Below are positions 1 through 64,000 of a stretch of DNA of 64,000 nt, in pieces. This stretch comes from an uncultured bacterium. Its GTDB lineage: Bacteria; Desulfobacterota_D; UBA1144; Nemesobacterales; UBA2774. The stretch is from assembly GCA_963705505.1 (NCBI GenBank), contig CAVPJU010000010.1:352001-416000 (forward strand). Direction: 5' to 3'. How positions within the stretch are numbered: the first letter of the stretch is position 1; every line of letters begins with the position of its first letter. Below the pieces are notes generated by a model. It had not been told where the DNA came from and did not search any database. It saw only the letters and a program-made list of their open reading frames with translations. Position numbers and translations under genes: made by a program.

Positions 1-53
1 ATCAGTAGAGAAAAAAATCTGCCCATTTCGTGTGCTTAATTCTCCTTATTTAT

Positions 54-350
54 TTAAGCCCCGGTCTTTAAGTAATCCTTTATCACGCTCGGGTACTCCC
101 GGAAATAACGTGAAATGACGTTCAAATTGAAACTTTTGAGGATCGACTCCTTTGGCTCCCTTTCCAGCAGGAACTCGAAAGATTTTTCCACGAGCACTTG
201 GGGAGATACGAGTCCTCCCGTGAGTTTTTCGTAATCCTCTCTCCCGACGTGAACCCTGTGAGTGCTCCAGGTACCACCTTCACTGATTTCCACATCGAAT
301 TCAAGCAGGTCGTTTACGGATTTCACCTGCCTGACCGTTATCTCGGCCAT
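54..350 (-). CDS. Conserved hypothetical protein
   Basis: 98 aa ORF with a recognisable conserved C-terminal segment (SFEFLLEREPKESIL..F.L.VISRYF.EY); divergent from the GNAT gene. Confidence 0.75.
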   Translation of the reverse strand: MAEITVRQVKSVNDLLEFDVEISEGGTWSTHRVHVGREDYEKLTGGLVSPQVLVEKSFEFLLEREPKESILKSFNLNVISRYFREYPSVIKDYLKTGA

Positions 351-439
351 AACATATTCCCGCTTTGAATCTTGGCTGGAAATATTATAACCTAGACTTA
401 AACCGTCAAAAACAAATTTATTATAACCGGCTAAATTGA

Positions 440-1045
440 ATGGAGATCAATAAATTCGATTTACAAATGCACGATATAAGAAGGGTTGCCGATATAATTG
501 TGAGCGCCCAGGCCGGCAAAGGTGAGGATACCGACCCGCGTAAGTCGCACGGAATGGTCATGGACCTTATAAAAGCCGGGAACAACTTCCTCGGGCACGA
601 GAACATATACGTCTCGGCCTCGGGTGAAGATATAACCGGGCTGACAATCGGCTACCGCGGGAGGGGAAAAGACGAGCTCGGGACTTTGCTCAGGCTGCTA
701 TTATCACTCCGACTGAGCGAGTTCGTGAGTTACCTCTCATTCGCGGCGGGCCTTATTCACGGAGGCTTCACGCCCGATATCGAGGACGATGAATATTACA
801 TAAGCGTGCTCGCGGTGGACGAACGATATAGAAGAAAGGGGATAGGGTCCTTCCTATTACGTCACTCCATTCAAACCGCAAAAGACATGGACTGTAAGAG
901 CGTGGTGCTCGATGTGGACAGGAGCAACGAGCCTGCTATAAAGCTATACAGAAAATTCGGATTCATATTTTCCGGCAGGAACGCACACGGGAATGAACGC
1001 CTTCCGGTCCGCCCGATTTTGACTATGGAGCTGATACTTCCGTGA
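440..1045 (+). CDS. GNAT family N-acetyltransferase
   Basis: Acetyl-CoA binding motif LAVDERYRRKGIGS and C-terminal N.PAIKLYRKFGF. Confidence 0.9.
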   Translation: MEINKFDLQMHDIRRVADIIVSAQAGKGEDTDPRKSHGMVMDLIKAGNNFLGHENIYVSASGEDITGLTIGYRGRGKDELGTLLRLLLSLRLSEFVSYLSFAAGLIHGGFTPDIEDDEYYISVLAVDERYRRKGIGSFLLRHSIQTAKDMDCKSVVLDVDRSNEPAIKLYRKFGFIFSGRNAHGNERLPVRPILTMELILP

Positions 1046-1057
1046 GAGGCAGCGGGA

Positions 1058-1984
1058 ATGAGCGATTTCAAGAATGAATTCAGCTGGTCCGTGTCGAGAG
1101 ACGGCCTATTTAACGAGTGCAGGCGGAAATACTACTATAACTACTACGGCTCGTGGGGCGGGTGGGACAAAAAGAGTGCGGATAAGGTAACCCGCATACT
1201 ATATGTGCTGAAGAACCTCCAGAACAGGTGGCAGTGGAAAGGATCCACGGTCCATCATGAAATCGAAAGAATACTGAAGCAGCTCGTTACCACCGGCAAT
1301 CTGACCCCGGTTACAAAATCGACGGAAAGGGTGACGGAGCTTATGAGGAACGATTTCAGGTCCTCAAGAGAGGGCCAATACTGGCAGAAGGACGGCAGCC
1401 TCAGGAACGAAGCCGCGCTCTTCGAACACGAGTATAAAACCGGGACGCCGGATGAAATCTGGAAAAAGAACTATGACGAAGTGATCCTATGCTTGGAGAA
1501 CTTCTTTAACTCAAGCGTGCTCGAGGAAATAAAAAAGCTGCCGAAGGAGAAAGTATTATCCATAGAAAGCATGACGGCGGCCGCTTTTTCGTTTAACGAG
1601 GAAAAGGTCTTTGTTAAATTGGACCTGGCTTATGAGATCGAAGACAGAGTAGAGATCGTCGATTGGAAAACAGGCACAGGCGAATCGGACAAGCTCCAAT
1701 TCCTCATATACACGATCTACGCTCATGAAGAGCTCGACGCCCCGCTCGAGCAAATTTCCCTGACCGAATACAACCTGCTCGGAGATATTTCTACAACTCA
1801 TAGATTCGGCAATCAGGAATTAAATGACGCGGTAGATTACATAAACAAAAGTATTGCCGGAATGAAGAGCTATCTTGCGGAGCCTGATGAAAACATTGCC
1901 GTTATGACCGATTTCCCGCGGACCGACGACGACAGGACATGCGAGGGATGCAACTTCAAGAAAATCTGCTTTGAGCTGGATTAG
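1058..1984 (+). CDS. PD-(D/E)XK RecB/AddB/Cas4-like nuclease with probable 4Fe-4S cluster
   Basis: N-terminal Cys (ECRRKYYY), GSTVH, KLD...IVDWKTG, QxxxY (QFLIY) and C-terminal CEGCNFKKIC. Confidence 0.85.
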   Translation: MSDFKNEFSWSVSRDGLFNECRRKYYYNYYGSWGGWDKKSADKVTRILYVLKNLQNRWQWKGSTVHHEIERILKQLVTTGNLTPVTKSTERVTELMRNDFRSSREGQYWQKDGSLRNEAALFEHEYKTGTPDEIWKKNYDEVILCLENFFNSSVLEEIKKLPKEKVLSIESMTAAAFSFNEEKVFVKLDLAYEIEDRVEIVDWKTGTGESDKLQFLIYTIYAHEELDAPLEQISLTEYNLLGDISTTHRFGNQELNDAVDYINKSIAGMKSYLAEPDENIAVMTDFPRTDDDRTCEGCNFKKICFELD

Positions 1985-2014
1985 GTAATATGCCCTCACT
2001 CAAACGGAGACCAG

Positions 2015-2056
2015 CCCCTCACCACCATACCCCTCTCTTCCACCAGGGGCGAGGGA
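2015..2056. repeat. REP-like intergenic palindrome / possible terminator
   Basis: CCCCTCACC...CCCTCTCTTC-CACCA-GGGGCGAGGG imperfect hairpin downstream of the nuclease gene. Confidence 0.45.
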
Positions 2057-2241
2057 AATAATAGTAAGTAGCGGAGTAAGGAAGAAATCCGTATATAAGC
2101 ACACGTTGTCCGTCACACTATGTGTGCCGGGAATGACAAAATTGGATTATTAATGAGCCATTTATCCGCCTGAGCGTGAAAACCTTAACCAAGAATTCAA
2201 ATTTCTGGTGTAAAATGATATTATAGTAAAGGTGGAAGCTT

Positions 2242-3585
2242 ATGTCGGAACTGGTCAGAAAAATTAATTATTTCTTTTCACGGCAGCTCTGGCGCATAGA
2301 CACCGACTCGCTCAATAAAAGAAACTCAATCTTCGTAAACCTCATCAGGTTAGCATATGTAACCATAAGAGAATACAGGGAAAATGAGCTCGCATTGAGG
2401 GCCATGAGCCTCGTATATACGACGCTGCTATCGCTCGTCCCGCTCCTCGCCTTCACTATCTCGATATTAAAGGCATTCGGGGTCGTCGATAACCAGCTCG
2501 AGCCCTTCCTCCTGAATTTCTTCGAGCCGCTCGGGGATAAGGGAATCGAGGTAACGCACAGGATAATGGAGTTCATCGGCAAGATAAATTTCGGCGTCCT
2601 CGGGGTCGCGGGCCTCGTCATGCTCATCTATACAGCGATATCCGTGATCACGAAGATAGAAGACTCGATGAACCTGATATGGAAAATCCAGAAAGGAAGG
2701 AGTCTCGCCCGGAGACTGAGCGATTATATTACGACTCTCATCGTGGGGCCAGTCCTCCTCTTTGCCGCTTTCGGTATCACTGCCACCCTTTCGAGTAATA
2801 CCGTGGTCAGCAAGTTATTGGACATCGAGCCGCTGGGAGCCATCTTTTTCGCCTTCGGCAAAGCAGTACCGTTTATTTTTGTGCTGATAGTATTCACCAT
2901 TATCTACATGATAATCCCGAACACGAAGGTGCAGATCAAGTCGGCGCTGGTGGGAGGGGTATGCGCCGGGATTGCATGGCACGCGACGAGCTGGTTCTTT
3001 CACGTAGCGGTCGCGTCTTCGACCAAATACGCAGCCATATATTCCGGCCTCGCAGTGCTCATCATTTTCATGATCTGGCTCTATCTAAACTGGCTCATAG
3101 TGCTGATAGGCGCCCAGATCACGTTCTGCTATCAGAATTTAAGGTTCCTCACGCTCAAGAAAGAGGTATTTAACCTGAGCACGAAGCTCAGGGAAAAATT
3201 GTCTCTGATCATAATGTATCTCATAGGCTATAACTTCTATTACGACCTCAACCGCTGGACGACCGATTCGCTTACGGAGCGCCTGAGGCTGCCGCATGAG
3301 CCCGTCGAGGACGCGGTCAGCGACCTGACACAAAATAAACTTATCATCGAGACGGGCGACAACCCGCCGTGTTTCGTCCCATCGAGGGCGCTCGAGAAAA
3401 TAACTTTAAAAGAGATAGTCGACGCTACGAGGACAAATTACGAGACAGACCTGGTTGAAAAAAAGTATCTCTCGATGCCCGAAGTGGACGTCGTGACCGG
3501 AAGAGTGGAAAACGCAATAAACGAGGCGCTCGGTGATACTTCGCTCAAAGACATTGTTTTATCACGAGACGAGCAGAACAAATAG
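2242..3585 (+). CDS. YihY/BrkB family inner membrane protein with C-terminal Rrf2-like wHTH
   Basis: A.SLVYTTLLSLVPLL and IYSGLAVLIIFMIWLYLNWLIVLIGA motifs, multiple TM helices, C-terminal LEKITLKEIV domain. Confidence 0.9.
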   Translation: MSELVRKINYFFSRQLWRIDTDSLNKRNSIFVNLIRLAYVTIREYRENELALRAMSLVYTTLLSLVPLLAFTISILKAFGVVDNQLEPFLLNFFEPLGDKGIEVTHRIMEFIGKINFGVLGVAGLVMLIYTAISVITKIEDSMNLIWKIQKGRSLARRLSDYITTLIVGPVLLFAAFGITATLSSNTVVSKLLDIEPLGAIFFAFGKAVPFIFVLIVFTIIYMIIPNTKVQIKSALVGGVCAGIAWHATSWFFHVAVASSTKYAAIYSGLAVLIIFMIWLYLNWLIVLIGAQITFCYQNLRFLTLKKEVFNLSTKLREKLSLIIMYLIGYNFYYDLNRWTTDSLTERLRLPHEPVEDAVSDLTQNKLIIETGDNPPCFVPSRALEKITLKEIVDATRTNYETDLVEKKYLSMPEVDVVTGRVENAINEALGDTSLKDIVLSRDEQNK

Positions 3586-3719
3586 GCGCATATCAACCGC
3601 AAATGAGGGTGCGCGTCGACGTACTCGGTGCAACCGGGTTTACGCTCGCGGCGGGTGAAACACACTTACGAGTGGAATGGGAAAACGATGGATATACTGA
3701 AAGGGAAAATCCACCCCCA

Positions 3720-3740
3720 CCCTCCTTTAATAAAGGAGGG
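3720..3740. terminator. Perfect hairpin between convergent genes (terminator or REP-like element)
   Basis: CCCTCCTTT-AAT-AAAGGAGGG, a 9 bp stem. Confidence 0.6.
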
Positions 3741-3791
3741 AGTCAAAGAAAAGATTAAAAGATAAATTGCCTAGTTGCAGGTTCTCCTACA

Positions 3792-4610
3792 CTAATTACA
3801 TTCGAGCTGCCCCTTGTTATTCCAGATGCCTCTGCTGCAGTTCTTGTACTTGATGCTCGAATGCGAATATTTTCCGTTCCTGTTGAGACAATCCGCTTCC
3901 AATATGTTCCCCTCGACGTAGATGTTGTTGCAGGTTTCCTTATAACTCCCCTTCGGAAGATTCGAAGAACCGCCGCCGCAAGTGAGCACGCCGTTGTTAT
4001 TCCAGATGTCCTTATTGCAGTCACTATATTTCATCGATGAATTGTACCAGCTCCCGTTATTCTTCTGGCATTTAGCGTAGAGCCAGTTCCCCTCCACATA
4101 AGCATCCTTACAACTCTGCTTATAACTGCCTTTAGGCAGATTTGACCCTCCGCCCCCGCAAGTGAGCACGCCGTTGTTATTCCAGATGTCCTTATTACAG
4201 TCACTGTATTTGATTGACGAATTGCTCCAGTTACCACTGGTTTTCTGACATTTAGCGTACAGCCATTTCCCCTCTACGTAAGCGTTCTGACAGCTCTGTT
4301 TGTAACTCCCCTTGGGCAACGATTTCTCAGGTTTCGGCGCATGCTTGCACTTAAGCTCGCCGTTCTGGTTTGAGATATCACCCTCACAGTCCTTATAATT
4401 GAGCTGTGTAGCTTTCCAGCTCCCGTCGGTCTTCTGACACTGGGCGGAAATGATCCCGAACAGTACCTGAATGTTGCTGCAGGTATTCTTATAGCTGCCC
4501 GGCGGAACGTTCCCCTGTGCGTTTGCAATTATATTCGAAAATAAAAACAGGGCAAAAGACATCATCGTTATGAAAGAAATGCGCTTCGCAACAGATATCG
4601 ATTCCATCAT
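3792..4610 (-). CDS. Secreted tandem cyanovirin-N-homology (CVNH-like) repeat lectin
   Basis: Signal peptide followed by four ~60 aa repeats P.GSYK.(S/T)C...V.G..L.A.C....G....S...Y..C...I.N.NG.L.C. Confidence 0.8.
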   Translation of the reverse strand: MMESISVAKRISFITMMSFALFLFSNIIANAQGNVPPGSYKNTCSNIQVLFGIISAQCQKTDGSWKATQLNYKDCEGDISNQNGELKCKHAPKPEKSLPKGSYKQSCQNAYVEGKWLYAKCQKTSGNWSNSSIKYSDCNKDIWNNNGVLTCGGGGSNLPKGSYKQSCKDAYVEGNWLYAKCQKNNGSWYNSSMKYSDCNKDIWNNNGVLTCGGGSSNLPKGSYKETCNNIYVEGNILEADCLNRNGKYSHSSIKYKNCSRGIWNNKGQLECN

Positions 4611-4808
4611 TTTTCTCCTTTTGCAGCGGGTATTACCGAATTCTTTACCAATTATACACCCCCGTAACTTCTAAAAACAAGACGTCCGGAAGACGCACAT
4701 TTCTCTGATAAATATCTCGGTAAATCAATTCATCTCAACTCTCCTTTTTTAACCAAGGCAACTAATGTATAATCAGGATTCTAGCAGATACATACATCGG
4801 AGATTTGA

Positions 4809-7241
4809 ATGACCCCGCCAGGGATAAGAGCCCTATTATTAATAATTCCGTTAGCCCTGTTCGCTATAGCTATTCCTGATGCTTTCGGAACTAACATCGG
4901 AATAGTCTTCGACGGCCCATCGGATCTAAACAACAAGGTGCTTGCCGCATACGAAAAAGAGATCAACGACCTGACCGAAGGGGAATTCACCGTCCGCTTT
5001 CCCGCAGACAAGATAATCGCTGCCGACTGGACCGCCGGAGGTGTGGCGTCCGCAATCGATAGTGAGCTTGCGGACCCCGGGGTCGATATACTCATTACAC
5101 TCGGCATCATAGGCTCGTCCGAGATCGCCGGAAGGACCTCTTTTCCGAAACCCGTAATCGCTCCCTGGGTGATCGATACAACCTTGCTGGGCTTAACACC
5201 GGCAAAGGGAGGGGGAAGCGGAGTCGGAAACCTTTACTATTTATCGAGACAGCAGACTCTGGGGAGGGACATCAAAAAATTCAGGGAGATCGTGGGATTC
5301 AAAAAGATGGCTCTCCTTTATATGCCCCTCATGACAGAGCTGGTCCCGGGAATCGAAAACTCCGTGAGAAAAATATCGGCGACCAATGATATCGTTATAA
5401 CGCTCGTACCCGTCAGGGGTACTGTAGAGGAAACGCTTGCGGCTATACCCCCTGACGCAGAGGCAGTATTCGTAACACCGATACTCAATTACACGGACTC
5501 ACAGATAGCCGAGCTTTACGACGGGCTCGCCGAAAAGAAACTCCCCGCCTTCTCGATGGCGGGGAAGAGCGAGGTCGAAACGGGAGCGCTCATCGGACTT
5601 ACGCCTGATCATAATTTTACCAGAGAGGCGAGACGCGTGGCGCTCGTCGTGCAGAGCATACTCCTGGGCGATCAGGCGGGGAATTTCCCCGTTGAATTTT
5701 CCGAGGAAGAGCTTCTTTCGATCAATATGGCAACCGCGCGAGCCATTAAATTCTCTCCCTCGTGGAGCATCCTGACAGAGGCCACGCTCATAAATGAAGA
5801 ACCGGCTCAGAAAGGCAGGACCCTTACTCTGGAGCAAGCCGTAAACGAATCGGTCGACGTGAACCTGGACCTCCTCGCCGCGAACCAGTTCGTCGCCGCC
5901 GGAGCACAGGACATAAAGCTCGCAATGGCGCAGCTCCTCCCGCAGTCCGACGTTTTCCTCGACAACACATACATAGACAAGGACAGAGCTGCGGCGAGCC
6001 TAGGCACGCAGCCGCAGCGCGACCTGAGCGCGGGCGGGAACGTGAGCCAGCTCATATATTCGGAAACCGCGTGGTCGAACCTGACAGTCCAGCGCCGTCT
6101 CCAGGAATCGAGGGAATTCACGCGCGATGAAGTGAGGCTCGATATAATCGCCGCGACAGCGATAGGATATCTGAACGTACTCCGAGCCAAGACCGTAGAA
6201 AATATCCAGAAGGAGAACCTTAAGCTTTCCAAATCAAACCTGGAATTGGCAAAGGTCAGGCGGGATATAGGGGTGGCCAGCCCTGCCGAAGTCTTCAGGT
6301 GGGAAAGCCAGATATCATCAGACAGGATACAAGTCGTTAATGCGGAGGCCGATAGAAAGAACACGGAAATCCTCGTGAACCGGCTGCTGCACAGGCCCCA
6401 GGGAGAGGAATTCACCACCGTGGAAACGGGACTCGAAGACCCCTCTCTCCTCGTGAGCGACCCGAGGCTCGACAGGTTCGTAAGTAATCCGGATTTGTTT
6501 AAGATATTCATGAACTTCATGGTCGATCAGGGTCTGAAACAGTCGCCCGCTATAGCTTCTATAGATTCGCAAATCGCGGCTCAGGACAGGATACTCACCT
6601 CCACCAAGAGGGCGTTCTGGTCGCCGACCATTTTTGCATTCGGGGAGCTGAGGCAATTTCTCTACGAAGGGGGAGCAGGGAGCAGCTTTAACGTTCCGGA
6701 CAACTTTCCATTAGATATATCGGGAACGGACGATACGGAATGGACAGTACAGCTCCAGGCGTCGTTCCCGCTTTTCAGGGGGGGTGCAAAAATAGCCGAT
6801 TACAGGAAAGCCAGGAGCGAGCTATCGAGGTTAAGGTACGAGAGGGATTCAACCACTGAGAAAGTCGAGGAACAGATAAGGACGTCGCTCAACAATTCGG
6901 GGGCGTCTTATCCGAGCATAGGGTTCGCTCTCAACGCCGCGGATGCAGCGCACAAAAACCTCGAGCTCGTCACCGATTCATATTCCCGCGGAGTCGTATC
7001 CATAATCGACCTGCTCGACGCACAGAACGCCGCCCTCTCGGCCGACCTCAACGCAGCTAACGCGGTTTACAACTTCCTGATCGACCTGATGAATGTCCAG
7101 CGCGCAGCCGGCAAGTTCGATTTTTTTACCTCACCCGAAGATCGTGAGGAGTGGTTCAGAATGCTCGACGAATTCTATAAGGAAGCTCGCGGAGAAAAGA
7201 AAAATAACAGTGTTGAGGCGAACGGCCCTGTCACAAAATAG
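4809..7241 (+). CDS. ABC-type substrate-binding domain fused to a TolC-family outer membrane efflux protein
   Basis: N-terminal ~330 aa periplasmic-binding-like region (LSINMATARAI). C-terminal TolC repeats (LTLEQAVNESV, PLFRGGA, YSRGVVSIIDLLDAQ). First gene of the RND operon. Confidence 0.85.
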   Translation: MTPPGIRALLLIIPLALFAIAIPDAFGTNIGIVFDGPSDLNNKVLAAYEKEINDLTEGEFTVRFPADKIIAADWTAGGVASAIDSELADPGVDILITLGIIGSSEIAGRTSFPKPVIAPWVIDTTLLGLTPAKGGGSGVGNLYYLSRQQTLGRDIKKFREIVGFKKMALLYMPLMTELVPGIENSVRKISATNDIVITLVPVRGTVEETLAAIPPDAEAVFVTPILNYTDSQIAELYDGLAEKKLPAFSMAGKSEVETGALIGLTPDHNFTREARRVALVVQSILLGDQAGNFPVEFSEEELLSINMATARAIKFSPSWSILTEATLINEEPAQKGRTLTLEQAVNESVDVNLDLLAANQFVAAGAQDIKLAMAQLLPQSDVFLDNTYIDKDRAAASLGTQPQRDLSAGGNVSQLIYSETAWSNLTVQRRLQESREFTRDEVRLDIIAATAIGYLNVLRAKTVENIQKENLKLSKSNLELAKVRRDIGVASPAEVFRWESQISSDRIQVVNAEADRKNTEILVNRLLHRPQGEEFTTVETGLEDPSLLVSDPRLDRFVSNPDLFKIFMNFMVDQGLKQSPAIASIDSQIAAQDRILTSTKRAFWSPTIFAFGELRQFLYEGGAGSSFNVPDNFPLDISGTDDTEWTVQLQASFPLFRGGAKIADYRKARSELSRLRYERDSTTEKVEEQIRTSLNNSGASYPSIGFALNAADAAHKNLELVTDSYSRGVVSIIDLLDAQNAALSADLNAANAVYNFLIDLMNVQRAAGKFDFFTSPEDREEWFRMLDEFYKEARGEKKNNSVEANGPVTK

Positions 7242-7284
7242 ACTTAAAGCAGAATGGTACGATTTAAAGTTTGAGGGATAAAGT

Positions 7285-8361
7285 ATGAGACTATCGAAAA
7301 CCGGCTTACCTTTAAAAATTATGGCGGCTCTCGTACTGATCGCGATACTCGGTTCATGCGGGGGCGAAGATAAAGACGAATCCCAGGTCCAGGTCGTGAG
7401 ACCCGTCAAGACCATGATCCTCGGCGGCGAGCAGGGAACCGGAAGGAGCTTCCCGGGCAAGGTACAGGGGTCCCAGAGGGTGAACCTCTCGTTCAGGGTC
7501 CAGGGGCCGATAATAGAATTCCCCGTGAACGAAGGCGACGAAGTGAAGAAGGGTCAGCTCCTCGCTAGACTCGACCCGAGGGACTACCAGATCGCTTACG
7601 ACGAAGCGTACGCGCAGTTTGTAGAAGCCCAGGCTGACTATAAGAGGTATAAAGACCTCTACGAGAGGAACGCGGTGCCAGTTGCGGACCTGGACGTGAG
7701 GAGGGCAAAGCGGGATACCGCAAAGGCGAGGCTAGATTACGCCAGTGCAAACCTCGACTATACATATTTAAAAGCCCCGTTCGGCGGCTACGTCGGAGCC
7801 AAATTCGTGCAGAATTATGAGGAGATCAAACCCTTCGACAACATACTCAGCCTTCAGGACCTCACCAAAGTGGAGATCGTTATCGATCTCCCGGAAAACA
7901 TACTCGCCTTGACGAAGCAAGGGGATGTCATAAAACTGTACGCGACGTTCCAGTCGGCTCCGGGCGAGGAGTTCCCGTTAGTGATAAAAGAGGTGAGCGC
8001 CCAGGCCGACCCCAGGACGCAGACGTACCGCGCCACGCTGAGCATGGATCAGCCCGGAACGATCAGGGTGCTGCCGGGGATGACCGCGCAGGTCCACCTG
8101 GAGGGGAAAACGAACAATATCAAGAACGGAGACTATTTTATAATTCCGGCTATCGCGGTCGTGACCGGTGACGGACCAGACCAATACGTATGGGTAGTAG
8201 ATCAAAACGACCTCACGGTTCATAAAAGGGTAGTCAAGGTGGGGTCAGTAACCGGCCAAAAGGACATCGAGATACTGAGCGGGCTCAAAGCGGGCGAGAT
8301 GATCGCTGTGAGCGGCACGACACAGCTCCGCGAAGGAATGCAGGTGACGCTCCTAAATTAG
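7285..8361 (+). CDS. RND efflux periplasmic adaptor (MFP) lipoprotein
   Basis: Lipobox (LGSC), lipoyl-like V.EGDEVKKGQLLARLD, LKAPFGG and LPGMTA motifs. Confidence 0.95.
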   Translation: MRLSKTGLPLKIMAALVLIAILGSCGGEDKDESQVQVVRPVKTMILGGEQGTGRSFPGKVQGSQRVNLSFRVQGPIIEFPVNEGDEVKKGQLLARLDPRDYQIAYDEAYAQFVEAQADYKRYKDLYERNAVPVADLDVRRAKRDTAKARLDYASANLDYTYLKAPFGGYVGAKFVQNYEEIKPFDNILSLQDLTKVEIVIDLPENILALTKQGDVIKLYATFQSAPGEEFPLVIKEVSAQADPRTQTYRATLSMDQPGTIRVLPGMTAQVHLEGKTNNIKNGDYFIIPAIAVVTGDGPDQYVWVVDQNDLTVHKRVVKVGSVTGQKDIEILSGLKAGEMIAVSGTTQLREGMQVTLLN

Positions 8362-8389
8362 CAGGAACAATACGAAAGGTTTCTCCCGA

Positions 8390-11300
8390 ATGAACATAGC
8401 TGAATTTTCAATAAAAAAAAATGTCATTACGATAACGCTGACTATCGTTCTCATTTATGCGGGTTTTAAATCCTTTCAGAGCCTGCCGCGGCTCGAAGAC
8501 CCCGAGTTCACGATAAAGGAAGCCGTAATACTCACGCCCTACCCCGGGGCGAGCGCTTCGGAGGTCGAAAATGAGGTAACGAACGTAATTGAAAAGGCGG
8601 TGCAGGAACTGGGGCAGCTAAAGAGGGTGGAATCCACTTCATCCCGCGGACTTTCGTACGTCAAAGCGACAATCAAGGACGAATACGATAAGAAGAGCCT
8701 GCCCCAGGTATGGGACGAGCTCCGCCGAAAGGTTAACGATTATCAGTCTCAGCTGCCACCCGGAGCTGGTCCATCGCTCGTAAATGACGATTACGGCGAT
8801 GTTTACGGCGTATACCTGGCAATAACGGGAGAGGGGTACAGCTATGCGGAGCTAAAGAACTACGCAGACCTGCTCAAAAGGGAATTGCTGCTCGTCAAGG
8901 ACGTAAAGAAAATAGTCCTCTACGGTGAGCAGCCCGAGGCGGTTTACGTCGAAATGTCGCGGCCCAAAATGGCGGCGCTGGAGATATCGCAGCAGGATAT
9001 ATATAACGCGCTCAAGGCAAAGAACCTCCCCACAGACGCAGGGGATATAGACGTGGGTAAGGAAAAACTTCCCATCAATCCGACAGGCGAGTTCACATCC
9101 GAGAAAGAGTTCGGGGACTTGCTCGTAAGCAGCCGGGGAAGTGAGAGCCTCGTTTACCTCAAGGACGTAGCGGACGTGAGGAGGGGGTACAAAGACCCCC
9201 CGAAAAATCTGCTCAGGTATAACGGAAAGCCCGCGATCGGACTCGCCATATCGACGGTCCTCGGCGGGAACGTCGTAACGATGGGGAAAGGAATAGAGCA
9301 AAAGATAAAAGATCTCGAGCCGCTGGCCCCTCTGGGGATGGAAATCGAAGTCATTTCTCTTCAGTCGGAAGCCGTAACCCAGGCAATAAACGGGTTCGTT
9401 GTCAACCTCCTTGAAGCCATAGTGATAGTGGTGGTCGTGCTCCTCTTCGCCATGGGATTGAGGAGCGGTCTAATCATAGGGGCTATCCTCTTCATCACGA
9501 TCTGCGGCACTTTCGTCTTTATGGGGATGTGGAACGTAACGCTCGAAAGGATCTCGCTCGGGGCGTTGATAATCGCCCTCGGGATGCTCGTCGATAACGC
9601 AATCGTCGTCGTTGACGGTATGAAGATAAAGATGGAGCAGGGAGAGGACGCCATAAACGCGGCTAAGGAGATAGTGGGACAGACCGCATTTCCTCTTCTC
9701 GGAGCGACCGTGGTCGCAGTGCTGGCATTCGCCGCGATCGGCACGTCGAAAGACAGCACGGGGGAGTATTGCAGGACTTTATTCCAGGTAATTTTGATAT
9801 CGCTCATGCTGAGCTGGGTCACCGCGGTCACTATAACACCCCTTCTCTGTAAACACTTTCTGGTCGGAAAAAGAAAACCCGGAAAAGAAGATTCGAAAGA
9901 AAAAGATCCCTATGCGGGCAAATTCTTCCAAGCGTATAAGAAGCTTCTAATAACCGCTATAAAATTAAGATATGTCACTGTCGGAATCATAGTCGCAATC
10001 TTTATACTCTCACTGATCGGGTTCGGATTCATAAAGACGATGTTCTTCCCGACGGCGACGAGGCCCCAGTTCTTTGTGGAGTTCTATTTCCCCGAGGGAT
10101 ACCGCATCGAGGATACAGCAAAGGAACTCGAAGCAGCACAAGATTATCTGAAAAACATCGAAGGAGTGACGAGCGTCATCACCGAGATCGGGGGAAGCGA
10201 CCCCCGTTTTCTCCTGACGTACGTCCCCGGAAAGTCATCGCCCAGTTACGCGGTCATTCTGGCGACTGTCGAAAACTACAATGTAATCGACCCGATCCTG
10301 CAGAAGACACAGAACGACCTCGAGAAGATTCTTCCCGACGCGGTAGTAAACGTGAGGAAATTCCTCCTCGGGCCGGGGGAAGGGGGAAAGATACAGCTCC
10401 GGATAAGCGGTCCAGACAGAACGGTGCTTAGAGAACTTGCGGGGAAGGTTGAGGATATCTTAAAAGCGGACCCGCAGGCAAAAGCGGTCAGGGACGAATG
10501 GAAGGAAAAGGTAAAGGTAGTGAGGCCACAATTGGAAGAGGCGCAGGCAAGCCAGCTCGGAATATCGCGGCCCGAGGTCTCAAAGGCGTTCGAAGAGTCG
10601 TTCTCGGGCACCCAGGCCGGTATATACAGGGATAAAAGCACGTTCGAACCGCAGCTCCTGCCCATTATTGCGAGGGCTCCCGACTACGAAAGAATGAACC
10701 TCGATACGATTCAGAGCCTCCAGATATGGAGCACTGCGGCAGGGAGAATGATACCGATAGGACAGGTGGTCTCGGGATTCAACACAGAGACCGAAGACGC
10801 GAACATCGGGAGGCGGGACAGGGTGACGATGATAAAAATCCATGCGGATCCGAGGACCGAGCTTCCGAGCGAGCTCATGGCGCGTGTTAAACCCGAGATA
10901 GAGAAAGCGCTAAACGTTGACGTGGGCAAGGTCACCGGAAAGGATTTCGGCCCTCAGGACAACCCCTTTCAGGACTTCAACCACGAGGTGATCCCAATAC
11001 GCGAAGCGGACCAGCTGCCGCTAAAAGGCATGCCCGGCTACTACATGGCCTGGGGAGGTGAAGCCGAGGATTCTGCCCGCGCAAACGATGGGCTCAAAAA
11101 GCAACTACCGGTATTCTTCGCAATGATGGTGCTTATAGTCGTGTTCCTCTTCAACTCCGTGAGGCAGCCGCTTATTATTTGGCTCACTGTGCCGTTATCC
11201 ATTATTGGCGTTACCATCGGGCTTCTATTGTTCAAACAGCCCTTCGGGTTTATGGCGCTTCTTGGACTTTTGAGCCTCTCCGGAATGCTCATAAAAAATG

Positions 11301-11572
11301 CGATTGTCCTTATAGACCAGATCGATACTGAAATAAGGAGCGGCAAGGACCGTTACCGGTCTGTTGTGGATTCCGGGGTAAGCCGTTTAAACCCGGTCAT
11401 GATGGCGGCAGCGACTACGATTCTGGGTATGATCCCTCTTCTGCAAGACGCGTTTTTCGTATCGATGGCCGTGACCATAATGTTCGGACTGCTGGTAGCG
11501 ACTGTGCTTACGCTCGTCGTCGTCCCCGTGCTTTATACCATCTTCTTCAAGATTCCCAACCCGTCCAAATAG
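8390..11572 (+). CDS. RND efflux transporter permease (AcrB/AcrD/AcrF family)
   Basis: 1060 aa; GMLVDNAIVV, GMLIKNAIVL and RLNPVMM motifs. Confidence 0.95.
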   Translation: MNIAEFSIKKNVITITLTIVLIYAGFKSFQSLPRLEDPEFTIKEAVILTPYPGASASEVENEVTNVIEKAVQELGQLKRVESTSSRGLSYVKATIKDEYDKKSLPQVWDELRRKVNDYQSQLPPGAGPSLVNDDYGDVYGVYLAITGEGYSYAELKNYADLLKRELLLVKDVKKIVLYGEQPEAVYVEMSRPKMAALEISQQDIYNALKAKNLPTDAGDIDVGKEKLPINPTGEFTSEKEFGDLLVSSRGSESLVYLKDVADVRRGYKDPPKNLLRYNGKPAIGLAISTVLGGNVVTMGKGIEQKIKDLEPLAPLGMEIEVISLQSEAVTQAINGFVVNLLEAIVIVVVVLLFAMGLRSGLIIGAILFITICGTFVFMGMWNVTLERISLGALIIALGMLVDNAIVVVDGMKIKMEQGEDAINAAKEIVGQTAFPLLGATVVAVLAFAAIGTSKDSTGEYCRTLFQVILISLMLSWVTAVTITPLLCKHFLVGKRKPGKEDSKEKDPYAGKFFQAYKKLLITAIKLRYVTVGIIVAIFILSLIGFGFIKTMFFPTATRPQFFVEFYFPEGYRIEDTAKELEAAQDYLKNIEGVTSVITEIGGSDPRFLLTYVPGKSSPSYAVILATVENYNVIDPILQKTQNDLEKILPDAVVNVRKFLLGPGEGGKIQLRISGPDRTVLRELAGKVEDILKADPQAKAVRDEWKEKVKVVRPQLEEAQASQLGISRPEVSKAFEESFSGTQAGIYRDKSTFEPQLLPIIARAPDYERMNLDTIQSLQIWSTAAGRMIPIGQVVSGFNTETEDANIGRRDRVTMIKIHADPRTELPSELMARVKPEIEKALNVDVGKVTGKDFGPQDNPFQDFNHEVIPIREADQLPLKGMPGYYMAWGGEAEDSARANDGLKKQLPVFFAMMVLIVVFLFNSVRQPLIIWLTVPLSIIGVTIGLLLFKQPFGFMALLGLLSLSGMLIKNAIVLIDQIDTEIRSGKDRYRSVVDSGVSRLNPVMMAAATTILGMIPLLQDAFFVSMAVTIMFGLLVATVLTLVVVPVLYTIFFKIPNPSK

Positions 11573-11597
11573 AAAATCCTTTCATCCCGGAAAGGGG

Positions 11598-11972
11598 TCA
11601 TCTCTTTTTAGTCTTGAACACACCCGGGTCGGCGCATACCGCCCAAGCCCTCGCCTGTATATCGCCCGGACGTGTGTTCGTATTGGTACATTCGATATAC
11701 CACGAGGCTTCACCCGGCGCGGGCGCGCTTTTCGCAAGGCTTACCCATCCCTCGGTTACCAGAAACCCGAAGCATTCCCCTCCCCCGCCTATGACTACCG
11801 TACCCGCAGGGCAGGCACTCCTGACAGTGACGGATTTCCCTGGCGCCGCAGATACGGTCTCCGACTCCGCACTTACCGTAGACACCCCGTCCGCCCCGGC
11901 AGCGGCAATCGGAAAGAGACCGGCAGGCCCCAGTAAAACGACCAGCGACAGCACCGTGAGCAACCTTCTCAT
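11598..11972 (-). CDS. Secreted hypothetical protein (CPAG..VIGGG.C domain)
   Basis: Signal peptide, GGGAGG RBS, four Cys. Confidence 0.7.
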   Translation of the reverse strand: MRRLLTVLSLVVLLGPAGLFPIAAAGADGVSTVSAESETVSAAPGKSVTVRSACPAGTVVIGGGGECFGFLVTEGWVSLAKSAPAPGEASWYIECTNTNTRPGDIQARAWAVCADPGVFKTKKR

Positions 11973-12129
11973 TTATCGACCTCCCTGATAATTGCTTTTC
12001 AGATAATGTAACATAAGCAAGTTGAGGATTAATAAAAAGTTTTAATCACAAATGGTTATAGATATGCCGATTATATTCAACCGTTTCGGGTTATAATTAG
12101 ATGAGGCTTACGGTTGAGGGAATAGTGAA

Positions 12130-12681
12130 ATGAAATCCGCGATTTCCGTTTATTTAATCCTGTTATTATTACTTGGGGCTTATCCGGTATCCGCGCAGAA
12201 CGGAGACAGCGACTCGTCGGGCAGCTCGGAGGAGTCGAAGGATACCACGCCCTCCGGTCAAACCGCGGACCCGAACAATCCCCCCGTCGATATCCGTCAG
12301 CAGCCCTATGAATACTATTACTGGCCCGAGGAAAACCTCGACAATTTCGGTCTATCTACACTCGGAAACGGGGAAGGCGGGAGCACACTGGGACGCACCC
12401 CAAAGCGGAAGAGTAACATCGAGGTGAATTCACCGAAGGAGCCTGAAGAGACCGGCCAGGATACGGACGGCGATAACGGGACGGCGCTATCCCCGCCCGA
12501 GGAAGGGGATATCGACAGCGGAACAATCGTAGAGGAGGAAGCTCCTCAGTCCGCCCCTTCTGAAAGCCCGATCTACGAATGGGTGGACGATAAGGGCAAC
12601 ATACATATCACCAACAACATAGGCGACGTCCCTCTTAAATATCAGCAGGAAATTTATAAACAGAAGAACACGGGCGAATAG
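12130..12681 (+). CDS. Secreted DUF4124-like protein
   Basis: Signal peptide, acidic low-complexity linker, C-terminal IYEWVDDKGNIHITNN..DVP.KY. Confidence 0.8.
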   Translation: MKSAISVYLILLLLLGAYPVSAQNGDSDSSGSSEESKDTTPSGQTADPNNPPVDIRQQPYEYYYWPEENLDNFGLSTLGNGEGGSTLGRTPKRKSNIEVNSPKEPEETGQDTDGDNGTALSPPEEGDIDSGTIVEEEAPQSAPSESPIYEWVDDKGNIHITNNIGDVPLKYQQEIYKQKNTGE

Positions 12682-12841
12682 GATTGCATGCTGCCTTTAT
12701 GAATTACAGCACAGTGTAATGTTGCCCGTAGACCCATTTTGCTAAAACGATGAGCCGGGTTCCGGCCTCCCGTCCGCATTACCGGGAAGCACACAATAAC
12801 TCCAAGACCCATTTTAAATTCAACCCACGATGTCAAACGAG

Positions 12842-12869
12842 TTGACTCCGGGAATTGTGAAGGTAGAAT
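12842..12869 (+). promoter_or_regulatory. Putative sigma70 promoter of the antiporter gene
   Basis: TTGACT-N16-TAGAAT about 175 nt upstream of the ATG at 13046. Confidence 0.45.
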
Positions 12870-13045
12870 GAATCTCTCAGAAATACGGCGTGCACGGGGC
12901 CATGCGCCCGCACATCCCGCGGCCGCCTCAAACCGGATCATCCACAGTAAGCTTATAAACGGTGTAAGCAGCTGTAGAAAACGAGCCTGTTCCTGTGTCG
13001 GATCCGATGAAATCCTAAGATCGGCAAAGGATTGAAGAAAGCATC

Positions 13046-14857
13046 ATGCAGCGGAAACATATCGTTTTACTCGCGGGACTTGTCTTATTAATAATAGCCG
13101 CTTACGCCGCCTGGGCTTCGGTACAAGCGCCTTCGGGAACCTCCGAGCTCCCCCGTGCCCTCGACAGCTATAACGATTCCCACCTCGGGAGCATCCCCGC
13201 TATTCTGAAAGACCGCATCCGGCAGGAGCCTTTTAATCTCGTCGCCACGCTTATCTTCATCTGCGCTATTATTCACACCTTTCTTGCAAGCAAGTTCATG
13301 AACATCTCCCATAATTGGGAGCACAGGCATGAAGAGCGGATCAAGAACGGGGAGGCTGATGGGAACTCTGTCCACTTCGGCGCCGAGGTGTTTCATTTCC
13401 TGGGCGAGGTTGAGGTGGTCTTCGGTGTTTGGGCGGTCGTGCTCATCGTCGCAATTATGCTCACTTTCGGATGGCCGACAGTCATAAGCTACTTCGATTA
13501 CAATGTCAATTTCTCGGAGGCAGCGTTCGTCGTCGTGATTATGACCCTCGCTTCGACACGGCCTATATTGAAATTAGCGGAATCCAGCATGTGGAAGGTC
13601 GCCGGGCTTCTCGGCGGCTCTCTCGGGGCGCTCTGGTTCACAATCCTCACGCTAGGCCCGATACTCGGCTCGTTTATCACGGAGCCCGCCGCAATGACGA
13701 TTTCCGCGCTCGTTCTTTCAGAGAAATTTTATGAACTCCGTCCCAGCTCCAGGCTCAAATACGCGACCCTGGGACTGCTCTTCGTCAACATTTCCGTAGG
13801 CGGCACGCTCACTCACTTCGCGGCGCCCCCTATCCTGATGGTGGCAGAGCCGTGGGGCTGGGGGACGGGATTTATGCTCACCCACTTCGGGTGGAAGGCG
13901 TTTGCGGGAATACTGATTTCAAACGGACTCTACTTCATAGTATTCCGCAAAGAATTGTTGAGTATGCAGAAAGAATTCGCACTGCGCTTACTTAAGGACG
14001 AAATCGAGGCGAGATATGTCACACGGGAGCGGGTAGAGAAGGAGTTCGAAAGAATTGCGACGAATGTCGGAGAAAACCAGAGTTTTATGAAGTCCGTGAG
14101 TGAGAATACTGAATTATTCTTAACCCGGATCAAGGAGAGGATGGAGGCAGAGTCCTTGCCGAAATTGAGAGCGGAAGGTATTGACGAAACACTGATCAGA
14201 GAGGCTTTCGATAAGCGCTTCGAGGAAGTCAGGCTCACAAAAATCAGGCGATATTTACCCGGCATACTGCCCGAGGAAATGCGACCGGAATACACAGATC
14301 CGGACTGGGACAAGCGGGAGGACCCGGTGCCCGTCTGGGTCACGGTCGTCCATCTGCTCTTCATGGCATGGACCATCATAAACGCGCACTATGCACCGCT
14401 CTTCGTCCTCGGGCTACTGTTTTTTCTCGGTTTTGCGCAAGTCTCGGCCCCGTATCAGAACAAGATCAATCTGCAGCCGGCCATGCTGGTCGGGTTTTTC
14501 CTGGCCGGTCTGGTAATTCACGGCGGGCTTCAGGGCTGGTGGATCGAGCCCGTGCTCGGGGGTCTCGGGAAAGCGCCTCTCCTGCTCGGCGCGACTATAC
14601 TGACGTCGTTTAACGACAATGCGGCAATCACTTACCTGAGCACGCTGGTCCCGCATTTCACGGACAGCCTCAAATACGCCGTAGTGGCAGGCGCCGTGAC
14701 GGGGGGCGGGCTCACGGTTATCGCCAATGCCCCGAACCCTGCCGGCCAGTCCATACTTAAGAAGCACTTCGACGATGCGGTATCTCCGATCGGATTGCTT
14801 CAAGCGGCGCTGGTACCGACTATCATATTGTTTTTTTGTTTTCTACTTCTGGGTTAA
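13046..14857 (+). CDS. Putative Na+/H+ antiporter (DUF1504 / Na_H_antiport_3 family)
   Basis: Family motifs HFLGEVEVVFG.W, GSFITEPAAMT, NISVGGTLTHFAAPP, DNAAITYL and GGGLTVIANAPNPAG. Confidence 0.85.
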   Translation: MQRKHIVLLAGLVLLIIAAYAAWASVQAPSGTSELPRALDSYNDSHLGSIPAILKDRIRQEPFNLVATLIFICAIIHTFLASKFMNISHNWEHRHEERIKNGEADGNSVHFGAEVFHFLGEVEVVFGVWAVVLIVAIMLTFGWPTVISYFDYNVNFSEAAFVVVIMTLASTRPILKLAESSMWKVAGLLGGSLGALWFTILTLGPILGSFITEPAAMTISALVLSEKFYELRPSSRLKYATLGLLFVNISVGGTLTHFAAPPILMVAEPWGWGTGFMLTHFGWKAFAGILISNGLYFIVFRKELLSMQKEFALRLLKDEIEARYVTRERVEKEFERIATNVGENQSFMKSVSENTELFLTRIKERMEAESLPKLRAEGIDETLIREAFDKRFEEVRLTKIRRYLPGILPEEMRPEYTDPDWDKREDPVPVWVTVVHLLFMAWTIINAHYAPLFVLGLLFFLGFAQVSAPYQNKINLQPAMLVGFFLAGLVIHGGLQGWWIEPVLGGLGKAPLLLGATILTSFNDNAAITYLSTLVPHFTDSLKYAVVAGAVTGGGLTVIANAPNPAGQSILKKHFDDAVSPIGLLQAALVPTIILFFCFLLLG

Positions 14858-14924
14858 AGACCGGCGATTCCACGGCGTCATAACCGCGCTTATTATGGCG
14901 GCTCCTCATTCATACCCCGCCCTG

Positions 14925-16040
14925 CTATCTAAATCTTCTGCGCTCGGGCACGGCGAGCAGAGGGCAGCCGCTTCGGCGGAGAATCTGCTGTGACGTACTG
15001 CCTCTGAGAGCGTCGAGAAACCCCTGATTCCCCTTAGTCCCCATCACGATCAAATCAGCCGGGATGTCATCGGCGACATTCAGTATCGTCTCGACTACAT
15101 TGCCCCTGAGCGCAGTTTTCTTCCATACCCATGAACCGTGCTCTGGCAGATTGACCGAAGGCATTCGTGAAGGATCACCTACGAATAAGAGTGTAAACAC
15201 GCACTCGCCGCACTCAAAAACCTGAGCGATTTTGAGAGCGGCGTATATACCCAGAAGCGGGTCGGGCTCGGAGTCTATAGGAATCAGAATATTCTTTAAA
15301 CTGATGTTCCCGTCATCAGGGGACACGAAACCGCGATCATTATCCTTGAGAAAAAGCGTCCAGCCCCCAGAATCTCTCGACACCTTTTCGGCAACGGATT
15401 TGTGCAGCAGTTTCCCCGCCCCTGACCTACGGTGAGCCGCGAGCACTGTAACATCCGAAGGGTTAGTCTTTAAATAATGGAGAATGGAGGCTACCGGGTC
15501 TTTATGAACTGCGACGACCTTCGTGTAAGCGAAGCCGAGGCCCCGCATGTCTTCTTCGGCATTTAATTCGGAAATCACCTTCCACCGCGCGAGTGTATCC
15601 CTGATCTTGGGGAATTCCGATATGACGTCTCTCTTATGCTCGGGCGACACGTGGAATAAGTTGAGCTTTGCGTTCGCAGACAGTGATAATCTCAAGGCAT
15701 GCGCAAACGCCGTATCGCTCAGCTCCGTAAAGTCGGTAGCATGGAAAATGCTTCTGAAGAAATAATTTGTCTTTAACTGCCTTTCATTCTTCCCGGAAAA
15801 ATCATCTTGCGCATCACTTTGCGCCGCTCTCCTGTCGAGTAATTCACCGAGAGTGCTGTAAGCCTCATTGATTAACCTTATCTTGGACTCGGCTCGGTTT
15901 CTCAGTCTCTCGTTATTGGAGTACTTGTCGGGATGCCAGACCTGTACCAGATCCCTGTAGGCAATTTTAAGTTCTTCGTCCGAGAAATTGTGCTCGAGAT
16001 CAAACAGATCCAAGAATCTCCCGATTTTACGGTCGCTCAT
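14925..16040 (-). CDS. DnaJ (J-domain) fused to tandem universal stress protein domains
   Basis: N-terminal AYRDLVQVWHPDK...INEAY, then HATDFTELS and DLIVMGTKG...LRGSTSQQILRRSGCPLL. Confidence 0.9.
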   Translation of the reverse strand: MSDRKIGRFLDLFDLEHNFSDEELKIAYRDLVQVWHPDKYSNNERLRNRAESKIRLINEAYSTLGELLDRRAAQSDAQDDFSGKNERQLKTNYFFRSIFHATDFTELSDTAFAHALRLSLSANAKLNLFHVSPEHKRDVISEFPKIRDTLARWKVISELNAEEDMRGLGFAYTKVVAVHKDPVASILHYLKTNPSDVTVLAAHRRSGAGKLLHKSVAEKVSRDSGGWTLFLKDNDRGFVSPDDGNISLKNILIPIDSEPDPLLGIYAALKIAQVFECGECVFTLLFVGDPSRMPSVNLPEHGSWVWKKTALRGNVVETILNVADDIPADLIVMGTKGNQGFLDALRGSTSQQILRRSGCPLLAVPERRRFR

Positions 16041-16055
16041 TCCTCTTGATGTGTA

Positions 16056-16430
16056 TCAGTTGAGAACGTTGTAACCCCTTCCTATCATGCAGTTTCTGTA
16101 AATCTGCTCATAACCTTTTTCCGAATCATAAACACCTTTTGCTCCCCCGGCAAGGCCGCCTATGACGGCGCCGTAAGCAAGTCCCGAAACAGTATTGCCG
16201 GCTATCGTGCCGATCAGCGCCCCTGTGCCGGTACCCACAGCGCCCCCTACGACAGTGTCCTTGGCGGTGTTTTGCCAATTGGGCGCCCCTTGCTGCGCTA
16301 TCGCCCTGCATTCGGCCTGATCCCTGTAATAACTGTCCTCATTACCCACGCTCCTCGGGTCGACGACCGGGTTGTAGGTCTGACAGCCCATAAGCGCAAA
16401 CATCATTATCAGAAACGCTATTTTTTTCAA
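16056..16430 (-). CDS. Glycine-zipper lipoprotein
   Basis: Lipobox LMGC, Gly-zipper GGAVGTGTGALIG...GAVIGGLAG, terminal NCMIGRGY. Confidence 0.85.
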   Translation of the reverse strand: MKKIAFLIMMFALMGCQTYNPVVDPRSVGNEDSYYRDQAECRAIAQQGAPNWQNTAKDTVVGGAVGTGTGALIGTIAGNTVSGLAYGAVIGGLAGGAKGVYDSEKGYEQIYRNCMIGRGYNVLN

Positions 16431-16494
16431 TTTATTGACCTCCCAAGAATTAATATAAATTTTCAGGATGCGAGCATTATTAATATAATAACCG

Positions 16495-17169
16495 TTATTT
16501 TTTCAACTCCTCAGAAATTTCTACGAGATCACCGCCGACAGGATCGGACAGCGTATAACCGACGAGCGGGGTGTAAGGACCGAGCTTATAATCCCTTACG
16601 GTCAGGATACATTTGGTCAGGCCGTTCTCGGCAAAGCACGAATAAGAACTGTTCGATGCCGCTATCTTATTCGTATTGCCTTCGACGACTACAGACGGTA
16701 TCAATCCGAAATTCTGGACGTCGAAACCGCCTTTACTATTTTTGGATACACGGAAGAGTCCCATGGACTCGATCTCTCTCGTATCCCGGGGAGTCGCGCC
16801 CTGGCTTTCCACGACCATCTTCCTCGTCTCCTCCGATATTATGGGCTGGTTGCCCAATTGGTTCACCCTGTCGAGAATATTGATAGTGATGGTTTCTACG
16901 GGAGCGCCGTCTTTGGATTTCGATATGACGGTTTCTATAGGCACTTCAAAGTCGTTCTCTCCCACATCGACAGCCTGGCCGAAATTCCTGACCTTCGTTA
17001 TCTGCATGCCGTTCTTCTCCGTATTGGTGACAAGCGTCTTTCCCGCAAGGAGACTGTTATAAAGCTGACGGAACTCGGTAATCGTTATGTTCGTATCGGA
17101 AGCGTAGAGGTTCATGCTTCCAAGCAAAAACAAAAGAACAAAACCTGTAGACTTGATGATTCCGCTCAT
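16495..17169 (-). CDS. Secreted hypothetical protein
   Basis: Signal peptide, AGGAGG RBS, 224 aa, no recognised domain. Confidence 0.75.
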   Translation of the reverse strand: MSGIIKSTGFVLLFLLGSMNLYASDTNITITEFRQLYNSLLAGKTLVTNTEKNGMQITKVRNFGQAVDVGENDFEVPIETVISKSKDGAPVETITINILDRVNQLGNQPIISEETRKMVVESQGATPRDTREIESMGLFRVSKNSKGGFDVQNFGLIPSVVVEGNTNKIAASNSSYSCFAENGLTKCILTVRDYKLGPYTPLVGYTLSDPVGGDLVEISEELKK

Positions 17170-17302
17170 CTTGACCTCCTGAAGTATATCGCAACCCGCC
17201 TTTTTTAAACCATTCTAACCCTAAAAGATATTCAATTCAAGATAAAATACGCCGGCCGCCGATATAAAAACTATAATCAAATCAGATGTATAATAAGAAA
17301 AA

Positions 17303-17821
17303 ATGGATAAAGAAGAAGCAAACGGGCCGGGTTTGGCGGCGAAAAGCGACGAGGAGCGCAGGAGGTTCATCCTGCAGGTCGTTCAGCCCGGGCTTGCGGG
17401 CCTCATGGACGGTACAGTATCGTCTCTAGCCCCTCTGTTTGCCGCAGCGCTTGCGACCAAGGACAGTAAGACCGCTTTTCTGGTGGGGCTTGCCACCGCC
17501 GTCGGAGCCGGTATAAGCATGGCGTTCTCCGAAGCGCTTTCCGACGACGGTAAACTTAGCGGACGGGGGAGCCCGTGGCTAAGGGGTATAGTCGAAGGGT
17601 TCATGACTTTCCTCGGAGCGATAGGGCACGCCCTTCCCTTCCTCATTCACAAATTCGAAACAGCCCTGATCGTCGCTTCTTTCGTGGTCGGAGCGGAGCT
17701 GATAGCCATAGCTTACATAAGGAACAGATACATGGATACCCCGTTTCTGTCCGCGACTTTCCAGGTGATAGTCGGGGGACTCATAGTCCTCGCCACGGGG
17801 ATTCTCATTGGTAAGAGCTGA
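17303..17821 (+). CDS. VIT1/CCC1 family transporter (MbfA membrane-domain-like)
   Basis: VQPGLAGLMDGTVSSLAPLFAAA and GAGISMAFSEALSDDG.LSGRG.PW motifs. Confidence 0.9.
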   Translation: MDKEEANGPGLAAKSDEERRRFILQVVQPGLAGLMDGTVSSLAPLFAAALATKDSKTAFLVGLATAVGAGISMAFSEALSDDGKLSGRGSPWLRGIVEGFMTFLGAIGHALPFLIHKFETALIVASFVVGAELIAIAYIRNRYMDTPFLSATFQVIVGGLIVLATGILIGKS

Positions 17822-17823
17822 TC

Positions 17824-19854
17824 CTACGTTCCCCTCGCGCTGAGCTTTTCCAGAACGTAGCCGATCATGCTATCCCTCCTGACATACCCCTCGACATGCA
17901 GATTGGACAGGTCGTCCACGACGGGGACCCATTTGATGCTGCGCTCCCGCATGGTGCCCGCGACAACGGTGCTCGAATCGTTCATTGTGACGCACACCGG
18001 CGTTTGATTCATAAATTCGTGGACACTGGCCTTGGGCCTCACTCCCGCGTCCACCGCGCGGAAGATATCGGTGCGGGTCACTATGCCCCTGAGCTTGTTC
18101 CCGTCATCGACGACGCAGCAGAAGTCCATATCGTCCGCGCACAAGTTCCTGACAGCGTCCTGGAAAGTATTGTCGGGCGATAGCGTGACCGAAAGCGGTT
18201 TGATAAAAGTGCTGAGCGGCTGTGCCTGCAGTATCGCGAATGCCGCCGGTATGCGCTGCCAGATATCGCTGCTCCTCCTCCTCACGGCGTCGGCAACGAA
18301 TTCCCTGAAAGGCGCAAGCGTGCCGGATATCTGCTGGAACACCTTCTTACCCATTACGGTGAGCTCCACATTGGTCCTCGCACGGACGCTCGACTTACGG
18401 TTCCGGTTCTCGAGGAGCGCCATCTCGCCGAAGAAATCGCCCGTGCCCAGTATTGCTATTATCATCTCGGTCCCGTCTTCGGGGGATTTTCTTACTACCT
18501 CGACCTCGCCCGACTCGATTATGTAAAAATTATTGGACGGGTCTCCCTCTTTAAATACATAGTCGCCCGGCTGAAGATGGGCCTTCGATATCCTCTCCGT
18601 CTGATCCCCTTTGGGATGGGCGAGGTCGCGGGAGTAGAATATCTCCCACGCCCAGTCGAACCCGACCTTAAGCTGATGCGAAAGGGTCGGCAGCTTAAAC
18701 AAATAAACGGAGCGCCACAGGAACCAGGCCATGAACCCGGATATATGGAACCCGAGGAATTCAGCGACGGCATTATGACCGCCGATAGCGCACAGCTGCC
18801 CGAGCAATTTGAAGCGGAATGGCTTCGTCTCCTGTCCTTTCAATACACTGATGATATTATTCGCCGCCTGTCTGCCCTGTCTCTCCGCAAACTGGCCTGT
18901 CGTCGGGCTCGGCATTTTGTCATAATCGTTGACGATAAAGGCGCAGTCCCCTATCGCCCACATATTCTGACACCCCTTAACCCTCATATCGGGATCGGTT
19001 ATGATCCTCCCCTTATCCTTCGGAATATCAAGCTTCTCAATCATCGGAGAGGGGGCAGTGCCGACCGTGCATACGATCGTCGCGCCCTCCATGATGCTGC
19101 CGTCGTCCAGGCCGACGCCATCCGCCGTGACGAATTTCGCACGCTTGTTCAATAAGATCTTGATGCCCGCCTGCTCCATCTTTATCCTTGCGAAATCCCG
19201 GAGATCCGAGGTCACCTCCGGTAAGATCTGGTCCCGCGAATGGACGAGCGTAACCTTTATCTCCTCTTTGGGAATATTCCTGTAATACCTGTACGTATCC
19301 CGGACGAGGTCGTTTATTTCCCCCGCCACCTCAACGCCGCTGAAACCGCCGCCGACTATTACGAACGAAAGATACCACCGCCTGAGATCGACGTTATCCG
19401 CGATTTCGGCGTTCTCCATCTGCTGCAGCACATGGTACCGGAGGGCGACCGCGTCCCCGATGGTCTTGAGAGGGAAGGCATGGTCGGCCATACCGGGTAT
19501 GAGACCGAGGTTAACGTCGGAGCCGCATGCGATGACGAGGTGGTCGTAGTACATCATGCCCTTGACACCGCGGTCTCCGATGAACTCTACATAATTGTTA
19601 TTTACATCTATATGGCTTATATCCTCGGTCCTGCAGTAAACTCCGGGAAGCATCTGTCTCAGAGGAACGGCGACAGGCTCGGGGCTTATAGACGCTCCTA
19701 CAACCTCCGCAAGCAGGGGCTGAAAAACCATGTAATTCTCGCAGTTGAAAAGCACTACGTCCGCCTCACGCCTTGCCAGTTGACCGCGAAGGGTTTTGGC
19801 GCATTTGACTCCTGCGAATCCGCCGCCGATTATGAGTATCTGTTTCCTCGCCAT
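17824..19854 (-). CDS. Type II NADH dehydrogenase-family flavoprotein fused to cNMP-binding and CBS-pair domains
   Basis: GGGFAG and GGGFSGVE Rossmann motifs, WAIGDCA, AERQG; cNMP domain (GDFFGEMALL...RKSSVRA); CBS pair (GIVTRTDI, VPVVDD). Confidence 0.9.
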   Translation of the reverse strand: MARKQILIIGGGFAGVKCAKTLRGQLARREADVVLFNCENYMVFQPLLAEVVGASISPEPVAVPLRQMLPGVYCRTEDISHIDVNNNYVEFIGDRGVKGMMYYDHLVIACGSDVNLGLIPGMADHAFPLKTIGDAVALRYHVLQQMENAEIADNVDLRRWYLSFVIVGGGFSGVEVAGEINDLVRDTYRYYRNIPKEEIKVTLVHSRDQILPEVTSDLRDFARIKMEQAGIKILLNKRAKFVTADGVGLDDGSIMEGATIVCTVGTAPSPMIEKLDIPKDKGRIITDPDMRVKGCQNMWAIGDCAFIVNDYDKMPSPTTGQFAERQGRQAANNIISVLKGQETKPFRFKLLGQLCAIGGHNAVAEFLGFHISGFMAWFLWRSVYLFKLPTLSHQLKVGFDWAWEIFYSRDLAHPKGDQTERISKAHLQPGDYVFKEGDPSNNFYIIESGEVEVVRKSPEDGTEMIIAILGTGDFFGEMALLENRNRKSSVRARTNVELTVMGKKVFQQISGTLAPFREFVADAVRRRSSDIWQRIPAAFAILQAQPLSTFIKPLSVTLSPDNTFQDAVRNLCADDMDFCCVVDDGNKLRGIVTRTDIFRAVDAGVRPKASVHEFMNQTPVCVTMNDSSTVVAGTMRERSIKWVPVVDDLSNLHVEGYVRRDSMIGYVLEKLSARGT

Positions 19855-19998
19855 GTATATACGCTCCGTCCGCCTATCGTAACATATCGGTATTAATTTA
19901 ATGTTAAGGATAACGCTAAAATAAACGTTAAAGAAACCGCTCCCCGGTTACAGCGCTTCACATGGTGTGCCTGAGAGAGCCGACCTCCGGACGGGATT

Positions 19999-20865
19999 CT
20001 ATTCCGCACGCCCGAGGTTTACCGGAAGCTCGAAGCCAGACCTTTTACCGCTTTTATCCGTATAAACTATAAGCGTTTCCAGCTCAGTCCCGGAGGTCCC
20101 CTTCGACTCCAGTTTCTTTACATCGAAACTGATGGAGGTTTTACCGCCGCTCTTATCACTCTCAACGACTATATTATTAACGATGAACAAATTGCCGGTC
20201 ACCGGATAGAGATCAACGCCGCTCACGCCGTCAGCGGAATCCAGAAGGATGCTGACGGAGGTTTCATTTCCATCCTTTGCGGACGATTTAACTCCAATCT
20301 TAAAAGGGGGCTTGTTTCCTGAATAGTTCACGGGCAATCTAGACCGCCACTCCGAGAACAAAGCCGCATTTACACCTTCCGAAGTATCGGAAACAGGGAG
20401 CTCGAGCTCGAGCTTGGCCCTGCCGGGGATACAGATATCCTTGCAGCTGACCCACGACACATTTCCCTCGATCTCGACAGTAGAGCCGGATTTGAGACCG
20501 GGAGGAGCCGTTACCACGACGGAGAGCAAAAGAGAATCCTCATAGCCGTAATCGGTTAAATTACCCGCCCCCTTCAATATAGAAGGCACAGGCCACCTGA
20601 TGCCGCCAACCTGAAATCCCTGAGGAAGCTCGAATTCGACCGATGTGGGAAGACCCGAATCTCCCGGGTTCTTCCAGTATATATGCCAGCGGGGATCGAT
20701 CTCGAGCAAGACCGCGAGCTCGAACGACGCCCCGGGGCTAATTGCCGAAACATCAGCGATAATCTTTGCCTTTACAGGTTTGTGCTCCTCTTCGGCTTTC
20801 CCGCTTATTACGAACGCCGATAACACGAACAACACCGAAAGAAGGACCATAGCGTATCTAGCCAT
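19999..20865 (-). CDS. Protein-disulfide reductase DsbD N-terminal-domain protein
   Basis: Signal peptide, WHIYWKNPGDSGLP, WVSCKDICIPG. Start placed at the ATG with a GGAG RBS; the ORF is open to 20922. Confidence 0.85.
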   Translation of the reverse strand: MARYAMVLLSVLFVLSAFVISGKAEEEHKPVKAKIIADVSAISPGASFELAVLLEIDPRWHIYWKNPGDSGLPTSVEFELPQGFQVGGIRWPVPSILKGAGNLTDYGYEDSLLLSVVVTAPPGLKSGSTVEIEGNVSWVSCKDICIPGRAKLELELPVSDTSEGVNAALFSEWRSRLPVNYSGNKPPFKIGVKSSAKDGNETSVSILLDSADGVSGVDLYPVTGNLFIVNNIVVESDKSGGKTSISFDVKKLESKGTSGTELETLIVYTDKSGKRSGFELPVNLGRAE

Positions 20866-20927
20866 TATATTCTCCGTTAGATATCTCCGCGACGGATAAT
20901 GAAAATCCGGCGCTCTTCTCATGATTA

Positions 20928-21395
20928 TTATTTAAACCATTTTTCAGGCGATACCCTCACCGCAAGGACCTCTCCGTGCGCACACTTATCTTCCCCTGAA
21001 AAAAGCCCGCACGTCACAAAGGATTTCTTTCCCTCCCTCTTTTCCACCCTCGCCCTGAGAGTTACCGCTCCGAAAATGGGGGTCGGCTTGTGATAATCGA
21101 CCTTCATCGATGCCGTAACGTACCAGATAAAGGGCTCGCTGTTCAGCTCCCTCCCCTCCTCCCTGTACGCGTCCGCAATCGCGGTGCAGATGGAATGGCA
21201 GTCGATTATAGTTGCGATTATCCCGCCGTTCAGGTATTCATCGGGGCCCGCCTTGTGGCTGATAGACGGTAAGAAGACGGAAAGAGATTCATCCCCTTCC
21301 CAGCGGCTCTTTAGATGGAGCCCGTGCTCGTTCCCGCTCCCGCAGCCCCAGCACTTGTTTTTTTCCCAGTAATCCTGAAAGGCTTTCCCGCTCAT
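20928..21395 (-). CDS. PaaI-family hotdog thioesterase
   Basis: CWGCG..N.HGL, LNGGIIATIIDCH and VTASMKVDYHKPTP motifs. Confidence 0.9.
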   Translation of the reverse strand: MSGKAFQDYWEKNKCWGCGSGNEHGLHLKSRWEGDESLSVFLPSISHKAGPDEYLNGGIIATIIDCHSICTAIADAYREEGRELNSEPFIWYVTASMKVDYHKPTPIFGAVTLRARVEKREGKKSFVTCGLFSGEDKCAHGEVLAVRVSPEKWFK

Positions 21396-21433
21396 GCCGC
21401 AATCTCCTTGTACGTATTTGGTCAGTAGTAACC

Positions 21434-22534
21434 TTACCGCTTAACTTGCCTCTGCTCCGCTCTTCCGCCTCTTATGTGAAACACCTTCATTTCGCCTTTG
21501 AGCCGGACCTCCCCGAGACTTGTGGATGTAATGAATATCTGTCCAGGGAAGCCGTCGAGAAGGCCGAAGAGGAAACCTTTTCTCCTCTCGTCAAGCTCGC
21601 TCGTTACGTCGTCGAGAAGCAGGATCGGGGTTTTGCCGAGCGAGGTTTTTACGAGGTCTATCTCGGACGCCTTCAATGCGAGAGCGAGGTTCTTCGCCTC
21701 CCCCTGGGACGCGAAAACGGATGCGTCTCTCCCCCCTATCGTGAACCCCACGAGGTCCCTGTGGGGGCCGAGGGTCGTATGCCCCCGCCTCATGTCCTTC
21801 TCGAACCTCGCCGACAGCTCTTTTTTGAACCCTTCCTCAAGGCTCTCCGTCACTCCGAATGAACATCTGTACTGAATGCCCACATCGGCGTCCTCACCGG
21901 ACGTTAGCTTATATATCCGATTTAAATGGGGAGTAATCTTCTCTATGTATCTTATACGCCTCAATACGACGTGGCTCCCGGTCTCGGCAAGCTTTTCATC
22001 CCAGACCTCGAGCTTCCGGGGGGTGAGCGCCGAGGCTTTCGCCAGGACCGCATTCCTCTGGAGGAGCGATCTGTGGTAAAGCTTAAGGTCGCGCAGATGA
22101 GCGGGCTCAAGAGCGCAGATGAGCGCGTCCAGATACCTCCTTCTCCCCTGGGGACTCCCCTTGACCAGATCGAGGTCGGAGGGGAGGAAGGATACCACGC
22201 TATACCTGCCCAGGACCCTGGACGTCTTGTAAACTATCTTTCCGTTGAGCTTGAGCGTCTTTTTTTCACCGCTCAGGAGCACGTGCACCTCATCGAGTCC
22301 CGCATCGGACTCGACTTCGCCTTTAATCCTGCACTCTGTCGCGCCGAAGCTTATAAGCTCCCCGAGCTTCACCTGCTTGAAGGGTCTCCACATCAGGAGG
22401 AGGTGTATAGCCTCGAGCAGGTTTGTTTTTCCCTGAGCGTTATCACCGTATACAACATTGATTTTTTCGTGGAATGAAAAGCTCTCGGCCGTATAGGACC
22501 TGAAGTTTCTGAGTATTAAGGATTTTAGTATCAC
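21434..22534 (-). CDS. recF: DNA replication and repair protein RecF
   Basis: NFRSY, Walker A GDNAQGKTNLLEA, GPHRDL, ASQG, PILLLDDVTSELD. Confidence 0.97.
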   Translation of the reverse strand: MILKSLILRNFRSYTAESFSFHEKINVVYGDNAQGKTNLLEAIHLLLMWRPFKQVKLGELISFGATECRIKGEVESDAGLDEVHVLLSGEKKTLKLNGKIVYKTSRVLGRYSVVSFLPSDLDLVKGSPQGRRRYLDALICALEPAHLRDLKLYHRSLLQRNAVLAKASALTPRKLEVWDEKLAETGSHVVLRRIRYIEKITPHLNRIYKLTSGEDADVGIQYRCSFGVTESLEEGFKKELSARFEKDMRRGHTTLGPHRDLVGFTIGGRDASVFASQGEAKNLALALKASEIDLVKTSLGKTPILLLDDVTSELDERRKGFLFGLLDGFPGQIFITSTSLGEVRLKGEMKVFHIRGGRAEQRQVKR

Positions 22535-22655
22535 GAGAACATTATGATATATGAATTTGAAAAATTATAATAAAGAAGAACGGTTTATTCAATCGATATG
22601 ATGGATTACCAAAATTTTCTTGACCCTAAAAAGTGTGAACGGTATTATCTCTCCT

Positions 22656-24809
22656 ATGATAGCTCTTAAGATATGCGACTTGGCAAAGAAGGACGAGGGC
22701 AAGGGTTTCGCACGCTTAAACCCCGGAGATATGCAGGAGATCGGTGTTGATTCATGGGACCTCGTCGAGATCGGGGGGAAAAGAAAGACAGTGGTGCGCG
22801 TCATGCCGCTCGACAAATCCCTTGCCGACAAATCGATAATACAGATAGACGGAATAACCAGGGAAAACGCCCGCGTGGAACTGGACGAGCACGTATTCGT
22901 CAAAAAGATCGACAACAAATCGGCTACGAAAGTAGTGCTCGCACCGAGAAACAACGACTTATTGTATAACGGGAACGAGAACAAATACTTGCTCGACAGG
23001 CTGGACGGCTACCCCATCACCGTGGGCGATAAGATCCGTATCAAGCTCCCGAACACCGGGCTCGAGGACTTCCAGGTTATCGGCGTGATACCGTCGAATT
23101 CATCTATAATAAGGGCGTCGACTAAACTGGACATAAAAAGAAAGCCGAGGATCAAGTTTGACAGCTCCCGCGTGAGCTTTCAGGACATCGGCGGGCTTAA
23201 GGAACAGATAACCAAGGTAAGGGAAATTGTGGAGCTGCCGCTCAGGTACCCTCTGCTTTTCGATAAGCTCGGGATAGACCCCCCGAGGGGTATCCTCCTC
23301 GTAGGACCCCCGGGGAGCGGGAAAACGCTCCTGGCAAAGGCCGTCGCGCACGAGACGAACGCCAACTTCCAGGTAATAAACGGCCCCGAGATAATGCACA
23401 AATTTTACGGGGAGAGTGAAGCAAGGCTCCGCGATATATTCGAGATCGCGACCAGGAACCAGCCGTCCATAATATTCCTCGACGAGCTCGACGCCATCGC
23501 TCCGAAGAGGGATAAAGTCTCGGGGGACGTGGAAAAAAGAATAGTCTCCCAGCTGCTGTCGCTCATGGACGGCCTCAAGCACAGGGGAAATATCGTCGTC
23601 ATAGGCGCAACGAACCTCCCCTCGGCAATCGACCCCGCTCTCAGAAGGCCCGGGAGGTTCGACAGGGAAGTGATGCTGGACGTACCCGACAGGAACGGCA
23701 GGGCGCAGATACTTGAGGTGCACACGCGCGGGATGCCCCTTGAAGATGACATCGACCTCGAGCGGCTTGCGGATCTGACGCATGGGTTCGTGGGCGCCGA
23801 TATAGAGAACCTGTGCCGGGAAGCGGCGATGAAATCGCTCAGGAAGTCCCTCCCCGATTACGATGACGGCGAAGAAGGGCTCATGTTTAATAACGGGAAT
23901 ATCACGCCCATAAAGGTGGAAATGAGCGACTTCATGGACGCGCTCAAGGAAGTGGAGCCTTCGGCGATAAGGGAGATATTCGTCGAGATATCGAAGGTTA
24001 CGTGGGACGACATAGGAGGGCTTAAAGAAATAAAGGATAAGCTCGTAGAGGCCGTGATATGGCCTATAGTGCACAAGGACCTCTTCGAAATTACGGATAC
24101 AAAAGCGCCCAAGGGGATACTCCTCTGCGGTCCGCCGGGGACGGGAAAAACGCTCCTGGCGAAAGCGCTCGCCAACCAGAGCGGCGCAAATTTCATCTCA
24201 GTCAAGGGAGCGGAGCTCCTTTCCAAGTACGTGGGCGAGTCTGAGCAGGCGGTGAGGGAGGTGTTTAAGAAAGCGAAGCAGGTGGCCCCGTGTATCGTGT
24301 TCTTTGACGAGATAGACGCGCTCGCGCCTCCGCGGAGGGAATCGGACGGCACGCGCGTATCCGAGAGGGTCGTAAGCCAGCTGCTCACGGAAATGGACGG
24401 AGTCGAGGACCTGAGGGAGGTCTTAATACTGGCGGCGACGAACAGGATCGACATCGTCGACCCGGCCCTTCTGCGCTCGGGAAGGTTCGACCTCATCCTC
24501 AACATACCCTATCCGGACGAGAACGAGATCTATGAGATCCTCAAGATCCACACACGCGGAAAGCCGATAGCAAAGGACGCCAAATTAAAGGAAATCGCCG
24601 CTAAAACATCGGGGCTCTCCGGAGCCGATATAATGCTCCTCTGTCAGAGGGCATCCATAATCGCAATAAGGGAGCACCTCCAGAACAGGAAACGTACTCT
24701 GAGGATTACGGAGAGGCATTTCGACGAAGCGCTTAACGAAATAAAGAGCAAGATCATCGCGAATGTAAACTTCAATATCGAGCGCCCGGAAATCAAGAGT
24801 GTCCAGTAG
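22656..24809 (+). CDS. CDC48/VCP (p97/VAT)-family AAA+ ATPase
   Basis: N-domain ([11 protein letters not shown]) plus two AAA modules (GPPGSGKT and [13 protein letters not shown] and [14 protein letters not shown] and ALLRSGRFD). The ORF is open from a TTG at 22620. Confidence 0.95.
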
Positions 24810-25632
24810 AGAAGTCCTTCTATATTTATTTTCATTCATACTGGGATCGGTCGTAGGCAGTTTTCTTAACGTATGCATATACAGGCTGCCGAGGGAAGAA
24901 TCCATCGTCTATCCTCCCTCCCGCTGCACATCGTGCGGAAGCGGGATCAGGTTTTACCACAATATACCGATACTGGGCTATCTGATATTAAAGGGCAGGT
25001 GCGCGGACTGCGGTCAGGCGATATCGCCCCGGTATCCGGTCGTCGAATTCATATCGGGCGTCGCGCTCTCAGGGACGTTCTTTAGATTCGGCTTCTCTCT
25101 CGATACTTTATTTTATACGATACTAATATACATGCTCATCGTCATAACCCTCATCGACCTCAAGCACATGATCATCCCCAATGTCATAACGGTCCCGGGC
25201 GCTGTAATCGGCTTACTGTATAACGCGCTGATGACGGACTGGGAAAGGAGCAGGGACCTCCTGGGAGCATTCAGCTTCAGTCTCGAGAATTTCTTCGGAG
25301 TATTGAACGAGGTCCCGTTCCTCGACTCGGTATTCGGGCTCATAATCGGCGGCGGACTGTTATTCCTCGTCGCTTTCCTCTACGTTATTATCCGAAAGAC
25401 GGAGGGGATGGGCATGGGGGACGTGAAGCTCCTCGCGATGATAGGGGCCTTCCTCGGGTGGAAAGGCGTGGTATTCGTCATGCTCGTGAGCTCCCTTCTC
25501 GGAACCCTGACCGGTCTGGCCATAATCCTCTATAAAAAAGGGGACCTTAAATACGCCCTGCCCTTCGGCCCTTTCTTATCCATTGCCGCCGTAATTTACA
25601 TCTTCACGGGCGGCTTCAGGCTCATAAATTAG
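24799..25632 (+). CDS. pilD: Prepilin peptidase / N-methyltransferase
   Basis: GSFLNVCIYRLP, two CxxC pairs, IDLKHMIIP, GMGMGDVKL, PFGPFL. Confidence 0.95.
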   Translation: MSSREVLLYLFSFILGSVVGSFLNVCIYRLPREESIVYPPSRCTSCGSGIRFYHNIPILGYLILKGRCADCGQAISPRYPVVEFISGVALSGTFFRFGFSLDTLFYTILIYMLIVITLIDLKHMIIPNVITVPGAVIGLLYNALMTDWERSRDLLGAFSFSLENFFGVLNEVPFLDSVFGLIIGGGLLFLVAFLYVIIRKTEGMGMGDVKLLAMIGAFLGWKGVVFVMLVSSLLGTLTGLAIILYKKGDLKYALPFGPFLSIAAVIYIFTGGFRLIN

Positions 25633-25727
25633 TTACCACTGCGGCGCAAAAAGGAACTAAACTTAGTGCAGACGTATAGTCTTCGTAAGCACATCTACGA
25701 ATGTGTCTGTATAGTTGCGCCGAAAAT

Positions 25728-27233
25728 ATGCGACAGATAGGGCTCAGAGCGGAAATACTCGTAAACATCCTTTTCATAACCGCCGTTGCAATGTTCCTCA
25801 TAGGCATCATTGCATTCAAACTGACGGAGAGGTCAGCCGTCCAGGGGAAGATAGAAAGCGTCAACACGATAATAACAGCGCTCGAGGATTCGTACCTCAA
25901 GAAAAACGATATCGCGGGGGGCATCGGATTCTTAAAAGGGGTGCTCAACCCCGGGGCGTGGGGTGTTATAGCGGCAAGCGGTGAGAGAGTCTATTTCAGG
26001 ACATCCGACGGAAAGGACGAAGGGAGCGAGACAGACCCGCTCATCCTCGAGGCGATGAGGACGGGCAGCAGGGTTACCGAAATAGAAGGTGTAAACATAC
26101 CCCCGCTCTCTTCATACGAAGGTATCAAGATCGCAACGCCGGTCAGGATCTCGGGAAATCCGGGAGGGGTCCTTCTCATTTACCAGCCGCTCTCGACGTT
26201 TGAAGATAACATGGCGCTGAGCCAGAGGCTCATAGCGCTCTGGATAATTGTGTTTCTGGTCATAATAGCCCTCTTCGGGTTCTACATACTTTCCAGGAGA
26301 ATAGTTAAGCCGGTACACGAGCTCATAAAAACGACCGAGAAGATCGGGGGAGGCAGGTTCCCCGAGCATGCGGAGATCGGGAACGTCAAGGAGATAAACC
26401 AGCTATATTCGGCGCTCCGTGTCATGTTCGAAGAGATAGAGAGCGGGAAAAGGAAGCTGAAAGACAAGATCGGAGAGCTCGAAGAGACGAACGCCGAACT
26501 CAAATTGACCCAGAAGGAGCTGATAGCCGCGGAAAAGCTCGCCTCGCTGGGACAGCTTTCGGCAGGAGTGGCGCACGAGATCGGGAACCCCCTATCCGCT
26601 ATTAAGGGTTATGCAGACGTGCTCAAGAGGGCTCCCGATATGGATAACGACAAAAGGATGGGCTTCATCGGCGATATACAGAGGGAAGTCGACAGGGTGG
26701 ATAAGATCATAAGAACGCTCCTCGATTACTCCCGTCCGAGAAAAAGCTCTCCCCAGGTCGTAAACGTAAATCAGGTAATTAAAGACACCGCGGACATAGT
26801 GAGGAGTCAGGGGGTATTGAAAAACATATCGCTCAATCTCGAGCTGTCGGAGGAGACGCCGTCAATAATAGCCGACCCCGGGCAGCTCTCTCAGGTCATA
26901 ATCAACCTCATCCTGAACTCCAAGGACGCAATGACCGATTCGGGAGAAATCGTCATTTCAACGGCTGGCGACGGGGAATCACGCGTAATAATCTCCGTCA
27001 GAGATAACGGCAAGGGCATACCGAGAGAAATACTCGATAAAATATTCGACCCCTTTTTTACGACGAAGGACCCCGGACACGGCACGGGACTGGGCCTCTC
27101 GGTCTCCGCCAGGATCGTGGAGGCGTTCGAAGGCAGTATCCAGGTCGAGAGCGCGGAGGGAGAAGGGTCTCTTTTCAGGATGATTTTCCCGGCTGTAAGA
27201 GGTTATAAGAATGCAGAGAATTTTGGTAATTGA
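25728..27233 (+). CDS. Membrane HAMP-domain sensor histidine kinase (NtrB/PilS-like)
   Basis: Two TM helices, HAMP, H-box AHEIGNPL, N/G boxes (NLILNSKDA, DNGKG, PFFTTK, GTGLGL). Confidence 0.93.
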   Translation: MRQIGLRAEILVNILFITAVAMFLIGIIAFKLTERSAVQGKIESVNTIITALEDSYLKKNDIAGGIGFLKGVLNPGAWGVIAASGERVYFRTSDGKDEGSETDPLILEAMRTGSRVTEIEGVNIPPLSSYEGIKIATPVRISGNPGGVLLIYQPLSTFEDNMALSQRLIALWIIVFLVIIALFGFYILSRRIVKPVHELIKTTEKIGGGRFPEHAEIGNVKEINQLYSALRVMFEEIESGKRKLKDKIGELEETNAELKLTQKELIAAEKLASLGQLSAGVAHEIGNPLSAIKGYADVLKRAPDMDNDKRMGFIGDIQREVDRVDKIIRTLLDYSRPRKSSPQVVNVNQVIKDTADIVRSQGVLKNISLNLELSEETPSIIADPGQLSQVIINLILNSKDAMTDSGEIVISTAGDGESRVIISVRDNGKGIPREILDKIFDPFFTTKDPGHGTGLGLSVSARIVEAFEGSIQVESAEGEGSLFRMIFPAVRGYKNAENFGN

Positions 27234-28566
27234 CGACGAGAAAGGAATCCGCGATTCGCTGTCGCTCATACTCCATATGGAGGGGTATGAAGCGGAGAGC
27301 GTCGATAACGCGAAAACGGGGCTCGGACTTATCGACCGGGGCGGCAGGTACGATTTTATCATCTGCGATATAAAGCTCCCGGGAATGAGCGGAATGGAGT
27401 TCCTCGAAGAAATGCGGGAGAGGGACCTCGCATCGATCATTATCATGATCTCGGCTTACGGGACCGTAGAAAGCTCGATCGACGCTATAAAAAAGGGAGC
27501 CGACGACTATATAAATAAACCGATAAACCCTGAGGAGCTCATACTCAGGATGCGGATGGCTCAGGAAAGACAGCTCCTCAGGGTCAAAAATATATATCTG
27601 CAGAAAGAAATCGGCACACGCGGGGATTTCACAGACATAGTTTATGCGAGCGAAAAAATGGATGCCGTCATCAAGCTTTCCGAGAAGGCGTCCCAATTTA
27701 AAACCACCGTCCTCATATCCGGAGAAAGCGGGACGGGAAAGGAGCTCATCGCAAAGGCGATACATAACAGCAGCAGGAGAAAAGAGGCCCCGTTTATCGC
27801 GGTAAACTGCGCCGCAATCCCGGAGGCGCTCCTGGAGAGCGAGCTCTTCGGATACGTAAGGGGAGCGTTCAGCGGGGCCGACGGCTCGAAAAGAGGGTTA
27901 ATGGAAGAGGCCCACGGGGGAACTCTTTTTCTCGACGAGATCGGGGAATTCCCGCTCCCGCTTCAGCCGAAGCTCCTTCGCGTGCTCCAGGAGGAAGAGA
28001 TAAGGAGGCTCGGCGATACAAAGCTTATCAAAATAGACGTGAGAGTGATCGCAGCCACGTCCAGGGACCTCGATCACGAGGTTAAAAACGGAGGGTTCAG
28101 GAACGACCTGTATTACAGAATTAATGTCTTCCCCATATCCATACCCCCGCTCAGGGAGAGGAAGGAGGACATACCCCTCCTAGTACGCCATTTTATAGAC
28201 AAATACAACTGTGAGCTCAACCACAGGATTAAAGATGTAATGCCCGAAGTCATGTCGGAATTAATGAATTACGGCTGGCCCGGGAATGTGAGGGAGCTCG
28301 AGAACGCCGTCGAAAGGGCGATGATCCTCTGCGATTCCGATTATATAAGTCAGGTCGACGTCGGCGCCGCCGACTCGAAAGGGAGCTTCAGTCCGGGAAA
28401 CTGGATCAGTACGTTTACATACGACGAAGCAAGGAAGAGGATCGAAAGGGCTTACATCGAACAAGCTCTCTCGGACACCCGGGGTAACCGCACTAAAGCG
28501 GCAAAGATCCTCGGAATAAGCCGCCGCTCGCTGCTTTATAAGCTGAAAGAGCACGAGGAAACCTGA
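27211..28566 (+). CDS. Sigma54-dependent NtrC/PilR-type response regulator
   Basis: Receiver domain, GESGTGKE, GAFSGA (GAFTGA variant), WPGNVRELEN, Fis-type HTH. Confidence 0.95.
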   Translation: MQRILVIDDEKGIRDSLSLILHMEGYEAESVDNAKTGLGLIDRGGRYDFIICDIKLPGMSGMEFLEEMRERDLASIIIMISAYGTVESSIDAIKKGADDYINKPINPEELILRMRMAQERQLLRVKNIYLQKEIGTRGDFTDIVYASEKMDAVIKLSEKASQFKTTVLISGESGTGKELIAKAIHNSSRRKEAPFIAVNCAAIPEALLESELFGYVRGAFSGADGSKRGLMEEAHGGTLFLDEIGEFPLPLQPKLLRVLQEEEIRRLGDTKLIKIDVRVIAATSRDLDHEVKNGGFRNDLYYRINVFPISIPPLRERKEDIPLLVRHFIDKYNCELNHRIKDVMPEVMSELMNYGWPGNVRELENAVERAMILCDSDYISQVDVGAADSKGSFSPGNWISTFTYDEARKRIERAYIEQALSDTRGNRTKAAKILGISRRSLLYKLKEHEET

Positions 28567-28713
28567 GGCGAATCTGACACCCTGCATCGGCTAAATTGCC
28601 TCTTCGGGTAACTCGGGAAAGGATCAGGGTCGTGGGAGATTTATTCATCACGGCCGGTATGCAGGGTATGCTATATTGCAGGTGTTAATTCTATAAGCGA
28701 GGAATAAATCCAT

Positions 28714-29199
28714 ATGCAAAAAATCACACCGTTTTTGTGGTTCGATAACCAAGCCGAAGAGGCGGTTAATTTTTATACGTCCATTTTTAAAAATTCAAAG
28801 ATCGTGAAAGTTGTTCGTTATGACGAAGCAGGAGCAGCAGTCTCCGGAAGACAAAAGGGAACTGTAATGACCGTGGCATTTGAGCTCGAAGGACAAGAAT
28901 TCGTGGCGTTGAACGGCGGGCCGCATTTCACTTTCTCGCCAGCCATATCGTTCGTCGTCAACTGCGAGACGCAGGAAGAAGTAGACGAACTGTGGGAGAA
29001 GCTGTCAGAAGGCGGAGAAAAACAAAGGTGCGCCTGGCTTAAAGACAAGTACGGCGTGTCATGGCAAATCGTTCCCACCGTCCTGGTCGAGATGCTGCAG
29101 GACAAGGACCCCGAGAAATCGAAAAGGGTTATGAATGCGATGCTTCAGATGGATAAAATTGACATTGCAGGCCTCAAGCGGGCATACGCGCAAGAATAG
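28714..29199 (+). CDS. VOC / PhnB-like (3-demethylubiquinone-9 methyltransferase-like) protein
   Basis: [35 protein letters not shown]. Confidence 0.92.
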
Positions 29200-29350
29200 C
29201 CCGAGTCGTTTGTCAAAACCCCGCATCCGTCCAATCGCACACCCTTCTTACGGCTTTCGGAACGGACGGCTCCGTATTGACTCTAACCGGCAGCCGAATC
29301 AGACCGCGAAGGCTCTTTTCATCGACGCTTAATCATGGTTAACTACTCCC

Positions 29351-30772
29351 ATGCCTAAGCGGGTGATCGTTATAGGCGGGGGTATTACGGGCTTAAGCGC
29401 CGCTCACCGCCTTTCCGAACTTAGCAGGGATAAAAATTTAAACCTCGAAATCCTCCTTCTCGAAAAATCGGACAGGCCGGGCGGGGTTATCTCGACAATA
29501 GAGAAAGACGGTTTTATAGTCGAAGAAGGTCCCGATTCGTTCATAACCTCGAAACCCTGGGGCCTTAACCTCTGCGGCCGCCTCGGCCTAGACGGAGAGC
29601 TCATCGAAACCAGTAAAGACAATAGACGCACCTTTATAGTTCTCGACGGCAGATTGGTCCCGCTCCCTGACGGATTTATCATGCTCGCGCCTACGCAGAT
29701 ACTCCCCTTTCTGAGAACCCCGCTCTTCTCATGGCATGGGAAATTGAGGATGCTTATGGACCTCGTCATACCGAGAAAGAATCCGCAAGACGAGAGCCTC
29801 TCTTCGTTCGTAAGGAGGAGACTGGGCCGTGAAGCGCTCGAGCGGGCCGCTCAGCCCATGATAAGCGGAGTCTATACCGCCGATCCCGAAAAATTGAGCC
29901 TCAGGGCCACGATGCCCCAGTTCCTCGAGATGGAAGCGAAGTACGGGAGCGTGATTAAAGGTATGTACCACAGCTATAGAAATAGAAAAAAGAGCGGAAT
30001 GTCCGATAGCGGCGCCAGGTACAGCTTATTCGTTTCATTCAAGAAAGGGATGGGGACGCTCGTTGACGCCTTGATAAAAGAGCTTCCCGTGGGATGCATA
30101 AGACTGGGAGTGACGGTCAGGGATATAGCAGAGACTAACGACGGCTGGGACGTAGCGACCGACGAAGGGGTAATCAACGCCTCCGGCGTCATCGTGACGA
30201 CGCCCGCTCACGTTACGGCCGGGCTTATCGAGAATGCCTCAAAGCCGTGCGCGACTCTTCTAAGAGAGATCGAATACGCGCCCTCGGCTGTAATTATATT
30301 CGCATACAGGAAGGAGGACATCCGGAGCGGGCTCCAGGGCTTCGGCTTCGTTGTACCGATGATCGAGGGGAGCAGCATTATCGCGTGCTCGTTCAGCAGC
30401 GAGAAATTCGCGGGAAGGGCTCCTGAGGGGTGCGCCCTGCTCCGCGCCTTCGTCGGAGGCGCCATCAGTCCCGAGAAGTATCGGATGGACGACTCCGAAA
30501 TAACCGGAGGGGTCGAGAGAGAGTTGAGCGCACTACTTGGCATAAAATCAAAACCGCTGTTCACGATTATCAGAAGGTACCCCGATGCAATGCCCCAGTA
30601 TCACGTCGGGCACCTGGAGCTGGTCGAGAGGATACAGAGGGAAACGAATAAGCTGAAAGGGCTTGTGCTTGCCGGAAACGCATTCGGCGGCGTCGGAATT
30701 CCCGACTGCATAGACTCGGGCGAGAGTGCCTCTGAAAGACTCCTGCAATCTTTATACGAAGGGCATTTTTGA
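29351..30772 (+). CDS. hemG: Protoporphyrinogen/coproporphyrinogen oxidase (HemY-type FAD enzyme)
   Basis: GGGITGLSAA, EEGPDSF, GFGFVVP, AMPQYHVGH, GVGIPDCI. Confidence 0.93.
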   Translation: MPKRVIVIGGGITGLSAAHRLSELSRDKNLNLEILLLEKSDRPGGVISTIEKDGFIVEEGPDSFITSKPWGLNLCGRLGLDGELIETSKDNRRTFIVLDGRLVPLPDGFIMLAPTQILPFLRTPLFSWHGKLRMLMDLVIPRKNPQDESLSSFVRRRLGREALERAAQPMISGVYTADPEKLSLRATMPQFLEMEAKYGSVIKGMYHSYRNRKKSGMSDSGARYSLFVSFKKGMGTLVDALIKELPVGCIRLGVTVRDIAETNDGWDVATDEGVINASGVIVTTPAHVTAGLIENASKPCATLLREIEYAPSAVIIFAYRKEDIRSGLQGFGFVVPMIEGSSIIACSFSSEKFAGRAPEGCALLRAFVGGAISPEKYRMDDSEITGGVERELSALLGIKSKPLFTIIRRYPDAMPQYHVGHLELVERIQRETNKLKGLVLAGNAFGGVGIPDCIDSGESASERLLQSLYEGHF

Positions 30773-31372
30773 ATCCGGACCGAAAGCAGGCTTACTCGTG
30801 CTGGGCTGGAGCTTGTTTCGTTTTGCGAGCCACGAGTATATCTTTCTAAATGCGAAGAATATAATCGCCGCTACGCCTATTACGGCCAGCACCGGAACCG
30901 TGATCGCTAGTACGGACATCAGGAGAGACCCGCCCGCTTCGACTGTGGAGACAACCGGGTTGCCGAGACCCCCTGTCGTCGCCGTAGACGCGATACGCGT
31001 TATCGTCGTGAAACCCTGAACGGTGCCCGCCACACCCCCGCCAACTATAACCGCGAGCGCCCATTTAAGGAAAGGGCTCATCTCGGATACGGCTGAGGCC
31101 ATTACGATCGTGCCCGCGACAGTCGCCGCGGGTATCGCCACGGTATCGAGGAGGTTATCCACCCATGGAATGTAATAAGCGCCGATTTCGAAAATCGTGG
31201 CTATGGCGAAAGCCGCGAGAGCGGGATATGTGGCGATCCATCCGAACTCAGGGGCCAACGTCATGTGACCGGAAAGGGACGCGACGCTCATAACCAGAAG
31301 GGGAACGAACACCCTGAATCCGCACGCCGCACTCAGCCCCACGCCTACGAAAATGCTCAACAATGTATCCAT
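30752..31372 (-). CDS. DUF4126 membrane protein
   Basis: GVGLSAACGFRVFVPLL, YYIPWVDNLLD, TTGGLGNPVVSTVE. Confidence 0.9.
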   Translation of the reverse strand: MDTLLSIFVGVGLSAACGFRVFVPLLVMSVASLSGHMTLAPEFGWIATYPALAAFAIATIFEIGAYYIPWVDNLLDTVAIPAATVAGTIVMASAVSEMSPFLKWALAVIVGGGVAGTVQGFTTITRIASTATTGGLGNPVVSTVEAGGSLLMSVLAITVPVLAVIGVAAIIFFAFRKIYSWLAKRNKLQPSTSKPAFGPDSKMPFV

Positions 31373-31471
31373 ACCGCTTACCTCCGAATTATAGTATATG
31401 AAGCGGGAAAGTCATTATCAAGCGATATTTATTTGCTGTGATAATCATATGTTCACAGTTAGTTACGCGGG

Positions 31472-31894
31472 CTACTTTTTAACTACCTTCAAAATTTTCA
31501 CTTTGTAATCGAGCACCTTCCCCGCAAGCGGATGGTTGTAGCTTATTTCGATCTTTCCTCCGTCGATTTTGGTAATGTGACAATTCCCGTGGGGGGTTTT
31601 AAGAATCATTCCAACCTCCGGGGTGATCCCGGTGTCCGCAAATAGACCTGAATCCAAGGTCTGAATGAGCTCCGGCTTTTCCACACCGTAGCCGTCCTCC
31701 GGTGATACCCTGAACTCCTTCTCCTCCCCCTCGGCCATCCCTATCAGCTGATCCTCGAGACCCCTGACAAGGCTTCCCGACCCGACCTCGACGGTAAGCG
31801 GATCTTCATCAAACGTGTGGAATGTTGATCCGTCCTCGATTTTACCTTCAAAATTGAACGTAACGGCATACCCGCGCTCGATTTTAATACTCAT
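31472..31894 (-). CDS. FKBP-type peptidyl-prolyl isomerase (SlyD-like, no His-rich tail)
   Basis: GLEDQLIGM..GE, PEDGYG, NHPLAGKVL. Confidence 0.9.
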   Translation of the reverse strand: MSIKIERGYAVTFNFEGKIEDGSTFHTFDEDPLTVEVGSGSLVRGLEDQLIGMAEGEEKEFRVSPEDGYGVEKPELIQTLDSGLFADTGITPEVGMILKTPHGNCHITKIDGGKIEISYNHPLAGKVLDYKVKILKVVKK

Positions 31895-32095
31895 ACCAAC
31901 CTCCTAATTTAGAGTACATTACGCTGCCAATCCTGAGAATATTGCAACACCAGTCCGCTCCACGGCCTATATGCGAATAAAAAGAGCCAATATTAATAAA
32001 TGAGTTCAGATAATAACATAACGATTCGAATTCTTGAATAAAAAAGGTGATTCCTTTATAATCTCCCATAAAAAAACAAAGGAGAATACCCGATC

Positions 32096-32857
32096 ATGAA
32101 ACTTCAGAATAAGGTGGCACTTATAACGGGCGGAAGTCTGGGGCTCGGAAAAGCGACGGCATTTCTATTCGCAGAGGAAGGGGCGAAGGTAATTATAACG
32201 GGAAGGACCGAGAAAACGCTCAAGGCCGCAGTCGACGAAGCCAAGAAGAAAGGGCTCGAGATAGACTACCTCGTAAACGACGTGTCAAAGGAAGAGGACT
32301 GCAAGAAAGCGGTTAACCATGCAATCAAAAAATACGGCAAAATCGACATACTCTTCAACAACGCAGGCATACTTCCTATTGGTTACACGCATGAAACGGA
32401 TACGGATACATGGGATATGATCTTCGATATAAACGTGAAAGGGACATTTATGATGTCGAAGTACACTATCCCTCATATGATAAAGGAGGGATACGGATGC
32501 ATAGTGAATAATTCCTCGGTGCTCGGGCTGAAAGCCGTACCGGGCGTCGCTGCTTATAACGCGACGAAAGGTGCGGTAACCCAGCTTACCAGGAGCATGG
32601 CACTCGAATACGCGGACAAAGGGATACGGGTGAACGCAATATGCCCCGGTACGATAGATACGCCCATGGTGGACGGCCTTCTCGACAAGATGCCGGATAG
32701 AGCGGAGGCTGAGAAGCTTTTCAAATCTTTTCACCCGGTCGGACGCTTCGGAACGGCTGAAGAGATTGCCCACTCGGTGTTGTTCCTCTGCGACGATAAG
32801 GTGGGATTTATGACGGGAACCATGCTGTCCGTAGACGGCGGATGGATAGCCAAATAA
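32096..32857 (+). CDS. SDR family oxidoreductase
   Basis: TGGSLGLG, NNAG, catalytic YNATK, VDGG. Confidence 0.95.
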   Translation: MKLQNKVALITGGSLGLGKATAFLFAEEGAKVIITGRTEKTLKAAVDEAKKKGLEIDYLVNDVSKEEDCKKAVNHAIKKYGKIDILFNNAGILPIGYTHETDTDTWDMIFDINVKGTFMMSKYTIPHMIKEGYGCIVNNSSVLGLKAVPGVAAYNATKGAVTQLTRSMALEYADKGIRVNAICPGTIDTPMVDGLLDKMPDRAEAEKLFKSFHPVGRFGTAEEIAHSVLFLCDDKVGFMTGTMLSVDGGWIAK

Positions 32858-32982
32858 TTCCGATAATTCAACAAAAGGATTATATTTTAGTAATAACTTT
32901 ATATCAGCACTGGACAATTAGTACGAATTAGTGGTATAAATTATATGTGTTGATTTAAATCATCAATTTATAGGAGGGAAGG

Positions 32983-33309
32983 ATGAAATTTATAACATCC
33001 TTGACGCTTTCGGCAGCTTTGTTTTTCTCCGTTTTCACGATGAGCAGCCACGCTCTCAGCCAGTATTTTCCTCTTACGGCTTCACAGAACCACTTCACGC
33101 ATATCATTTCTCAATTGAAAACCTTCAAAACCGTTGAATGGGAGTCCCCGGTCACGATGTGGGTCAAGGTTCCGTCAAGTCAGAAGGCAAGGGCTCAGGA
33201 GCTGGCTGATACTATACAGGAGAGAGCGAGGGATGCGCTAATGCAGCCCTTCTGTGTTCATATATTCGTAACCGAAGGACAGTCACTGGCCAGGTCCTGC
33301 GTCTTTTAA
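32983..33309 (+). CDS. Secreted hypothetical protein
   Basis: AGGAGG RBS, signal peptide, two Cys. Confidence 0.7.
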   Translation: MKFITSLTLSAALFFSVFTMSSHALSQYFPLTASQNHFTHIISQLKTFKTVEWESPVTMWVKVPSSQKARAQELADTIQERARDALMQPFCVHIFVTEGQSLARSCVF

Positions 33310-33487
33310 TTATTGATCTCTCGGCAGTGGCGGAAATTTAAGATCGGGGATAAGGTATCCTTCCAAGGGGCTTTGCAGTTTTTCAGCCGTGCGGTCACAA
33401 TCCCGTGATGTGTCGGACGCGTGCCGGCGGGTACTGGTTTCCGCTTCCATATAACGCCGAGGGTCAGGACCGAGGATTCACGAACGG

Positions 33488-33739
33488 TCAATGATGACTG
33501 CGGTCGACGAAAGGTATTGATATAGAAAGCTCATCCCTCTGGTTTCCTTCTTTGACGTTAATCTCAATATTGTTCACATTAAACTGAGGATATTTTTCAA
33601 AAAGATTGATCAAATCATTTTGAATCTTCTCCGTAAAATTCGGAGGCAGATCTTTTCTTTCATAAGACAAAACCATCCTGAGCCTTTCTTTCGCGACGTT
33701 CGCCGATTTTTTCCGTCTCAAAAATCCGAATAACGACAT
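33488..33739 (-). CDS. minE: Cell division topological specificity factor MinE
   Basis: N-terminal amphipathic helix, SANVAKERL, position after minD. Confidence 0.93.
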   Translation of the reverse strand: MSLFGFLRRKKSANVAKERLRMVLSYERKDLPPNFTEKIQNDLINLFEKYPQFNVNNIEINVKEGNQRDELSISIPFVDRSHH

Positions 33740-33742
33740 AGG

Positions 33743-34525
33743 TCATCCCCCTAGCAATCTGCTGAAAAATCCTTTTTTGTCCGTGAGTTCATTAAAGGGT
33801 ATCTCCTCTCCCATGAGCCTCCTCGCTATATTCATGAGAGCCTCTCCCGCGCTTGAGTTGTCGGATAATACTATCGGCTCTCCCTTATTCGTAAAATCGA
33901 CCATCTTCTCCTCATCGGGGATTACTCCGATCTTCCTTATCCTCAGCACGTCTTCAATATCCTCGACCGAGAGCATCTCTCCCTTTTTCACCTGGTGTGA
34001 TCTAATTCTGTTCACGATCAGGTTGAGCTTGTCTTTGCCCATGGACTCCAGGAGGCCGATTACGCGGTCCGCATCCCTGACGGAGGAAACCTCGGGGTTC
34101 ACAACGACAAGCGCTTCTTCGGCAGGGGCCGCAGCTGTCCTGAACCCCCCCTCTATTCCCGCAGGCGAGTCTATGAATATGTAATTGAAGTTAAATTTCA
34201 CCCTCTCGACTATCGCCGAAAGCTGCTCTCCGCTTACCGATTCCTTGTTCTTTGTCTGCGCAGCGGGCAGGAGGTAAAGCGATTCGCTCCTCTTATCCTT
34301 TACGAATGCTTTTTCCGGAGGGATTACCCCTTCCACAACGTCAACGATATCGTAAACTATCCTGTTCTCCAGACCCAGAATCATATCCAGGTTCCTGAGG
34401 CCGATATCCGCGTCTATAGTCAGCACCCTGTTCCCTAAAGACGCAAGGGCAGCCGCAAGGTTGGCAGTCACGGTTGTCTTGCCTACCCCTCCCTTTCCGG
34501 ACGTTACAACAATTACTCTCGTCAT
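33743..34525 (-). CDS. minD: Septum site-determining ATPase MinD
   Basis: KGGVGKTT, DIGLRNLD, SSVRDADR, C-terminal membrane-targeting sequence KGFFSRLLG. Confidence 0.97.
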   Translation of the reverse strand: MTRVIVVTSGKGGVGKTTVTANLAAALASLGNRVLTIDADIGLRNLDMILGLENRIVYDIVDVVEGVIPPEKAFVKDKRSESLYLLPAAQTKNKESVSGEQLSAIVERVKFNFNYIFIDSPAGIEGGFRTAAAPAEEALVVVNPEVSSVRDADRVIGLLESMGKDKLNLIVNRIRSHQVKKGEMLSVEDIEDVLRIRKIGVIPDEEKMVDFTNKGEPIVLSDNSSAGEALMNIARRLMGEEIPFNELTDKKGFFSRLLGG

Positions 34526-34536
34526 ATCCTTACCCC

Positions 34537-35151
34537 TCAGCTTCGAATTTTTTCTATGAAAATCTGGTTGTTTTTAACATAGGCTTTCTCCGGATACTCG
34601 GGTGCGTCCGATTCATCGGGTGACCTGGCTATCCATCTCGCAATCCTCAATTGCTGAGGCCTGAGCTTTAATGCTATCACAATCGCACCGTCGTCACCCC
34701 CTGCCCCGGCATGGACTATGCCCCTCAGAGTGCCCATGACGACTATATTCCCCGACGCCGTAATGTAGGAGCCCGGATTAACGTCCCCAATCACGAGCAC
34801 ATCACCTTCGTGCTCAACGTTCTGACCGCTTCTCATATTCTTATTTATAAGCTTGAGTGTCCTGACATCCTGTTTTTGGTCCGAAAGAGGGGCTTTCGAG
34901 GGTTTATCCAGCTTAAGGGACGGCTTATACCCAAGAAACCTCGTGTTCGAACTCCTTACTGCTTCCTCTATCTTCTTCATATTATCTTCGGAAATCTTAG
35001 CGCCCTCATAGTCAATGACTGCGAGAGAGCCTTTGAAAAATTCGTCCGATAGTTTGTCTTTTATCTGCGAAATATTCTCTTCCACGGACAGATTTTCATC
35101 CAGTTTGACCAATAAGGCCGGTACCGTCATGCCTTTGACTGTTATTCCCAT
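34537..35151 (-). CDS. minC: Septum site-determining protein MinC
   Basis: RSGQ, GDVNPG, GTLRGIVHAG beta-helix motifs. Confidence 0.95.
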   Translation of the reverse strand: MGITVKGMTVPALLVKLDENLSVEENISQIKDKLSDEFFKGSLAVIDYEGAKISEDNMKKIEEAVRSSNTRFLGYKPSLKLDKPSKAPLSDQKQDVRTLKLINKNMRSGQNVEHEGDVLVIGDVNPGSYITASGNIVVMGTLRGIVHAGAGGDDGAIVIALKLRPQQLRIARWIARSPDESDAPEYPEKAYVKNNQIFIEKIRS

Positions 35152-35465
35152 ATGGTCTCTCTAAGGTATAGAATGAAAGGTTCCCTCTCCCCAGAAAACA
35201 AATTATCATATGTTGAAAGACAACACAAGGTTGATTCGACCGAATGAGGATATTTTGAATGTACGCTTTCACCCATAGCTAATTTTTAACACCTATCAAT
35301 GACAAAATTTGCCCATTAATAATTAATTATAATTATGAGCGCTTATGTTATACTCAATCCGGAAATTAAAAACTCTTTGCGATGACCAAGGGCGTCAAGC
35401 CCGTCGCATATTGTAACCGAGTACGCCTGAAGAAGGCGTTTTATCCTCGAGTATATTCAATAAAT

Positions 35466-36464
35466 ATGTTAATCGACATACACGGACTTGTGATCAAATG
35501 TCATTCGCAATCGCCGGAGCTCCTGACAGGGCTCCTGAGACCGTTTAAGCATTTCATAAAGGATTCCGGCCCCCCTTCCGTCAACATTTTCATAAACGAT
35601 ACAGAACCCCCCTATGAAAGCTTCCCCCGGCTGAAGGCGTGTTTCTCAACGCCCCGCAACATAGTATTCAAGGGCCGCGGTCTGAAAATAATCGATTACT
35701 TCGGCAGCGGCGTGGTACTTGAAGAGGACGGAGGGCAAAAATTCACTGTATACGGGAAAGACCCGAATTTTCTTCAGGAAGCATTCTACCTCCTCGTAAT
35801 GTCGCTCTTCGGCCAGTTCTGCGACAAGAAAGGCGTGCTGAGGATACACGCCCTCACCTTCTCCTTCCGCGATACGGCAATCATATTTTCAGCGCAGGCG
35901 GGCGGAGGCAAATCCACGATGGCGTTCGGCTTATTAGAGAACAACAACTTCAAGCTGATTTCGGATGACGAGGCCATCGTGACCGAGTCGGGCCATGTAC
36001 TCCCGCTTCCCTTGCGTGTCGGGACCCTGGATGAGGACAAAATAAAATCCATACCGGACAGATACGTGTACAGGATAGACAGAATGGAATTCGGAAGCAA
36101 ATACTTTGTGGATATGGAATACTGGAATGACAGACTCGAGACGAGGGAACTCGGGAAAAAGATATACTTCATAGCTCACAGGCTTATAAACGGAGGCCCT
36201 TATATCGAAAAATCTTCCCGGTATAAGGCTGTCGTTGACCTCATGGGATCCGCTGTCATCGGTTTCGGGCTCTACCAGGGAATGGAATTCGTGTTTAACA
36301 ATCCGCCGCGGGAACTGATATCGAGATTGCCGGTCTTTCTCAGGAGGATGACCTCCGCCATAAATTTCATTAAGGGAACCGAGAGTTATCAAATATACTT
36401 GTCCAGAGACACGGAGAAAAATATCAGGGTTTTCGAGGAATTTATCCAAAACCTGAAATTATAA
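35466..36464 (+). CDS. HPr-kinase-related P-loop kinase
   Basis: IHA...IFSAQAGGGKST...LISDD signature. The ORF is open from 35382; the ATG at 35466 is preferred. Confidence 0.7.
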   Translation: MLIDIHGLVIKCHSQSPELLTGLLRPFKHFIKDSGPPSVNIFINDTEPPYESFPRLKACFSTPRNIVFKGRGLKIIDYFGSGVVLEEDGGQKFTVYGKDPNFLQEAFYLLVMSLFGQFCDKKGVLRIHALTFSFRDTAIIFSAQAGGGKSTMAFGLLENNNFKLISDDEAIVTESGHVLPLPLRVGTLDEDKIKSIPDRYVYRIDRMEFGSKYFVDMEYWNDRLETRELGKKIYFIAHRLINGGPYIEKSSRYKAVVDLMGSAVIGFGLYQGMEFVFNNPPRELISRLPVFLRRMTSAINFIKGTESYQIYLSRDTEKNIRVFEEFIQNLKL

Positions 36465-36466
36465 AG

Positions 36467-37426
36467 ATGAAAGACGATAAAAAGATTGTCGAAATTTCAC
36501 TGGTCATACTCACATTTAACCGCAGAGAGGGTTTAAGAAGGTGCCTCGATTCGATTTTGAAAATGGAAAAGAGGGATATACGGTTTGAGGTTATAGTTGT
36601 CGATGACGGTTCGAAAACGGACAATATTTCCATAATAAACCAATTTAACGGGTCGCTAGATGTCAGGTACTTCAAAAAAGATAACGAGGGCGTAGCCTCG
36701 ACCAGAAACTTCGGGTTAAGAGCGGCGCGCGGGGATCTCGTTGCATTCATTGCGGACGACTACAGGCTTCCCGAAAACTATTTGCCGGACGTTATGGATT
36801 TCTTCGATGCGAATCCTCATGCCTATGTTATTACGCATAATATAAACCCTACGGGCCCGAGTATATTCAGGTACGTGCAGAGACTCTATTTCCAGATGAC
36901 CCTCCTTCAGAGATTCGATGACCGGGACCTCGGGAACGACGTGGTTAAGAGCCTTGAGCTTCCGCCTTCCAGGGGAGCCGTCTTCAGGAAAGAGCTTTTC
37001 CGGCTTCTCGGCAACTTTAACGAAGACTTTCTTACCGGAGAAGACGGGGAATTCGGAATGAGGATGGCGTCCGCGGATATACCCGTGTATTTCTTCATGC
37101 ACAAATATATAGACCACTGGGAAGACAAGGGGCTTCGGGGGTATCTCTGCCAGAGGATAAGGTACGGGGGCAGCTACTACAGGGCGCTCAAGGCGCAGAA
37201 TCCGGATTCAATGGGGAAGCAGTCTCTCGGGAATGTTCTATCCTCGACCATCGAGAGGTATTACCGCTGGCTGAAACTATCCTATAAACTCCGCCGCGGA
37301 CCCGAGTATCTGGCATTATCTCCTTTCATAATTCTATTCCTCATGTTTTATTACGGCAGCTTCTATTCGGAATCGAAAAAGACCGTCGTCTCATACGAGC
37401 GTCAGGAGTCGGGCATCGGCAGGTGA
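36467..37426 (+). CDS. Glycosyltransferase family 2
   Basis: ILTFNR, VIVVDDGS, RNFGL, AFIADD, GEDGEF. Confidence 0.9.
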   Translation: MKDDKKIVEISLVILTFNRREGLRRCLDSILKMEKRDIRFEVIVVDDGSKTDNISIINQFNGSLDVRYFKKDNEGVASTRNFGLRAARGDLVAFIADDYRLPENYLPDVMDFFDANPHAYVITHNINPTGPSIFRYVQRLYFQMTLLQRFDDRDLGNDVVKSLELPPSRGAVFRKELFRLLGNFNEDFLTGEDGEFGMRMASADIPVYFFMHKYIDHWEDKGLRGYLCQRIRYGGSYYRALKAQNPDSMGKQSLGNVLSSTIERYYRWLKLSYKLRRGPEYLALSPFIILFLMFYYGSFYSESKKTVVSYERQESGIGR

Positions 37427-37479
37427 ATTCTTTCAGACTCTGACTGATTGACGGACGACTACTAAATCTTCTACGGATA

Positions 37480-38892
37480 ATGGATATAAAGGAATCTTTA
37501 TTCAGACTCAGCCGTAAAAAAGGGCTCGAATTCTCGGGCTCCGCAGCGTACTCCCTGTGCGCAGGAGCAGTATCGTTGATTTTTCGCACGACCCCTGAGA
37601 TTCGTTCCGCCTATCTGGCAGGCAGTATGGCGGGCGGGGACATAGTACCGGGCTTGAGCGATATCGATTTCGTCATAGTAGTAAAGGTGGCGGACGGTAA
37701 AAACGAGTATGAATTCCTCAGGAATCTCGAAAAAAAGATACGGTATTTATTACCCCCGTTCGGAAAGGACAAAATCGGAACCCATGTCGTCATATACTCC
37801 GACCGGGAGTGGGCTCTTCTGGGCGATATATTCCTGGGTAAAAGATTCGGCTCTCCCCTCAGGGTGTTCGAGAAGGATAAAATTATACTCACCAATTATT
37901 TCAGCCCGCCCGTCAAGGCGTTACACCATTTCTATAAGGCCTATTGGCGCCTCGAGACGATAGAGCAAGACATCGCAGTCCGTCCGAAAGACCGTTATGA
38001 GCTGCAATTGAGGGAGAGGCTCATGGAAAGGTGCTTCCGATCAATACTAAACGGGGTGAACGAGACCGGCAATAAATCCGGTCCCTCGTCTCGGCTTTCA
38101 GGAGTACGGAGTGAAATAGAAGAGATGCTCGTGAGATCCGGAGAATCGAAAAGCGACGGACTTCACCCCGATATTCTCGCAAGGCTGCTCTATTATTTTG
38201 ATCTGGCGGTCGGGGAGGCCCTTCCTCCTCCCGGGCTTCCCGAAGGAAAGGTCTTAAGTCCCGAGAATAACCAGGTATCGGAAGAACAAATACCTTCGGA
38301 GCGGGGATTCGTCCGGGACCCGTTCCTTTTGCTCGAGAGGGAAACGGAAAATTGTCCGGTTCTCTATTGCCCGATAAAAAATACCGACTATTTCGTTTAC
38401 GACCTCAGTCGTTATACCATCACGGATAAATTGATCGAATATTACAGGAGCAATAACGGTCGCGGGTTCAGAATGCTGTCAAAAGCGCTGATCGAGAACC
38501 TGTACCTGAACTTCCCCGAGCACCGGGTCGTATTTACGGGTCTCGGAGACCACAAACAGTACACGCTAAGAACACGTCTTGACGAGGACAGGTTTGTTTT
38601 AGAAGCCTACTCCATTTTTCCGCAGCTCAGGTCGCCTTACAATTTCAGGGATAGCGAGAGGTATGAAGCCTTCCGAGATAAAGCCCGGAAGCTAATACGG
38701 TTGTTGAGTCGGATTCAAACAGGAGGGAAGACCGCTAATGAAACGCTCGACAACGAGGGGATTCAAAATCCCGAAAATTCTCGAAAAGAACAAAGCGAGT
38801 TTGAAAGATTCAATAATTTGAGGGAAACCTCCATCGAGTTGAGAGATAAATTAAATTCATTTCTATCTTCTCCGGTAAATTCACATGCCTAG
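37480..38892 (+). CDS. Pol-beta-superfamily nucleotidyltransferase-domain protein
   Basis: N-terminal YLAGSMAGGDIVPGLSDIDFVIV (GS...DxD). Confidence 0.75.
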   Translation: MDIKESLFRLSRKKGLEFSGSAAYSLCAGAVSLIFRTTPEIRSAYLAGSMAGGDIVPGLSDIDFVIVVKVADGKNEYEFLRNLEKKIRYLLPPFGKDKIGTHVVIYSDREWALLGDIFLGKRFGSPLRVFEKDKIILTNYFSPPVKALHHFYKAYWRLETIEQDIAVRPKDRYELQLRERLMERCFRSILNGVNETGNKSGPSSRLSGVRSEIEEMLVRSGESKSDGLHPDILARLLYYFDLAVGEALPPPGLPEGKVLSPENNQVSEEQIPSERGFVRDPFLLLERETENCPVLYCPIKNTDYFVYDLSRYTITDKLIEYYRSNNGRGFRMLSKALIENLYLNFPEHRVVFTGLGDHKQYTLRTRLDEDRFVLEAYSIFPQLRSPYNFRDSERYEAFRDKARKLIRLLSRIQTGGKTANETLDNEGIQNPENSRKEQSEFERFNNLRETSIELRDKLNSFLSSPVNSHA

Positions 38893-38988
38893 CCCATAGC
38901 ATTTTTAAGAATGTATAATTCAGGTATATTCGTACGGTTTTGACGAGATCGTTCGAGCTTAAGACTATATCAGAAAAAAGGAAGGACC

Positions 38989-39642
38989 ATGAAATACAGG
39001 ATTAACAGATTATTCGTAAAACTTTCTATTTTAATTATTGTCGCTTTCCCGATTTATATGACCTCCGCCGGCGCAGACGAAACCGACAAATGCGCATCAA
39101 TAAAAAAGGACGTAAGCGTGGAATCGACTCTGGCGACGGCAGCCTTTCTCGCCAATGAGGAGAACAAACCGGGTTCCATACGCTATGAGTCCGACTCCTT
39201 AATGGATAGGGCGGAAGACGGAGCGTCAACTGCACAAAAACCGGGCGGCCTATGCCCTGCGGGATGCCAGCTCAATACAGAGCCCGTAGTAGTTTTCAAA
39301 GCTGTACCGCGTAAATTCCTAACCAGCTATTCAGATTACAATAAGTGCGAGAAGTTGCTCGAACAGACTGAAAAGAGTCCGTTTAGCTATAACGAGCAGT
39401 TCAACTCGATAACGGATGTGGAGAGCTGGTTTTCAAATTTCTCGAGAGGCAAAGGACCCGACGGACAGGACCTTTATAACAGGTGCAGCGGCCAGTGCAG
39501 CCCGCAATACGAATTCTTCATTACAAATGACGGCGGGAAACTCGGGCTCAACGCCGACGTCGTATGCGGACACGCCAGGGACAAAAGTGACGACAAGTAC
39601 ATAATTTCCTACAGCTACCGATGGAAATGCCAGAGCAAGTGA
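38989..39642 (+). CDS. Secreted Cys-rich hypothetical protein
   Basis: Signal peptide, RBS, eight Cys including CxxxC pairs. Confidence 0.75.
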   Translation: MKYRINRLFVKLSILIIVAFPIYMTSAGADETDKCASIKKDVSVESTLATAAFLANEENKPGSIRYESDSLMDRAEDGASTAQKPGGLCPAGCQLNTEPVVVFKAVPRKFLTSYSDYNKCEKLLEQTEKSPFSYNEQFNSITDVESWFSNFSRGKGPDGQDLYNRCSGQCSPQYEFFITNDGGKLGLNADVVCGHARDKSDDKYIISYSYRWKCQSK

Positions 39643-39799
39643 GCACGGGGCGCTTGTAATACTATTTTGGAAATCCGGCAACTTCGTATTATATTAAACT
39701 CATCATCCAAGCCGACGCGCAGGTACTGCTTCTTTATTATCAAGTTATTGTTCCCTCAGCCGAGATGCTGACCTCCGCCGATGAAAAGACATTCCCAGT

Positions 39800-40531
39800 T
39801 TACGTATGTTTATATTCGTTTCTGCTTGTGAACACGATAAAAATTCCAAGTATTAATGCAAGAATGAAAGATGAGCCGATCGTGCCGAAATCGAGGCCGC
39901 CCTTTTCATGCGGCTTGGTCAGGATGTCCCCTATTTGTGCGCCGAAAGGCCGCGTCAGAACGAACGCGATCCAGAACAGTGCGACGCGGGAAATCTCGGT
40001 GAAATATGCGGCCGCCAGCACGAGCGCCAGCAGACCGGCAACCAGCAGCGCACCGCCGGTAAATCCGAGCCCCGAGGTATCAGACAGGAAATCGCCCAGC
40101 GCGGTGCCCAGCGTGTTTGAAAACAGAATAGCGATCCAGTAAACGAATTCGACCTTGCGAGACCTGATCTCGCTGACGGACAGGGAACCGATGCGCAATC
40201 GCCAGAAGACGAGAATAGCCACGAGACAGCTCAGCAAAATGGCGGAGCCTTTCATATAGCCAAGCCCCAGCGTGCGGTCCATGAAGTCCGACATCGTCGT
40301 GCCGGCAGTGCTGGTGGTCAGGATGACCGACCAGTAAAGCAGGGGGTGATATCTTTTCGACACCAACTGCGCCGCGAACGTCACCAGAAACACGCTGAAC
40401 AATATGATGGTGCTGACGGCATAGCCCACATTCATTGTCATTGATAAAAGATCACCCGCCGTTTCACCCAGGGTGGTGGCGCATATCTTCATTATCCAGA
40501 AACAAATGGTGATTTGAGGAAGTTTATTCAT
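39800..40531 (-). CDS. DUF347 / COG4705 membrane protein
   Basis: FWIMKICATTLGETAGD, TTSTAGTTMSD, SNTLGTALGD, FWIAFVLTRPFGA repeats. Confidence 0.9.
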   Translation of the reverse strand: MNKLPQITICFWIMKICATTLGETAGDLLSMTMNVGYAVSTIILFSVFLVTFAAQLVSKRYHPLLYWSVILTTSTAGTTMSDFMDRTLGLGYMKGSAILLSCLVAILVFWRLRIGSLSVSEIRSRKVEFVYWIAILFSNTLGTALGDFLSDTSGLGFTGGALLVAGLLALVLAAAYFTEISRVALFWIAFVLTRPFGAQIGDILTKPHEKGGLDFGTIGSSFILALILGIFIVFTSRNEYKHT

Positions 40532-40684
40532 CGGGATGCCCTACCATAACAAGCCCATTCACCCGTCATGTTCTCCTGAGCCGAATGGGGGCTGCATGCC
40601 GGTCCTCGGATTAGAGGGAACACGAACAAGACGTCGAGTCTCGTCTTGGCGATCGGGGAATCTATATGTCCTGTACCATAATCT

Positions 40685-41528
40685 TCAGCTCTCGTTAGCG
40701 ATCCGGAAGTTGTCCGACAATGTCGAGGCGTCATTAAAAAACTCTATAGTCCTGTTTATCACGGTGTCCTTGTCGTTGTCTATCGTAACGATGTGATAAC
40801 TGTTTTTTAGTCTGACGAACTGCTTGTTGTCGGAACCGATATTTTCATATATATACTGCGCGTTCTTTATGTCGCAAATATCGTCCTCTTCCGGGTGCAT
40901 TATTATCGTCGGGGTTTTCACTTTATTCATATTCTTTTTTAAATGCTTTGAATATCTCAGGAGCTCGGCGAAGGTTACAGCGGGATACCTGTCGTACGCA
41001 CTGCTGTTACTGGACGAGAGTAAAGTAATTACCTTTTTTCTAACGTGCTCGTTCTTAACGCCGTAGGGCTCCCTTTCTATAAAGGAATAATCTAGAATAT
41101 CCGCTACGGGTGTAAATGCCAGAACTATAAGGAACCTGAACCACGGCAGGCTCCACCCATCAAGCGATAACGTCGGAGACAGTAGCGCCAGATGCTCGGG
41201 GAGTATTGTTTTCAATCGCTATGCTCAGACAAATGAGCGCTCCCAGGCAAAGGCCTGACAAATACACCTCCTCGTACGTCGAGGATAATCTCTCAAACTC
41301 GGCCTTCGCAAAATCGTCCCAATCCCGCCACTTTTTCGATTTCAGGTCCTCTATGCTCGTACAGTGTCCGGGCAGGCAGGGACAATGCACGTCGTAACCC
41401 ATTTTATGCATCTTACCTCCGTAATACCTCATCTCGAACGGGCTGCCCGTGAGACCGTGGAGCAAGAGTACGGCTCTTCTGTTATTAGCCGTGAGTGTAA
41501 AACTGTTCGGTTTGTTCATTGTATGCAC
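40685..41528 (-). pseudogene. Alpha/beta hydrolase (carboxylesterase-like, GxCxG nucleophile) split by a frameshift near 41190-41215
   Basis: ORF 41160-41528 has LLHGLTGSP and SGLCLGA. ORF 40685-41215 continues with LLSPTL..DGW, EEDD and NSYH. The break may be a real lesion or a sequencing error. Confidence 0.8.
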
Positions 41529-42883
41529 CTCCTGAATAGCTGGTCCAGCAATTCTATGGCCATGTCGATTTCTTGATCGTCTATGTGGAGCGACGGGGCC
41601 AAAGTAAGAACGTTTTTGTAATACCCTCCCACGTCAAGTATCAATCCGAATTTTTTACCCTTGTAGTCCAGATTTCCCGTAAGCCCTTCCTCGAGGAGCT
41701 TGTCGGTCAGTGCCTTACTCGGCGTGTATCCGTCCGCTTCACAAATTTCCACTCTCAAAGCAAGCCCGAGGCCGTCGACGTCCCCTATGTTTTTATACAT
41801 TTTCTTGAGCTCTTTTAATTCCCCGAGAAATTTTCGGCCCTTCTCCTCCACCGGGCTCTCGTAATCCGTCTCCTCCAACATGTTCATAACCTCGATGCCG
41901 GCTCTCACTCCTATCGGGTTCGATGAGAACGTAGAGTGTGTGGAGCCCGGCGGGAACACGGAGGGATCTATCAGCTCCTCTCTCGCCCACAATCCGGACA
42001 GCGGGTTCATTCCATTGGTGAGAGCTTTGCCGAATACGATGATATCGGGCTTTATATCGAAATGCTCTATAGCCCAGAGTTTTCCCGTACGGTAAAACCC
42101 CATCTGTATCTCGTCGTCGACGATTAATATGTTATGTCTGTCGGTTATCTCTTTTAACTTTTTGAAATAGTCTTTGGGCGGGATGGTGTATCCGCCGGTA
42201 CCCTGGACGGATTCTATGAAAAACGCCGAGAACTCGGCCTGCGCCGCCTTCGAATCGTAAAAGGAGTGGTACTCCGAATCGAACAGGAAATCGAATTGAT
42301 CAACGCAGTAATAGCCGCATTCGCCGAACTTCTTGCCGTAGGGACATCTGAAGCAGTACGGAAACGGCACGAAGTGCGCTCTTTCTGAAAAATGGCCGTA
42401 TCTCCTCCTGTACCTGTAGCTCGACGTTATGGACGAAGCGCCGAGCGTCCTGCCGTGATACCCGCCCATAAAAGCGAACATCAGGTTTTTGCCCGTGTAA
42501 TTTCTAATGAGTTTCAGCGCGTCTTCTACGGCCTGCGAGCCGCCTACGTTGAAGTGCACCCTGCCGTTCATGCCGAAACGTTTTCTGTTCGCCTCGCATA
42601 TTTTAGAAGCGAGGAGGGCCTTACTTTCGTGCAGAAACTGCGAAGCAACCTGCGGCAGTGTGTCCATCTGATCTTTTATCGCGTCATTTATGCGTTTATT
42701 TTTGTAGCCGAAACTGCACGCGGAGTACCACATCTGAAGATCGAGGTACGGCTTACCTTCCGTGTCATATACAAAACTCCCTTCGCACTCCCTGAAAACC
42801 TTTGGATGTTCCAGATAATGGACGGTATCGCCGAACGAGCTATACCGGTTATCCAGTTCTGATATTTCGTTATCGGTCAGCAT
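41516..42883 (-). CDS. Class III PLP-dependent aminotransferase
   Basis: GGYHGRT, DDEIQMGFYRTG, FGKALTNG (PLP Lys), STFSSNP. Confidence 0.93.
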   Translation of the reverse strand: MLTDNEISELDNRYSSFGDTVHYLEHPKVFRECEGSFVYDTEGKPYLDLQMWYSACSFGYKNKRINDAIKDQMDTLPQVASQFLHESKALLASKICEANRKRFGMNGRVHFNVGGSQAVEDALKLIRNYTGKNLMFAFMGGYHGRTLGASSITSSYRYRRRYGHFSERAHFVPFPYCFRCPYGKKFGECGYYCVDQFDFLFDSEYHSFYDSKAAQAEFSAFFIESVQGTGGYTIPPKDYFKKLKEITDRHNILIVDDEIQMGFYRTGKLWAIEHFDIKPDIIVFGKALTNGMNPLSGLWAREELIDPSVFPPGSTHSTFSSNPIGVRAGIEVMNMLEETDYESPVEEKGRKFLGELKELKKMYKNIGDVDGLGLALRVEICEADGYTPSKALTDKLLEEGLTGNLDYKGKKFGLILDVGGYYKNVLTLAPSLHIDDQEIDMAIELLDQLFRRCIQ

Positions 42884-43622
42884 TCTTTTTCTCCTTGTTA
42901 AATAAAACCTTTCTTATATCATCGAAGCTCGAGAACTCGATGAAATCTATCGCGTTCTGCGTACAGTAATCCGAGAGTCTGTTCTTCGCGAAAACTATGT
43001 CGGCTTTCCTCACGGCGCATATATCCGATTCTCCATCCCCTATGTACGTCACTGTCTTCTTCCCTTCGTATTTATCGACAATCGAACACTTGCACATGCC
43101 GCTTTTCATATAGCACTCTTTTGTCTTAAAGGGAAATGAAGGGATGGGCCTGGAGTTTCTTATTCTCAGACGGTTCGCGAAAACGGGTACGGTCGATATA
43201 CCGTTATTCAGTAAAATCAGCTTGATCAGCCAGTCAAACCCGTCGCTGACAATGTAGAAATCGATTCCGTTCTTACTTACGGAGCTCAGGAAATCCGGAA
43301 AGTACGGATCTATTTCTATATCCAGGGCGAATCTGAGAAGCTCGCGCTCATTTAAATTCTCGATACATCGGAGCTGGAGCCTCAGACACTCCTCGGAACC
43401 TATTTTGCGCTGCTCCCAGAGTTTTTCGATCTCCTTCCAACGTCTATCAGCATAGATATTTAAAAGCTTGTCCACAACATCTTCTATCGTTATCGTTCCG
43501 TCGAAGTCGCAGAAAATAGCTTCACCTATTCCGGCGGATTCGGTCACTTCTTTCCGCGCATACGGCTCGGACGGCTCAAAGTTAGTATGGTTGAATGTTA
43601 AAGCGAGATTTTTATTACTCAT
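42870..43622 (-). CDS. MtnX-like HAD-IB family phosphatase
   Basis: CDFDGTIT, VSDG, GMCKC, YIGDGESD. Confidence 0.9.
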   Translation of the reverse strand: MSNKNLALTFNHTNFEPSEPYARKEVTESAGIGEAIFCDFDGTITIEDVVDKLLNIYADRRWKEIEKLWEQRKIGSEECLRLQLRCIENLNERELLRFALDIEIDPYFPDFLSSVSKNGIDFYIVSDGFDWLIKLILLNNGISTVPVFANRLRIRNSRPIPSFPFKTKECYMKSGMCKCSIVDKYEGKKTVTYIGDGESDICAVRKADIVFAKNRLSDYCTQNAIDFIEFSSFDDIRKVLFNKEKKNADR

Positions 43623-44925
43623 CGAACCTCCTCAGGACCAGAGTCACGTTCGTCCCGCCGAATGCGAACGAATTGCTGAGAGCAATTTTTATCGCCATAT
43701 CCCTCGCCTCGTTCGGAACGTAATCCAGGTCGCACTCCGGGTCCATGCTCTCATAATTTATCGTGGGAGGCACGATCCCGTGATACAAGGCGAGAACGGT
43801 GAATACAGCCTCTACGCCGCCAGCGGCGCCCAAAAAATGACCGGTCATGGATTTTGTCGAGCTGATGGGAATAAGGTATGCGTCGCTATCGAATACCTCT
43901 TTCACGGCGCGTGTTTCATTGACGTCGTTCTGGAGGGTTGAAGTACCGTGAGCGTTTATGTAATCGACGTCTTCGGGGTTGATCCCCGCGTCTCTCAGAG
44001 CCATCCTCATGCACCTGACGGGCCCGTCCGTGCAGGGCGAGGTAATATGGTAGGCGTCGCTGCTCATACCGTACCCCGGAACCTCGGCATAAATCCTCGC
44101 CCCCCGTTTTTTTGCGAATTCCAGCTCCTCGAGTATCAGGATCCCTGCTCCCTCGCCGATCACGAAACCGTCGCGATCCCTGTCGAACGGGCGAGACGCC
44201 TGCTCGGGCTCGTCATTCCTGGTGGAGAGGGCGTGCATCGCGCCGAATCCGACTATCATCGCGGGATGGACAGAGGCTTCGGTCCCCCCGGCGATAATCA
44301 CATCCGCATCCCCCCTTTCAATAGTCCTAACCGCCTGACCTATGGAGTGTGAGCTGGCAGCACAGGCTGTAGTTATACACATGCTCGGCCCTTTCGCGTT
44401 AAAGAATATCGACACGTAACCCGCCGCCATGTTCGTGATAGTTGCGGCAAGGGAGAACGGCGATACGCGGCCCGGCCCTTTCTCATAGAGCTCCGACAAG
44501 CTTCTCCACAAGGTGTCGAGCCCCCCGACCGTCGAGCTGATAAATGTGCCTGCTTTGGGAGAGAGCTCTTCGTCGATTACTAGTCCGGCATCGTCCAGAG
44601 CGAGCCTTGCAGCGGCGACTGCGAACTGAATAAACCGGTCGCTCCTCCTGGCGTCCTTAGGGTCCATGAAATCCACGGGATTAAAATCCGTGACTTCTCC
44701 CGCAATCCGGGTCTTTAGAGAAGAGGTATCAAACTTCCGAATCTGTCTTATTCCTGAATGTCCCTCACAGATTCCGTTCCAGGTTTTTTGAGTACCCGTG
44801 CCGAGCGGTGTTATGAGCCCCACTCCGGTAACGACCACTCTCCTTTTTGTCAAGTCCCGTGATACGGACTCCTTCAGAACGCGGGAGGGTTTTACAAGCG
44901 TAATAGACTGTTTATCTATTAGCAT
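43615..44925 (-). CDS. fabF: 3-oxoacyl-ACP synthase II
   Basis: RRVVVTG, TACAASSH (Cys), HGTST, KSMTGH, SNSFAFGG. ATG at 44925 has a GAGGAG SD; the ORF is open to 44964. Confidence 0.93.
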   Translation of the reverse strand: MLIDKQSITLVKPSRVLKESVSRDLTKRRVVVTGVGLITPLGTGTQKTWNGICEGHSGIRQIRKFDTSSLKTRIAGEVTDFNPVDFMDPKDARRSDRFIQFAVAAARLALDDAGLVIDEELSPKAGTFISSTVGGLDTLWRSLSELYEKGPGRVSPFSLAATITNMAAGYVSIFFNAKGPSMCITTACAASSHSIGQAVRTIERGDADVIIAGGTEASVHPAMIVGFGAMHALSTRNDEPEQASRPFDRDRDGFVIGEGAGILILEELEFAKKRGARIYAEVPGYGMSSDAYHITSPCTDGPVRCMRMALRDAGINPEDVDYINAHGTSTLQNDVNETRAVKEVFDSDAYLIPISSTKSMTGHFLGAAGGVEAVFTVLALYHGIVPPTINYESMDPECDLDYVPNEARDMAIKIALSNSFAFGGTNVTLVLRRFDE

Positions 44926-44998
44926 TTCCACACACTCCTCAATTTCGTGAATTGATTGAGTCAAATGAAAAATTCAGATCTGTTGGAACTATCCGCAG

Positions 44999-45409
44999 TT
45001 AAAGCGTGAAATAAGGAGGCGACCTTAAAGGTAGTGAAGTAAGGAACAGTACATCGGAGGGAGGCTCCATTTTATCGAACAGAGTTTCCCAGTATGGATT
45101 GATCAAAGGACGGTTAAAAATCTTAAATGCGATTTTTGAAAATATTCTGGATTGCTTTTGTACGCTATCTTGAGCTAGATTTAGTCTGGGATCTTCATTT
45201 ACGAATACGAGATCCATATCCTGGTCGTCGGCGTCGTTATCTTCAACACCGCATTTATCTCGTTTGTCCAGGGTCAATACCGAGGTGTCATAGCTTGAGC
45301 CAGTCTGCCAGAGATCCTCCTGGACATCCTGTTGCAAACTAGCCAGTCTGAATGTGCCGGTAAAAACGATTAAAGCTAAAAAAGTTAATGATCTGGTTAT
45401 ATTACTCAA
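44999..45409 (-). CDS. Upstream ORF with N-terminal hydrophobic signal and C-terminal RSPP motif (putative translation-arrest leader)
   Basis: 136 aa, TTG start, hydrophobic LTFLALIVFTGTF, ends LPLRSPPYFTL, directly upstream of fabF on the same strand. Confidence 0.6.
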   Translation of the reverse strand: MSNITRSLTFLALIVFTGTFRLASLQQDVQEDLWQTGSSYDTSVLTLDKRDKCGVEDNDADDQDMDLVFVNEDPRLNLAQDSVQKQSRIFSKIAFKIFNRPLINPYWETLFDKMEPPSDVLFLTSLPLRSPPYFTL

Positions 45410-45710
45410 ACAAGTGGTTTCCTGAGACTCCGGAATAAAGACATATTTTCTTTCTAAATATTACTCCTAAGTTTACTTGCTAATTTTTCTTAGGAGAATA
45501 AAGTATTTTACTTAATTGTCAAGATAAATATTTCCCCGGTAACGATCTGACCCGCCCCATCAGGCCACCGTATTTAAGTCCATCTTTTGAGTTATTTCTT
45601 TCACTATGAGCCTCTCAGAAGGGAAATAATTTGGGTGATGAAATAGAGTTGTCTCCGGATAGGAAATGGCCTTGATTTACTGAGAATTTATAATAAGCTA
45701 ACAGCATTAA

Positions 45711-45785
45711 GCCGACGTAGCTCAGTGGTAGAGCAGCTCACTCGTAATGAGCAGGTCGGAGGTTCAAATCCTCTCGTCGGCTCCA
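45711..45785 (+). tRNA. tRNA-Thr(CGT)
   Basis: Full cloverleaf: acceptor GCCGACG/CGTCGGC, anticodon arm GCTCA-CTCGTAA-TGAGC, GGTTCAAATCC T-arm, encoded CCA. Confidence 0.97.
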
Positions 45786-45973
45786 ATGAAAACTGTGGGT
45801 TACGTAAATATTCACTAAATAACATCAACCGCTAAATTTGTTACGTCATCAAACTCTTTATCTTAAGTAAATATTTAAACGTAACCTCTTTCATGAAATC
45901 AGCAAGCTTGGAATTTATAGACAGGTATTTACCAATATTTAATTGGTCTCAGGAATTTCATAATCTTGGTTAA

Positions 45974-47125
45974 TTAGTGGTCATGCATATATATCATTTT
46001 AAGATCCCAATTTTTTGCATCGAGTAAATCCAAACCTTGAAATTCAATTTTATTATTATGTTTGCCGATTGGTCGAATCAAAATAGTTCGAGGAGGGTCT
46101 TTTACGCTTTTTGCCGAATTGTTGTCGTTAAATCCTTGTGATACTAAAAATTCATAGCTATCTTGGTCCAATATATTTGCCCAAATTGATATTGATCCGG
46201 AATTCATTAGCGATATCAAAGATTTCAGCAGCTCAATTTTTATTGAGGAGTTGGTTGCTTCTAATTCTAATATATTATGTGTGCCTCCGGATTCCACACT
46301 GTATAAATGGCTTTGTAATACCAGATAGCCTTTTAAGCCGTCATCGTACCAGTATAGGAAAAGATATTTTGAAAGCGGGTTATTGTATCTCCAACGGAAG
46401 TACGCTTCATCTCGTACCAGGGTGATTTTATTTTCTGGAATTGTACTTCTAACGAGAATAGCCATTTCCGCCGGTTTGGGTTTATTGTCTAACAAAATAT
46501 GGGGAGGCAGCTGAGTCCTCGTGTTGTGATAAATCATATCGATTCTTTCTGAATTGTCTCTTTTTCTCCTTTTTAAGATCATGTTGATCCCGGTTTTTCT
46601 CAATAATTTTCTAGCGTATGGACCCGCTAATTTCTTGGCGAGTGCGATCGCATTTGATCCTTTACTTTGGAATTGTTTATTAATGATTTTAATTTCTCCG
46701 ATGCTCTTCCAACCCATGAATAAAGAAATTATGGCATTTGAGGGCGTTGCATTGAAACTTAGAATGTATTGAACGCCCATCTTTTCCAAATCGTCCATGA
46801 CGAAGTCCGCTAGCTCTTTATATATTCCTTTGTTTCTGTATTCCTCGAGTATTAACAAATCCGCACCACATAACGCATTAAATCTTGATGATGCGCTTTT
46901 TAGCTGCCATGTTGTTTCATACGCGCCTCTCATGGCTACGACCTCTTCTCCGTCACGAACAAAATATATTATGGGTGGTTTAGAATGAGGTCGATCTATG
47001 TAGTTCCATTTTACATAGGATCTGAACACATCTAAGTCCAGACCCCAGTTGATTGTTTTGAGTCTGGCGATTTGATCTATATGGTTTTCAAAGTCGTCAG
47101 AATATTTTAATATTACACGGTCCAT
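45974..47125 (-). CDS. GNAT-fold acyltransferase (two-domain)
   Basis: KWNYIDRP, ADLLILEEYRNKGIY, RDEAYFRWRYNNP. Confidence 0.8.
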   Translation of the reverse strand: MDRVILKYSDDFENHIDQIARLKTINWGLDLDVFRSYVKWNYIDRPHSKPPIIYFVRDGEEVVAMRGAYETTWQLKSASSRFNALCGADLLILEEYRNKGIYKELADFVMDDLEKMGVQYILSFNATPSNAIISLFMGWKSIGEIKIINKQFQSKGSNAIALAKKLAGPYARKLLRKTGINMILKRRKRDNSERIDMIYHNTRTQLPPHILLDNKPKPAEMAILVRSTIPENKITLVRDEAYFRWRYNNPLSKYLFLYWYDDGLKGYLVLQSHLYSVESGGTHNILELEATNSSIKIELLKSLISLMNSGSISIWANILDQDSYEFLVSQGFNDNNSAKSVKDPPRTILIRPIGKHNNKIEFQGLDLLDAKNWDLKMIYMHDH

Positions 47126-47163
47126 TTTGGTGTAGTTGAATCAGTGTTGGTTGTATTGAAAAG

Positions 47164-47424
47164 TTATGGTTTGCAATCCTTTACGAAATTTAAAATGCCA
47201 TTTATGGTGTCCCATTCAATAGTGAAGTCCAAAATCGTCAGCTCCAATGGAGAGCCGACTTCCTCCTCCACCAGTAACGCCAGCTCAAGTAATTGCAGAG
47301 ATTCTAAAAGACCTGAAGTTATAAGTGGTGTGTTATCGTCGTAGTTTTCAGGAATGGATTTCCCTGAGTCTTTAATTTTAGCATCGATAAAGTCTATGAG
47401 TCTTTGTCTTAAATGTTCTGACAT
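47164..47424 (-). CDS. Acyl/peptidyl carrier protein
   Basis: 86 aa acidic protein with DNTPLITSGLLESLQLLELAL.VEEE (phosphopantetheine Ser in ESL) and WDTIN.I. Confidence 0.8.
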   Translation of the reverse strand: MSEHLRQRLIDFIDAKIKDSGKSIPENYDDNTPLITSGLLESLQLLELALLVEEEVGSPLELTILDFTIEWDTINGILNFVKDCKP

Positions 47425-47434
47425 CTGAAAGTTC

Positions 47435-48442
47435 TTAGTCCGACGTGTCGAGCTCCTTCCAGCTTACTTGTTTTGCCATTGCGACGACGACCTTTCTCTT
47501 GCCGGAGAATGGCTTCCTGCCGTGAGCGACGAGCATATTGTCGAGCATAAGGACATCTCCAGGTTCCCATCTGAAAGCAATTGTCGCAGCATCGTAGGCT
47601 TTCCGCAGTTCTTCAATCACGTCTTTACTGATGCTCGTTCCGTCGCCGTAGTATGTATTGTTCGGCAAATCCTTCTCTTTGAATAATTTAAGAAGCATTT
47701 TCTGCAACTTGGGCTCAATTGCGAATACATTAAGCAGGGTGGCGTGATTCATCCACAATAACTCTCCTGTAACGGGATGCTTCGCAATTGCCGGCCTCAG
47801 CTGCTTAGTTCTTACTTTGTTCTCGTCTATCCAATCATAATCTGTTTCGGATTCTTTACAGAACCTCTCCATCTCGGCTTTATCCTGTGTTTGGTATACT
47901 TCCTGCCACGTGAAGCCGAACGGTCCTCCGCTCAAGTTCCTCACATATAAAACACCTTTTTCCTCGAAACGTTTCCTGATCGAGGGGTCGATTTGCTTGT
48001 ATACCCGCCTCACGTCCGCTATGGGTGTTTCCCCTCCTTTCTCCGCGGATTCGATGCAGTAAAAGAAAATTCTCATCGGGAATTGTGCTGCGAAAGAGTG
48101 TTCGTTATGTAGAATGATCTCAAGTTCTGGAGGGAAATCTGTGGCGGTATAAATCTTTCCCTGGACCTGAGTTCTGTGTGTGATTCTGTCGTTATAATCG
48201 ATCAAGCTGCCGTAACTGCTTTCCACCGTAGCTTCGAAGTCTTCGACCCCGCCTACCTTAAACCCTCTGAATAATATGCCGCCGTATTTTAATAAATTTG
48301 TTTCTATTTCCTTTTGGTTTGCTTTGAAAAACTCTCTTATCGGTAAATCTTGGTGCTTTGGAGTAATCACAAGCGGCAGTTTTTTCTCTTCGTCAATAAA
48401 TCCTGTAAGAATTTCAACGTTTTCACCAAATCCAACTGTCAT
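47435..48442 (-). CDS. TauD/TfdA family Fe(II)/2-oxoglutarate dioxygenase (SyrP-like)
   Basis: YGGILFRGF, HNE metal motif, GGETPIAD, HPVTGE, DNMLVAHGR. Confidence 0.9.
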   Translation of the reverse strand: MTVGFGENVEILTGFIDEEKKLPLVITPKHQDLPIREFFKANQKEIETNLLKYGGILFRGFKVGGVEDFEATVESSYGSLIDYNDRITHRTQVQGKIYTATDFPPELEIILHNEHSFAAQFPMRIFFYCIESAEKGGETPIADVRRVYKQIDPSIRKRFEEKGVLYVRNLSGGPFGFTWQEVYQTQDKAEMERFCKESETDYDWIDENKVRTKQLRPAIAKHPVTGELLWMNHATLLNVFAIEPKLQKMLLKLFKEKDLPNNTYYGDGTSISKDVIEELRKAYDAATIAFRWEPGDVLMLDNMLVAHGRKPFSGKRKVVVAMAKQVSWKELDTSD

Positions 48443-48638
48443 ACTCTACTCCTATCTTCAAACTTCGAGAATAAGAATAAGTAGTGTAGAATCACACAAT
48501 TCTTAACTACTTTTCGATAAGTTTGATGATCTAGGGTATTTATACATGAATTGTACAACGTTATTTACATTTATCAAAGATTCCTACAAACGCGAACCAC
48601 TGTCTGTTTCCCTCCTCTATAAGTTGCATAATATCGAG

Positions 48639-48710
48639 TGACCTGCCTCCTATAATCGGACCATAGTATAAGTTAGATTTTCGATAACGAACCCTATATA
48701 CAGGAGGTCA
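48639..48710 (+). repeat. IS-terminus-like motif / possible mini-element, copy 1
   Basis: TGACCTGCCTCCTATAATCGGACCATAGTATAAGTTAGATT..., ending in AGGAGGTCA (imperfect inverted repeat). A homologous copy starts at 52662. Confidence 0.55.
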
Positions 48711-48955
48711 TCGGGAGGGTGCGGTCAACCTTGACGCACACTTTTCCTTCTCCTTACTTATACGTAATTATAGACATAAAATCACCTCGGCTTTAGCTAC
48801 AAAATAAGTAAAAATAAGTAAACTAGCTGGTTTCAAAACTCGCAAAACCCTAATGTTTCGCTTGTATACTACGTAAAGTAAGTCAAGACCTTGAAAACAA
48901 GAGATATTTTGTCATGACTCGTAGTTCTTACACACACATCTTAAAACAGTCGTAC

Positions 48956-49005
48956 GCTCACTCGTAATGAGCAGGTCGGAGGTTCAAATCCTCTCGTCGG
49001 CTCCA
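48956..49005 (+). repeat. att-like direct repeat: 3' 50 nt of tRNA-Thr
   Basis: Identical to 45736-45785. Confidence 0.95.
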
Positions 49006-49286
49006 AATTAAACCAAGAACTTACAACGCATGTATTAAGTAGCCTTAGCAGTGTTTTCATCCGATATCGTGAGATGTCCCATGAAACGAGCTTCTATAGA
49101 CTTATAGGAGAAGTCTTACTTAATTGCTTTTTTCTCCTACAAGCAAATTATCCCCTGTTTGCGGAGTGTTGCAGCTTTACAGAGGTATGTCATTGGTATG
49201 TGCTGACAAAAAACTACTTGCGGTGAGATAATACGAATAGAAAACTTTAATTAATAAAATGGGTGATTTTCAGATAGATTATTCGA

Positions 49287-49757
49287 ATGACCACACAGCA
49301 AAATCAACCAACAAATTTAAGCCTGAAGGAATTAAAAAAGCTCCGCAAACCTGTTCGCAATATCAATATCGAACATAAAGAAAGCCTTAGTCGTCTTCAA
49401 AAATTTGCAGTCTGGATAACCGAGCATGTGGGCACCATGGGTTTCTTCCTGATAATCTTTGCTTGGAGCTTATCATGGCTTTGCTGGAATGCATTGGCAC
49501 CGAAAGAATTAAGATTTGACCCTTACCCAGGTTTTATTCTTTGGCTTTTCATATCCAACATGATTCAGATTCTTCTGCTGCCCCTTATCATGATAGGCCA
49601 AAATTTACAGGGTCGTCATTCTGAAGCGAGGGCTGAAGCTGATTACGAGGTAAACACTATTGCGGAGAGAGAAATTGAAGCCATTCTCCAACATTTGGAA
49701 AATCAAAACGAGTTAATAGTGAAAATACTCAATCATCTGGAACAGGATAAACCCTAA
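49287..49757 (+). CDS. DUF1003 membrane protein
   Basis: VGTMGF, FDPYP.FI, PLIMIGQN, AEADYEVN. Confidence 0.9.
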   Translation: MTTQQNQPTNLSLKELKKLRKPVRNINIEHKESLSRLQKFAVWITEHVGTMGFFLIIFAWSLSWLCWNALAPKELRFDPYPGFILWLFISNMIQILLLPLIMIGQNLQGRHSEARAEADYEVNTIAEREIEAILQHLENQNELIVKILNHLEQDKP

Positions 49758-49799
49758 AATGAAGTTGTTATTTTTTCGGTTGCCGAAAAACCCCTTTCC

Positions 49800-51282
49800 T
49801 TACCCCGCCCTCTTAAAGTCGATATATCCGCGCTCCACATCCGTGCGGACCAGTTGCACGCGGAGCCTGTGGCCGACGTCCAGCCTTCAAAACCGCTCAC
49901 CAGTCTTCCTTCAATGGGCGGATGCAGAAGACGGACCCACGTGCCTTTGTCAGATGCGCCGGTGACGATGGCATCGAACTGCTCTCCGATCCTCGATTCC
50001 AGCAGCATTGCTGCGGCGGATTTTCCGACCTGCCGTTCGACTCTTCTTGCGCTGCGTCTTCCTGCTTCGGTGCAGTGCTTTGCGAGCGCCTCCAATTCAT
50101 CGTTCTCATAGGGCGGGGAACGTCCCGCCATTGCTGCTTTCAGCAACCGCTGCGTGATCAGATCGGGGTATCGGCGGTTCGGGGCGGTGGAGTGAGCATA
50201 GTCCTTGACCGCAAGACCGAAGTGCCCGGCGACACTTGCCTCCCGGAAGTTCGACGACGTATTCACCGCGCCCAAGCAGCTTGATGACGCTGAGGGAAAG
50301 ATCGGGAAAGCGGAGAGGATCGGCGGCTTTCGCCGATACCAGGAATTGCTCCAGGGCCTTTGAGTCGGGCTCCTGGGGCAACGTGAAGCCCCGCTCTGCG
50401 GCAAGCTCGACGATCCGGTCCCAGCGTTTGGGCGTGCGGACAACGCGCCGCAGCGACGGAAACATTTTGGACGCGAGGTATCGTGCGGTAACGCCGTTGG
50501 CGGCGATCATGAAGTCCTCAATAATGATCTTTGGCCCTGTTCTTTCTTTCGGCTTCCAAGTCCTTGAGCTCATCTCCGTCAAATACCGGACGCGCTTCGA
50601 TTGTTTCGAGATCAAGCGCACCGTGCAGGTGCCGGAGGGCCTTCAGTTTTTGGGCCACGCGGTCCTGGAGTCGAAGGTTCTCGTCGAGACCGTCGACCGC
50701 TGCCGATCCCTTGCGGCATCGGCCCGTTACCCTCCAGCCAGCCGGCCAACGCTGTTGTAGGCAAGCTTTGCACGATTGCGGACCGTCGCTCCATAAATGT
50801 CCGAACTCTGAAGCGATCCATCCCCGGCGACGACCATTTCAATGACGATGGCAAGGCGGTCTGATTCATAGTTGAGAGAGGTAAGATCGGTCGAGAGTTT
50901 CTCGGGCAGCATCGGAAATATCTCGGCAGCGGTGTAGACCGAGGTGGTGTTTTGCCGCGCATGATCGTCAAGTGCCGACTGCTTCTTGACGACCGCGTCA
51001 ACATCGGCAATGGCGACAAGGATCTTTGCGGCCCCTTCGGGCATGGCTTCGGCAACGGTAAGCTGGTCCAGATCGCGCGAATCATCGTTGTCGATGGAGC
51101 ACCAGAGAAGGTTTCTGAGATCACGCGTCGATTCCTCAGCTCGCGTCGCAGGCCCGTGGATTCCGTCGAGCTCGGCGAGCGCCTCGAGCGGAAAATCCGG
51201 AACAAGTCCTCTTTCAAGCATCGCCCGATCGGGCAATTCTTTGCAAGATGGAGCGGTGTTGTCTGTCGTCTGTGTCCGTCAT
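49800..51282 (-). pseudogene. RNB-domain (RNase II/R family) exoribonuclease, multiply frameshifted
   Basis: Fragments in different frames: SIDNDDSRDLDQ, IADV, TSVYT, IEDFMIAAN, HFGLA..YAHSTAPNRRYPDL, C-terminal S1-like VERGYIDF. ATG at 51282 with a GGGAGGTG RBS. Confidence 0.88.
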
Positions 51283-51551
51283 AATTTCACCTCCCTAAAA
51301 AATTACCTCGCCATTTACGCTCTGATAACGTAAACCATAATAATTATTCCTAGCCCAGTATAATCGCGATTATCTGTTTATAGAACTGCCGGAGACATGT
51401 AACACATGTTGTGCACAACATAAGAATATTATAACGCTAAGGTTGGCAGCAGTCGTGGAAACCTATGGAACTTTAGGCCCACAGACCAACGTTTAACCTT
51501 GCTCGATATAAACACGCCAGGATTGATTGTAGTGGTTTACTACTGCTGTGA

Positions 51552-51707
51552 CTATCTAGTAAAATATTTGCCAGCCCTGAGCATATCCCTACAGTATTGA
51601 AACGTCCTATTCCAACTCTCTCTGAGTGGGGGATGATTTCAGCCGCCGCGGGATTGGCCGGAGTTTTCTTCGCGGTGAGGAGAAGAAAGGCTGCCGTGAA
51701 CACATAG
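51552..51707 (+). pseudogene. IPTL-CTERM sorting-domain gene remnant
   Basis: Frame reads ...KIFASPEHIPTVLKRPIPTLSEWGMISAAAGLAGVFFAVRRRKAAVNT*, with an in-frame TGA at 51549-51551 inside a signal-peptide-like stretch. Confidence 0.65.
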
Positions 51708-51982
51708 AATGAGAAAAAAGCGAATAAAGCGAACTAACCACCATTACCTCGGTAAGGGGAAGCAAGCCTTTTCTCCGCGCTCTTATGGTGATATAATTAA
51801 TATACCTTTACTCATAGGTACTCTTGACTAAGCCCCTAACCATATTCCTCCCGAACGTTGGCCTGGGGCTTCCTATTAATGCAGCACCCTCTCTGGCTTT
51901 CAGGGAATTGACATAAGTTTAATTCCATGCAAATGTAATATTAAAGAGTTCATTTAATTCAGCTGTGCTAGGAGGGTTAATT

Positions 51983-52177
51983 ATGAGGAAAATTATCGCA
52001 ATTACAGCCGTTATCGTTTTATCTGGCGCAGATGCGTTTGCGGGCACCGTAGTTCCTCTACCAATATTAAACGTCCCCACCCTTAGCGAATGGGGGATAG
52101 TCGGCGCAGTAATGGTATTGGGGCTTGTCGGCGTTTTCTACCTCGTAAGACGTAAAAAGCACGGCTGCTGCAGCTGA
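51983..52177 (+). CDS. Minimal signal peptide + IPTL-CTERM protein (64 aa)
   Basis: GGAGG RBS; MRKIIAITAVIVLSGADAFA signal, then VPTLSEWG, TM helix and RRKK tail. Confidence 0.8.
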   Translation: MRKIIAITAVIVLSGADAFAGTVVPLPILNVPTLSEWGIVGAVMVLGLVGVFYLVRRKKHGCCS

Positions 52178-52509
52178 AGCCTCGGATCACGTCCGCTATG
52201 GTCCGGACGGCTTCCCCTCAGTACAATTACTCTATTCATTGTTACGCTTGCGGATTAGGCGGACTGGCCCCTTATTTTAGAAATACCTGGTACGAATTAA
52301 CCCCCTCTTTCCTGCTTAGAATGGGGCCTTCGCCCTTAATATCCCTTCCCGGTTTATTGTATAACTGGGGGACAATATAGCCCGCCTCATACCCCACGGT
52401 CTTTCATAGCCAGAGGCCCCCGACCCCATTGTAAGTTCATGCCAAAAGATTCTACTGGCACTAATTAATATAATGTTCTAGAATATTAGTTAGAATAAAC
52501 ATGGAGGTT

Positions 52510-52695
52510 ATGGTGGCTACAAAAAAAGCCTTCCTCAAGCACCTAGGTAATAGGAAATGGAGAAAAGTTAGTAATTCAATGATCACTATGCGAAAAAACT
52601 ACCTGATATATGCAGGGAACAGGAAATGGAAGAGAAAAGAAGGAGGAATTGAGAGAGCGGCTGACCTGCCCCCCTATAATAGGCCCTTGGAATAA
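52510..52695 (+). CDS. Small basic protein with a repeated GNRKW motif
   Basis: GGAGGT RBS before the ATG at 52510; GNRKWRK and GNRKWKRK repeat. Confidence 0.4.
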   Translation: MVATKKAFLKHLGNRKWRKVSNSMITMRKNYLIYAGNRKWKRKEGGIERAADLPPYNRPLE

Positions 52696-52712
52696 GTTAG
52701 ATTGTTGATAAG
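52662..52712 (+). repeat. IS-terminus-like motif, copy 2
   Basis: TGACCTGCCCCCCTATAATAGGCCCTTGGAATAAGTTAGATTGTTGATAA aligns with the copy at 48639. Confidence 0.55.
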
Positions 52713-52727
52713 GGAACAACAATTATT

Positions 52728-53657
52728 ATGAGAGAAATAAAAAAGATAATATGGGCTAGTGATGGTTCAAAGGAATCCGAGGAAGCTCTAAACTATGCTG
52801 TATTTCTTGCCCAAATCTTCAACTCCGAAATAATAGGAATCTTTGTAATCGAATTGCATCCAAGACTACTATACGACTATGCCAGAGACCCTGATAGCGA
52901 ACTCTATAAATGGGTGGAAGAAGCAGCCGAATACCACAAGTCAAGACTTACTACGAAAGCTAAAAATTTGGGTATTCCATGGATTCCTTTCCGAGAAACA
53001 GTTTTAATTGGAGAACCGAGTGAGGAGATCGTTAAAGTTGCACGTCGGAAAAAGGCCGACCTCATAGTGATGGGGGTACGAGGACTAGGTCTTATTGACA
53101 GGATGCTTGTCGGAAGCACTGCTCTCAAAGTTTTAAGACAATCCCATATACCTGTTCTTACTGTTAAGAAAAGGGATAAAGAGAGTACAATAGACATACG
53201 TAATATCCTTGTTCCATTGGACATATATGAAAAAGAAGATTCCGCTCTAAATTATGCAATTGATTTAGCACAAAAGATAAAAGCAAATATATCGGTTGTG
53301 TATGGCTATAGGCTGTTTGCTTACGCCACGCTTGAAATCGGAAAACCCCCGGTTGGAATAAATGAATTAGGGGAGGATGCACTAAAGTTTTTTTCCACTG
53401 AACTTACAACGAGGGTCGATGAGGCATTAAGGATTAAGACCGACAAAAAAGAAACTGATAAATTGGAGATCAACACAGACTTAATTGAGGGAATAAACCC
53501 TTCAATGAGGATAGTTGAGTATGCGGCTAGTAAGAATATGGATCTAATAGTGATAAATACTCACGGAAGAAAGGGGATTAAGAAGTTTATGTTGGGAAGT
53601 ATAACAGAGAAAATAATTCAAGAATCTCCTTGTGCGGTACTAGCACTAAGACCATAA
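52728..53657 (+). CDS. Tandem-domain universal stress protein
   Basis: ASDGSKES, DLIVMGVRG...LVGSTA, DLIVINTHGRKG...LGSITEKII..SPCAVL. Confidence 0.93.
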   Translation: MREIKKIIWASDGSKESEEALNYAVFLAQIFNSEIIGIFVIELHPRLLYDYARDPDSELYKWVEEAAEYHKSRLTTKAKNLGIPWIPFRETVLIGEPSEEIVKVARRKKADLIVMGVRGLGLIDRMLVGSTALKVLRQSHIPVLTVKKRDKESTIDIRNILVPLDIYEKEDSALNYAIDLAQKIKANISVVYGYRLFAYATLEIGKPPVGINELGEDALKFFSTELTTRVDEALRIKTDKKETDKLEINTDLIEGINPSMRIVEYAASKNMDLIVINTHGRKGIKKFMLGSITEKIIQESPCAVLALRP

Positions 53658-53699
53658 ATATGTGCTTTTTCAAGACATGCTAACAAATGCGATACTAAT

Positions 53700-53745
53700 A
53701 CTCGTAATGAGCAGGTCGGAGGTCCAAATCCTCTCGTCGGCTCCA
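53700..53745 (+). repeat. att-like direct repeat: 3' 46 nt of tRNA-Thr with one mismatch
   Basis: ACTCGTAATGAGCAGGTCGGAGGTCCAAATCCTCTCGTCGGCTCCA (T>C in the T-loop). Confidence 0.93.
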
Positions 53746-53886
53746 TAAAACACACCCCCCTGCCCTTCATAATACCGTTCACAACCAGGCTCACTTGTTA
53801 AATAAACTTTAGTTAAGGTAGAATGAGATTAATCTCCGGTGAATATATAATATTCAAAATGCAGAATCTCATGACAGCTAAATAAT

Positions 53887-54924
53887 ATGCCAGCAAGTAT
53901 CAACGTCGGTCTCATAGGCTGCGGGCGTATCGCAAGGCTCGTGCATCTGAGCACCCTTAAAAATCTCCCGGGTGTAAGGCTTAAAGCCGTTGCGGATTCG
54001 GACCCGGAGTGTAGAGAAAACGCCCGGCGCGCCGCGCCTGAGGCGGCTTTGTACTCAGACTACAACGATCTCTTGAGAGACCCGGCCATAAACGCCGTAA
54101 TCATCTGCCTGCCGAACCACCTCCATGCCGAGTCGGCCGTTGCCGCCTTCGAGCACGGCAAACACGTGTATCTCGAGAAGCCAATAGCGGTGAGCAAAGG
54201 CGAAGCGGAAGAGGTTATCAGGGTGTGGAAAGAGAGTAACCTAACGGGAATGATGGGCTTCAATCTACGCTTCAACCCGATCTACGGGGCTCTGAAAGAC
54301 TATATAAGATCGGGTGTAATCGGGGATGTGACTGCAGTGCGGACCGTATTCTCATCCTCGGGGCGCGCTTTGCCCGAATGGAAAAAGCACCGCAAGACCG
54401 GCGGCGGGGCGCTTTTAGACCTCGCTTCCCACCATGTCGACCTCATACGGCACATTTTCGAAACAGACATTATTGAAATATCCGCCCGGGTCAGGTCGCA
54501 TAAAACAGAGGACGATAACGCCCTGCTCGAATTTAGAACTTCGGCTCATATCGATATCCAGTCCTATTTCTCCATAAATTCAGCGGACGAAGATAAAATC
54601 GAGGTCTACGGCACCCGGGGAAAGCTCGCTGCGGACAGGTACCGCTCGCTCAATGTCGAAGTCGAAACCACGGATTCCCCCCGCCCGGGCAGGCTCCGTC
54701 ATCTGAAAAGAGGTATTCATTCCTTACTACGAAGCCCCAACCTGCCGGATAAGATAATCGCTCCGGGCAGAGAGCCGTCATTTGAAATCGCGCTCGGTCA
54801 TTTTGTTTCATCCGTGAGAGAAAATCACGCGGCTAGTCCCGATCTTTTTGACGGATACAAATGTCTCTCGGTCCTCCTAGCCGCAGAAGAATCCGCGAGA
54901 GCGGGCCTTGTAATTTCATTATGA
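53887..54924 (+). CDS. Gfo/Idh/MocA family oxidoreductase
   Basis: GLIGCGRIA, GKHVYLEKP, GGGALLDLASHHVD. Confidence 0.93.
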   Translation: MPASINVGLIGCGRIARLVHLSTLKNLPGVRLKAVADSDPECRENARRAAPEAALYSDYNDLLRDPAINAVIICLPNHLHAESAVAAFEHGKHVYLEKPIAVSKGEAEEVIRVWKESNLTGMMGFNLRFNPIYGALKDYIRSGVIGDVTAVRTVFSSSGRALPEWKKHRKTGGGALLDLASHHVDLIRHIFETDIIEISARVRSHKTEDDNALLEFRTSAHIDIQSYFSINSADEDKIEVYGTRGKLAADRYRSLNVEVETTDSPRPGRLRHLKRGIHSLLRSPNLPDKIIAPGREPSFEIALGHFVSSVRENHAASPDLFDGYKCLSVLLAAEESARAGLVISL

Positions 54925-54996
54925 GGTTACGAAATTCAAGGCCCTGAGTTATCGACATATCCGATTAAAAATGATTAAATTATATCAGGGCATACC

Positions 54997-55980
54997 ATGA
55001 AAGAAGAGCGATCCCCTCTTATGTCGGTAATTATTACAACAGGTTCCGGTTATGAATCGGTCCGAACGACGATCGAATACCTGAGAAGGCAGACAGTAAA
55101 GGAAAGCCTCGAAGTTATAATCATATCTCCGGCTATGAAGTGGTCGGCCCCCATCGAAGCCGAATTCAAGGGCTTTTACAACACAATCCTGATTGAAGCC
55201 GATATCGACAATGAGCTATACGAAGCCTGGGTAACCGCTATACACCGGTCTAGCGCGCCGGTTGTGGTGTTCGGAGAAAACCATGCATTTCCCGAACCCT
55301 ACTGGGCAGAGGCATTAATAGAGGCACACAAAGGACCGTGGGCAGGTGTGGGCTGCGTTATCAAAAATGCCAACCCCGACGGTATTAAAAGCTGGGCCCA
55401 GCAGTACATGACATACGGACGATATACCGAACCTGTCGAGTCGGGGGAAATCGACGACCTTGCCGGACACAATACCTCTTACAAACGCTCGATCCTGCTC
55501 GATTACGGAAGCGATCTCAAGTATAAGCTGATCAGAACCAACATCATGCATATGGACCTCCGCTCGCGGGGTTATCGCCTTTATCTAGAGAGCAAAGCCC
55601 GAATCGATCATATCAACGTATCTAAAACCGTATCTATTCCGCTGGACTTGTTTTATAACGGTCAGTTATACACGGCTGCCCTAGCTCATTATAAAGGATG
55701 GTCGCCCTCGAAACGGTTTCTTTACGCACTCCTCGAACCTCTGATAATCTTCAAACATTTCCGTGGCACTTTACGGAACATCAGGCGCACCGGACGATGG
55801 GACAAACTCATGCCCGCCGCGCTGCCGATTATAGTGTTGGGGCTTACAGCTCATTTGTTGGGAAAATTACGGGGCTACGCAGCTGGTTTCGGAAATACAC
55901 AGCAGAAAATAAACAGCTTTGAGTTCGACAGATTTAAATACATCACGGAGCAGGACATCAAACGTGTATCGAATCTATAA
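54997..55980 (+). CDS. Glycosyltransferase family 2-like protein
   Basis: GT-A-like N-terminus (MSVIITT...EVIII), FGENH in place of DxD, GHNTSYKR; lies in the glycan locus. Confidence 0.7.
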   Translation: MKEERSPLMSVIITTGSGYESVRTTIEYLRRQTVKESLEVIIISPAMKWSAPIEAEFKGFYNTILIEADIDNELYEAWVTAIHRSSAPVVVFGENHAFPEPYWAEALIEAHKGPWAGVGCVIKNANPDGIKSWAQQYMTYGRYTEPVESGEIDDLAGHNTSYKRSILLDYGSDLKYKLIRTNIMHMDLRSRGYRLYLESKARIDHINVSKTVSIPLDLFYNGQLYTAALAHYKGWSPSKRFLYALLEPLIIFKHFRGTLRNIRRTGRWDKLMPAALPIIVLGLTAHLLGKLRGYAAGFGNTQQKINSFEFDRFKYITEQDIKRVSNL

Positions 55981-56004
55981 AAAAGTGCTTCCCGAATCCC
56001 GGAT

Positions 56005-57198
56005 ATGAAAATCCTACTTGTTAATGATTACGGGATTCCTCAGGGCGGCGCCGAGATACAAATGTTAAGGCTGCGCCGGCTGCTGAGGGAGAAGGGACAC
56101 GATGCCAGATTATTCACGAGTGATGCACAAAACGGAGACCAGAAGAATGAAGCGGATTACAGATGCTTAGGGACCGTCTCGTCATTCCGCACATTGATTC
56201 AGACTTTGAATCCATGGGCATATTTCAGACTCAGGGAAGTAATAAGAGAATTCAGACCCGACATAGTCCATGTAAAAATATTTCTGACACAGCTCTCCCC
56301 GCTCATCCTGCCCCTTTTGAAAGACATACCCTCTCTTTATCACGTGGCCTGGTACCGCCCGGTCTGTCCCACCGGGACCAAATTGCTTCCGGACGGAAAC
56401 ATCTGCACGGTAAGGGCGGGTATCCCTTGCTACAGGAACGGGTGCCTGCCCATAAGGGACTGGCTGCCTCTCATGACTCAACTGAAACTATTAAGACACT
56501 GGCGGGGCGCTTTCGACATGATATTAGCCAACAGTGAATCGGTCAGGGATACATTATTACAAAATGGAATCGATGGGGTGGAAGTGCTTCACTACGGCAT
56601 TCCCGCAAAACCGGAAGGCGCTACATTATCCGGGACGCCGACCGTTGCATTCGCAGGGCGGCTCGTCAGGGAAAAAGGCGCCGATATATTGCTTCGCGCG
56701 TTCGCTAAAGTCACCGTGCAAATACCCTCAGCCAGGCTTCTAATCGCAGGAGAAGGACCGGAAAGGGATAATATAAACCTACTGATTTCCGATTTGAATA
56801 TATCCTCGAACGTTACCATTCTCGGTCATCTCCCCCCTTCGGAAATCGATAATACATTCAGCCGGGCATGGGTGCAGGCGGTGCCTTCGGTCTGGGCGGA
56901 GCCGTTCGGAATTGCGGCTGTTGAAGCGATGATGAGGGGCACGGCGGTAACGGCAAGCGACTTGGGTGGGCCAAAAGAAATTATCGAGAACGGAAAGAGC
57001 GGTTTTCTGGTGCCTCCGGGGGATGTCGATGCACTCGCCGAGAAAATCACCCTGCTGCTGAAAGATAAAGAACTATCCGAATCGCTTGGAAAAGCAGGAC
57101 GCGAAAGAGCGCAATCGGGGTTCGGAGAAGGGCTGTTCCTGAAGAAACTCCTGGATATGTATGACTCACTTTACAGAACTTATAATAAAAATAAGTGA
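56005..57198 (+). CDS. Glycosyltransferase family 4
   Basis: GGAE, AGRLVREKG, PSVWAEPFGIAAVEAM. Confidence 0.93.
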   Translation: MKILLVNDYGIPQGGAEIQMLRLRRLLREKGHDARLFTSDAQNGDQKNEADYRCLGTVSSFRTLIQTLNPWAYFRLREVIREFRPDIVHVKIFLTQLSPLILPLLKDIPSLYHVAWYRPVCPTGTKLLPDGNICTVRAGIPCYRNGCLPIRDWLPLMTQLKLLRHWRGAFDMILANSESVRDTLLQNGIDGVEVLHYGIPAKPEGATLSGTPTVAFAGRLVREKGADILLRAFAKVTVQIPSARLLIAGEGPERDNINLLISDLNISSNVTILGHLPPSEIDNTFSRAWVQAVPSVWAEPFGIAAVEAMMRGTAVTASDLGGPKEIIENGKSGFLVPPGDVDALAEKITLLLKDKELSESLGKAGRERAQSGFGEGLFLKKLLDMYDSLYRTYNKNK

Positions 57199-57291
57199 GC
57201 TTTTTCAACTCAAGCGGAAATCGCTTTTTTCCGAGGCTATGATGAGCGGTTAAATAAATCATAGTGTTTAAAAAACAGGCCGGTTCCGCCT

Positions 57292-58767
57292 ATGACACTG
57301 CGCACCGTTTCAGAAGACAGACTCACGATATTTTCATTCCTCTGGGCCGCAGCTGTAATTTTTCATCTCGGCAAATGGAACATCTGGCTTTATTCCCCCG
57401 TATCTTTTGTCCTCGCTATTTCTGCCGTGCTCGTGATACTCAAACCCTCCTCGCTTAACAGGCTCTATATATTAATTTTTCTTCAGCTTATCGACTCTTT
57501 TGAAAAGATGCCGTGGATTGCCAACCACTGGCTCTTTGCGACATTTGTCGATCTTACAATTCTCATCTCGGCACTGACCCTGATTATTTCATCGAGGAAC
57601 CTCCACGTCGCCAAATCCAAACTTTTCGGCGCGTTCGCTCCGGCCGTCAGACTTGAACTGATATTACTCTACCTGCTCGCCTTTTTTCATAAGCTCAATA
57701 CGGACTGGCTCGATCCCCGGGTAAGCTGCGGAACAAAGTTATATTTGCTGATGACAGGCGATTTAGGCTTTCTTCAAACTCCGATCTTCTCGGAATACAC
57801 GGCAATATACGGCCCACTCATAGTGGAGCTTATGATACCCATCTTCCTCATCATACGGAGACTGCGCATAGCGGGCATAATTATTGCTCTCCTCTTTCAT
57901 TTCATCCTCGGGACAGATGAGTACTACAACTTTTCTGCGGTGACTTTCGCAGCACTCTTCCTGTTCACTCCCGCAAATTTTCCAGACCGCATGCGGGAGT
58001 GGTGGACTTCCTCCGCTATCGGCAGAACTTATAGAATTTTGATTGTGAAACTTTCCATAGAAAAGGTAAAAACACCGGTTCTCACAGCTATCGGAGTCAT
58101 AGCAGCGGCTATTTTTATCTACTCGCAATTTTCGGAACGCTACATCGGACAGCACATAGAGTTGAGAGAATCGGGCAGTATTGGTAAAACAAGGCTATAT
58201 TATCTCTTCCTCGGCCTCTGGTGGTTATACGGTCTTTCGATTATCGCCGTATTCCTCCTTTCGATCAGGAAAGGAAAATGCGTCTCGTGCGATAGAATCT
58301 CTTATTTCATTCCACGATACAAAATTTTAATGATAATACCGTTACTTGTCTTCATAAACGGCATTTCACCCTATCTGGGGCTCAAAACACAAACGTCCTG
58401 GTCTATGTTCAGCAACCTCCGTACCGAAGGCGGCATATCGAATCATTTGCTTATCAGGCATCCGTATTATCTCGCGAATTTTGAAAATGACCTGGTGGAA
58501 ATAAAGCATTCATCAGACCCCTTCCTGAATTCGTTCGTCGAGAAAGGGTATCTTATCCCGTATTTCGAGCTGCGATATTATATGAGCCTGAAAACAGGCC
58601 TGTCCGGATCCAATAGCGAGATTACGTATATTCGTAACGGCTCAGTTAAGTCGGTTATGAAGCCGGGGGATGACCCCGGACTTTTCGAACCGGGCAGTTT
58701 ACTGCTTAGGAAGCTATTATCATTCAGGCCCGTCCCCGCGGGCAAAAGCAGCACGTGCCAGCAGTGA
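57292..58767 (+). CDS. HTTM-domain-like polytopic membrane protein
   Basis: Many TM helices, ANHW, AFFHKLN.DW, PYLGLKT..SWSMFSNL. Confidence 0.7.
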   Translation: MTLRTVSEDRLTIFSFLWAAAVIFHLGKWNIWLYSPVSFVLAISAVLVILKPSSLNRLYILIFLQLIDSFEKMPWIANHWLFATFVDLTILISALTLIISSRNLHVAKSKLFGAFAPAVRLELILLYLLAFFHKLNTDWLDPRVSCGTKLYLLMTGDLGFLQTPIFSEYTAIYGPLIVELMIPIFLIIRRLRIAGIIIALLFHFILGTDEYYNFSAVTFAALFLFTPANFPDRMREWWTSSAIGRTYRILIVKLSIEKVKTPVLTAIGVIAAAIFIYSQFSERYIGQHIELRESGSIGKTRLYYLFLGLWWLYGLSIIAVFLLSIRKGKCVSCDRISYFIPRYKILMIIPLLVFINGISPYLGLKTQTSWSMFSNLRTEGGISNHLLIRHPYYLANFENDLVEIKHSSDPFLNSFVEKGYLIPYFELRYYMSLKTGLSGSNSEITYIRNGSVKSVMKPGDDPGLFEPGSLLLRKLLSFRPVPAGKSSTCQQ

Positions 58768-58842
58768 TGCAGTAAGCAAGAACGAACGGTCTATCCCTAA
58801 ATTGAAAGCGCATGAAAACCAATTATAATTGAGGTCAATCAA

Positions 58843-60366
58843 ATGGCGTCAGATATTAAAACCCCTCCTCTAACTATAATAGGTATCGATGCAGGCGACC
58901 CCGGATTCATAGAAGAGTGGGCCGGGCAAGGTCATCTGCCGATTATTTCCTCCATCATGAAAAACGGGTTCTGGGGAAAAACAGCGGGACCGGAGCTGGT
59001 CACCGAGCACGGAGTATGGATCTCGCTTTTGAGCGGCATCTCCCGGGGCGGGCACGGGTACTATTATTTCAGGCAGCTAAAGCCCGGATCATACGAGCTG
59101 GAATCGGTTACGGGACTCGACATAGACGCTCCGCCGTTCTGGTCATATCTGATCGGCACGAATAAGAAATCTCTTATTATCGACGCCGCCGACACACGTC
59201 TTTATAGGGGGCTGCCCGGAATCCAGGTTGCAAACTGGGCGACTCACCACAATTGGGACCCTTACCATTTTGCTACGGGCTCCGAGCCGCCTGAAATCAT
59301 CGGCGAAATAAGCAGGCTATTCGGGCCCAAGCTTTTAACCATAGAGAACCACGGCAGCACCTTTGAAGAAGATAAAGCGATATACAAAAAGTTATTGGAA
59401 AATGTCAGGAAAAAAGGCGAAATGTGCCGTTACCTCCTCAGGCGGGACAGATTCGACCTCTCCTTAATTATTTTTGCCGAGTCGCATGCGGCGAACCACC
59501 AATTCTGGAAATATCATCCGAAAAACCGAGGGAAAGGCGAAGGAGATTGCGAGCTCACATACGCCATAAGAGATATATACGAGGCCATCGATGCCGAAAT
59601 CGGACGTATAATGGAACTATTCGATAACCCTAATATTTGCATCGTGTCTTCAGTCGGCATGGAAGACGATTACCCGAATGCGGCCCTTGGTGAGGCGTTT
59701 TGCAGAGAACTCGGATATCAGGCCTCGCCCGGACCTGACGGAATATCGCTAAGGCCTATAGATATTGCGCGCAGACTGCTCCCGGAGTCCCTGCGTATTG
59801 CGCTCAGCAAGCGTATGCCGAGGGAAAAGAGAGAGCAACTGGTTTCCGACAGGTTCAGGAGCGGCACGGACTGGAGCCGGACGACCGCATTTTCAATGCC
59901 TGTCTCATATACAAGCTTCATACGCGTTAACCTCAGGGGACGGGAGCCCGAGGGCATTGTTGAACCCGGGGATGAATATCATGCCCTCATCGACAGGATC
60001 GGGGACGAACTAAAAAGGCTGATCGACCCCGTAACAGGAGAGCCGGCAGTGGTCTCCGTTAACAAAACGGTCGAGATCTTTAAGTGCGGCCCTCACAGAC
60101 ATCTCCCGGATATCTTCGTCGAATGGAAGCCAGGAAGCTTCATGGAGCGGGTACTGCACCCCGAAGCCGAGCTAACGCAAAAAAAACCCGAATTCTTCAG
60201 AAGGAGCGACCATTCGTCGTACGGTTTTTTCGCTCTTGCCGGGCCGTCCGTAAGAACCGGGGGGAAAATCGACAATATCGAAGTACTGGACATTGCCCCG
60301 ACTTTCCTGTCACTTTTGGGAGAACCCGTTCCCGGCTTAATGACCGGCCGCGAACTCATCCTCTAG
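58843..60366 (+). CDS. Alkaline phosphatase superfamily / nucleotide pyrophosphatase-phosphodiesterase-like protein
   Basis: IIGIDAGD, W.S..SG, RVNLRGREPEG, DH, DIAPTFL..LG. Confidence 0.85.
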   Translation: MASDIKTPPLTIIGIDAGDPGFIEEWAGQGHLPIISSIMKNGFWGKTAGPELVTEHGVWISLLSGISRGGHGYYYFRQLKPGSYELESVTGLDIDAPPFWSYLIGTNKKSLIIDAADTRLYRGLPGIQVANWATHHNWDPYHFATGSEPPEIIGEISRLFGPKLLTIENHGSTFEEDKAIYKKLLENVRKKGEMCRYLLRRDRFDLSLIIFAESHAANHQFWKYHPKNRGKGEGDCELTYAIRDIYEAIDAEIGRIMELFDNPNICIVSSVGMEDDYPNAALGEAFCRELGYQASPGPDGISLRPIDIARRLLPESLRIALSKRMPREKREQLVSDRFRSGTDWSRTTAFSMPVSYTSFIRVNLRGREPEGIVEPGDEYHALIDRIGDELKRLIDPVTGEPAVVSVNKTVEIFKCGPHRHLPDIFVEWKPGSFMERVLHPEAELTQKKPEFFRRSDHSSYGFFALAGPSVRTGGKIDNIEVLDIAPTFLSLLGEPVPGLMTGRELIL

Positions 60367-60511
60367 CCGGATTATTATATTTACATACGGCCGGTTGCGT
60401 TAATCCGAAACAAGGTGTTAGTCTATGTTAGAAATGCGGGCATAAATCAGCAGGTACAGATGCGGACATCCATGTTCAGAGAAAGTTTCAAATGCCGTTC
60501 TTAAACCCTTG

Positions 60512-61999
60512 ATGATTGACGAAAAAACGGAACCCAAACATTCTACAGGCGCACGTCACATGCTCGACGGGACGATCCGCGTGTTCCTCTCGGAATCGCT
60601 CCTGATACCGACGGGACTTATTACCACCATATTCCTCACGCGCATTCTGGGACCCGAGAGCTACGGAATTTACGGCCTGGCAGTAGGCATAGTGCTCTGG
60701 ATCGAATACAGCGTCTGCAATATGTTCGGCGGAACGAGCATAAAGTTCATAGGAGAAACAGACGACTGGGAGCCTATCGCGACGACTGTGCTCAAATTGT
60801 ATTTGATAGTCAGCGCTGCGGCAGTGATAGCGTTGTGGCTGGTATCCGGAGAAATAGCGAAACTACTGAATGCCCCGAAATTGGGGTCGTACCTCTCACT
60901 GCTGGCGATAGACATACCGATTTTTGTTCTTTCTACCGCGCACCGGCACATACTCGTAGGGTTAGGAAAATTCAGGGCGAGAGCCCTGACAAGCGCCGTG
61001 CGCTGGTTAAGCAGACTGGTTCTGATCGTGGTACTTGTCGAGATCGGGCTTTCGGTCGAAGGCGCCATACTGGGAATAATAGCCTCGTCGCTCCTCGAAT
61101 TGATAATAGTCCGCTCATACATCCGCCCTCCTATATTCAAGCATTCCGATTTTGATACACGGAAGCTGTGGGGCTTTGTAGCTCCTCTATTCTTATTTTC
61201 GATAAGCATGAGACTCTACGACAAGCTGGATTTGCTGCTTTTAAAAGGTCTGGGAGGCACGGCGGAGCAGGCGGGTATTTATGTCGCGGCACAGAATTTA
61301 TCTATCGTTCCGGGTCTTTTCGCACTTTCATTCTCTCCTCTGCTGCTGGCGACAATAAGCAGGACCATCAGTTCCGGCAATAAGGCGTCGGTCGCGCATC
61401 TGGTAGAGACGTCGTACCGGATTGTGATCTTGTTTTTACCCTTCGCCGCTATGACGGCGGGCTGTTCGAATGAAGTCGTCAAGCTTATACTAGGACCCGA
61501 ATATGAAGGATCGGCCCCGCTCCTGTCGCTTCTTATCTTCGGTTCAATAGCCACGATTTTCATATCGGTAAACTACGCAGTACTCACTGCAAGCGGTAAA
61601 CCGGGATTGCCGTTCTTGCTCGCGGGTCCGATCGTACCCTTATCCATTCTCGCTTATTTCTTCGTGATTCCGAAGTTCGGAATGATCGGGGCATCTTTCG
61701 TTTATACGTCTTTTGCGTGGCTCGGGGCTGTCGTAACTATCACCGCGGTTTATTATCTCTGGCAAACTTACCCCCCGGGAAAAACTATCTTATGGAGTGT
61801 CTTAATCTCGGTAGCTGCGTATATCGCCGCTCAGATGTGGAGCACCCCCGGGTTATTGGTTATCGTTAAAGTGTGCGTAATAACCTTAATTATTTTAGTC
61901 TGTTATTTCATAACAAACGCAGTTAAAATAAGCGAGATTCGGCTCCTCAGCTCGGGATTGATAAGCCGCGACGTTATAACAAAAAATACGGAAACGTGA
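60512..61999 (+). CDS. Polysaccharide flippase (Wzx / MOP family)
   Basis: LTRILGPESYGIY, KLDLLLL, AGIYVAA, LILGPEY, PKFGMIGAS; many TM helices. Confidence 0.9.
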   Translation: MIDEKTEPKHSTGARHMLDGTIRVFLSESLLIPTGLITTIFLTRILGPESYGIYGLAVGIVLWIEYSVCNMFGGTSIKFIGETDDWEPIATTVLKLYLIVSAAAVIALWLVSGEIAKLLNAPKLGSYLSLLAIDIPIFVLSTAHRHILVGLGKFRARALTSAVRWLSRLVLIVVLVEIGLSVEGAILGIIASSLLELIIVRSYIRPPIFKHSDFDTRKLWGFVAPLFLFSISMRLYDKLDLLLLKGLGGTAEQAGIYVAAQNLSIVPGLFALSFSPLLLATISRTISSGNKASVAHLVETSYRIVILFLPFAAMTAGCSNEVVKLILGPEYEGSAPLLSLLIFGSIATIFISVNYAVLTASGKPGLPFLLAGPIVPLSILAYFFVIPKFGMIGASFVYTSFAWLGAVVTITAVYYLWQTYPPGKTILWSVLISVAAYIAAQMWSTPGLLVIVKVCVITLIILVCYFITNAVKISEIRLLSSGLISRDVITKNTET

Positions 62000-62180
62000 T
62001 CGTGAAGAAAACGTGAGATGTTTTATGGTGAGCATCAAGCATTACCAGCAAACGAATATGATACTCGTGCCGGATGATAGAGCCGTTCGGAGCCGGGCAA
62101 GCAATTTAAAATCCTATGATTATCAATAGGGTCCTTCTCCATTGGTCTTCATGGCTTACACCCCTTTCTAACAATGATTT

Positions 62181-63068
62181 ATGATGAGCAACGATAAACC
62201 GGTGTTTTCAATTATCATACCCACCTACGGAAGACCCAGGCAGTTAAGAGAGTGCCTTGACTCGATTACCGGTCTCGAGTATCCCAAAGATAATTTTGAA
62301 GTGATCGTGATAGATGACGGCAGCAAAACCTCGCTCGGAGACATCGTCGGGGCATTTCAGAAAAAGATCAACGTGAAACTTTTCAGGCAGGATAATGCGG
62401 GGCCGGCGACCGCGAGAAACAGAGGCGCAGAGGAATCGAGCGGCAAATACCTCGCATTTACCGACGATGACTGCAAACCCTCGCCCGACTGGCTCCGGAG
62501 ACTGGAAGAGCTGCTAAACAAGAATCCGGGACTTCTAGTCGCAGGACGGACAGTCAATGATTTACCGGACAACTCCTATTCGACGGCGAGCCAGCTGATT
62601 GCCGATTTCCTTTGTTCCTACTATAACAAAAGGGAGGCCAGGTTTTTAACTTCGAACAACATGGCGCTCTCCAAAGAGCAATTTCTTAAAGTCGGGGGAT
62701 TCGATATAACGTTTCCGCTTGCCGCTGCCGAGGACAGGGAGTTCTGCGACAGGTACCTCTATTGCGGATATAAAACGGTTTATTCCCCGGAAGCTATAGT
62801 GCGCCACGCCCACCCGCTTACTTTAGGTAAATTCTTCAGACAGCATTTTAATTACGGCCAGGGCGCACATAAGTTCCACAATATTCGGGCGAGCCGCAGC
62901 CTGAACGTAATGAAGATTGAACCCATTAATTTTTACACCGGGTTGATACTTTATCCCCGGAAGACTTCATGCCGTTATAAGACCTTGCTCTCTTTGTTAA
63001 TAGCACTATCCCAAGCTGCAAACGCTTCGGGATATTTACTGGCAAAAATAAGCCCGTATATTAAATAA
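62181..63068 (+). CDS. Glycosyltransferase family 2
   Basis: IIPTYGR, VIDDGS, GPATARN, FTDDDC, AAEDREFC. Confidence 0.93.
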   Translation: MMSNDKPVFSIIIPTYGRPRQLRECLDSITGLEYPKDNFEVIVIDDGSKTSLGDIVGAFQKKINVKLFRQDNAGPATARNRGAEESSGKYLAFTDDDCKPSPDWLRRLEELLNKNPGLLVAGRTVNDLPDNSYSTASQLIADFLCSYYNKREARFLTSNNMALSKEQFLKVGGFDITFPLAAAEDREFCDRYLYCGYKTVYSPEAIVRHAHPLTLGKFFRQHFNYGQGAHKFHNIRASRSLNVMKIEPINFYTGLILYPRKTSCRYKTLLSLLIALSQAANASGYLLAKISPYIK

Positions 63069-63165
63069 ACCGAACGACAGCCCGATTGCACTCATGCTAA
63101 ATCAGTTACATCTCCATAATATTAAATATTCGAGAATCGACCCGAATCCGCTCCTAGTCAAGAAA

Positions 63166-63203
63166 GCCGCCCTTTCCCCCGGGTTAATGGGGAAAAGAGC
63201 GGC
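63166..63203. terminator. Hairpin between convergent GT2 and csbD genes
   Basis: GCCGCCCTTTCCCC...GGGGAAAAGAGCGGC imperfect stem. Confidence 0.55.
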
Positions 63204-63248
63204 CAGAGGTATGGGGTAAATAGGTCAGAAAACACAACTCAAACCAGC

Positions 63249-63446
63249 TCAATGGTTTTTAGACCAGTTATCGGCAGCCTTTTGAGCCTGCTCTTTCGTG
63301 TACCCGTATCTCTCCTGTAACTTTCCTACGAGCTGATCGCGTTTGCCGTTTATGACATCGAGATCATCGTCCGTCAGCTTTCCCCATTTTTCCTTCGCCT
63401 TTCCCTTAAGCTGCATCCAGTTACCTTGTACTTGGTCCCAGTTCAT
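63249..63446 (-). CDS. csbD: CsbD/YjbJ family stress protein
   Basis: MNWDQVQGNW.QLKGKAKEKWGKLTDDDL..I.GKRDQLVGKLQERYG; GGAGGTG RBS. Confidence 0.93.
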   Translation of the reverse strand: MNWDQVQGNWMQLKGKAKEKWGKLTDDDLDVINGKRDQLVGKLQERYGYTKEQAQKAADNWSKNH

Positions 63447-63484
63447 TTATATCACCTCCCATTTTCTTCGATGTCGATTGTTAT

Positions 63485-63718
63485 TTATTGCATTACCCCG
63501 CGTCGTCCGAGAATCAGAGAGATTACAAAAAGCACGAAGAAAACCAGTAATAGAATTTTTGCTGTCCAAGCCGCAGCAGCTCCAATTCCAGTGAATCCCA
63601 GCACTACGAGAATCAGCGTAATCATCAGAAAAGTGAATGCCAACAACGCGATTATCAGGAAAGTAACCGATAACCCGAATACTACTGCGACATCCCTGAT
63701 GGTAATTGCTTTCTTCAT
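63485..63718 (-). CDS. DUF1328 (UPF0391) small membrane protein
   Basis: LGFTGIGAAAA..AKILL..FFVLFVISLI.GRR; start codon uncertain. Confidence 0.75.
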   Translation of the reverse strand: MKKAITIRDVAVVFGLSVTFLIIALLAFTFLMITLILVVLGFTGIGAAAAWTAKILLLVFFVLFVISLILGRRGVMQ

Positions 63719-63731
63719 GTCAATCATAAGG

Positions 63732-63747
63732 GCAACATGCGTGCCAA
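63732..63747 (-). promoter_or_regulatory. Sigma54 (-24/-12) promoter
   Basis: Minus strand reads TTGGCACGCATGTTGC, matching TGGCAC-N5-TTGC, upstream of DUF1328-csbD. Confidence 0.75.
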
Positions 63748-64000
63748 CTTTCGGGAGATGAAGATAATTTTTAAAATTCAGAGTGAGTTATAATCCATTT
63801 TAATATCTATGATGTGACAGGAATTAACCCGGATTGTTCCATTCCAGACAGTGTTTATTGGAGATTCTCAAACAACGTCGACAAAATTGACTTTAGTTCG
63901 ATAGTCGTTCGAGGGAATAATTCAGATACCGAATTATGGTATATAAAATGAGTAACGGGTTACCTCTCACGGTGCATGCAAGAGCGGTGGATTTTCGAAT

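Follow-up and report, generated by a model that had tools for sequence, protein, structure and literature searches.

The closest described systems are the ribosome arrest peptides ApdA of Actinomycetota and ApdP of Alphaproteobacteria, both encoded upstream of secDF. As far as the accessible parts of the reports go, no other residue can replace the Arg of their R-x-P-P core, neither Pro can be dispensed with, and an exchange of Ala to Ser at position x is partly permissive (PMC12992588; PMC7897499). The residue at x has to be small, with Ala or Gly being best and Ser, Asp and Pro partly permissive (PMC12992588, accessible text), and the Arg stacks on Psi2504 of the 23S rRNA, while x makes its contacts via the backbone (PMC10951233, accessible text). 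In the literature as far as available, RSPP itself has come up in random screens for arrest and occurs less often in proteomes than expected. Genes for small secretory proteins with RAPP or RGPP precede a variety of other genes (Fujiwara et al., EMBO J 2025, PMC12992588); seven out of seven tested RAPP/RGPP proteins of Streptomyces lividans cause arrest, and for CruR arrest and a toeprint at the Pro codons were demonstrated (both PMC12992588, according to its available portion). CruR (Bordetella pertussis, DUF2946) and CutF are exported leaders of copper-related genes, which carry a C-terminal RAPP or poly-Pro motif and control the next gene post-transcriptionally. In the pairs SecM-secA, MifM-yidC2 and VemP-secDF2 the logic, as given in the accessible sources, is the one proposed here, in that a stall near the end of the leader exposes a Shine-Dalgarno (SD) sequence and export relieves it. 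The survey in PMC12992588, judged by its available text, extracted RAPP and RGPP only and therefore would not have collected a family with RSPP; the words ketoacyl, fatty acid and lipid are absent from its main text in the version available.

In the window, i.e., the whole stretch of 64,000 nt that was analysed, a small ORF on the minus strand precedes a fabF gene (Table 1). The first-pass annotation had described it as an ORF of 136 aa with a hydrophobic N-terminus, ending with ...LPLRSPPYFTL 73 nt before the fabF ATG, all of which was confirmed from sequence and hydropathy. The C-terminus, reading ...FLTSLPLRSPPYFTL, places the RSPP motif four residues ahead of the TAA stop codon (45001-44999, minus strand). 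The best 19-residue Kyte-Doolittle window reaches 1.64, and AlphaFold2 predicts a confident helix over approximately the first 30 residues only (pLDDT 79-93), with no confident fold past residue 40 (pLDDT 47-61, pTM 0.23). The leader therewith shows the features of the RxPP class, namely the core, its C-terminal position, the N-terminal hydrophobic segment and a same-strand gene directly downstream. Like ApdA and ApdP it is a small protein with an N-terminal localisation signal and an R-x-P-P few residues before the stop, followed by a same-strand gene, and in both cases upstream tunnel residues are conserved within a group but unrelated between groups. However, there is no sequence homology to ApdA or ApdP, arrest of the leader is a prediction, and its target is fabF or other envelope genes instead of sec or yidC. 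With the secretory RAPP/RGPP class, as presented in the accessible text of PMC12992588, it shares the small size, the signal, the motif near the C-terminus and targets beyond protein localisation. In contrast to CruR and CutF, the leader has neither a DUF2946 match nor a Cys/His metal motif and precedes another target. The DUF2946-type kinship that had been suggested was not borne out, since no Pfam match was found at E <= 0.01 (nor any NCBIfam match; three relatives had no Pfam match at E <= 0.1), and in the Atlas the DUF2946 cluster is only a distant feature neighbour (score 0.93, 108 shared features). The arrest sequence also differs from that of SecM, FxxxxWIxxxxGIRAGP upstream of secA, compared to RSPP upstream of fabF.

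Table 1. Features of the leader-fabF region, with positions in the window.
Feature	Position	Strand	Basis or remark
Sigma-70-like candidate promoter, TTGACA, 16-nt spacer, TATTCT	45495..45522	-	10/12 consensus matches
ATG mini-ORF, 12 codons	45406..45444	-	TGA stop overlaps leader TTG (TTGA)
Leader ORF, candidate RSPP arrest peptide	44999..45409	-	136 aa, TTG start
N-terminal hydrophobic anchor/signal segment, residues 7-25	45335..45391	-	Hydropathy and AlphaFold2 helix
Conserved C-terminal block LINPYWETLF...LPL, upstream of the motif	45026..45106	-	Invariant in 10-sequence subfamily alignment
R129-S130-P131-P132, codons AGG TCG CCT CCT, proposed arrest module	45014..45025	-	Family conservation
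Stall-site segment CUCCUUAUUUC, complementary to fabF SD region	45008..45018	-	Duplex calculation
Spacer leader-fabF, 73 nt, AU-rich alternative hairpins	44926..44998	-	Folding
fabF ribosome-binding region GAAAUUGAGGAG, SD GAGGAG at 44940-44935	44935..44946	-	Sequence
fabF paralogue, beta-ketoacyl-ACP synthase II, first enzyme gene of the operon	43615..44925	-	Pfam, TIGR03150
HAD-IB (MtnX-like) phosphatase and class-III aminotransferase, rest of the operon seen	41516..43622	-	Pfam/NCBIfam

The leader belongs to a family of small proteins without a name or a Pfam/NCBIfam model, which comprises 34 clusters among 1.84 billion representative proteins and was found in this analysis only in genomes and metagenomes of the Thermodesulfobacteriota type. 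Nine homologues of the window leader are 61-98% identical to it, and the family is recognised by its HMM at as little as 20-30% identity. Among 53 members of 115-157 aa with a mean column identity of 32%, only R129, P131 and P132 are invariant, and L128 and S130 are conserved to at least 90%. Position x is Ser in 52 of the 53 proteins, which distinguishes the family from ApdA and ApdP, where an engineered RSPP is, in the accessible text, just partly active; the single natural substitution (P0023) is Ala and gives the canonical RAPP. The motif lies 3-4 codons ahead of the stop in 50/53 members, with a tail past the two Pro residues of three residues in 31 members, of four in 19 and of five, six and nine in one each. 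The tail itself is variable (YFTL, SFPA, YCPL, LFS, LFL, SFLI and others), which fits its lying outside the arrest module. In every member 85-118 residues separate the anchor from the second Pro, and 50/53 members have a hydropathy window scoring at least 1.6. Over 22 DNA loci the motif codons vary synonymously (AGG/AGA, four TCN, four CCN) with the amino acids fixed in all 22, and thus the constraint is on the peptide. Judged by this conservation across the family, the ORF and its motif stand far beyond chance. Of the alignment of homologous loci proposed in the first-pass annotation, the conserved ORF and R-x-P-P could be recovered, but not the extended anti-SD pairing.

At the window locus the downstream gene is a true fabF, as had been annotated (TIGR03150, 615 bits against a cut-off of 493.75). 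The same genome has a second fabF (G000:C10:212039-213253), and the one in the window is the second, accessory paralogue and not the housekeeping gene. The HAD gene of the operon was found only in G000 and G006 among 26 related genomes, both of which have the leader, suggesting that leader and fabF operon co-occur. Across the family, 20/22 loci have a gene with a strong SD on the same strand, 73-165 nt downstream of the leader, the two exceptions being L020, which ends at the contig end, and L018, which has just a short ORF past the SD. This gene is fabF in three of the 22 loci and a conserved gene for a protein of ~210 aa in 13; Poly_export, a sulfotransferase and a cupredoxin occur downstream in one locus each, small signal-bearing ORFs in two, and one locus is cut by the contig end. 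The ~210-aa protein has no Pfam or NCBIfam match, and its all-alpha AlphaFold2 model (pTM 0.73) gave no Foldseek match in the PDB at E <= 0.001.

As the only invariant residues of the family are a known ribosome-stalling motif, a translational switch of the stalling type is most likely. We therefore regard the ORF as, probably, a regulatory leader of the RAPP-like arrest-peptide kind, and it is most likely that the device is of a known kind and that what is new are its family and its gene context. Arrest, the cause of its release and the control over fabF are what we infer. The N-terminal hydrophobic segment would bring the nascent chain to the membrane, and ~107 residues further on the ribosome would arrive at R129-S130-P131-P132, with P131 in the P site and P132 in the A site by analogy to ApdA, ApdP and CruR. 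The conserved block upstream of the motif is a candidate for the tunnel "regulator module"; its residues I103, N104, W107, E108, L126, P127 and L128 stay unchanged even among sequences of 27-34% identity. The duration of the stall would be set by something that acts on the exported part of the chain, conceivably the pull exerted by Sec/YidC insertion, or a periplasmic ligand that binds in the conserved acidic middle region. The stalled ribosome would cover ~45031-45003, so that the stall-site codons with their CCUCCU could no longer pair with the GGAG-type ribosome-binding site ahead of the next gene; it would also reshape the 73-nt spacer, and translation of the accessory fabF operon would go up. 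Since Ser at x is just partly permissive in ApdA and ApdP, the arrest of the leader may be weak. Translocation or membrane state may be coupled to lipid synthesis in this way, as the first-pass annotation had supposed.

The leader could also be a small protein, anchored in the membrane or exported, which has its own function and adjoins fabF as an ordinary operon member without nascent-chain control, and in which ...LPLRSPP-xxx would serve as a binding, processing or recognition element, e.g., for the PDZ domains of the HtrA-type protease that many related clusters encode. Its dN/dS values (0.17-0.38 for the whole ORF in three pairwise comparisons, and 0.28-0.54 even in residues 36-98) mark the ORF, as far as substitution patterns can tell, as a real, translated coding gene under purifying selection; such selection over the whole ORF, the middle included, is also expected of a protein with its own function. 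The acidic block is strongly conserved and Cys53 is invariant in the fabF-type subfamily, conserved residues reach ~30 positions upstream of the RSPP motif, and in the five loci whose protease was scanned an HtrA-type protease (Trypsin_2 and 2xPDZ) is encoded two genes downstream of the leader, after the ~210-aa gene. However, the extreme C-terminal residues, which PDZ ligands need, vary, whereas R-x-P-P does not, and because of this a PDZ ligand or a C-terminal sorting signal was ranked low. Moreover, the downstream genes are unrelated between the loci and the window locus has no protease, AlphaFold2 finds no confident fold past the anchor, the only natural substitution at x leads to the canonical RAPP, and the CCU codon bias and the matched SD changes described below are left unexplained. 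We thus consider a purely independent function of the protein unlikely.

The RNA step is the weakest part of the arrest-leader explanation for the window locus. The first-pass annotation had proposed that the stall-site codons sequester the fabF SD, which lies 9 nt ahead of the ATG (44925), and the pairing of 45018-45008 with 44946-44935 is possible exactly as it was described, with 11 pairs, one G-U and one bulged U (-9.6 kcal/mol), and a ribosome stalled at P131/P132 would cover the stall-site segment. Folding, however, does not predict this helix as the operative switch here. When minus-strand 44900-45040 was folded, as had been suggested, the pairing lay outside the minimum free energy (MFE) structure, with a probability of ~0.15 in these 141 nt (0.34 in 221 nt and 0.03 in 341 nt); forcing it costs 2.4 kcal/mol (-26.4 versus -28.8 kcal/mol). 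The two inner stems that had been noted are complementary on paper, but are used in neither the MFE nor the constrained fold. The stall site receives just 1-2% of the SD pairing (in the natural strain variants its share is 0.02 and 0.12), and masking of the footprint changes the probability that the SD is unpaired from 0.21 to 0.25. The fold of the whole region has a z of -1.97, with 10/200 shuffles folding equally well. Within the fabF-type subfamily, which at the DNA level is a comparison of three loci, the ribosome-binding region is identical in L004 and conserved in L002, but the extended pairing is not, as CCC for the second Pro introduces a C-A mismatch in L004 and L002 keeps just a 7-bp core. 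On its own, the pairing in the window cannot be told from what is expected for Pro-Pro codons opposite a GGAG-type SD. Thus, while the proposed arrest-leader architecture is supported by the invariant R-x-P-P, the anchor, the downstream gene with its SD and the literature, the 11-bp helix as written is not, and in this the leader also deviates from SecM, MifM and VemP, in that the partner of its SD would be the Pro-Pro codons, which at this locus are not predicted to form the dominant structure.

These folds also bear on a reading in which Pro-Pro causes only a brief pause resolved by EF-P, or a stall that serves the leader itself (folding, insertion or quality control), with fabF being controlled by hairpins and the promoter. 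In the MFE structure the fabF SD is held in a spacer-internal hairpin (-7.4 kcal/mol) beyond the reach of a ribosome stalled at RSPP, and in ApdA and ApdP, as far as the accessible reports tell, an RSPP core arrests less strongly than RAPP or RGPP. Yet this hairpin is not conserved, as L004 and a natural strain variant each disrupt it with no compensating change, and a generic Pro-Pro pause needs neither an invariant Arg nor a fixed distance of 3-4 codons to the stop; moreover, stall site and SD are complementary in most related loci. This reading therefore appears quite improbable.

Stall sites complementary to the SD are common across the family. In 12 of 20 related loci the downstream SD is predicted to pair mainly with the stall-site codons, at least 74% of its predicted pairing going to the footprint of the stalled ribosome, and masking of the footprint raises the unpaired probability of the SD by at least 0.10 in 13/20; in eight loci the share is below 0.74, and in seven there is no meaningful unmasking. 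The duplex of the footprint with its own ribosome-binding site has a mean of -14.05 kcal/mol, compared to -12.94 kcal/mol for mismatched loci (permutation p = 0.0095), and CCT is used in 31/42 motif Pro codons versus 59/127 in the background (Fisher p = 0.002), although both p-values overstate the support, since the loci are related. Two loci have matched changes on both sides: in L005 the second-Pro codon CCC faces the SD GGGAGG (-23.4 kcal/mol), and in a second leader copy of the window's genome CCG faces CGGAGG with nine perfect pairs, masking of the footprint raising the unpaired probability of the SD from 0.01 to 0.52. RNAalifold gave no consensus structure for 13 spacers of the ~210-aa-gene type, for which the MAFFT alignment of the diverged spacers is poor. 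That the conserved element is an anti-SD RNA alone and the reading frame incidental, as CCUCCU being a perfect SD complement, the CCT enrichment at the two Pro codons and an Arg codon that is always AGR might suggest, is highly improbable and effectively refuted, because the four motif codons vary synonymously around fixed amino acids, besides a dN/dS well under 1 and a protein family that an HMM still recognises at low identity.

If the preferred reading of an arrest leader is true, an unannotated family joins the RAPP-like arrest peptides, RSPP can be a native invariant core and not a weakened variant, and nascent-chain control extends to membrane-lipid synthesis and a periplasmic protease cluster. 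Tentatively, the native RSPP family may even comprise sensors of the envelope state that serve different modules in one lineage (an accessory fabF-led lipid operon, an HtrA-type protease cluster, a polysaccharide exporter and a cupredoxin) and use the Pro-Pro codons as anti-SD. In that case a fatty-acid synthase gene would for the first time be found under nascent-chain control, and the partly permissive RSPP would be a selected core, implying a tuned, weaker or lineage-specific arrest. The family is a compact natural test set for the co-evolution of the tunnel "regulator module" with the RxPP "arrest module" and for the question whether anti-SD elements have been recruited from Pro-Pro codons. 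In annotation, it marks operons in these uncultured bacteria that are probably under translational control.

Upstream of the leader, whose TTG start has no good SD, lies a candidate promoter, proposed from its consensus match; L004 has the identical stretch, and L002 has the 3' part of it. The mini-ORF ahead of the leader possibly allows termination-reinitiation at the TTG. In L004, ATG-TCT-TGA overlaps an in-frame TTG farther upstream, and in L002 the mini-ORF ends 4 nt past the TTG. No intrinsic terminator was found between leader and fabF, and an Rfam scan of 43000-47000 (E <= 1) returned just a tRNA-Thr and the antisense shadow of it. The handful of strain SNPs from four DNA sequencing runs includes none in the RSPP codons or the SD. 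A crude six-frame count over ORFs of at least 100 aa gave 24 RSPP in the genome versus 20.0 expected, i.e., no depletion, from which nothing is drawn, as this set is full of shadow ORFs. An unrelated RSPP ORF in the same genome precedes a CopC-CopD-PCu(A)C operon and matches the copper-related group in the accessible text of PMC12992588.

The 136-aa ORF ending in LPLRSPPYFTL and its 73-nt distance to the fabF ATG, both described in the first-pass annotation, were borne out.

Features of the leader-fabF locus (window coordinates)
Feature	Position	Strand	Remarks
Sigma-70-like promoter	45522-45495	minus	TTGACA, 16 nt, TATTCT; consensus match
Leader ORF	45409-44999	minus	136 codons, TTG start
Spacer leader to fabF		minus	73 nt
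fabF	ATG at 44925	minus	GAGGAG 9 nt 5' of the ATG
tRNA-Thr	45711-45785	opposite to operon	between the fabF unit and the upstream TauD, ACP-like and GNAT-like genes

The leader is succeeded by a gene that encodes a beta-ketoacyl-ACP synthase II with both Pfam ketoacyl-synthase domains and reaches 615 bits with TIGR03150 (cut-off 493.75). Since a second fabF above this cut-off is present elsewhere in the same genome, G000 (G000:C10:212039-213253, 626.8 bits), the leader-linked fabF is an accessory paralogue. Behind it lie genes for a HAD-IB (MtnX-like) phosphatase and a class-III aminotransferase, and then an alpha/beta hydrolase gene that is broken into two frames. The two hydrolase frames at the operon end (window 40685-41528, minus strand) overlap (41528-41160 and 41215-40685); either a frameshift or an error in the assembly accounts for this. 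In a set of 26 related genomes, the HAD gene of this operon was found only in G000 and the related genome G006, which are also the two leader-holding genomes of that genus sample. A separate unit 5' of the tRNA gene (45974-48442, minus strand) encodes a dioxygenase of the TauD family, an ACP-like protein of 86 aa whose PP-binding match is weak, and a GNAT-like protein of 383 aa that had no match in an NCBIfam search; together with the fabF operon it may constitute a specialised acyl or amino-lipid pathway. Furthermore, the TGA stop of a 12-codon ATG mini-ORF (45406-45444, minus strand) overlaps the TTG start of the leader (TTGA), and the loci L004 and L002 have mini-ORFs of other sizes ending at or shortly past an in-frame TTG, which suggests that translation of the leader may begin by termination-reinitiation at the mini-ORF stop.

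A search of 5.8 billion proteins returned nine homologues of the leader with 61-98% identity, none of which carries a Pfam domain or is informatively named, and whole-ORF dN/dS was 0.17-0.38 (Nei-Gojobori; window, L004 and L002 compared). Judged by its sequence, the leader ORF is thus a real gene belonging to a family without a name. The family has no match in Pfam and NCBIfam, and a nine-member HMM matched only 34 clusters among 1.84 billion representative proteins (E <= 0.001), all of 115-149 aa except for one 32-aa fragment. The nearest ESM Atlas cluster has 52 members, is likewise unnamed and is most frequent in Thermodesulfobacteriota. More distant members came from locus searches by pattern and from a genome search at phylum level, with matches in 11 of 120 genomes, including 9 of the 15 that belong to a single family within the same order, and at most four copies per genome. 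G000 itself harbors a second, diverged copy of 141 aa ending in SHLRSPPLIK (G000:C10:418403-418828, plus strand; L046:504-929), located 2.4 kb past the window's end and aligned to the family by hhalign with 93% probability (E = 2.7e-7). AlphaFold2 with a 53-sequence alignment gave a confident model for the N-terminal helix only (pLDDT 79-93 at residues 1-30, 47-61 past residue 40; pTM 0.23). The leader is not placed in DUF2946 or among the homologues of a named arrest peptide, as the respective tests failed.

R-x-P-P was expected to be kept across homologues, and it is present in all 53 family members, as RSPP in 52 and as RAPP in one (P0023). Mean column identity is 32%, and no columns other than R129, P131 and P132 are invariant; L128 and S130 are conserved at 90% or more. 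The tail past the second Pro has three residues in 31 members, four in 19, and five, six or nine once each. In 50/53 members a hydrophobic window (19 residues, 1.6 or more) lies inside the first 60 residues, two of the other three members (P0005, P0022) appearing to lack N-terminal residues found in others, and the second Pro follows the hydrophobic window by 85-118 residues in all 53. At 22 DNA loci the motif Arg is encoded by AGG or AGA, Ser by all four TCN and each Pro by all four CCN codons; therefore the amino acids, and not the bases, are held constant. CCT accounts for 31 of 42 motif Pro codons compared with 59 of 127 at other positions of these ORFs (Fisher p = 0.002, generous as the loci are related), and AGR for 21/21 motif Arg versus 63/110 other Arg codons of the same, related loci. 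CGN never encodes the motif Arg at any of the 22 loci and makes up 43% of the other Arg codons in those ORFs.

This constraint resembles that of the published RxPP arrest module nearly residue for residue, with R, P and P fixed, x small and the tail free. For ApdA and ApdP, it is reported that the Arg tolerates no replacement and that the Pro of the P site is needed, P133G being partly tolerated in ApdP alone, that the motif Ala can be replaced fully by Gly and partly by Ser, Asp or Pro, and that motif codons three and four occupy the P and A sites in the stalled state (PMC12992588). The motif Arg is described to stack on Psi2504, the x residue making contacts via its backbone (PMC10951233). 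RSPP is counted with the most strongly under-represented tetrapeptides and has turned up in random screens for arrest (Tanner 2009, Woolstenhulme 2013; both cited in PMC12992588); it also occurs in uORFs clustering with RAPP uORFs (PMC10987492). According to the latter source, the majority of cellular RAPP-like motifs do not stall and tunnel residues upstream of the motif matter. In the leader studied here, a moderately conserved stretch of ~30 residues before the motif would fill the exit tunnel. Small secretory or membrane proteins that act as C-terminal RxPP leaders ahead of various genes are already known: such RAPP/RGPP proteins are described in PMC12992588, where all seven tested from Streptomyces lividans, and also CruR, arrested in vitro. 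A two-module model of arrest module and regulator module was proposed by the authors of PMC10951233. A literature search did not find the present family, its native RSPP core, its multi-operon use in one lineage or a fabF operon as target in print. In full-text searches, "arrest peptide" together with "fabF" gave no paper, and RSPP with arrest or stalling gave only the papers named here and one on sparsomycin.

Among the 22 DNA loci, fabF is the next gene in three (window, L002, L004; gaps of 73-76 nt) and a conserved gene for a predicted all-alpha protein of ~210 aa in 13 (gaps of 132-159 nt, strong AGGAGG-type SD), for which neither a family nor a fold match was found. A Wza-like Poly_export protein, a sulfotransferase and a cupredoxin follow once each, short signal-bearing ORFs twice, and one locus ends with its contig before any next gene. 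In five extended loci (L026, L027, L028, L033, L036) the ~210-aa gene is succeeded by a gene for a ~100-aa secreted protein and then by one for an HtrA-type protease (Trypsin_2 and two PDZ domains); the L027 cluster runs on with a P-type ATPase and a Rce1-like CPBP protease. The second copy in G000 has a small signal-bearing ORF without Pfam match ~95 nt 3' of it. Moreover, G000 contains an unrelated 128-aa ORF (L045; G000:C6:316974-317360, minus strand; hhalign probability to the leader family 2.9%) with an N-terminal hydrophobic segment and the end NTNRSPPFLIS, followed after 90 nt by genes for a 254-aa secreted protein, CopC, a 160-aa ORF, CopD and PCu(A)C. It has the appearance of a copper-type RxPP leader and is an independent use of RSPP within G000; copper genes are one group reported behind RAPP/RGPP leaders (PMC12992588).

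The leader is therefore probably best explained as a RAPP-like arrest leader, because the constraint fits RxPP specificity, the motif-stop and anchor-motif distances are fixed, the ~30-residue stretch is moderately conserved and the next genes are unrelated. The rival reading of a small membrane protein with a C-terminal binding or processing motif is rather unlikely, as the terminal residues vary and the gene contexts differ. A pause without regulatory role for fabF is still less probable. In the arrest-leader reading, arrest would be linked to fabF translation; the weakest part of this chain at the fabF locus of the window is the anti-SD step. An RNA-only element is very improbable, as it is contradicted by the synonymous variation of the motif codons.

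For this anti-SD step, the first-pass annotation had proposed a helix between the stall-site codons (45018-45008) and the fabF SD region (44946-44935). The helix exists (11 pairs, one G-U, one bulge, -9.6 kcal/mol) but differs from the predicted MFE structure: the suggested folding of 45040-44900 gave -28.8 kcal/mol (z = -1.97) without it, pairing the tail codons UUUCACGC with GUGUGGAA and placing the SD in a local hairpin of -7.4 kcal/mol. Forcing the helix costs 2.4 kcal/mol, and its pair probability is 0.15, 0.34 or 0.03, varying with the flank length folded. When the footprint of a ribosome stalled at P131/P132 is masked, the SD unpaired probability changes from 0.21 to 0.25, so that the SD is still paired. 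The local hairpin is not conserved, its stem being changed without compensation in L004 and one natural strain variant, in which the SD is predicted to be still paired inside the spacer despite this change. For L002 and L004, the stall site accounts for about half of the SD pairing, and the unpaired probability under masking is 0.47 instead of 0.17 and 0.46 instead of 0.32, respectively; according to these predictions, the two orthologous loci fit the proposed model better than the window.

Across the family, at least 74% of the predicted SD pairing is directed to the footprint in 12/20 loci, and masking increases SD accessibility by at least 0.10 in 13/20, with little or no gain in seven, window included. 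Duplexes of the footprint with its own ribosome-binding region have a mean of -14.05 kcal/mol, compared with -12.94 for mismatched locus pairs (permutation p = 0.0095; loci related) and -10.5 for shuffled footprints. L005 has a matched change, CCUCCCUC pairing with GAGGGAGG (-23.4 kcal/mol). In the second copy, ACCUCCGUU and AACGGAGGU form nine perfect pairs, the second Pro codon CCG being matched by CGG of the downstream SD, whose unpaired probability rises from 0.01 to 0.52 upon masking. Some of this pairing follows inevitably from CCU-CCU being complementary to GGAGG; the extensions particular to individual loci, together with the CCU bias, are moderate evidence, which suggests that the complementarity is put to use. 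Five of the 13 spacers before the ~210-aa gene (L009, L011, L012, L014, L024) contain a GTCCGTT...AACGGAC-type hairpin, followed by no U-run on either strand. It is located ~45-75 nt past the leader stop and carries a two-sided change in L012 (CCATT with AATGG).
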